A DNA stretch of 32,107 bases from a virus (lineage: Duplodnaviria > Caudoviricetes), in the IMG/VR virus record IMGVR_UViG_3300037991_003601, positions 1-32,107 of that record; one strand, written 5' to 3'. The notes under the pieces are model-generated. The model saw only the letters and a list, made by a program, of their open reading frames with translations. It was not told where the DNA came from and did not search any database. Shown here piece after piece: positions 1 to 32,107 of this stretch. Position 1 is the stretch's first letter; each line of letters begins with the position of its first letter. Made by a program: the position numbers and the translations under genes.

Positions 1-63
1 GGGTGTTTTTTCCGTAAGCTACTGATATATATATGCATGCGTAATAAAATGGCGTTTTTCAGA

Positions 64-91
64 ACTTCGCATAATAAGGATTATGTCTAAT
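64..91 (+). other. dif-like XerC/XerD recombination site
   Basis: ACTTCGCATAA-TAAGGA-TTATGTCTAAT, 11-6-11 architecture; 8/11 and 9/11 matches to the E. coli dif arms GGTGCGCATAA and TTATGTTAAAT; intergenic. Confidence 0.75.
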
Positions 92-150
92 TAGGCTTGC
101 CTGATCCCTAGTTTAAAATACTTTCTCAAATTATCTCACCGATTGATTTT

Positions 151-666
151 ATGCCTACTAAAAGACCGAGAGTATACCAGCAAGCAGAGAACCTTCCGGC
201 TAACCTCAAGACAGAGGAAGCTTGTCCAAACATCTTCACAGGTCAGAAGTTCTTCGATCAAAGGCCACAGGATTATGCGATGGTCGTTAAGATGTTGGCA
301 GAAGGATCGACTATCAAACAGATATGTAAAACCTGTAAAGTTTCTCCTCATACCATAGCTATCGTTAAATCCCGTGAAGGAGACACCCTGAAGGAGTCTA
401 AAAAGCATTTACGATCCTTAATTGGTACTGCGACCCATCTTGCCGTTGAAAAGCTTATTACGAAGCTTAATGACGATGAAATACCATCAGGAGTCCTCCC
501 AATCGCCACAGGCATATTAATCGATAAGCATCGCCAGTATGAAGGTGAGCCGACCCAAACCATAGAGGTAAAGAAATCTTTGAGCCTGGACGAGATCCGA
601 GCCGAGCTTGCCAACCTTAAAGATGAGAAGGTAGTTGATGCTGAGGTTTCGGATGTAGAATCTTAA
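151..666 (+). CDS. Putative terminase small subunit / HTH DNA-binding protein
   Basis: 171 aa; HTH-like segment (LAEGSTIKQICKTCKVSPHTIAIV), helical middle, GILIDK...GEPTQTIE and acidic VVDAEV tail resembling TerS-like phage proteins. Confidence 0.6.
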   Translation: MPTKRPRVYQQAENLPANLKTEEACPNIFTGQKFFDQRPQDYAMVVKMLAEGSTIKQICKTCKVSPHTIAIVKSREGDTLKESKKHLRSLIGTATHLAVEKLITKLNDDEIPSGVLPIATGILIDKHRQYEGEPTQTIEVKKSLSLDEIRAELANLKDEKVVDAEVSDVES

Positions 667-737
667 TTTTTTTCATCCCCTAGCCTACTAATTATTAGGC
701 ACTTACAACATTCGTAAAAATAAATGTAAAATATATC

Positions 738-765
738 TTGCTTTCCTGTACAGGTAAGCTAGATT
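738..765 (+). promoter_or_regulatory. Sigma70-like promoter overlapped by a palindromic operator
   Basis: TTGCTT (738-743), 16 nt, TAGATT (760-765), AT-rich upstream tract; imperfect palindrome GCTTtCCTGTACAGGtAAGC at 740-759; ATG 6 nt after the -10. Confidence 0.5.
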
Positions 766-771
766 GAGGGT

Positions 772-1032
772 ATGAACAACGAAGAACAACCAACATTTGC
801 TATTTTGAACGAGGGATCACTCCCACCACAGTACAAACTGCTTGCAGTTGAATGGGAGGATATCTGCGATAATCCACCTCACTTTGTCATACAGTACGAC
901 AGGTTTAATTACAATAGATGGACAGTTAAAGAGAGTTTCTGCTTTCAGCATCGTGCAAGTTGCAAATCACTTTCTTCAGCAATTCGCCATGTAGAAAATT
1001 CAGCTTTTCATCAAGAATCTAAAACTAAATAA
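772..1032 (+). CDS. Hypothetical protein
   Basis: 86 aa ORF directly after the predicted promoter; AT-rich. Confidence 0.65.
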   Translation: MNNEEQPTFAILNEGSLPPQYKLLAVEWEDICDNPPHFVIQYDRFNYNRWTVKESFCFQHRASCKSLSSAIRHVENSAFHQESKTK

Positions 1033-1045
1033 GGAGACCAACCAC

Positions 1046-1258
1046 ATGAACAACAAATTACACCACATTAGTCTAGACGAGATTTACAACCTTGCACTAC
1101 ATCAACTTAAACTCAAAGCCAATAGGCTTGCCCGTAAGAGTTCTAAATCTGCTCGCAATGAATTAGATGTTATTAATTCTCAGCGAAAAGATATCGCACG
1201 AGAGCTTTACCACAAATTTGGCATATCTAAAGACGAGTTGTATTTAAATGAGCGATGA
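1046..1258 (+). CDS. Hypothetical protein
   Basis: 70 aa helical ORF with AAGGAG Shine-Dalgarno upstream. Confidence 0.7.
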   Translation: MNNKLHHISLDEIYNLALHQLKLKANRLARKSSKSARNELDVINSQRKDIARELYHKFGISKDELYLNER

Positions 1259-1367
1259 TAATTATTACACCTGTCCGATCTGTCAGCTAGTCTGCCATAT
1301 CGATGACACAGAGGCTTGTACTTGCTTTCATACCGAAAACGATATTGAAGATCAGGATGACCGATAA
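1248..1367 (+). CDS. Small Cys-rich (zinc-finger-like) peptide, not in ORF track
   Basis: MSDDNYYTCPICQLVCHIDDTEACTCFHTENDIEDQDDR (39 aa); CxxC...CxC; overlaps both neighbours and fills the operon gap. Confidence 0.5.
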   Translation: MSDDNYYTCPICQLVCHIDDTEACTCFHTENDIEDQDDR

Positions 1368-1560
1368 AAAACAATGGGGCGGTAAGCGTCCAAACCAAAC
1401 CGGCCGACCGCCTGCCCGACCTGGGGTTCGCCGTGTCGGATTCCATTGCATGGTTGATCCGGCAACCCGCGACCTCATCAAGCAGTATGGACAGGCTAAG
1501 AAGTTATCAGTAGGTCAAGTGGTTGACGAGTTAGCGAGTAAAATTAAACCGAGTGAGTAG
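1357..1560 (+). CDS. Ribbon-helix-helix-like DNA-binding protein
   Basis: Likely start MTDKK at 1357 (track starts at 1303); GGKRPNQTGRPP basic arm followed by strand-helix-helix pattern RVGFHCMVDPATRDLIKQYGQAKKLSVGQVVDELA. Confidence 0.6.
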   Translation: MTDKKQWGGKRPNQTGRPPARPGVRRVGFHCMVDPATRDLIKQYGQAKKLSVGQVVDELASKIKPSE

Positions 1561-1610
1561 CTCTCCCGATCAAATCATTCAACCTGTTGATCCGACTAGT
1601 AATTCGCTTT

Positions 1611-1716
1611 AAGGCTGTTTGGATGTAGTAGTTATTGCCCTGCTGGGCGGGCAACTACTACTTACAGCCTTTTTGCACTAGTAGTACTCCTACTATATAA
1701 GGGGTTTACTACTAGT
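1611..1716. repeat. Two adjacent imperfect inverted repeats between convergent genes (terminator and/or origin element)
   Basis: 1611-1671: AAGGCTGT/ACAGCCTT, GTAGTAGTT/AACTACTAC, TTGCCC/GGGCAA nested arms; 1677-1716: ACTAGTAGTA/TACTACTAGT. Confidence 0.75.
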
Positions 1717-1739
1717 TTTGAGACAGAGTTGAGACAGGA

Positions 1740-2888
1740 TTATTCGGTATAAGAGTAAATGTTTTCCTTACCCTTTTGAGTCTTTAGTTCACTAATATTC
1801 TTCGTCTTTTTAATAAGATTTCGCAGTTTATTAGGATGTATTTCCTCGCCTGTTTTCTCCTCAAGTTTGGTTCGAAGATTATTTAATCCCATGATCGAAT
1901 TAGGTTTTAGTAGTTCGATGAGGGCGGTGGAGAGTTTATCGTTTAATAGTTTATTTTCTTTCGACTGACCTGGCTTTCGGAGTTTAGGTTCGAGGTCAGG
2001 CTTATGGATAAAGTTCGGCCAAGAAAATTCTACGACTTGAGGGGAGGGAGTCGGGAAGTCTCTGAGGGTGGCCTCGAGTACCAGGTGATCCTCCTCTTCG
2101 TGAGGGGTGAGGGTAAGGATGGCATCGGGATCTCTGGCAAACACGCCTGACCCGCTTGCCCGGTCAATGTGGTCAGTGTCAGACTTGTTTCCCTTTGAGA
2201 AGTGATGGGCATAGACGAATGAGCAGTCGAGTCGCTCGGAGAACTTTTCCATGCGGTTGACTATTTCCCCGATAGCACCTGCATCGTTCTCATCTGCCCC
2301 TGTTGCGAGCTTATAGAACGGGTCTACGATTACGAGGTCGGGGCGGTGGTCCTCGAGGTCTTCTATGTGATGTACAAGGTCTTCCAGGGTTCGGGACTGT
2401 CCTCGGAGGGAGCAGTACATAAAGTTTTGATTCTTGGGGTCATAGTCGGAGTTCGCATTGACCATTTCGGCAATCCGGCGGGCGGCAATGCGTTTTTTAA
2501 GTTCAAAGTCGAGGTAGATTACCTTGGAGGTTGCTGTGCGGTGGCCTAACCAGGTGGACCCGTTGGCGGCGGCTAGGCCGAGGTGAAGGAGGGAGAGGGT
2601 TTTACCTGCCTTGGATGAGCCTGAGATGATCATTTTGGAGCCTTTGTGGAGGACTCCTTCGATGACCTGCTTGGGCATGGGATCGGTGTTATGGGTCATC
2701 ATTTGCTCGAGGGAGAGGAACCTGGGTGGAGGTAGCGGATCATCGATTGCTATGGAGTAGGCAGTGGGCGGTGAATCCTGTTCGGTATGGGTTGGGTAAT
2801 CGATCTTGCCCTTGGATGCGAGGTATCGGTCTACCTCATCCACATCGGCGAGCACTTCGGGTGTTAGGTAATCTTCTCTTCTAGCCAT
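1740..2888 (-). CDS. RepA/AAA_25-type (RecA-like SF4) replicative helicase
   Basis: Walker A GSSKAGKT, YLDFEL, Walker B LVIVDP, HHFSKG and RASGSG motifs; C-terminal wHTH-like region. Confidence 0.9.
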   Translation of the reverse strand: MARREDYLTPEVLADVDEVDRYLASKGKIDYPTHTEQDSPPTAYSIAIDDPLPPPRFLSLEQMMTHNTDPMPKQVIEGVLHKGSKMIISGSSKAGKTLSLLHLGLAAANGSTWLGHRTATSKVIYLDFELKKRIAARRIAEMVNANSDYDPKNQNFMYCSLRGQSRTLEDLVHHIEDLEDHRPDLVIVDPFYKLATGADENDAGAIGEIVNRMEKFSERLDCSFVYAHHFSKGNKSDTDHIDRASGSGVFARDPDAILTLTPHEEEDHLVLEATLRDFPTPSPQVVEFSWPNFIHKPDLEPKLRKPGQSKENKLLNDKLSTALIELLKPNSIMGLNNLRTKLEEKTGEEIHPNKLRNLIKKTKNISELKTQKGKENIYSYTE

Positions 2889-2892
2889 GTTG

Positions 2893-3075
2893 TTATTTAT
2901 GTTTGGTTTTTATTAGAACTATAATATCGGGTTTAAAGGTCTCGGGGTCGCGGACGATCAGGACGGACTTGGTCTCATCCATCTGATCGGCAAAGTGGCA
3001 GGCCTCCTTAACAGGAACGCCTAGATTGATGAATCTTCGGGCGATCATTTTCTTGAGGAAAAACTTGTGGATCAT
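2893..3075 (-). CDS. Hypothetical protein
   Basis: 60 aa ORF exactly filling the gap between primase and helicase. Confidence 0.6.
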   Translation of the reverse strand: MIHKFFLKKMIARRFINLGVPVKEACHFADQMDETKSVLIVRDPETFKPDIIVLIKTKHK

Positions 3076-3924
3076 CTAATCCTTCCAGTAGATGATCGGT
3101 TGGGCGGCAGGCAGGCTGGCCTCTTTGCGGCGGGTTCCCCAGGGTAGCCGGCAAAGTTGGTTCATAAGTTTGAATCGTGGATCTCCACCCAGCTTTTGGG
3201 ATAGCTCGAGGAATGCCTTCTTGTTACCTGGAGTCCACTTGAACCATGCGTGGAGGGACTTCCCTCCTGAGTTTACGATCATCTTGAGTTCAGCCTCATT
3301 CTCGAGTCGTTTAATCAGGCCAAGCTGTTGCTCGAATGAGAGGGATGGATCATCTGTTTCGTGGAGTAAATATTTCCGCCCAAGCACCTGTGCCTCTGAT
3401 CGGTTGGTCGCATCGGCGGGGAAAGTGTTATAGGTGATGAACTGGTATTGGGAGAGGTCGGGTTGAGCGATCCAATCGGATACGGGTAGTAGCCTCCCCT
3501 TCTCGGCCACCTGACGCTGGACAAAGATTGATTCGTCAAGATCGAAGAGTTTGCTGACTGCCTCACCGGCATTCATAGGAATGGGGTCTGATTTTATTGT
3601 GTATTTCTCGAACAGACCTGCTTCGCCTAGATTCTGTTCCTTGAGGGAAGGATCGGGCTGAGTGACCTTGATCGGGTTGGAGGGTATGTGAGGATTCTGA
3701 TGGCGGTCGTAGGCTCCCTTAACGGCGTTTCTGACCTCGGAAGGTTGGTTGGGTCGATGTGATACATTTCGTAGGATATGCTCGACTGCTCTTTCCGCTT
3801 CACTCGCATCATCGATATGCCTGGTCACCACCAGGGCGAGTCGCAGGATGATATCATGGTGAGACAGTGTACCTGTTGGCAGATTCTCGAGGCATCTGCG
3901 AAGATCTCCTTTAAGGGTGGCCAT
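3076..3924 (-). CDS. AEP-superfamily (RepB-like) primase with N-terminal PriCT-like helical domain
   Basis: Motif I LHETDD, motif II SGGKSLHAWF, motif III region D...LCRLPWG; N-terminal HHDIILRLA...SEVRNAVKGAY resembles PriCT; adjacent to helicase. Confidence 0.8.
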   Translation of the reverse strand: MATLKGDLRRCLENLPTGTLSHHDIILRLALVVTRHIDDASEAERAVEHILRNVSHRPNQPSEVRNAVKGAYDRHQNPHIPSNPIKVTQPDPSLKEQNLGEAGLFEKYTIKSDPIPMNAGEAVSKLFDLDESIFVQRQVAEKGRLLPVSDWIAQPDLSQYQFITYNTFPADATNRSEAQVLGRKYLLHETDDPSLSFEQQLGLIKRLENEAELKMIVNSGGKSLHAWFKWTPGNKKAFLELSQKLGGDPRFKLMNQLCRLPWGTRRKEASLPAAQPIIYWKD

Positions 3925-4139
3925 TAGTCAGATAGGTACTTGGCGATCTGCTCAGTGATTTTCATCATCGCCCCTCGTTCAATTTTGGAGATTGTCTGCT
4001 TGGCGACTCCAACCTTCTGAGCGATTTCATCCTGAGTAAATCCGGCATGATCGGATGGAACCGAGCGAAGCATCTGTCTCAGCCTCGCATCGGTTGCCAT
4101 CTTTCGGACGGAGTTATTCTGTCTCCGCTCCTTTGTCAT
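3924..4139 (-). CDS. XRE/Cro-family HTH regulator
   Basis: FTQDEIAQKVGVAKQTISKIERG. Confidence 0.85.
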   Translation of the reverse strand: MTKERRQNNSVRKMATDARLRQMLRSVPSDHAGFTQDEIAQKVGVAKQTISKIERGAMMKITEQIAKYLSD

Positions 4140-4638
4140 CCACTGTTACCCACTTATCGATGAAATGCCTTGGCAGTCCCGCCTCTGAAACATGAAGGTC
4201 ATTAGGATCAGGCTCATGGCCCTTCCTGGAAATATGAACGATCTGTGTTAGGATTTCATGCCTATGGCCTAATCGCTTGATCGCCCAAGCCTCGTTCGGG
4301 AAGCGAATATCATCGAATATGATCAGACGCTTGCCCAGGTGATCCTCGGCCTGTCGCATGGCGGCATCCACCCATATGTTCGGATAGATCGTTTCCCTAC
4401 CCCACTCGGTTCCGAGTGACTGGAGCATACGCCTGACAGTTATTCCATCGGGGAAACCTGGTATTGGTTCCTCCTTTTTTTCCAGCCAAGCGGGATGCGG
4501 TAGGATTACCTCTAGCATCTCCTTTATCGGGGTGGCGAATGACAGAACGGCGGCTCCCTCGAATGATTTGGCGTAAGTGCTTTTACCCACTCCCTTGGGA
4601 CCGCATAGACCGATTATTTTAGGTGCTGGGTAGGTCAT
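4114..4638 (-). CDS. Deoxynucleoside monophosphate kinase
   Basis: IIGLCGPKGVGKST P-loop, SFATPIK, RRMLQSLGTEWGR, DDIRFPNEA, HVSE motifs typical of phage dNMP kinases. Confidence 0.92.
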   Translation of the reverse strand: MTYPAPKIIGLCGPKGVGKSTYAKSFEGAAVLSFATPIKEMLEVILPHPAWLEKKEEPIPGFPDGITVRRMLQSLGTEWGRETIYPNIWVDAAMRQAEDHLGKRLIIFDDIRFPNEAWAIKRLGHRHEILTQIVHISRKGHEPDPNDLHVSEAGLPRHFIDKWVTVDDKGAETE

Positions 4639-4727
4639 AAGATCGCCAGTGCAAAGGATAGGATGGTGTAAACGAATGTAAGTATCGCCAAACCGAATAG
4701 GATGTAATGTATTGGGTGTAATTTCAT
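4635..4727 (-). CDS. Small hydrophobic membrane peptide, not in ORF track
   Basis: MKLHPIHYILFGLAILTFVYTILSFALAIL (30 aa); ATGA overlaps with both flanking genes. Confidence 0.55.
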   Translation of the reverse strand: MKLHPIHYILFGLAILTFVYTILSFALAIL

Positions 4728-5242
4728 ATGTGTTCTCTTTTGTGGCAGTCTCGACAGACGGATATAAGTTCCCATCCTTTTTCGCTACCTGGTTGCTGTT
4801 CGTAAGATTGGTAAGATAAATGATGAACCTCAGTTGCTGGCTTAGTTAAGCATGATTGGCAGGTATAGTTATCCCTTTTTAAAATAAGCTCTCGTTTAGC
4901 CTTCCAAATATCAGTCTGTAAATACCTGTGATATTCTTCTTTGTATTGTAATCTCTGTTGTTCTTTTAATTCTGACTCCTCACGCATTCGCCTGATTCGT
5001 TCATTCTGAATATATAATTTTTGATCCTCTTCATATGCTTGAGATTCTTGTTCATTTATCACTTCAGAACCTTTGGTAGGCTCTTTCTTTTCCATCACCC
5101 CACACGCCCCACAATACTTGCATTGCTTCTTGTATGATACGCCATAGCCATTAGCTAATGCGTATGGGTGATTAGTAATCCTTACCCAATGATAAGGCTC
5201 ATCACATCGCTTAAACGATCCTGCTCCTTTTTGACATCCCAT
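4724..5242 (-). CDS. HNH endonuclease
   Basis: YLQTDIWKAKRELILKRDNYTCQSC...EVHHLSY...LISVCRDCHKREH; N-terminal CxxC; AT-richer than neighbours. Confidence 0.9.
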   Translation of the reverse strand: MGCQKGAGSFKRCDEPYHWVRITNHPYALANGYGVSYKKQCKYCGACGVMEKKEPTKGSEVINEQESQAYEEDQKLYIQNERIRRMREESELKEQQRLQYKEEYHRYLQTDIWKAKRELILKRDNYTCQSCLTKPATEVHHLSYQSYEQQPGSEKGWELISVCRDCHKREHI

Positions 5243-5243
5243 A

Positions 5244-6827
5244 TCAGTAGTGGGTTTTGATTTCTCCTTCTGCCGCCAGGGGTAATCCCTGGTAGTTCGG
5301 AGATTCTTGGGTTAGTAGTTGAAGTAAAAGGTCCAGTGCCGCCTGTCCCTCGTCCTCGCCTACCTCGAGGCAGATACTGTCGTGGACATGGAGACAGACG
5401 GGCAAGCCGGCGGCCTCTATTCGGATAAGGGCATCGGCGAATATGGATCGTGCGGTTGCCTGCACAAGGTTCTGAAAGAGTCTCGCCCCGTACAGTTTTA
5501 CCGGTTCATATCCTCGGGTAGTCGAGGCATAGAGATCTCCATCCTTTTCGTAAGCATTGAAGTAGCGGACAGGTACACCGCATCGTGTTTCAAATGTAAT
5601 ACATTCGGGAGTCTCCTTCATCCATTCGCGGAACTGGTCTTCCATCTTTGACCAGGCGAGCATGACATCAGGATTCTGTGCTCGGTAGAGAAGCACCTGT
5701 TCTTTCGCCTGTGACTCGGTCATGTTTACGCCGTAGCTTTTTGCTACCTCGACAAACTTTGCCGGTCCGCATCCATAGCCCAGCCCGAGCAGTCTCGCCT
5801 TGCATAATTTCCTCATCTCAGGGGCAAGCTCGGCCATAGGTTCATCCTCTTTGTAGAGTTTGGAAGCCCGACCATGCGCCTCATAGATATCGATTCCTCC
5901 CCTGACTAATCCGAGGAAATCGACATCGCCCACCAGGTACGCAATTACGCGCGGTTCTATCTGCGATAGGTCTGCCGATACTAAGACCCGACCGGCGGGA
6001 GCCTTGAGGCACTGCCTAGCTGAGATATCACCTATTCCATCATTAGGGATCGCCTGGAAGTTAATGACACCTCCACCGCTCCATCGTTTTGTGTGTGGAG
6101 CACCGCAGTATTTCAAACGGGTAGGAACCCGCCGGTCGGATCGTTGACCCATCAGTAGTTTTTCGAATGTTTGATTGGCTAGGTTCGCCTGTCTCCATTC
6201 GGTTGTTTGTTTCGGAGTTTCCTCTAAAATTTTATCTGTCTTATCGATGAATTGCTGACAGAGTGGTCCATCAATCGCCAGTCCACGGGATGCGATTCTT
6301 CGGGTCAGGGATGACAGCAATCTCTCCTTCTCGGGGAAGCCGGCATCTAGTTCCTGATATACCCGCAGACAGGCTCGGCTGTCCTCGAGGGCGTAGTTTA
6401 TAAATGTCTGATTCGATTGAATCTCTTCCACCGATAACCCTGCCATCTGTTCACGGGCATCCTTGGAAAGTTCCTCGTTAAAGAGTTCCTTGACTGCACC
6501 GGCAAGTGATCGGGGTAGCTGGTGATACGATGCCATATCTGCGGTACATATCCAATCGGCAGGCATGAACTCAGGCATCTGTCCTTTGAAGATGGCGGCC
6601 CTTGCACAGACAGAATCAAATTCAGCATTATGGGAGATTAGAGTCTGTCCGTTCAATCGCTCAACCGGCAGGTTCTGTGGCTCCCCTACCCATTCAAATC
6701 CATCCTCTGTTACGATAGATACCAGGGTGACCCGAAAGTCGGGATGCTTCACATATCGGTCGAGTCCGATCTTGGCTACCGAGTATCGCTTGGTGTAAAA
6801 TGTCTCGAGGTCGAAAGCGACAATCAT
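5244..6827 (-). CDS. polA: Family A DNA polymerase with 3'-5' exonuclease (compact, Leu762 type)
   Basis: ExoI DLET, ExoII HNAEFD, ExoIII YALED; motif A DLSQIEPR, motif B RKLCKARLLGLGYG, motif C HVHDS. Confidence 0.93.
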   Translation of the reverse strand: MIVAFDLETFYTKRYSVAKIGLDRYVKHPDFRVTLVSIVTEDGFEWVGEPQNLPVERLNGQTLISHNAEFDSVCARAAIFKGQMPEFMPADWICTADMASYHQLPRSLAGAVKELFNEELSKDAREQMAGLSVEEIQSNQTFINYALEDSRACLRVYQELDAGFPEKERLLSSLTRRIASRGLAIDGPLCQQFIDKTDKILEETPKQTTEWRQANLANQTFEKLLMGQRSDRRVPTRLKYCGAPHTKRWSGGGVINFQAIPNDGIGDISARQCLKAPAGRVLVSADLSQIEPRVIAYLVGDVDFLGLVRGGIDIYEAHGRASKLYKEDEPMAELAPEMRKLCKARLLGLGYGCGPAKFVEVAKSYGVNMTESQAKEQVLLYRAQNPDVMLAWSKMEDQFREWMKETPECITFETRCGVPVRYFNAYEKDGDLYASTTRGYEPVKLYGARLFQNLVQATARSIFADALIRIEAAGLPVCLHVHDSICLEVGEDEGQAALDLLLQLLTQESPNYQGLPLAAEGEIKTHY

Positions 6828-7033
6828 GGAACCTCCTTCAGTAAAGTCTGTGCCGAAAGGATCGCATTCTCGAGGTGAGGGTAAGTTGTCTCAGGAAGAT
6901 CCCTGTCGATCTTTACCCGCCAGGCATACTCCTCATGGTCGAGCCATATGTCCGCCTGCCTCGCTCCCATCTTAACGACTATCTTCTCCCCTCGGGGTAG
7001 CCCGATTCCCATTTTGTATTCTGCTTCGTTCAT
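6824..7033 (-). CDS. Hypothetical protein
   Basis: 69 aa ORF with ATGA coupling to the polymerase start. Confidence 0.7.
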   Translation of the reverse strand: MNEAEYKMGIGLPRGEKIVVKMGARQADIWLDHEEYAWRVKIDRDLPETTYPHLENAILSAQTLLKEVP

Positions 7034-7039
7034 AGTGTT

Positions 7040-7129
7040 AAAAAGAAAAGAGCAATCCCGCCCCAGCGAGTGTCCTGGAGGTGGTCTTGTTTGCCTATCG
7101 CCTTGCGGCCCAAAGGCGGGATCGCTCTT
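7040..7129 (-). other. Structured intergenic RNA element (15-bp closing stem, internal hairpins, U-tract)
   Basis: Minus-strand AAGAGCGAUCCCGCC pairs with GGCGGGAUUGCUCUU (one G-U); encloses GCC-GCAA-GGC and CCAG/CUGG hairpins; followed by UUCUUUUU. Confidence 0.55.
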
Positions 7130-8015
7130 AAATTCTTTGCCATAAAGTTCTCCACGCTATTTCTGCGGTTTGGGGGACGACTCCGTTGCCCAGGAGCCTA
7201 AGTCTGTCCACCCGATGGGTAAGCCCATCAACTGCTCCACCCAATTCGGATTGAGCTTCGGTGACCCGTGGTTCTTCCCACTCGTACTGCTCTTCTCCAG
7301 GGCGGGCGGGCCAGCGTGTATGTTGACATCCTTGACTAGTGAAGCCCTTCTTTTCACATTCGGATTCACATAACTCGAATCGTCCTCCAACGGGGTTGAC
7401 CAATTCGGATTCACCCATTCCCTTAATTGGGCTTTGCCCGCTGGCATCGTACCGTTCTTTACTCTTTTTATCTTCGACTCTGAATGTCCCTGAGAGTCCG
7501 AGGTCCGCACGGTAGGCCAGGATGAAGCATCGGATGCGTTGGTGAGGCGCGCCTGTTTCCTCCGCTGAGAACAATCCCCACTCCGTTCGGTAACCATCCG
7601 CTTCCAAATCGGACAGGACTCGCCATAACCCCATCGTGGTGTGACCTCGGACATTTTCGGCAAAAAACCAGGAAGGACCAATTGCTCGGATGTGTCTTCG
7701 GATATACGGCCACAAGTGCCTTGGGTCTTCTTCGCCTTTTCGCTTTCCCGCGCTACTGAACGGCTGACATGGATATCCGGCAGTGATGCCACAAATTTTT
7801 CCTCGAAAGATTCGTGCAGGGAAGGTTTTAAGATCCGAGTAGATAGGCGCGTCATCCATGCGTCCTTCTTCAATCTTCGCAACCAAGTTTGCTTGGACGA
7901 AGGCTTCGATCTCCACATTGCAGACTGTTCTAACATCCACGCCCGCTCGTCTAAGTCCAAGTTCAATCCCTCCGTATCCTGTACAAAAGCTGATAATGTT
8001 TTGGGTACTATCCAC
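7128..8015 (-). CDS. C5 cytosine DNA methyltransferase, alpha polypeptide (motifs I-VIII and X, lacking IX)
   Basis: FCTGYGG (I), GYPCQPFSSAGKRKG (IV), ENVRG (VI), PHQRIRCF (VIII), LLGNGVV (X). GTG at 8015 follows the GGAGGGG RBS; the track extends the ORF to a TTG at 8045. Confidence 0.9.
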   Translation of the reverse strand: MDSTQNIISFCTGYGGIELGLRRAGVDVRTVCNVEIEAFVQANLVAKIEEGRMDDAPIYSDLKTFPARIFRGKICGITAGYPCQPFSSAGKRKGEEDPRHLWPYIRRHIRAIGPSWFFAENVRGHTTMGLWRVLSDLEADGYRTEWGLFSAEETGAPHQRIRCFILAYRADLGLSGTFRVEDKKSKERYDASGQSPIKGMGESELVNPVGGRFELCESECEKKGFTSQGCQHTRWPARPGEEQYEWEEPRVTEAQSELGGAVDGLTHRVDRLRLLGNGVVPQTAEIAWRTLWQRI

Positions 8016-8017
8016 AT
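7157..8017 (-). CDS. Overlapping alternative-frame ORF: putative beta polypeptide of the methyltransferase carrying motif IX
   Basis: 286 codons open on the same strand inside the MTase gene; ATG behind the same RBS; ends with LNPNWVEQLMGLPIGWTD (motif IX-like). Confidence 0.75.
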   Translation of the reverse strand: MWIVPKTLSAFVQDTEGLNLDLDERAWMLEQSAMWRSKPSSKQTWLRRLKKDAWMTRLSTRILKPSLHESFEEKFVASLPDIHVSRSVARESEKAKKTQGTCGRISEDTSEQLVLPGFLPKMSEVTPRWGYGESCPIWKRMVTERSGDCSQRRKQARLTNASDASSWPTVRTSDSQGHSESKIKRVKNGTMPAGKAQLREWVNPNWSTPLEDDSSYVNPNVKRRASLVKDVNIHAGPPALEKSSTSGKNHGSPKLNPNWVEQLMGLPIGWTDLGSWATESSPKPQK

Positions 8018-8229
8018 CTCCCCCTCCTCTTATTCTTAAATTCAAATTCCTTGGTTACCGGCATGACCCTCTGTTCGTCTGTCCGATACTTCCGCCCGTG
8101 CTCATCAATGCTCAGTCGGTTCTGCGACCAAAAGTAAGCCCATGCCTTTTGCATCTCCTCAGTCGATGGAAATAAGCCCTCATAGATGCTTCTCCTCCTT
8201 GGTCCATCTCCGTATCGATCAGGACCCAT
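8008..8229 (-). CDS. Hypothetical protein
   Basis: 73 aa; TAATG-coupled to the exonuclease stop; its own stop overlaps the MTase starts. Confidence 0.65.
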   Translation of the reverse strand: MGPDRYGDGPRRRSIYEGLFPSTEEMQKAWAYFWSQNRLSIDEHGRKYRTDEQRVMPVTKEFEFKNKRRGRCG

Positions 8230-9047
8230 TAGTCGGAAGTCTTTCTAGGATCGTATCCCTTGAGGGATCTCCATATTCGACAGACTCCTTTGAAGACCTG
8301 CCAGGCATCCCGTATTTCTTCGGGAGAATATTTAATCACCTCAAAGCGACCAGGTTCAGTCGATGAGATGTAACAGTTAGCTCCATGCACCTGCATCTGT
8401 TCAACCTGATCCTCGCCCCAATAGGTAGCGGCATAGGCGGCAATCTGATGAATCTGAAAGTCGTAACTTGTTACCTTTACCTTTGGCTTAGTCTTACGGG
8501 TTTTCCAATCGACTATGAACTTTTGACCCTCGGCTCCCTTTCCTACGATATCGACAGTGCCCGCAAATCCGTGTTCCATATTGACGAGAATCTGCTCACG
8601 CTCAATGAATCGTAATTGATTCTCCTGCTTCCACTGGAACGCGGGATTTACATATTCGAGCAAATCATCATCTATAGGATATCCCTCGAAGTATTTCTCG
8701 ATTGCATCGTGGATACGGGTTCCAAAGTCGGCCGCTTCCTCAACAGGTTGCTCATGCAGAACGAGGCATTTGTCTGCAAATCGTTCAAAAGATTCGTCCA
8801 TTTTTGGAGGGTTGTCGTATGCTATCCGCAAGAGTTGATCCTGTTTCCAACGATCAAGCCCGTGCTTGGCAAACATTCCGAGTAGGGTCGTTACTGATGG
8901 TATCAATCGATACTTTTTAGCATCTCGAAGGTTAGTATTCCTATCGCCACTCCCGTCCGCCTTTGGCATCGTATGACGAGCCTCTCCTGTTGCAGTGTAC
9001 CAATGGCCACCACTTCCCCGCTTAGGCTTTGGTGTTAATATAGCCAC
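8229..9047 (-). CDS. PD-(D/E)XK exonuclease (RecB/Cas4-like phage nuclease)
   Basis: PSVTTLL, GTRIHDAIE, FAGTVD, IVDWKT and QIAAYA motifs; GGAGG RBS before GTG. Confidence 0.88.
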   Translation of the reverse strand: MAILTPKPKRGSGGHWYTATGEARHTMPKADGSGDRNTNLRDAKKYRLIPSVTTLLGMFAKHGLDRWKQDQLLRIAYDNPPKMDESFERFADKCLVLHEQPVEEAADFGTRIHDAIEKYFEGYPIDDDLLEYVNPAFQWKQENQLRFIEREQILVNMEHGFAGTVDIVGKGAEGQKFIVDWKTRKTKPKVKVTSYDFQIHQIAAYAATYWGEDQVEQMQVHGANCYISSTEPGRFEVIKYSPEEIRDAWQVFKGVCRIWRSLKGYDPRKTSD

Positions 9048-9110
9048 GGATTACCTCCTTCCCACATCTGTATAAAAAGTATACCAGGTGGATGGTTCGC
9101 TTGATGTAGA

Positions 9111-9383
9111 TCATGTAGCCACCTCCATCTTTTCCATCATTTTGGTGACCTCTAAATCGTTATAGGAAAGTCTACCTTCGACCTGTCTGACCGAATTTAG
9201 ACACGCCGCATGATTTCTCTGAAAGATATCACCTAACTCCTCATATGTTCTTCCTTCTCGGGCAAGCCAAACGGCAAGCTGTCGAACTAAAGCCAAGGGC
9301 TGTTTTCGATTCTTACTGATGATATCTGCTTCCGAGTATCCAGTCTTTTCGACTGCCTTAAAAATGTCTGATAACTCTCTCAT
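9111..9383 (-). CDS. Stand-alone DnaA C-terminal (domain IV)-like HTH protein
   Basis: IISKNRKQPLALVRQLAVWLAREGRTYEELGDIFQRNHAACLNSVRQVE matches the DnaA domain IV pattern; likely start MRELSD at 9383 (track 9413). Confidence 0.75.
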   Translation of the reverse strand: MRELSDIFKAVEKTGYSEADIISKNRKQPLALVRQLAVWLAREGRTYEELGDIFQRNHAACLNSVRQVEGRLSYNDLEVTKMMEKMEVAT

Positions 9384-9442
9384 GTTATCATATCGATGAC
9401 TACTGCGAGCCACCCTATTGCTAGTAAAATTATTGGATTCAT
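9380..9442 (-). CDS. Very small hydrophobic peptide, not in ORF track
   Basis: MNPIILLAIGWLAVVIDMIT (20 aa); stop overlaps next ATG (ATGA). Confidence 0.4.
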   Translation of the reverse strand: MNPIILLAIGWLAVVIDMIT

Positions 9443-9460
9443 ATTGTTATGGGTTGGGGT

Positions 9461-9494
9461 AAAGGGTGACCGGCCACACACTAACCGGCCACCC
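9461..9494 (-). terminator. Stem-loop (weak intrinsic terminator or processing hairpin) after SSB-like gene
   Basis: GGGUGGCCGG / CCGGUCACCC 10-bp stem with one G-U on the minus strand, followed by UUU. Confidence 0.6.
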
Positions 9495-9520
9495 AGGGGT
9501 TTTACTATGTCTGTACTAAC

Positions 9521-10138
9521 TCAGAACGGAACGCTCTGTCCTGAAGATGGTTGGGAAAACATTTGAGTTTGTGCCGGCTGAACAGTCTGAGGTTGCTCGA
9601 CTGTTACTGTGGTGGTTGCCTGTGGAGCAGGTTGTGCAGGTGCAGGCTGTACGGGTTGAGCAGGAGCCGGTGCAGGAGATCCGCCTGGTATCGTAAAGTT
9701 TGATGCCTGTGGAACCTGTGCCTCCATACCTGCCATTACTGGAGTTACCGATGTGATATCGGAGTAAGTTCTGCCCTTCTGTGAAGTCTTCTCCACAATA
9801 TTGATCATCGCTCCCTTACCTCTAAGAGTTTCAGTGTCGAATCCTGCCCCAGGTGCTGAACCTAACCATGATGTCAAAACGCCTGTCAGTTTGCTCTTCT
9901 CATGGGCTGAGATTTTCATCTCGCCCGTTTGAACAAGTTGCCCGTCCTGTGTTCCGAAAAGAAACCGGCAGACATCGAGAGTTTCGATCTGAGAAGGATC
10001 TTCGTATTTCGGACGCTGAATGCCGAATGAATCCTTTACCTCCAAGCAGATCGCAAGGTACTGCCCTGGTCTGCATGGTTCAAGCGACCAACCTGTGATC
10101 GGTCCGTCCCCGTTAGATGATTGAGTTAATATTGCCAT
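9521..10138 (-). CDS. Putative single-stranded DNA-binding protein
   Basis: OB-fold-like beta-rich core (GQYLAIC...HEKSKL...LRGKGAMINI...YSDITSV), Pro/Gln-rich linker and terminal VPF; lies between resolvase and exonuclease. Confidence 0.65.
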   Translation of the reverse strand: MAILTQSSNGDGPITGWSLEPCRPGQYLAICLEVKDSFGIQRPKYEDPSQIETLDVCRFLFGTQDGQLVQTGEMKISAHEKSKLTGVLTSWLGSAPGAGFDTETLRGKGAMINIVEKTSQKGRTYSDITSVTPVMAGMEAQVPQASNFTIPGGSPAPAPAQPVQPAPAQPAPQATTTVTVEQPQTVQPAQTQMFSQPSSGQSVPF

Positions 10139-10183
10139 AATGTTATTTGCTTTCTATTCCCTTTTTTACGAGTGGGAGACTCA

Positions 10184-10642
10184 TTAGGTGTTTAGTAAAA
10201 AATGCCGAAGGATAAGAACCGCATCGGCTGTTTTAAGAGTGAGTCCCTTCACTTGTGGGAAGAATCTATCAGCATGATCGCGAAGTGCTTTCTTGCGTTT
10301 CTGAGAAGTTAAACCTTGCAGGCCACCGAGTCCCTTTTGCCACTCTTGTGGCTTGATCAGAGTCACGGGGACCTGCAAGGCTCTCAGTACCCCAACTAAA
10401 AAACCATAGTTATATCCTAGCTTGAAAGACGATGAGCTTGGGATCGCTTTGCCTACAAAGGGTGGAACCTTTTCCACTGCTGATTCGATTAGGTCGATAT
10501 CAGGATTGTCTGATAACTCCCTCATGTGATGTACAAATTCGCACTCATCACCCCAAGGGTGCAGTTGAATACTGGTCAAATCATCGAAAGCGATTGCGTA
10601 CCCGCCACTTACACCTGGGTCTATTCCGATGTAGCACTTCAT
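10184..10642 (-). CDS. RuvC-like Holliday junction resolvase
   Basis: YIGIDPGVSGG, AVEKV, FKLGYNYG, PQEWQK, TADAVLI. Confidence 0.88.
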   Translation of the reverse strand: MKCYIGIDPGVSGGYAIAFDDLTSIQLHPWGDECEFVHHMRELSDNPDIDLIESAVEKVPPFVGKAIPSSSSFKLGYNYGFLVGVLRALQVPVTLIKPQEWQKGLGGLQGLTSQKRKKALRDHADRFFPQVKGLTLKTADAVLILRHFLLNT

Positions 10643-10833
10643 GCCGCCTGATCCATTTCCATTTCATGGATTGCCCTGCGGACATCTACTGTGAGGTAAT
10701 GTCTTCCCCTCTTGCGGAGGCCGTATTCTTTTTTCAGGTCTCTGAGTGAACGATCAGAGCCTAATCGGAAGATCGCTTTGACATCTTCCTTTGATAGTAG
10801 TATTGGGTGGTATTGGTCTAGTGGGTTTTCCAT
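10639..10833 (-). CDS. Excisionase/MerR-like small HTH protein
   Basis: LLSKEDVKAIFRLGSDRSLRDL...RGRHYLTVDV winged-HTH pattern; first gene of the replication operon. Confidence 0.55.
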   Translation of the reverse strand: MENPLDQYHPILLSKEDVKAIFRLGSDRSLRDLKKEYGLRKRGRHYLTVDVRRAIHEMEMDQAA

Positions 10834-10906
10834 ATTGTCGGGTTATTGTGAATAACAACCGACAGGAAAAAACTAGGAACTACTTATTGTGCAGAAATGT
10901 TCGCAA

Positions 10907-10934
10907 AAATGATATAATGCATATTGTGCGAAAT
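10907..10934 (-). other. Second dif-like site (inverted relative to 64-91)
   Basis: Minus strand ATTTCGCACAA-TATGCA-TTATATCATTT; 20/28 identical to the site at 64-91; 7/11 and 7/11 to E. coli dif arms; intergenic. Confidence 0.5.
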
Positions 10935-11065
10935 AAATCTGAACAAATCCCGCCGGTTGTTGATATGAAATGTTGTTTGAAAGAACTTATTCAGCCCATC
11001 ACTTGCTGAACAATTCAACCAATGTGGCAAAAACCTAAACCTGTCAATACTTTCTTTCAACTTTT

Positions 11066-11503
11066 TTATACTTTCTTACTTTTTTTTATGTTTTCACGCA
11101 TTTTTTGTTTGTTTTTTTCAACTCCTTTCATTCGTAAAACTCTATAATAGTTGGAATCGCCACGAACTTTTTTCTTACCTGTTCCTGCCTGTCCACCGAT
11201 CTGACCCAAAAGCATGGCGGCCTCTTTGATCCTGTTCTTCCTGTCGATAATAACATAGTTGATGCGTTCTCCTGTAACAGCGATTGTATATCCACGATAC
11301 TCATTATCGCTTACCTGGTGCATGAAGTCAGTATTCAAATTAGCTCGTAATTTCCATTGCCTATGTATCGCTTCGGGAACCCGTTGCTTTAAGTGGTCTA
11401 TACTATAACCAAAACACTTACGGGTAGCACCCAAAAAGTACAATGTACACGCAAAGTCATTAACCCATCTTTTCTTGCCTTTTTTCATAATTATATCATG
11501 CAA
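11066..11503 (-). CDS. Hypothetical basic protein
   Basis: 145 aa Lys/Arg-rich ORF with AAMLLGQIGGQAGTGKKK glycine motif; start uncertain. Confidence 0.65.
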   Translation of the reverse strand: MHDIIMKKGKKRWVNDFACTLYFLGATRKCFGYSIDHLKQRVPEAIHRQWKLRANLNTDFMHQVSDNEYRGYTIAVTGERINYVIIDRKNRIKEAAMLLGQIGGQAGTGKKKVRGDSNYYRVLRMKGVEKNKQKMRENIKKSKKV

Positions 11504-11667
11504 CTGCTTGCGTTGATATTGGCATAGATATTTACAAGATCAACCCTAAAACGGCAGAAATTGGCAGAAATTAATACCTATTTAACGCAAGGGATTGCTT
11601 GCGGATATTCGGGAATATCAGTCCCTAATTAGCGAAATGGCTCGGCAGATTAAATGGATTATCCTTA

Positions 11668-11865
11668 CTAGGATTTACGAGCTAGTCGTTCTGCTCTTCG
11701 AGCTTCGATCCTTTTTTTCATTTCAGGATCTTCCCTCATTTTTTTATCCATTAATTTGTTTAATGAAGATGCCATTCCTTCAATTTGTTTATCTGACATC
11801 TGCGATGCTATACCATCATCATGGTCAAAATCAAAAACTTCAGGTTTCTTTTTATCTTTGGTCAC
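11668..11865 (-). CDS. Small hypothetical protein overlapping the end of the giant gene
   Basis: 65 aa; GGAGGT RBS before GTG inside the last codons of the 2166-aa gene. Confidence 0.65.
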   Translation of the reverse strand: MTKDKKKPEVFDFDHDDGIASQMSDKQIEGMASSLNKLMDKKMREDPEMKKRIEARRAERLARKS

Positions 11866-14800
11866 GAATTACCTCCATTGCTGTATCGTAGGACATATTC
11901 AAAGCGTCAGAATTTTCGCCTTTCAAGTATGCCCAAATATCTTTTTCGGGATACCATAGAGTAGCCTGAAGATCCGCCGGGGTCAAGTCGATGCCCTTTT
12001 CTTTTAGTGACTTTAATGCGACATCGAATGCTTTAGTGATCACAGCCCGTTCGGCATTAGAAGGAACATCGATTGGTTTCAGCTTATCATTAACAGTCGA
12101 ACCTGCTTTTGCCCATTGTGGTTTTTCTTTACCGATTGCCTCCTTCTCAGCTTCAAACTTTGCAAGTCGTTTCTCCAGGTTAGTAGTGCCTCGGTCTTCC
12201 TTCTTTGCCTTCTTAATAGCATCTTTGGCTTTCTTTACATCAGTATTAGCTTTGGCAAAACTTCTTTCCCATTCACGATTTAATTTTTCAGCAAATTCAT
12301 AAATGGCCTCATAATTATCTCGGCCAATCGTGTTATCTCCAAATAAAGACTCAAATGCTTTGTCTGAAATCTTAAAGTTAGCCACTCCATTCTTTTGGAG
12401 TTTTCCGCTTATCGATACACCTTTTAAAAATTCAGGCATTTCAAGACCGGCAAACTTTCGCTTACCTTTATTATTGCGGACAGCATATATAATTCTACCG
12501 ATATCACCTGGTGACAGTGCTGTGTCTAATGATAGACCAGTCAATCGCCCGTAAGTTCTACGCAACCAAAGGTCCACAGTAACAGGATCGTAATTACCTC
12601 TAAGGTTTTGGAAAAAGCCCTGTCCGATCTTCGGTCCGAATATAGCTGAACCTTTTACCTTATCTGTACTATACCCAGCGATTGAGAATTTCTTATCCCC
12701 GAAAAAGTCTCTACCCCACTCTATAAGTTCTTTAACTGTAAAGTCGGCATCCAAGAAATCATTAAGTTTATCAACTCCCATCTTAGCCTCTACCTTATCG
12801 TAGAGTTTTAGATTGCTTGTAATGGCATCTGCTTTCGCACCATGCTTTATGTTATAGTTAAATTTACCGGTTCTGATCTTATGCTGGTACTGCGAAACTG
12901 CGGCCTTGGCATTATCCATCACCCTCATGTTCTGACTAGTGATCGATAATGCACCAAGGAATCTATCCTTAGCCTCAAACTTTTGGCCGATCTCAGGGAA
13001 GATCTCTTCCGCTACAGACAATGCTTTTTCAACAGCACTTGTATACCAGTTTACCGCATTGCCGGTTCTACCGAGTGCGGCTTCCCCTTCTTGTGCGAGC
13101 ATACCGCCCAACCACTCCACTTGTTCCTGGGTAAAGTCCTGTGCCTTTATAGGTTCACCAAATTCATCTTCGTATGATTTACGAAGTAAAGCGGCGGCCT
13201 CCTTGTTATCCTTAGCCATACCTTTGGTAAAATTTGCACCGAATGTAGGATTAGCATCGTCCCATGATTGAACCGATGCCGGAGTTATATCGCCTTTACC
13301 AGGCATAAAAAGAATATTCCTCTCCCCCGCATCGAAGGTTCCCCGATTGCCGGTGGCCGATTTGATTTGTTCGGGGGAGAAGGCGACATAGATGTCAGAG
13401 GTAAAGTCGTTCGCTTTATCAGTTATTTTTGCTTTTACTCCGTCAAACCCAGTAACCTTTTTGAGTGCAGTATTTATAAATTCAGCATTTACACCCGCCC
13501 CCATTAAATCGCCAAGTTGATCTAAAGCAGTCTCGTTTTTTGAGATTAAATCGACTGCATTATATAACCCCCCATAGTCTGCTAAGAAACCTTCATCGAT
13601 TGGTACTTCAGGATCGTATCTATGTTGCTCTTCGGCGATTTCCATTAAAAGAGTCTCTAAAGTATCAGCATCAAACCCTTTTTGTTCTACAGACATTGGT
13701 TTTTCTATGTCCAAATAAACCTCCATCAAGCGGCCATCCTTACCCATATAGGATTGAGCCATACCTTTATCAGTAGCAAAGTAGAAACCTTGGCCTTCCA
13801 TTCGACCTAAATTACCGATTCGGTCATAATCGAAAACATTAAATTCTCCGCTAGGTGTCCCATGATAAACCACCAACGGCTCGCCGTTCTCATCGACTAC
13901 CTTGGACTTGCCGAACCACTTCTTAAAGTATGGCGAATCCGTACCCTTCTCCTGCCATAGCTTTGCGGCCTCGGCTTGCTTCCCCTTCCCCGCACCAGCC
14001 TCGGAGGCCGGCATGAAGAGTTTGTCGGAGGCTGGCCTTATCATTGTGTTACGAGTTGAGAAATCTTTGTTTCTCCCTTTGTTTTCTACGAATCCAAATT
14101 TCTTATAAAACTTTTTTAAACGGGAAACGCTTGAGCCGCCAAATGATATATCAGGTGTTAATGATATAACTGCTCCTTGATCGTCAGCCATTTTTATAAT
14201 GTCATCCATAACAGCGGTCCCTAATCCACTGCTCCGCTCGTCTTTAGGTACTATAATTCGACTTAACTCAAATCCCTTCTGTGCATCACCATAAATATCT
14301 AATTTTACGCTAGGATATTTTGCCTTTATTTGGTCTACCGTCATGCCGCCAGCCGGCATGAAGAGTTTGTTTGGGTCCGAGTTCTGCCTCTGTTTTATTT
14401 CTTCATATGACTCTTGTTTCTTGTACTGACCTTCTTCCTTTAAACTCTGATGAATTACCTCGTACAAATCAGTTCCATGAAAATCAATAGGATCATTAGT
14501 GATCGGATGATTTATTTCCCAAGTCGAATAATCAATCCAACGATCTAAAAGCGTCCCCATTTTAGCGTCTTGCCGTGAAATAACTTTAGCCATTTCTATG
14601 GATGCTATATCTAAACCCCTTGCAACTCTTCTAGCTAAATACTCAGCAAAACTTTTACTTTTAATATCAGGAGATTTTAATGCAATTGATGCAAGTTGAT
14701 CGACCGTCAGATCATTATTTACAATCCTTTCCCTTCCGAGCTTTCTAGTGACTCCCATCAGTTCGGTTGCATCTATTTGATTTATAGCAGACTTTAACCA

Positions 14801-17800
14801 AAAAGGTGCTGAAAGAATTTGCCCATCATTAGTGAATCTTGAAACCTCTAAATCTGAGCGAAGTTTTTTTCTGAAGTTTATATACTCGTCTTGTAAATCT
14901 GTAGGGATTTTTTTATACGCATCCCCTGCCGGCATGAAGAGTTTGTCGGTAATCTGCACATCGGCTTCGCCCCTTCCAGGCATAAGGTTTCGCCTGATAC
15001 GATCAATAACGATGTTTCGGGTATTGCCGGTAGGATTAAGTGTTCCTATACGATCTAATCTGCGAGAGCGGTATGTTCCTAATGTGTTTGCCCGTCTCTC
15101 ACCGAGGTTTGATAAAGTGGGGTTGTCTGCAATCTGACTTTTGCTTACAGGACCGAATGCGGCATTTAGGAAGTTTTTCTGCCCTTCGGTAATTCCACTT
15201 TCAGGAGTACCATTGACTATGCCTTTGGCATGATTGTCGAGGTACTTCTCGAACATGGATTCGAAGTTTTTACGAATTACTGCTGGGTCTGATCCGCCAA
15301 ACGCCTGGCCGATTTCATTACCTCTTCGCTTCAGGAGGTAGTCGATATTCTTCTGTAGCTTGTCAAGGGATACAGTATCTAAGATAACATTTCCGTCCTT
15401 GGTAATCGTAATGCCATAAACCAAGCTATCGCGATATCCGCCTTTTAGCGTCTTGTATTTCCTTCCTCCCTTGCCGGTAGCCGCATAGTAGAATAGTAGC
15501 ATCTGATTACCGATGCCCTCCCTACCCGCTTTGCTGGCTTCCCGAAGAAAGTTTATCTGCGATGGGTTGTATCGGCCTGTCCTGGATAGTTCATCGATAA
15601 TTGAGTCATCTATGAACTTGCCGGAGCCTGTAAGTTTTCCGTCCTCAGTTTCGGACAGAGTGACATGACCTTCAGGTAGATCATTTTCTCGAGCCTTTAT
15701 AGACTCGGTCAAATCCCTGGCGAGTGCCTGGTTTGCTCTTCTTGTCTCTGATGGAGAATAGACTTCGGGCTTTTTGGTGATTGGGTTGACAATAATGTTG
15801 CCATCTTTGTCGGTCTTAAAGTGTCCACCATTGTTAAATACCTGCAAACTCTCAATCGGATCACTGGGTGAAACGATGACTGTGTCTAATTCATCATCCT
15901 TAGTGACTGGGCGTTGTTCGCGAATCTCCGATTCCGACAAGCCGATTGTCTCGTCTTCATACCGCTTGACCAGGTTGTCCAATTGCTTGGATGATTTAAA
16001 TGGTTTACCGAGTATGCCGGTTCCCTGAACAAGAGATCCATCCGCCTTGGTGGCCATACCGAGTGAATGCATAGCTTTACGCATAAAGCCTCCACTGGTG
16101 ATACGATCACCCAGGCTTTCGATGAGCTTATAAGTGGATGACTGCCCTGCCCGTTTGGATGTTTTGCCGGATAACATTCTTTCGGCCACAGTCTCAGCAA
16201 ACAGTTCCCGTGCAAACTGCTCGGGTGTTTCATATGCCTGCTTTGCTTTTTCCGAAACATTGGAGTTGGCAAGTTTATCGACATAAGCCTTTTGAAGTTC
16301 CCTAAATTCATCGGTGAGTTCGTAATGTTTCATACCATTCTCATCGGTAGTAATCTTGGGCTTACCTGTGGCTTTATCTATCTTGGTAAATATTCCGACT
16401 TTTCCCTTCTCAGGATTGCCAAGCATCTCCTCGAGGATATTAGGCAGTAGTCCATGCCTCTCAACATGGTGGCCGATTTCATGTGAAAGAATAGTTCCGT
16501 AAGATAAATTGGTATCGGTATTTATTTCGATCACACTGTCAGAACCATCTACATAATGTGCTCCATTCGGTCCATCCTTCCCCATTGATTTCATTCTGAT
16601 CTCCACATCGGGGAAGAATTGAGAAAAGGTAGATATTGCTACCTGTTGATCCTTGTCCAGCTTTTCGAAATTTGCCCGCTCAGTTTCGGTAAGCGATTGC
16701 TTGTGGTATTCTAAATCACCCAACTGTTTGGCGAGCAGATCAGATTTATTATTGAACCTAAGAAGAGATCCATAACCTAATCCGGCGGCTATAAATGGAG
16801 CCGATGCTCCGATTGCAGATGCCGCACCCTCTTCCCCTCCGGCCATATATCCGAATGCACCAGGCAATGCCGCCCCTCCTGCCGCCGCTTTGGCGACATT
16901 GGCGGTTTCTGTGCCTAGTCTACCTAGTCCTGATCTATCGATAAACCTGGCGACTCCTCTTACACTAGATGGAAGGTCTCGGGTTTGAGTGAGTATAGGT
17001 TTTAACTGTGAGGCGGCATCTCCGAGTACCAGGTTATCAGTCCTATCGACTAATACCTCGGCAAGTTTAGGATCGTCTGCCGGCAATGCCCCTACCCTTT
17101 TAAAGAATGGCATGGTGGTCTCGGCCATAGTCAACTGTTTACCGAGTATTGCTGAACTTCGTCCCATGCTGGCGATTGCCCGTGGGCCCATATAGGCGGC
17201 CAATGCTCCAAAGCCTGTGCCGGTTAAACTGGCTTCCCCATCTGTGAGGTCAGCGGCTCCACCGATTGATGTATAAATAACCCCCTTGGCTACCTGTTCA
17301 CTAAGCCCTGCTCTCATCAATAAGGTAGTCGCTTCCTCCACGCCTGCTCTGCGAATAAACTCGGTGAGGTTACCAAAGTGCTCACCCGCTTTGCCGACTG
17401 CCTGCATACCCTTTCCAACCATTTGATTGGTAAACCCTGCCTTTGCCTTCTGCTCAGTAAATGGAGTGATTTTTGCGAGTATTTCATCCGATTCCTTAGT
17501 CGCCTTTTCGAGTGCATCGGTAGCAGTCTTTACGAGTTTGTCAGATGCATTGGCTGGTAATCGATTGAGTTGCTTTTCAAGTAAAAATTTCTTGCTGTTT
17601 GCTTCCTTGAGTTGCTCGGCCAACTTCTTTGCGGTTCCCCTGCGTAGCATATTGGTGGCAGATCGAATACTTCCAGTGGTTACTGCGGCCACAGGATTTT
17701 CCAACTGTACGAATAAAGATGCCGCTAGTGCCTGTTTCTTATCAGGCTCAACTCTTCCGGCTTTGAGGTCTCTATACATATCGAAATCACCAAACTGCTC

Positions 17801-18352
17801 GGCCATGATTGCCGCCCCATCATCTATAAACGACTGAGTTTTCATCATGTCGCCAATAAACTGAATGGAGGCATCTATATCTTCATCCCCTTCACCTGCC
17901 ATTTTGGAGAATGCAAGTTTACCGGCATCTCCTATAGTTTTATATCCAGCAATTGCTTCGGCTACTGTTTGGTATGTTGTTGCTTTACGAGACTTACCTT
18001 TTGGCACTTTTACACCAAGCTTTCTTCTCATCTCAGCAGGCATACCTTCGATAGCATCTCTTTGAAAATCGTCAAATGGTTGTTCAATTATTGAACCCAT
18101 ACCCTCCATGACTTCACCGGCGGCCTGTTTAAATGCATCGTATAAACCTGTGTCAGACTCCTGGTCAAAGTAACCATTCTTATAGGCGGCTCGAGCTAGT
18201 TCCTTATTACCATCTTCGAATGCTTTAATCATCCGATCAGGTGGAACTACCTGCTTGAGAATCTGAAAAGTGGATTCTTCATTAGGAGCCTCCGGCCCCT
18301 CGACCATGAAATCTACTCCGAGGGGTTCGCTGAATATTCTGTACTGTCCCAT
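11852..18352 (-). CDS. Large internal virion (ejection) polyvalent protein: zincin metallopeptidase-like, unknown, GNAT, ART-like and HhH glycosylase-like domains
   Basis: 2166 aa; last of three internal-protein genes; HEIGH (16469-16483); GNAT VPKDERSSGLGT...LKKFYKKFGF; ART-PolyVal-like FKKWFGKSKVVDENGEPLVVYHGT...GFYFA...FSPEQIKSATGNRGTFD; C-terminal NWY...GPKIG...PVTVDLW...LQATLW. Confidence 0.85.
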   Translation of the reverse strand: MGQYRIFSEPLGVDFMVEGPEAPNEESTFQILKQVVPPDRMIKAFEDGNKELARAAYKNGYFDQESDTGLYDAFKQAAGEVMEGMGSIIEQPFDDFQRDAIEGMPAEMRRKLGVKVPKGKSRKATTYQTVAEAIAGYKTIGDAGKLAFSKMAGEGDEDIDASIQFIGDMMKTQSFIDDGAAIMAEQFGDFDMYRDLKAGRVEPDKKQALAASLFVQLENPVAAVTTGSIRSATNMLRRGTAKKLAEQLKEANSKKFLLEKQLNRLPANASDKLVKTATDALEKATKESDEILAKITPFTEQKAKAGFTNQMVGKGMQAVGKAGEHFGNLTEFIRRAGVEEATTLLMRAGLSEQVAKGVIYTSIGGAADLTDGEASLTGTGFGALAAYMGPRAIASMGRSSAILGKQLTMAETTMPFFKRVGALPADDPKLAEVLVDRTDNLVLGDAASQLKPILTQTRDLPSSVRGVARFIDRSGLGRLGTETANVAKAAAGGAALPGAFGYMAGGEEGAASAIGASAPFIAAGLGYGSLLRFNNKSDLLAKQLGDLEYHKQSLTETERANFEKLDKDQQVAISTFSQFFPDVEIRMKSMGKDGPNGAHYVDGSDSVIEINTDTNLSYGTILSHEIGHHVERHGLLPNILEEMLGNPEKGKVGIFTKIDKATGKPKITTDENGMKHYELTDEFRELQKAYVDKLANSNVSEKAKQAYETPEQFARELFAETVAERMLSGKTSKRAGQSSTYKLIESLGDRITSGGFMRKAMHSLGMATKADGSLVQGTGILGKPFKSSKQLDNLVKRYEDETIGLSESEIREQRPVTKDDELDTVIVSPSDPIESLQVFNNGGHFKTDKDGNIIVNPITKKPEVYSPSETRRANQALARDLTESIKARENDLPEGHVTLSETEDGKLTGSGKFIDDSIIDELSRTGRYNPSQINFLREASKAGREGIGNQMLLFYYAATGKGGRKYKTLKGGYRDSLVYGITITKDGNVILDTVSLDKLQKNIDYLLKRRGNEIGQAFGGSDPAVIRKNFESMFEKYLDNHAKGIVNGTPESGITEGQKNFLNAAFGPVSKSQIADNPTLSNLGERRANTLGTYRSRRLDRIGTLNPTGNTRNIVIDRIRRNLMPGRGEADVQITDKLFMPAGDAYKKIPTDLQDEYINFRKKLRSDLEVSRFTNDGQILSAPFWLKSAINQIDATELMGVTRKLGRERIVNNDLTVDQLASIALKSPDIKSKSFAEYLARRVARGLDIASIEMAKVISRQDAKMGTLLDRWIDYSTWEINHPITNDPIDFHGTDLYEVIHQSLKEEGQYKKQESYEEIKQRQNSDPNKLFMPAGGMTVDQIKAKYPSVKLDIYGDAQKGFELSRIIVPKDERSSGLGTAVMDDIIKMADDQGAVISLTPDISFGGSSVSRLKKFYKKFGFVENKGRNKDFSTRNTMIRPASDKLFMPASEAGAGKGKQAEAAKLWQEKGTDSPYFKKWFGKSKVVDENGEPLVVYHGTPSGEFNVFDYDRIGNLGRMEGQGFYFATDKGMAQSYMGKDGRLMEVYLDIEKPMSVEQKGFDADTLETLLMEIAEEQHRYDPEVPIDEGFLADYGGLYNAVDLISKNETALDQLGDLMGAGVNAEFINTALKKVTGFDGVKAKITDKANDFTSDIYVAFSPEQIKSATGNRGTFDAGERNILFMPGKGDITPASVQSWDDANPTFGANFTKGMAKDNKEAAALLRKSYEDEFGEPIKAQDFTQEQVEWLGGMLAQEGEAALGRTGNAVNWYTSAVEKALSVAEEIFPEIGQKFEAKDRFLGALSITSQNMRVMDNAKAAVSQYQHKIRTGKFNYNIKHGAKADAITSNLKLYDKVEAKMGVDKLNDFLDADFTVKELIEWGRDFFGDKKFSIAGYSTDKVKGSAIFGPKIGQGFFQNLRGNYDPVTVDLWLRRTYGRLTGLSLDTALSPGDIGRIIYAVRNNKGKRKFAGLEMPEFLKGVSISGKLQKNGVANFKISDKAFESLFGDNTIGRDNYEAIYEFAEKLNREWERSFAKANTDVKKAKDAIKKAKKEDRGTTNLEKRLAKFEAEKEAIGKEKPQWAKAGSTVNDKLKPIDVPSNAERAVITKAFDVALKSLKEKGIDLTPADLQATLWYPEKDIWAYLKGENSDALNMSYDTAMEVIRDQR
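14007..14949. repeat. Three dispersed in-frame exact 19-bp repeats GCCGGCATGAAGAGTTTGT (KLFMPA linkers)
   Basis: Copies start at 14007, 14352 and 14928; first and third extend to 22 bp identity; spacings 345 and 576 bp are multiples of 3. Confidence 0.95.
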
Positions 18353-19692
18353 TACTGACCTTCTACCGAAAGTTGTCCTGGTATTCTGTAAGTTCCCTGC
18401 TTGGTATCTATGCCTGGTCCTTGAGGCTTTGACGGGCTTAATTCTTCTTCAATTTGCAAATAGTTTGATGGAATTATTTGATCCACCCTCAAACCACTAT
18501 TTGCCGCTAAACCTTTGTATCGCTGTAAAGCCTCCTTTGCTGGTTTAAACTGAGCCGATGCAGTATTTCTTGCTGTACTCAAAAAATCGTCTCTTTGATC
18601 CGGCGTTAATAGAGTACCATCTTCAAGTTTTCTTATAGCTTTAGCAATTGGTAATGGTATAGCAATACCATCATTCTCACTTCTCTGTAGCCATGAAGTT
18701 GCATCTGCGGCGGTTTGAAACTCTCCCTCCCTAACAACACTGCCAGGATCAAGTATCTTCATGTAATTAAAAACTAAAGCTAAATCACCTGCCGCAGATG
18801 GATTTTCAGCGGCAGTTTTTACTTTTAGAAATGCAGTGCGAACATCGCCAAAATCCTTTGTGGCATCCAAAGCGTTAAACTCTTTACGCATATCAGCTTC
18901 GGCTTTTCTAAGAGTTGCAAAATCATCCATGCCAGCAGTTGCTTGTTGTGCTAAATTATTAATCGCTACCATTCCAGCCTTATCTGAAAGCTCTCCCGAT
19001 TCAACTGCCTCCTGTATCCTTCTGCCCTGTGGTTTGAATGAATTAGGTAATTGAGCGACAGCAGGTGAATCTTGTTTTTCGAATCGTTTAAAGTCAGGCT
19101 TTTCTGTAATATATTTTGCAATAATCGAAGGTCTTTCAGGTATCGGTTCTTCTTGCATTGCAATAAACTCAGGTGTACCTGGTATCTGTTCGGGGCGATA
19201 TTCCTGTTGCAATGCACTAAACTCAGGAGTTGGAGTTTGCACTGGTTGCATACTGAACTTGGCAAGGCTTTCATTCAGTGCCTTCTGCTCATCTAATAAA
19301 TCCTGTTCTGCCTCAAACTGTCTTTCTTTTAAATTTTGTGCCTGATTAGCAGTAGTGGCGGCTCGTTTAGAATTAGCAATCGATGTTCTAGCCTGCATCT
19401 GAGCGATTTTCATCTGCTGATCTGCCGCCTGCTTACGCTGATACTCGTTTTGCAGGAATGGATTCTTGGCGATTGCCTTGGCATCTTCTTCCGATGCACC
19501 CTGCCCCATTAGGTATTGAGTCATCTCATTCGCCCGTTCCTTCTTTTCCTTCCCCGCAAAGTATGCTGTGGCCGCCTGTCCGAGTGCATTTCCGAATGCC
19601 TCATTCGCTCTTGCCTGTGCCGCCCCTGCTGTCTGAAACGCTGAGAAGTCCATCCTCCCCAAGCCTGCCTGTACTGTATCGCCGATTGCCAT
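18352..19692 (-). CDS. Internal virion (ejection) protein
   Basis: 446 aa Ala/Gln-rich helical protein between the other two internal-protein genes; C-terminal GDLALVFNYMKILDPGSVVREGEF block. Confidence 0.7.
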   Translation of the reverse strand: MAIGDTVQAGLGRMDFSAFQTAGAAQARANEAFGNALGQAATAYFAGKEKKERANEMTQYLMGQGASEEDAKAIAKNPFLQNEYQRKQAADQQMKIAQMQARTSIANSKRAATTANQAQNLKERQFEAEQDLLDEQKALNESLAKFSMQPVQTPTPEFSALQQEYRPEQIPGTPEFIAMQEEPIPERPSIIAKYITEKPDFKRFEKQDSPAVAQLPNSFKPQGRRIQEAVESGELSDKAGMVAINNLAQQATAGMDDFATLRKAEADMRKEFNALDATKDFGDVRTAFLKVKTAAENPSAAGDLALVFNYMKILDPGSVVREGEFQTAADATSWLQRSENDGIAIPLPIAKAIRKLEDGTLLTPDQRDDFLSTARNTASAQFKPAKEALQRYKGLAANSGLRVDQIIPSNYLQIEEELSPSKPQGPGIDTKQGTYRIPGQLSVEGQ

Positions 19693-19696
19693 AGTT

Positions 19697-21004
19697 TTAT
19701 CCTCTTCCTAAGTATCCGCCTGCAATGCTTCCTACCATGCCCATTAATCCACTCGCCATTCCGCTTGCCGCCTGTTCGCGAGCCGCATAAGTGTTCGCCA
19801 GGTAATTGGCACGATTAGCATTATCCTGTAATCCGATATTTACTCCGGCATCAGGATTGATCCTGGTTGACTGCTCTTGTGGTATTCCGAATAAAGCCGC
19901 CCTTTCGCCATACCCTTGCTGGGTGTAATTATTTCCACCTCTAAGCATAGACATTGGATCGACAGAGGTTGCCCGATTTAAACCACTCGCATAACTGCCT
20001 AGTCCCTGTGCCTGTTGACGATTATCGCGAATGATGTCCCGTAAATAGTCTTCCCTGCTCATCGCCTCGGCCGCGATTGCCGCATTGTCCATGTCCCTGC
20101 CTCGAGCCACCAATCCCTCCCGAGCCGATTGAGTCGCCCTGCGTCTCATCTCAGGAGATAAGTCTTGAATCTGTGACTCACGAAATGCCTGGTCGGCCAT
20201 CTGATTTGCCTGCTCCACGCGAGCCTGCATGAGCGGGTCGGATGCCCTTACCGCCTGATTAAAATCAGCACCAAATCGATTCATCATCGATATATCAGAA
20301 CCCGCCTGACGCTCGGCCATTTGTGCTCCAAAGTCCTGTGCTCGCATCGCATTTGATTCTGCGAGATCCGCCATAGGATCAGCGGCTCGCTGGGCAAGGC
20401 TTAACTGTAAATCCTGATATTGAGGATCGTATGTCTGACGAGTTTGTAAAAGTTTGCCCTGAATCGCAGGATCAGACATCGCATTAACATAATCGCGAGC
20501 AGACTTGCCGACATCTAGTTTAGGCATGGAAGGAGGTGCTTTCCCTCCTCCAAAAAGTTTGTTGAGAAAGAACGATGGAACGCCTGAACTGTTTACAGGT
20601 TCCCCTGCTCCACCGGCATCCTTGAGCATTTCTGCTTCTTCGGAATTTATGTAAGCGAGTGATTCTCCCTGTGGAGCCGCTGAGTTAAGAAGAGCGGCGG
20701 CCTGCTTGAGAGGATCATCGGGTGAAAACGATGGTATTCCTTCAGGAGTCATAGTGGGAACTGATGCTCCCGAGTTCTTGAGGATTTCTTCCTCCATCGC
20801 ATTTATATATGCCAACTTTTCGCCTTTGGGAGCCTGTGGTTGCATGATTTTATTCCTAGACTCAGAAAGGTAAACCATGTCATCCAGTAATGCCCTATCC
20901 TGTGTGGATAATCTGCCTGACATTTCTGAAATTCTTTTAAGATTAGGGTCAGGCATTGGTTCTGCCTTTGGCTCCCTGTTAAATAGTTTGTCGAAGATAT
21001 CCAT
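19697..21004 (-). CDS. Internal virion (ejection/pilot-like) protein
   Basis: 435 aa Ala/Gln/Met-rich; C-terminal glycine-rich hydrophobic helix; duplicated LAYIN...G(I/V)PSF module. Confidence 0.7.
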   Translation of the reverse strand: MDIFDKLFNREPKAEPMPDPNLKRISEMSGRLSTQDRALLDDMVYLSESRNKIMQPQAPKGEKLAYINAMEEEILKNSGASVPTMTPEGIPSFSPDDPLKQAAALLNSAAPQGESLAYINSEEAEMLKDAGGAGEPVNSSGVPSFFLNKLFGGGKAPPSMPKLDVGKSARDYVNAMSDPAIQGKLLQTRQTYDPQYQDLQLSLAQRAADPMADLAESNAMRAQDFGAQMAERQAGSDISMMNRFGADFNQAVRASDPLMQARVEQANQMADQAFRESQIQDLSPEMRRRATQSAREGLVARGRDMDNAAIAAEAMSREDYLRDIIRDNRQQAQGLGSYASGLNRATSVDPMSMLRGGNNYTQQGYGERAALFGIPQEQSTRINPDAGVNIGLQDNANRANYLANTYAAREQAASGMASGLMGMVGSIAGGYLGRG

Positions 21005-21010
21005 AATAAA

Positions 21011-21796
21011 TCAGGTTTTGATGATATAATTTAAAATGATGGTTGGCTGGACATTGTTGTGTGCATTTCCTCCGCCAGTATTTTGGACTGCTTCAGTGTT
21101 TGGAGCAGTAGTATTTGGTGGGTTTTGGTTTGTTCCTGTTGGGAAATTACCCGCAACGCCGTTCGTATTATTACTTTTAGAAGTCGTTGTGATATCGTGA
21201 TCGTGTGCGGGGATTTCTGATGTGCTTAGAGTATGCGTTTCAGTCCCTCCAGTTGCACCCAAAGTGTCTCCATTTAATCCGCCTGATTGATTGGTTAGTC
21301 GGTTGGCAGAAGATCCACCCATGTCATCCTGACCAGCAATTACTCGGCCTCGAAGGTCGGGAATATTAAATGTGGTGGAACCATCACCTACTCCGTAGGT
21401 AGTTCCTACGAGTCCAAATAAATCTGAGTATGTTGTTCTACTGATGGCCGCACCATCGCAAAGTAAATAACCTGTTGGAGCAGAAGAACCAGCATAAGGC
21501 AAAATGGTGGAAGTTGGCATAAGGACACTTACTGCCGCACTATCGAGCTTGGCCGCAGTCACCGCTCCATCCTGTATCTTGGCAGTAATGACTGAGTCAG
21601 TCGCCAGTTCGTTTGAACTAATCCCTGCCGATTTGACCTTTAGATAACCACCCGATCCATCGACCTGAATGGTGGAATCATCTGCGGTCTGATTTGTTCC
21701 CGTTCTAAAGGTTGCCAGGTTCGCGATGTCCTGTAACTTGGTTGCCGTTACCTGATCGCCTGATGAGAATGATTGTCCTGTTTGTAATACTGCCAT
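21011..21796 (-). CDS. Tail collar domain protein (short tail fibre)
   Basis: MPTSTILPYAGSSAPTGYLLCDGAAISRTTYSDLF...FNIPDLRGRV and HNNVQPTIILNYIIK. Confidence 0.92.
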   Translation of the reverse strand: MAVLQTGQSFSSGDQVTATKLQDIANLATFRTGTNQTADDSTIQVDGSGGYLKVKSAGISSNELATDSVITAKIQDGAVTAAKLDSAAVSVLMPTSTILPYAGSSAPTGYLLCDGAAISRTTYSDLFGLVGTTYGVGDGSTTFNIPDLRGRVIAGQDDMGGSSANRLTNQSGGLNGDTLGATGGTETHTLSTSEIPAHDHDITTTSKSNNTNGVAGNFPTGTNQNPPNTTAPNTEAVQNTGGGNAHNNVQPTIILNYIIKT

Positions 21797-21808
21797 TTTA
21801 TTTTTCTC

Positions 21809-24247
21809 CTATGAAACGGATGTGGTGGATCGGTCTGTAATTCTAGCGTCCACTTTAGCGGACCGAAGATAGGGTCTGCCATTGGTTGGTTGAAAGTCTG
21901 CCTGTACTCCGAATCCCCTTTTATTCACTCTAAGCCTTACCGATGCCTCTTCTGAGTCAGGAAGATTGCTACCGATCAAAGATGATATGCTTGTAGATTG
22001 AGAAGTCGAATCGGGATCTTCGGTGATAAATTGAATATTACCATCAGTAGAAAAGCCGGTATTCGATTTTACATGAAGCTCGGCTCGACTGAAGGTTTTA
22101 CGATCCATCGAGTCAGCATCATACTGGCGGGTAGTTAACTGACTGACCACTGGAATCGTTTCCGATTGAGCCTGCCCTGCTGTAAGCGAAACAACATCGC
22201 CTCCCTCAAATCCATCCACCTTATGAACGCCTCCTTCTTCGGTAGTTAAATATAGAGCATTCTGTGCTCCTTCGCGGGCAACGATCAGATCGCGGATAGC
22301 AAACTCGGTGGAGTTTACCTGATCGATGGATTCAAATCCTCCGTTGATAAAATTATATACGATGATCGCATTCAGCTTCGTGGCATCTCCTCGCCCAGGT
22401 GCTGAATCCAATGGAACTGCAAGCCAATACCTAGAGTCGAAATATACTCCACATGACAGGTGAGCATAGTCCTGATTAATTCGGTCCACAAATGGTTGGA
22501 TGGATTCCGATAAAGGTGTGCCTGTTCCCCGTAAATTATATTCATCCAAGAAGGCCACAGAATATATCCCTTGATCCGAAAGGAACAGAATCTGATTGGC
22601 CACCTGTACGATTGACTTGCGGGCACTTGCTCCAATCTCAGTTGTTACCACATTTGTTTTTACATCGGCAAGAGATCCACTTACGCCTGTCATCAGGTGG
22701 ATCGATTTACGATTGAATATTGCAAGAGTGTCCTGAGTAAATGGTTGGATGCCTACTAGGAAATCGCTTTTACCCGCAGATATTCTAAATTGATTGCCAA
22801 TGCGATCATAGGTATCTGAATCTAAGATGTCAGATGCTACAATCTCATCACGATTATTACGATCAGTCGGTGATATATCTGAAGTGAACCAATAAGGAAC
22901 CCATAGTCTACGCTGATGAAACTGTCCCCATGGAGCCGCAGGCATATGGATGAATCCTTTACCGATTGCCAGTTGCCTGGATGCGGTAAGGGATGCTCCT
23001 AGCGAAACATCCTCCACGCCAAGATTAAATGTAAACTGATCGACAGTAGGAGTGCTGGTGACAATCGCTTTTTGATTTACGAATAAATCGAACGGGGATG
23101 CCCCGTCTCTAATGGTTATCTCATTCCCGATCTCCAACCCATGATTTACCACATCCATCGTCACCACCCCGCTTGATGCTGTGGCGGTGGTATCGGTTAG
23201 ATACTGAGGTGCTGTATAAGTTCCACGATCTACCCGAGTGAAATCCTCGAAATATTCAGCCTGTGCTCCTGACACATTAAAGGTAGTAGTCTGCGAGGAT
23301 GCCATAGTGACTGTAAACTGAGTGTCACTTATCCTGGTAATCTGATAGCAGTCATTCGGATTTACAGTCCAATTACCCAGGTTGGTCAGCGTGACAAAGT
23401 CACCGGTCACCCGCCCATGATTCGTGTATGTATTTACAGTAATCGTCTGACCCGATTGGGAGGCTGATGATATTCCGATTGAATTAATTGCCGGACTTGC
23501 AGAAAGAGTGGTCTTACGGGATCGGAAGATAAACATTTTATCGAACCCCTGGGTCATGCCTACGGGACCATCTACTGTTTCCCCTCCAGCCTCGTAACGG
23601 CATTTAAAAAGTGCTGAGTCTTTTAGGCGAATGATGACTGCAACATTATTGGTCGCCGAGAAAATATAATCGTCATTGTTCGATGAGGCATCACTGTAAA
23701 CTGCTGATCCGTAAACTGCATTTACTCCATCATCGTTAATGGTAAAATTTAAAGTGGTAGCGATTGAATTGCCAGCAGAACAAACGGATGTGTTTCCGAC
23801 TGATGCATCCTGTACTGTGAAAGTGGTATCGGTTCCAGCGTTGGTAAATGTCAGTGTCTTGGTGGTGAAATTGACTGAGCCTAATGCATGAGTGCCGTCA
23901 ATCGATGCATCGACATCTGCAATGGTTATATTTTCGCCTGGTATAAATGATAGACTCGGAGTGTCATCCAATACGATTGTTACCACTCCAGATGATCGGG
24001 ATGCCGATTGAATTACATAAGGTAAACGGATGGCATCTGCTCCCGATGTGATTGATCCGAACAGAGTCGATAATCCTTTGCGGGGTTGCCAGGTTCCGTC
24101 ATCGTTCATCCGACCATTCTTTGACAATGCTACCTCACCGGCTTTTAACTGATTAGGTCGCAGACGGGCATTCATCCGCAGAAAGAAAGTATCCCCTTCT
24201 GTTACGAATGGATCGTCTAGTTTGCCGTAACTGCGGTATCTGCTCAT
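21809..24247 (-). CDS. Tail nozzle / stabilisation protein (tail tubular protein B-like)
   Basis: 812 aa beta-rich; propeller-like motifs (HQRRLW, IGASARKSIVQV..ILFLSDQGIY, PLSESIQP); three inserted small beta-barrel repeats (ASxS..V/IT...). Confidence 0.75.
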   Translation of the reverse strand: MSRYRSYGKLDDPFVTEGDTFFLRMNARLRPNQLKAGEVALSKNGRMNDDGTWQPRKGLSTLFGSITSGADAIRLPYVIQSASRSSGVVTIVLDDTPSLSFIPGENITIADVDASIDGTHALGSVNFTTKTLTFTNAGTDTTFTVQDASVGNTSVCSAGNSIATTLNFTINDDGVNAVYGSAVYSDASSNNDDYIFSATNNVAVIIRLKDSALFKCRYEAGGETVDGPVGMTQGFDKMFIFRSRKTTLSASPAINSIGISSASQSGQTITVNTYTNHGRVTGDFVTLTNLGNWTVNPNDCYQITRISDTQFTVTMASSQTTTFNVSGAQAEYFEDFTRVDRGTYTAPQYLTDTTATASSGVVTMDVVNHGLEIGNEITIRDGASPFDLFVNQKAIVTSTPTVDQFTFNLGVEDVSLGASLTASRQLAIGKGFIHMPAAPWGQFHQRRLWVPYWFTSDISPTDRNNRDEIVASDILDSDTYDRIGNQFRISAGKSDFLVGIQPFTQDTLAIFNRKSIHLMTGVSGSLADVKTNVVTTEIGASARKSIVQVANQILFLSDQGIYSVAFLDEYNLRGTGTPLSESIQPFVDRINQDYAHLSCGVYFDSRYWLAVPLDSAPGRGDATKLNAIIVYNFINGGFESIDQVNSTEFAIRDLIVAREGAQNALYLTTEEGGVHKVDGFEGGDVVSLTAGQAQSETIPVVSQLTTRQYDADSMDRKTFSRAELHVKSNTGFSTDGNIQFITEDPDSTSQSTSISSLIGSNLPDSEEASVRLRVNKRGFGVQADFQPTNGRPYLRSAKVDARITDRSTTSVS

Positions 24248-26121
24248 GTTACAATAGTTACGTCGTTAATTCGAGATTCCACATTGTAAAACGAAGTATC
24301 TATATACAGATCGTTTCCATTACTTAGAGTGTTTGCAGTTTGAAAGGTTACATAGTCCTGCCCAGCTTCTTCCACTACTTGAAATCTTACTCCACGAGTC
24401 CCTTGCCCATGATACCCGTGAGCATTACCATCTAAGTCTCTTAAATAAAGTGCTTGGTCGGATGCTCTGACAGTATAAACCTCGTACAACTCACCTAAAG
24501 TAAGAGTCCCTGATCCGTCTAATGAAATTACTTTCGGTCTTGATGCAGAGGGATAGCTGTAATTACTGCCTGAAGCTGTTTCAAAAACAAAGTTTGGATT
24601 CTGACTGTACACCGTTTGTCTCTTCTGAAACTTTACTTCGTTCGTAGAAGCGTAATGTCTTATCCTAAACCAATCACCCGCAGTAGCAAAGCTTGCTTCA
24701 TCGTACCCGCCCGAAGCGACAGTACGACCGCCACTATAAAACCTTAAAAAGTAAGGCTCAATATTTTGGACATAGTCATCGTCTGTATAAGCAAGTCCTA
24801 CCTCTAACGAATTTTTAGCCCATTGAAACTGTACATAGCCATCTGAGTTACCGTCTATCTTTTGTACTGATGACGCTCCTGCATTCCATCCGTTAGCACC
24901 GCTTATCTTTTCAAGACCGCCTCCGGCATACGCTTGAACTGTTCCTCCACTTACTGCTCCTTGAAAGATTGAGATAGAATTAAATTCTCGTAAACTATTG
25001 ACTGTGCTTACCTTGAATCCTGATACATTAGTTTGTGTAGTATGTTCAGCGTATCCATCTGATCCTAATACAGTAAAATCATTATTTAGATCAGTTTGTC
25101 CATTACCTTTTATAGGAGTAAATTTTATGTCATCGTCACTTGAAACTTTAACAATTAATTTAATTCCTGAAGCGATGTTCTGAGAGAATGTTTGTTTGAT
25201 AGCAACTTGACTCCCTGAACCCTTTATAATTCCTTTAGCTAATTTAGTTTGATTGAGACTTCCACCTGATACAGTCCAATTAGTAGGAACTTTATCAACT
25301 ACTTCCCAATTTAGACCCCTGTGGCTAACCCATACCATGTTGTCAGTTGAAACTTGAATATTCGCTTTGCCATTCCCGACATGGTATCTGTGCATTTCAT
25401 ATACTTCACCCTCAGTTATTCCGTCTATTGTTTTTAACGCAATGACAAGAGGACGATTCGTAGATTCAAAAACATAATGGGTGTTATGATTTCCGTTTGG
25501 ACTTGTAGGAAAAGTATAGGAAGTGTTTTCAACATAACCTAATTGCGAAAAGTCTCCGTTAGTAAGTTTTTCCCCACTCAGATTTATATCCGTAAGATTG
25601 GTCCAACTAACGGCATTACTAATACCTTTGATACCTAAAGTCTCTAATGAGGAAACACGGGTAACTAGATTACCTAGACTGACACGAACATTACCCAAAC
25701 TTACCTGACTAGCGAGTAAGGCCATATCCGACTCCATGTCAGACATCTTGGTGTCCTTCTCGTTCTTATCAGATTCTAGTGCGGCTACCCTGTTATCTTT
25801 ATCGTTTTTATCAGACTCTAAGTTAGCAATCTTGGTATCCTTTACTGCCTTGTCATCTTCTAAGGCAGAAATCTTGGACTCCTTAACGAGCTTATCATCT
25901 TCTAAAGTTACTATCCTAGTTTCTTTGAGATCCAGGGATGTCTTAACATTTCCAAGACTAACTTTCGTCCCAAACTTTCCGTCTGCTAAGTTCTTGTATT
26001 CAGTAAATTTATTTTCAGATGTGTAGTCTGCTCTATCATCCGATGATATTGAGCCAAATCCAGTTAACCGGCACATGGTAAACCCGCCTGTTTTTATATC
26101 TTTGACAGCAACAGTCTTCAT
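24244..26121 (-). CDS. Tail fibre / receptor-binding protein with coiled-coil stalk
   Basis: 625 aa; 14-aa LE(D/S)DK heptad repeats followed by beta-rich carbohydrate-binding-like domains (LTNGDFS...NWT). Confidence 0.6.
   Translation of the reverse strand: MKTVAVKDIKTGGFTMCRLTGFGSISSDDRADYTSENKFTEYKNLADGKFGTKVSLGNVKTSLDLKETRIVTLEDDKLVKESKISALEDDKAVKDTKIANLESDKNDKDNRVAALESDKNEKDTKMSDMESDMALLASQVSLGNVRVSLGNLVTRVSSLETLGIKGISNAVSWTNLTDINLSGEKLTNGDFSQLGYVENTSYTFPTSPNGNHNTHYVFESTNRPLVIALKTIDGITEGEVYEMHRYHVGNGKANIQVSTDNMVWVSHRGLNWEVVDKVPTNWTVSGGSLNQTKLAKGIIKGSGSQVAIKQTFSQNIASGIKLIVKVSSDDDIKFTPIKGNGQTDLNNDFTVLGSDGYAEHTTQTNVSGFKVSTVNSLREFNSISIFQGAVSGGTVQAYAGGGLEKISGANGWNAGASSVQKIDGNSDGYVQFQWAKNSLEVGLAYTDDDYVQNIEPYFLRFYSGGRTVASGGYDEASFATAGDWFRIRHYASTNEVKFQKRQTVYSQNPNFVFETASGSNYSYPSASRPKVISLDGSGTLTLGELYEVYTVRASDQALYLRDLDGNAHGYHGQGTRGVRFQVVEEAGQDYVTFQTANTLSNGNDLYIDTSFYNVESRINDVTIVT
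25731..25925 (-). repeat. Degenerate 42-bp (14-aa) tandem coding repeat
   Basis: TRIVTLEDDKLVKE / SKISALEDDKAVKD / TKIANLESDKNDKD / NRVAALESDKNEKD / TKMSDMESD; boundaries approximate. Confidence 0.8.
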
Positions 26122-26270
26122 CGCTTCTTAATCTCCTGCCACAGTTTTAGGGACATATAAACCAGTGTCACTAAGCCAACCGCGATTCCGATTGCCGAGT
26201 CAAATGCAGACAGGCCAAAGGTGGCCGCTGTGCCTGACATTCCTAAAACTGAGACCCGATCAATCATCAT
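26118..26270 (-). CDS. Holin-like small membrane protein, not in ORF track
   Basis: MMIDRVSVLGMSGTAATFGLSAFDSAIGIAVGLVTLVYMSLKLWQEIKKR (50 aa); hydrophobic segments, basic C-terminus; ATGA coupling at both ends. Confidence 0.6.
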   Translation of the reverse strand: MMIDRVSVLGMSGTAATFGLSAFDSAIGIAVGLVTLVYMSLKLWQEIKKR

Positions 26271-26386
26271 TTAAATAGGCAGTCCAAAACTATGATACCT
26301 ATGATCAAGCCTACGAATACGGTTATCATCTTCCCTCGTTTTGAGAGTGTTTGAAATTTCTTTTTTAGTAAAATTAAGTTTTTCAT
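26267..26386 (-). CDS. Small membrane protein, not in ORF track
   Basis: MKNLILLKKKFQTLSKRGKMITVFVGLIIGIIVLDCLFK (39 aa); basic N-terminus plus one TM helix; ATGA coupling at both ends. Confidence 0.6.
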   Translation of the reverse strand: MKNLILLKKKFQTLSKRGKMITVFVGLIIGIIVLDCLFK

Positions 26387-26814
26387 TTCTGATCGGAGGG
26401 TCGGGGAAAGGGTGCTCGGGTGGTCGATTTAGTGACCTCCGTTTTTGCGCATCTTTTTGCCACAAAAATGGGGATTGCCAGGTAGCATCCTAGAATGACT
26501 GCCGCTCCGATGAGGATGCGTTTTATGTAATTAGTAAACTCAGCGAATCCGCTTTGATGCTCGGCCATTCCCTGTGCGACTAGGGCGGATACATCGCCAT
26601 GCGTTAACGCCTCAATCGTTTCCTCGGCCTCTACGAGTGCATCTGCATTTTTTAACGCCTCCCCGCTTACAGCACCTATGCCAGCACCGAGTGCCGCACC
26701 TCCTGGTCCCGCAAGAGATCCTGCACCTCCTCCGGCAATAGCTCCTAGTGTCGGGTAGGTCGAACGAAGCGAACATCCCGCCAGTAAGGTTAGTGCCAGG
26801 AGTGCATAGATCAT
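26383..26814 (-). CDS. Lipoprotein with glycine zipper and C-terminal TM helix (spanin-like)
   Basis: Lipobox LLAGC; GAIAGGGAGSLAGPGGAALGAGIG zipper; ILIGAAVILGCYLAIPIFVA TM segment. Confidence 0.6.
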   Translation of the reverse strand: MIYALLALTLLAGCSLRSTYPTLGAIAGGGAGSLAGPGGAALGAGIGAVSGEALKNADALVEAEETIEALTHGDVSALVAQGMAEHQSGFAEFTNYIKRILIGAAVILGCYLAIPIFVAKRCAKTEVTKSTTRAPFPRPSDQK

Positions 26815-27020
26815 TACTGCCCTGTAGCGTCAGGATTGAACTGAGCTAGGGTCGCGTCAGATGATCCTGCGGTAGTCTCGGCTACATAGATTTTCTTAGT
26901 ATCAGTAGCGAAATATATTTCACCTTGGACACATTCCTTCTTGAACTTCGACTTGTTTGCGTCTGTTCCCGTCTTCACTGCAATCGTGAAGTCCTTCCTG
27001 TGCAACTTATTGTAACCCAT
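26814..27020 (-). CDS. Small tail-fibre-associated protein (Mtd N-terminal-like motif)
   Basis: 68 aa; GEIYFATDTKKIYV motif common in fibre/spike shaft modules. Confidence 0.55.
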   Translation of the reverse strand: MGYNKLHRKDFTIAVKTGTDANKSKFKKECVQGEIYFATDTKKIYVAETTAGSSDATLAQFNPDATGQ

Positions 27021-27026
27021 GACTAT

Positions 27027-27815
27027 TTAGCTTATGGTTCCTGCACCGATACATGGACTATTTGGTCGAAGTCGAAGGTCAGTACCAGGATCTACATATA
27101 ACGGGTCAACAAATATGTTGTTTGTTCCGCCTGAACTGTTAGCAGAACCCATATTATGGAAACAACAGTTAGTTCCCGCGGAGGCTAGTGACTGTGACCA
27201 CTTAGAATTATCATTACTACTGTAGATGCAGTTATTAGAAATAACACTTGAATCAGGATTGATTCCCGAAGTCGCAGATAAATCAAAAAAGAAATTGGAG
27301 TTTTTGTAAATGTATCCGCTTGTGCTATTACCAAAAGAAGAACCACTAGGTTTAAAATTGAGCGAGCAAAAATTCACCAAAGCTCGATCTGTTGAACCCG
27401 CTTGCCCACTAATTGGATTTTGACTTGAAGATGTGGTCTGGCTGGCTTTGCTGTATTCTAGGGTTTGTACTATGCTACTGTTTGAAGGTGGAGTAAATTT
27501 AAAGACAAAGTCTTGAAACGAAAAACCTGAAACTATTACAGCAGATGTATTAGTGGTAGTTCCTATACTTAATAATCTAACATCTCCTGAGCCGATTATT
27601 TTAGCACCATATCTGTTTAGTGATTTGTAGGTTACTCCGCTAGAGTCCCATGTTTGATTGGACGAAAGTGAATAGTCTCCGTCCACAAAAAAGATAGTGC
27701 CTCCACTTCCTGCGTCAGATTCTGCGGAACTTAGTGATGAATAAGCGTAAGCGTTTGCCTCTGAGGTTCCGTTTCCTGAACCCTGTGCGGTTGGTGCGAT
27801 GTATACTGTTGCCAT
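27027..27815 (-). CDS. Right-handed beta-helix (pectin lyase-like) protein, possible tailspike/depolymerase
   Basis: VYIAPTAQGSGNGTSEANAY start, GGTIFFVDGDY, DPLYVDPGTDLRLRPNSPCIGAG end; Ser/Asn-rich; AT-rich. Confidence 0.7.
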   Translation of the reverse strand: MATVYIAPTAQGSGNGTSEANAYAYSSLSSAESDAGSGGTIFFVDGDYSLSSNQTWDSSGVTYKSLNRYGAKIIGSGDVRLLSIGTTTNTSAVIVSGFSFQDFVFKFTPPSNSSIVQTLEYSKASQTTSSSQNPISGQAGSTDRALVNFCSLNFKPSGSSFGNSTSGYIYKNSNFFFDLSATSGINPDSSVISNNCIYSSNDNSKWSQSLASAGTNCCFHNMGSANSSGGTNNIFVDPLYVDPGTDLRLRPNSPCIGAGTIS

Positions 27816-27838
27816 GATATTATATTAGTTAAGTTATG

Positions 27839-28762
27839 TTATGCGATTGAACCGCCTGAAATTAAAAGTGGTGCGGGGTTTGCCCCTATATCGGGTAAGT
27901 TAAATCCTTGTCTCATTGGAAGATCATTAGCTCCTTTGGTGTCGGTATCTCCGCTGATAACCGAGTAAGTAGTTCCGTCTGTATCGACGGCCTCTATATC
28001 AGGCTCATCCCCATCCTCCTGTATACTAAAACCTGCGGCTAGTGCTAGGCGTTGCGATGGTGTGTTAAGAAATACTTTCGCGTTTGCGGTTTTCAGTACA
28101 AAGTCCAAGTTACCATCCGCATCAGCGACAACCATGACTGATCTACTCGGATTATCCGTTACCAAAAATGACTGATTAGGGAACGCACCCATATGTGGTT
28201 CGTCTGTACCTCGCAAGTTTTCGTCTGAAATTGAAACTGTCTGAAACGAACAGGTGCCATCTCCATCTTCCCGCAAGAATTTAGTGCCACCTGTTTCGCC
28301 TGTTGAGGTAACTTGTGTGCCATCAACTGATCCACTAGGTAGATTCGTTAATTGCGATCCGTCTACGGCAGGTAGCTTGGCAGTTCCGTCCAATTGAACC
28401 ACATTGCTTGCGGAAGTCCCTACATCTTGCGATGCCGCTGTTCCAAGATCACCTGGCTGAGTAGCACTATCTGCTAAGGCTCCCTGTGCCGCAGTTGCGT
28501 AGTCGGAACTTGCGGTTGTAGCCGCTGTGCCGAGTCCGAGGTTGGTGCGGGATGTTGAGGCACTAGATACATCGCTCAGATTATTACTTGCAACTAGATC
28601 GCCCTGGGGGGCGGCGGCTACTAGGTTGGCTACTGTTACTTTTTTGGTAGTGCCTTGTGCTGATCCCGTTGTATCTGACACATCGGTGATCGGAATAATA
28701 TCGCCGACTGCTGGAGTTGCCCCTAGGGCCGTTAATGCTGAAATTTTCTTATTTGTTGCCAT
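27839..28762 (-). CDS. Tail fibre protein
   Basis: KKISALT...TKKVTVANL start, NNLSDV...SRTNLGLGTAA and NVVQLDGTAKLPAVDGSQLTNL fibre motifs. Confidence 0.8.
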   Translation of the reverse strand: MATNKKISALTALGATPAVGDIIPITDVSDTTGSAQGTTKKVTVANLVAAAPQGDLVASNNLSDVSSASTSRTNLGLGTAATTASSDYATAAQGALADSATQPGDLGTAASQDVGTSASNVVQLDGTAKLPAVDGSQLTNLPSGSVDGTQVTSTGETGGTKFLREDGDGTCSFQTVSISDENLRGTDEPHMGAFPNQSFLVTDNPSRSVMVVADADGNLDFVLKTANAKVFLNTPSQRLALAAGFSIQEDGDEPDIEAVDTDGTTYSVISGDTDTKGANDLPMRQGFNLPDIGANPAPLLISGGSIA

Positions 28763-28775
28763 TTTGTTTTTTCTC

Positions 28776-28928
28776 CTAGTCGAATGCTAAAAACTGTCCT
28801 GCCTCTACCTGTAAAAAATCCTGTGCCTCTGTCTGTATAACGCCATCGGGGCCAGCAGGTGGAGTCGGTCCAACCTGTGAGTCACCTTCAGTGTCACCTA
28901 TGTGAAGCCCTAGACCGAAATAAGGCAT
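28776..28928 (-). CDS. Small virion-associated protein, not in ORF track
   Basis: MPYFGLGLHIGDTEGDSQVGPTPPAGPDGVIQTEAQDFLQVEAGQFLAFD (50 aa); TAATG-coupled to upstream gene. Confidence 0.65.
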   Translation of the reverse strand: MPYFGLGLHIGDTEGDSQVGPTPPAGPDGVIQTEAQDFLQVEAGQFLAFD

Positions 28929-29188
28929 TAGGCTTTATAGAGTATAGCGGCTCCACTCGAAAGAGTGATGCTGGTAAATGGTAAATACAGACAGTCGTTT
29001 TTACTGAATGTAATTGAGTCAGAAATCAAATCTGCCGAATTATCCATCTGTCCAGTAATTGCTCCAATTACCGAATCTTCGGTGAACTGAATTGCCACGA
29101 ACTCGCCTGTGTTTGCACCTGTGCCATTAACATAGGTGCAACCATTGGCTCCCATGCTGTTCTGAATATTGAATGATGATATGCCCAT
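28928..29188 (-). CDS. Small beta-rich structural protein
   Basis: 86 aa in the structural operon; ends FTSITLSSGAAILYK. Confidence 0.7.
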   Translation of the reverse strand: MGISSFNIQNSMGANGCTYVNGTGANTGEFVAIQFTEDSVIGAITGQMDNSADLISDSITFSKNDCLYLPFTSITLSSGAAILYKA

Positions 29189-29190
29189 TT

Positions 29191-29820
29191 TTATGATGTG
29201 GTTAAAACTGAAATGCCGAACGAGTAGCTCGGATAAGTGTTAAAAGTTATTTTGTTCATCGATTCGAGTCGTTCGACCCTATCGATTTCTAATGCTAGAG
29301 TTTCTTCCGCTAATGCCTCTTGTTGAATGCTTTTTTCCAATTGGCCGTCTGCCTTGTAATAGTCAGAAACACAAGCGAGCAGTAAGTAACGCTCGAGGAA
29401 TGCAGGGAGATCCGTTGTGCCGGTCCCGTAGTCGTTTGCAGGTACTTGGTTTCCGACCACAAATACGGATGTCACCGATGAATCTGCCGGAAGAACCAGG
29501 TAACCATTTACGAGTTGGTAGTCCAATAGAACTGCTGAACGATCTGCCAGTGGGTTCTTATTATAAACTGCGAATACATCCATAAGGTCGGATGCATTAT
29601 CGATCTGCACTGCTTTGTCTGCGATGATCGGTGTAGTTACCGCCGCAACAGTCTTCTCAACCACTGTCTGAACATCAGGCCATTTTGCCCGAGTCCATGC
29701 TCCCCTCACCCTGTCGTTAAGACTATTCTTTAAGGCAGTCTCCTCCTGGGTCAAAAGTGTATCGACTCCGATTGCAGACTCGAAACGACTTTTAAAATCA
29801 CTGTAGGTGACGATCCTCAA
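29191..29820 (-). CDS. Head-tail adaptor (tail tubular protein A-like)
   Basis: 209 aa helix-beta-helix layout (AWTRAKWP...LPAFLERYLLLACVSDY); position after capsid gene. Confidence 0.65.
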   Translation of the reverse strand: MRIVTYSDFKSRFESAIGVDTLLTQEETALKNSLNDRVRGAWTRAKWPDVQTVVEKTVAAVTTPIIADKAVQIDNASDLMDVFAVYNKNPLADRSAVLLDYQLVNGYLVLPADSSVTSVFVVGNQVPANDYGTGTTDLPAFLERYLLLACVSDYYKADGQLEKSIQQEALAEETLALEIDRVERLESMNKITFNTYPSYSFGISVLTTS

Positions 29821-30125
29821 TGCTTAACCTTGCACTCGGGGTTTGATTTCTCGAAGTCCTTACGGAATCCTTTATCCGCCCAGCATCCTGGTCTTTCCTG
29901 CTCATGGCGGACATATGTGGTTAAGTCTGTTACCCGAGCAAGTCGGAGGTCACCTTTGCCTCCTTCAAACGCTTTGGCGGCCTTGCGAGCCTGCTTTTGG
30001 CGTTGTGCATACCCAGCCTTTTCATTAACTGCGGCTTGCTCGTTATGCTTACGAAGATAATAAGCGATTTCGTCCTGTGACGATCTGCTTTTCTTACCTC
30101 CCCTTACGATGATATTTAGACTCAT
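29817..30125 (-). CDS. Hypothetical protein
   Basis: 102 aa ORF downstream of the capsid gene, overlapping the adaptor start. Confidence 0.75.
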   Translation of the reverse strand: MSLNIIVRGGKKSRSSQDEIAYYLRKHNEQAAVNEKAGYAQRQKQARKAAKAFEGGKGDLRLARVTDLTTYVRHEQERPGCWADKGFRKDFEKSNPECKVKH

Positions 30126-30133
30126 TTAAATGG

Positions 30134-30170
30134 AAAAAGGGGAGCCGGCCTAACCCTAAACCGGCTCCCC
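30134..30170 (-). terminator. Rho-independent terminator after the major capsid gene
   Basis: GGGGAGCCGG / CCGGCTCCCC perfect 10-bp stem followed by UUUUU on the minus strand. Confidence 0.85.
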
Positions 30171-30202
30171 AATAACAACATGATCAATAAACCCGAAGTT
30201 AC

Positions 30203-31237
30203 TTAAATAATACTTCCAAGCGCGCGTGGATTGCCTACCCGCAAGGTAGCCATACACTCTGAGAAGGCCCTTTTTCCACCGCCGTTGTCAGGAAGATCCA
30301 CTACAGAAATACCCTCAAGGAATTTCAAGGAAACAGTGTCATCGTCAGGAATCAGGTAAGCACGATCAGTGTTCACTGTTCCTTCAACAGTGTCAGTACC
30401 AGAAGCCGCACCATCCACACGACCCAAAAAGAGGTCAGGAATGATATCAATAGAACCCCAGTCTGAAACATAATGAAGAACTGATCCGACTAATGTCTTA
30501 CCGCTAACATCTTGAGTGAAGCTGTAAACAGGATTGTTCGTAACTGCGGCACGGGTGTAATCTGTGATGGCCGCCATAACTGCTGGGCCGGCATACAATT
30601 TGTATGAACCTTTAGCACCACTAGCAGTATAAACAGACTGAAGTAATCCGCGAAGAGCAGACTCAGTTAAAGCCGCAAGGCTAACGCGAGATCCACTAAC
30701 AGCACGGAATGCCTCTTTGGCAGTTGTGTCGAATGTGTTTCCAGTTGCGGCAGGATCAGACCAAATTCCGAGTCCGCACATTTTAGCACCCGCTGTACCT
30801 GAACCTGTACTCTGATCATTTCCTGATCCGATAGCGGTTTCGATAGAGCGTTTAAGCTGAATAAGTGATTTTGCTTTGGAAGCGGCAAATAATCCACCCT
30901 GTCCACCAGGAGCAACATCAATCATCTCAGCTTGACGAGAGACCGCAAAGTAGTCGCGGAATGTCTGCACGCGATTATGTAATCTTGCACGTGAGTCGAT
31001 TAAGTTTTGAGCAGTAGAAAGATCGAGATCATTTCCGTCAATTACTCCACCGATTTCAGGATCAGCAAGTGAGTCCACAAGCCACTCGTTAAGAGTTGCC
31101 TTTGGAGCGGCTGATTGTGAAAGCGTAGAATACAGAGGTGTCTCTGTTGGCTCGACAGATTTCAAGTATCCTTCTAGGTTCTCTAAGGCACCTTTGGCAC
31201 TTGTTACATTATAGGAAGTTGCAATGTTAGTTGGCAT
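30203..31237 (-). CDS. Major capsid protein (HK97 fold, DUF5309/SU10-like)
   Basis: EPTETPLYS...EWLVDSL...NRVQTFR...LKRSIE...YVSDWGSIDIIPDLF; follows scaffold and precedes a strong terminator. Confidence 0.88.
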   Translation of the reverse strand: MPTNIATSYNVTSAKGALENLEGYLKSVEPTETPLYSTLSQSAAPKATLNEWLVDSLADPEIGGVIDGNDLDLSTAQNLIDSRARLHNRVQTFRDYFAVSRQAEMIDVAPGGQGGLFAASKAKSLIQLKRSIETAIGSGNDQSTGSGTAGAKMCGLGIWSDPAATGNTFDTTAKEAFRAVSGSRVSLAALTESALRGLLQSVYTASGAKGSYKLYAGPAVMAAITDYTRAAVTNNPVYSFTQDVSGKTLVGSVLHYVSDWGSIDIIPDLFLGRVDGAASGTDTVEGTVNTDRAYLIPDDDTVSLKFLEGISVVDLPDNGGGKRAFSECMATLRVGNPRALGSII

Positions 31238-31267
31238 TTTTAAAAATAATTTTGAAGTTTAAGAAAT

Positions 31268-32107
31268 TTAATCCGCTAGAAATGCGGCAAGGTCGTTAAC
31301 CGAGAGTGGTCCTTTCCGATCCAGGATTTTTGCTTTTTCTTTCTGCTTCCGAGTAGTCGAGTTTTCGATTGGCGGGGATGCATCTCCTCCATCTGTAGGA
31401 GGTGGAGCCTTACGCTTTTTGACTACCTTCTTGGGAGCCTTTGCGGATTGCTCGGCTTTTAATGCTTCAATGCCTCTGACGAGAGTTGCGGCGATAAAGT
31501 CACCATTAGGGAGGTTATCCAGTACATTGCCGTATTGGTTTCGTAACTGGTTATAGGTTTCTCTTCGGGATTCGGATATGTCATCATCTTTCGATGAATC
31601 CATCCACGGGTGGGTATTGATTGTGTCCCTACTCCACTGGCTTTTTTCCCTTAGATACTCACTCCTCTGAGGAATCTTTTCAGTAAGGTATTCGTCCGCC
31701 TGGGTAAGGATATTGCGAATGTCATCATCGCTATATTCCTTGCCATCGACCTCTACGAAATCCTTGCCTATATGTTGAAGTGCAAACTTCTTGGCCGCCT
31801 GTGCTTCCCGCTTCAAATTTTCCAAGTCTTCAAACGATTGAATGTTTTCTAACTCGGGTTGAGACGCTGGCGATTGACTGCCTCCTGATTGCTTGAGGTT
31901 TTGAATCTCACTCTTGAGCGACTCCACTGTTTCTTCTGCTGATTTTGCTCGAGCAGTAAGACGCGAAATCTGTTTAAGAGTTTTCTTGAGAGCCTTTGGA
32001 GTTTCCTCCTCTACCTCTTCTTCAACCTCTTCCTCTTCGGTATCCTCTTCCGTTTCCTCCTCTTCAGATTCTTCGGTTACAGACTGTGAAAGAACATCTT
32101 CCTGGTC
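31268..32107 (-). CDS. Capsid scaffolding protein (5' end outside the window)
   Basis: Frame stays open from the track start at 31927 to the window edge; very acidic segment then KQISRLTARAKSAEE coiled coil; directly upstream of MCP. Confidence 0.8.
   Translation of the reverse strand, partial: DQEDVLSQSVTEESEEEETEEDTEEEEVEEEVEEETPKALKKTLKQISRLTARAKSAEETVESLKSEIQNLKQSGGSQSPASQPELENIQSFEDLENLKREAQAAKKFALQHIGKDFVEVDGKEYSDDDIRNILTQADEYLTEKIPQRSEYLREKSQWSRDTINTHPWMDSSKDDDISESRRETYNQLRNQYGNVLDNLPNGDFIAATLVRGIEALKAEQSAKAPKKVVKKRKAPPPTDGGDASPPIENSTTRKQKEKAKILDRKGPLSVNDLAAFLAD

Follow-up and report, generated by a model that had tools for sequence, protein, structure and literature searches.

How does a phage gene come to hold an array of unrelated domains, fused in frame and separated by exact copies of one short repeat, and what does that repeat do? 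The question is raised by a stretch of phage DNA of 32,107 nucleotides, here called the window, in which an earlier note saw something like an integron operating inside an open reading frame. We propose, at a probability of roughly 60%, that the gene encodes a polyvalent protein whose units are shuffled at the repeat by short-homology recombination, and that the peptide encoded by the repeat is the likely cut site of the protein's own zincin. The features concerned are:

8229..10642 (-): candidate general recombination kit, with a PD-(D/E)XK exonuclease (8229-9047), an NGO0469/DUF669-like protein (9521-10138) and a Holliday junction resolvase (10184-10642)
11852..18352 (-): gene of the giant polyvalent protein (2166 aa), closing the structural block
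15926..16735 (-): zincin-like metallopeptidase domain, aa 540-809, with HExxH at aa 624-628 and Glu716 as third ligand
14990..15628 (-): WYL-like domain, predicted from fold only, aa 909-1121, closing the backbone
14978..14989 (-): first junction motif, aa 1122-1125, at the backbone end; a peptide-level copy with an invariant Pro
14930..14977 (-): stub of 16 aa, scar of a deleted F3 unit; GC 0.56
14928..14946: 19-bp repeat, copy 1, exact
14354..14929 (-): unit A, unknown domain, 192 aa including the motif; GC 0.37
14352..14370: 19-bp repeat, copy 2, exact
14009..14353 (-): unit B, GNAT acetyltransferase, 115 aa; GC 0.40
14007..14025: 19-bp repeat, copy 3, exact
13301..14008 (-): ART-PolyVal unit (PF18760, E 9e-28), nested, with a peptide-level motif copy at its end (13301-13315)
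11855..13300 (-): C-terminal unit, 482 aa, replaceable, with weak DUF7178 similarity below cut-off

The giant gene lies on the same strand as, and downstream of, the major capsid and tail collar genes. It joins biochemically unrelated domains in one polypeptide, namely a zincin, a GNAT, an ART-PolyVal domain and two unknown units. The hallmark domain PF18760 scores 98 bits against a cut-off of 31, and viral models that bear the names ART-PolyVal or LPD protein hit the backbone with E-values from 1e-11 to 1e-6. The protein is a member of the described phage polyvalent protein class, which the earlier note missed. Both this class and the proposal that its members process themselves are already published; literature searches covering few subscription papers returned none that names a cut site or junction motif or in-gene shuffling. 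The position of the gene, together with analogy, suggests that the protein is part of the virion, and by analogy to phi24B gp47 it would be packaged and injected.

The backbone is predicted to fold as a zincin followed by a WYL-like domain. In the zincin model (pLDDT 81; strands 44-72, helices 79-92 and 171-188), a three-stranded sheet precedes the HExxH, and a downstream Glu sits on a second helix; the His, Glu, His and Glu are invariant in 31/31 aligned homologues. Structural matches to zincins reach Z 4-6.6. WYL proteins (PafBC, CapW, BrxR) make up six of the top seven structural matches of the closing domain, at Z 6.3-6.8 over about 90 residues with an rmsd of 2.5-3.5; all of these Z-scores, for zincin and WYL alike, lie below 8, values that the tool grades as middling. 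Close to the end of the WYL-like domain, two Arg residues and an Asp are invariant. Residues 910-1125 have no Pfam match even with E-values of up to 10 allowed, a Foldseek search of the PDB with the whole model was empty at E 0.001, and of two sequence searches of solved structures one was blank and the other gave only weak M48 peptidase matches.

The repeat itself is as first reported: three exact in-frame 19-mers starting at 14007, 14352 and 14928, spaced by 345 and 576 bp inside the giant ORF. The closest further match within the window has five mismatches, and the copies at 14928 and 14007 have 22 bp in common. Degenerate copies claimed near 13300 and 14980 exist as peptide; as DNA neither comes within six mismatches of the 19-mer. 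A palindromic GCCGGC end had also been claimed. The Pro codon and the codon that follows it differ among relatives, and the palindrome, which is not conserved, is rejected as a recognition element.

The segments enclosed by the repeat are unrelated to each other and AT-richer than the gene backbone, as proposed, with the GC of units A and B (0.37 and 0.40) falling under every backbone window of equal length (mean 0.47). Unit B, scanned by itself, exceeds the Pfam cut-off for a GNAT, and has relatives of single-domain size on contigs of up to 50 kb. Unit A was rightly called an unknown domain: it has no hit in Pfam or NCBIfam, a weak PHROG match (E 0.02), a top Atlas score of 0.80 and no match among proteins of 337-2000 aa, a range that leaves out its known 2153-aa carrier. 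The ART-PolyVal unit consists of a GC-rich conserved head (13853-14008) and tail (13301-13387) with an AT-rich swapped core between them. In two relatives (L035 and L015), a whole F3 unit sits between the two halves of the stub; in the window, F3 was lost by a join of short homologies that lie outside the repeat.

Among relatives whose backbones are nearly identical, some have A and B together, some have only one of the two and some have neither, and the breakpoints lie at the repeat. Two loci with 99% backbone identity (L013 and L014) are without units A and B and retain one repeat, L035 has A without B, P0013 has B without A, and L010 has the same array as the window. Among 11 proteins with backbones at least 97.5% identical, at least eight junction patterns were read by eye, none of them that of the window, although the database was clustered at 90% and the comparison therefore favours differing arrays. 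Internal units stack up to seven, each with its own motif, and the terminal family F5 occurs in 4/26 loci, the remainder having different terminal units (family counts come from these 26 loci; order changes were judged by eye). Assembly graphs fork at the repeat inside single runs. At the DNA level, 9/11 unit families ending in the window's peptide use the same Leu and Phe codons, against a background of 0.056. Units also cross between lineages: in seven of eight loci with backbones of 26-38% protein identity, the ART head DNA is 91-99% identical, and unit F4 has 92% identity between backbones that share 39%. Because units vary at the repeat in close relatives and cross backbones of 26-39% identity, the cassette reading holds. 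The gain, loss and reordering of units that the earlier note had proposed do take place at the repeat, both among homologues and inside single samples, and a compositional shift goes with them; the fixed order, protein-only repeat and even GC that it named as contrary to its idea are not what the homologues display.

The repeat does border units, as that note held. Its reading as a DNA cassette boundary overlooked a second role, that of a peptide signal matched to the backbone of each lineage. The junction peptide is an aromatic-x-Pro motif that outlasts DNA divergence. The Pro of the first motif is present in 31/31 aligned rows, and the backbone-end motif in 115/126 distant representatives. 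Junctions in the 26-locus, 90-junction and 31-row sets were called by peptide pattern, and Pro invariance in those sets is therefore partly circular. Distinct contexts following an independent anchor in the ART tail end in x-x-Pro in 30/30 cases; they are Met-type in Met-type backbones, Arg-type in 4/4 Arg-type backbones and Ser-type in the sole Ser-type backbone. In a set of 80 distant representatives, agreement between a tail motif and the residue at the end of its own backbone occurs 119 times, against a shuffle mean of 52, and 0/5000 shuffles reach as high. The middle residue of the motif tracks the residue that closes the backbone of each lineage. No tail motif matches the backbone end in 32 of the 80 proteins, and Leu-type backbones carry seven Met-type and seven Leu-type motifs. 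The Arg label changes two or three times on a quick tree with long branches, so the motif classes represent few independent events; no locus emerged when viral contigs were scanned with a backbone of the Arg type.

Agreement between motif and backbone would also arise if recombination admitted only DNA that matches.

We consider it likely that the junction motif is a self-cleavage site of the zincin, in which case one sequence would both shuffle enzyme modules and release them. When phages infect the same cell, unequal crossing-over within the 14-22 bp core, or within longer boxes rich in GC, would stack or remove units in frame. New domains would be captured by rarer joins just within an existing unit, leaving a short head and tail as scars. 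Once the protein was packaged and injected, the zincin would cut at each motif and free separate effectors, and the WYL-like domain might, speculatively, gate cutting by sensing nucleic acid. A predicted complex of the zincin, a 35-aa junction peptide and zinc scored 0.00, which is no answer and counts neither way. Self-processing by the zincin-type domains of polyvalent proteins has been proposed, with an analogy to polyproteins, in PMC5512222.

Units could be shuffled in the same way while the motif signals docking or handling when the protein is packaged or ejected, or is recognised by a protease of the prohead or the host, the zincin being aimed at the cell wall or a host target. The virion RNA polymerase of N4 contains a domain of the zincin type and is nevertheless packaged whole (PMC5512222); the phi24B paper proposed peptidoglycan as the target of such a peptidase domain, with gp47 as the case in point, and the phi14:2 preprint left both roles open. 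Further, any reader linked to the backbone would yield the observed match of motif and backbone. However, the first copy of the motif, with its invariant Pro, stands precisely where the backbone that carries the zincin ends, the motifs separate unrelated enzymes that would need free ends, and no separate protease was recognised in the 26 ORFs scanned. We regard these other roles for the motif as unlikely.

It is far less probable that the motif is a DNA scar only, with junction peptides alike, without protein function, because joining needs matching DNA. Recently active junctions are indeed identical at silent sites, and scars of 10-40 nt, left from heads and tails, occur often. Against this, the peptide is written in 24 different codings among 90 junctions, the motif is still present at 20-30% backbone identity, and older homologous tails keep aromatic-Met/Leu-Pro with other codons while upstream residues have changed, an observation that is partly circular.

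The integron-like reading, in which a phage or host recombinase reads the repeat and moves circular cassettes, is equally improbable. A 14-bp core recurs in 59/62 loci (a set that has duplicates and was partly selected via the repeat), rare codons persist across unrelated units, and exchanges at the repeat are base-precise. Against these stand the unconserved palindrome and the wobble bases at either end of the core, which vary freely. No tyrosine recombinase (PF00589) was matched in the window or five relatives (0/6 records, four of them at least 90% complete), no serine recombinase (PF00239) in the five relatives, four of which are at least 90% complete, and neither type of integrase or resolvase-type recombinase in 4/4 relatives at least 90% complete. 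The three junctions form no common hairpin, their folds differing (z -0.4, -1.8 and +1.2). Many breakpoints fall away from the repeat, at other homologies, with clusters at 14969, 13985, 13857-13869 and 13384-13397. Among the joints listed for eight runs (15/16 plus 6 listed), from contigs that drop rare forms, none ran backward as a circle would give. Given that these records yield no such recombinase, that the junctions lack a hairpin in common and that breakpoints are often placed at other short homologies, ordinary recombination at short homologies accounts for the shuffling better than the integron analogy does, though a recombinase encoded by the host, or one of an unrecognised kind, may still act. 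We infer that the exonuclease, DUF669-like protein, which we take to be an SSB, and resolvase take part in it. Chance is ruled out as the origin of the repeat (in 30 triplet shuffles, the longest exact triple repeat was only 10-12 bp, and the same codons in three copies of one peptide have P ~3e-4 given this gene's codon use), and tandem duplication is rejected as the source of the units because they are unrelated.

Self-cutting of polyvalent proteins by zincins has been proposed since 2017, with no demonstration found in the literature covered, and fast gathering of domains was left open. For one Verrucomicrobium locus, recombination with nearby cassette ORFs was raised as a possibility (PMC5512222). 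The present family puts a name to a candidate site, has natural variants of its specificity in the Met, Arg and Ser types, and offers a route of domain gain and loss. More tentatively, and with some doubt, we speculate that it represents a widespread family of virion polyproteins with a nucleic-acid-gated self-protease (zincin plus WYL-like sensor), a lineage-specific recognition code, and cut-site DNA that doubles as the recombination site. If so, that doubling would mean that a captured domain arrives in frame and releasable, and phages with a common code would draw on one pool of effectors. With the motif as a guide, hundreds of unannotated giant proteins can be divided into separate units, each a candidate effector against the defences of bacteria, and the family may yield new sequence-specific proteases.

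Integrons carry arrays of unrelated, AT-rich cassettes, variable in number and order, with a tyrosine recombinase (IntI) linked to the array, an attC-type hairpin at each cassette end and circular intermediates. The window's array likewise varies in make-up among loci and holds mutually unrelated, AT-rich cassettes; unlike an integron, it has no tyrosine recombinase found and no shared hairpin, and its units are fused in one polypeptide. In T4-type PeSL shuffling, conserved short elements also flank variable genes, and their homology allows genes to be inserted, lost or replaced with no integrase devoted to the task. PeSLs, as PMC2839356 describes them, lie between genes, combine a promoter with a terminator over about 100 bp, and have been shown to give mini-circles, whereas the repeat here is 14-22 bp and encodes a peptide in frame within one ORF. 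Polymorphic and MuF-type phage toxins also swap variable effector domains behind a conserved N-terminal part; as PMC5512222 and PMC9503650 summarise them, it is mainly one C-terminal domain that varies, whereas here several internal units do. With the polyvalent proteins of PMC5512222 the window's protein has in common its large multidomain form, the combination of zincin, ART-PolyVal and GNAT, and its place in the phage structural block; a junction motif, in-gene repeat, lineage-matched site or WYL-like backbone domain does not appear in the text of that paper covered here. Finally, CapW, BrxR, PafBC and CapP represent ssDNA-responsive WYL regulators and damage-activated metallopeptidases (PMC11662680), to which both backbone domains have predicted fold matches. 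Those are host regulators on separate proteins, whereas here both predicted folds lie in one phage protein.

The phage record spanned by the window is ~86% complete. It codes for a DNA polymerase A and the major capsid protein, and has tail genes. Its structural block ends with a giant gene, whose product carries an ART-PolyVal domain, a GNAT domain and an HExxH motif, and is therefore a member of the polyvalent proteins, as the accessible part of PMC5512222 defines them. A conserved N-terminal backbone is followed by exchangeable units:

11852-18352, minus strand: giant gene, 2166 aa
14990-15628, minus strand: last backbone domain, residues 909-1121
14354-14929, minus strand: unit A, a 192-aa domain without a Pfam hit
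14009-14353, minus strand: unit B, the GNAT domain
13301-14008, minus strand: ART unit

Sequencing runs containing the stretch came mostly from marine or aquatic samples, and the Verrucomicrobia label on two distant homologues is a weak hint of the phage's host. Elsewhere in the window, a small protein (9111-9413, minus strand) has a DnaA C-terminal DNA-binding domain (PF08299, E 1e-11). Two long ORFs of 305 and 286 aa (7128-8045 and 7157-8017, both minus strand) overlap in different frames; the shorter matches a PHROG labelled DNA methyltransferase, and the longer is, from its motifs, presumably a cytosine methyltransferase. Two structural genes (19100-19240 and 25754-25903) contain short degenerate repeats, spaced at 42-54 bp.

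An earlier note on this DNA reported three exact in-frame copies of a 19-bp repeat, enclosing AT-rich segments. The copies (14007, 14352 and 14928) are confirmed in the giant ORF, and the enclosed units, with GC of 0.37 and 0.40, fall below every equal window of the backbone (mean 0.47). The short boxes flanking the units are GC-rich (0.54-0.58). Triple repeats in shuffled sequences reach 10-12 bp at most, against 19 bp in the gene, and for the codons of the encoded peptide to be identical in all three copies, P is about 3e-4. Further degenerate copies proposed near 13300 and 14980 are present as peptide, but have no match as DNA. Of the 11 unit families (not wholly independent) whose last residues are the window's peptide, 9 have the same Leu and Phe codons (background 0.056). 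The DNA-level layer of the repeat is real.

Exact matches to the 19-mer turned up in 11 viral loci, in every case at this junction of homologous giant genes. Backbone searches added 22 and 29 further loci; 8 loci duplicating another contig or the window were removed, and 26 were retained for unit clustering. These yielded 26 unit clusters, of which three are truncated pieces of other clusters; a single array contains at most seven units.

Units are added, dropped and reordered at the repeat, as the earlier note had proposed (probability about 0.9). Arrays differ among near-identical backbones: two loci with a 99% identical backbone (L013 and L014) lack both units and retain a single repeat, L035 has unit A alone, and the homologue P0013 has unit B without unit A. 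Among 11 proteins with backbones at least 97.5% identical, we counted by eye at least eight junction patterns, none of them the window's, in a protein database whose clustering at 90% favours differing arrays. The array of L010 equals that of the window. Order also changes, with one unit type preceding unit family F3 in P0015, P0018 and L047 and following it in P0013. Units also pass between lineages: ART head DNA is 91-99% identical in 7 of 8 loci whose backbones share 26-38% protein identity, and the core between head and tail is swapped in 11 of 12 loci compared. The ART unit, 162-339 aa long, is thereby a nested cassette, with near-invariant GC-rich head and tail.

In sequencing run X3, whose sample is possibly the one that yielded the window, a 41-base contig runs from the ART head across a single repeat into the tail of unit A, skipping the GNAT unit (depth 10 versus 15, which is not a share of molecules); its 11 bases either side of the repeat are fewer than the bridging rule requires. 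Runs X2, X4 and X11 show the same end, and X5, X6, X9, X10 and X11 have joints omitting unit A or both units. Such short joints may originate in relatives.

Older junctions, called by the peptide pattern itself, retain aromatic-Met/Leu-Pro with differing codons (24 codings among 90 junctions). Less circular tests agree in supporting this protein layer. The Pro at the backbone end is invariant in 31/31 aligned rows and found in 115/126 distant representatives. Further, x-x-Pro ends all 30 contexts after the ART-tail anchor, and its type, set by the residue before Pro, is that ending the host backbone: Arg in 4/4 Arg-type proteins and Ser in the single Ser-type protein. In pooled proteins with backbones dereplicated at 90%, Arg-type motifs number 16 in the 11 Arg-type proteins and 9 in the 27 hydrophobic-type proteins, and hydrophobic-type motifs number 9 and 93, respectively. 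Among 80 new representatives with tails of at least 250 aa, from 134 new proteins, 119 motifs agree with the residue that ends the backbone of the same protein; the average over 5000 shuffles is 52, and no shuffle reaches 119. Against lineage matching, 32 of the 80 have no matching motif, Leu-type backbones carry mixed types, and a quick tree suggests that motif classes arose only a few times. A distant relative (P0095, residues 1423-1990) has its own longer junction repeat, with four copies of ~10-15 residues. In L011 (ORF residue 1167) and L043, His or Ile replaces Met, always before F3; these variants may be weak or uncut sites.

We consider putative self-cleavage the likeliest function of the motif, and a fairly probable one. 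The polyvalent class and its proposed self-processing are already published: the accessible text of PMC5512222 proposes self-processing by zincins of polyvalent proteins and describes the N4 polymerase as packaged whole. In the portions available, a phi24B preprint reports that virions contain a polyvalent protein, for which it prefers a role at the cell wall, a phi14:2 preprint leaves both roles open, and PMC13434306 merely notes the HExxH motif. Our literature search, external files of PMC5512222 aside, found no published description of the motif, its lineage matching or in-gene shuffling.

Two parts of the backbone model (pLDDT 81) can be recognised. The first, residues 540-809, matches zincins (lethal-factor protease domain, Z 6.6; PprI, 5.7; Pro-Pro endopeptidase, 5.3; ArdC, 5.1), and the second, residues 909-1121, matches WYL domains (PafBC, 6.8; CapW, 6.7; BrxR, 6.6). 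Every structural Z is below 8 and no sequence profile support for WYL was found in residues 910-1125, so the predicted WYL-like assignment is treated as a lead. Viral models with polyvalent-protein names hit the backbone (E 1e-11 to 1e-6); the accessible part of PMC5512222 contains no mention of a WYL domain in them. According to the available text of PMC11662680, CapW binds ssDNA through its WYL domains, and the metalloprotease CapP is activated by damage. By analogy, this likeness suggests that nucleic acid may gate the predicted zincin.

The array had been likened to an integron operating inside an ORF; it is not one, and none of the evidence indicates a site-specific enzyme. The window and five relatives yielded no tyrosine recombinase, and those relatives no serine recombinase (four of the five are at least 90% complete), and no hairpin is common to the three junctions. 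Wobble bases vary at both ends of the repeat core, and further breakpoint clusters lie away from it (14969, 13985, 13857-13869 and 13384-13397). A 16-aa stub in the window is a remnant of F3, lost between short homologies outside the repeat.

We infer instead that unequal crossing-over at short homologies moves units, and that new domains are captured just inside existing units. Such capture would account both for the scars that units share at head and tail and for the way in which a new domain acquires the repeat. A candidate recombination set of the phage comprises an exonuclease, a Holliday junction resolvase and a putatively SSB-like protein; all three may serve unit shuffling. GNAT relatives of single-domain size, present on long contigs, fit capture from a free gene. 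The DNA immediately beyond both the giant gene and a small downstream ORF (11400-11651) is 86-90% identical in relatives with unrelated backbones (L001, L007, L026, L035 and L062); this region is likely a right-hand homology arm for exchanging the whole tail. In its working, such shuffling would resemble that at PeSLs in T4-type phages, as outlined in the available part of PMC2839356, but, unlike PeSL shuffling, it takes place inside a reading frame.
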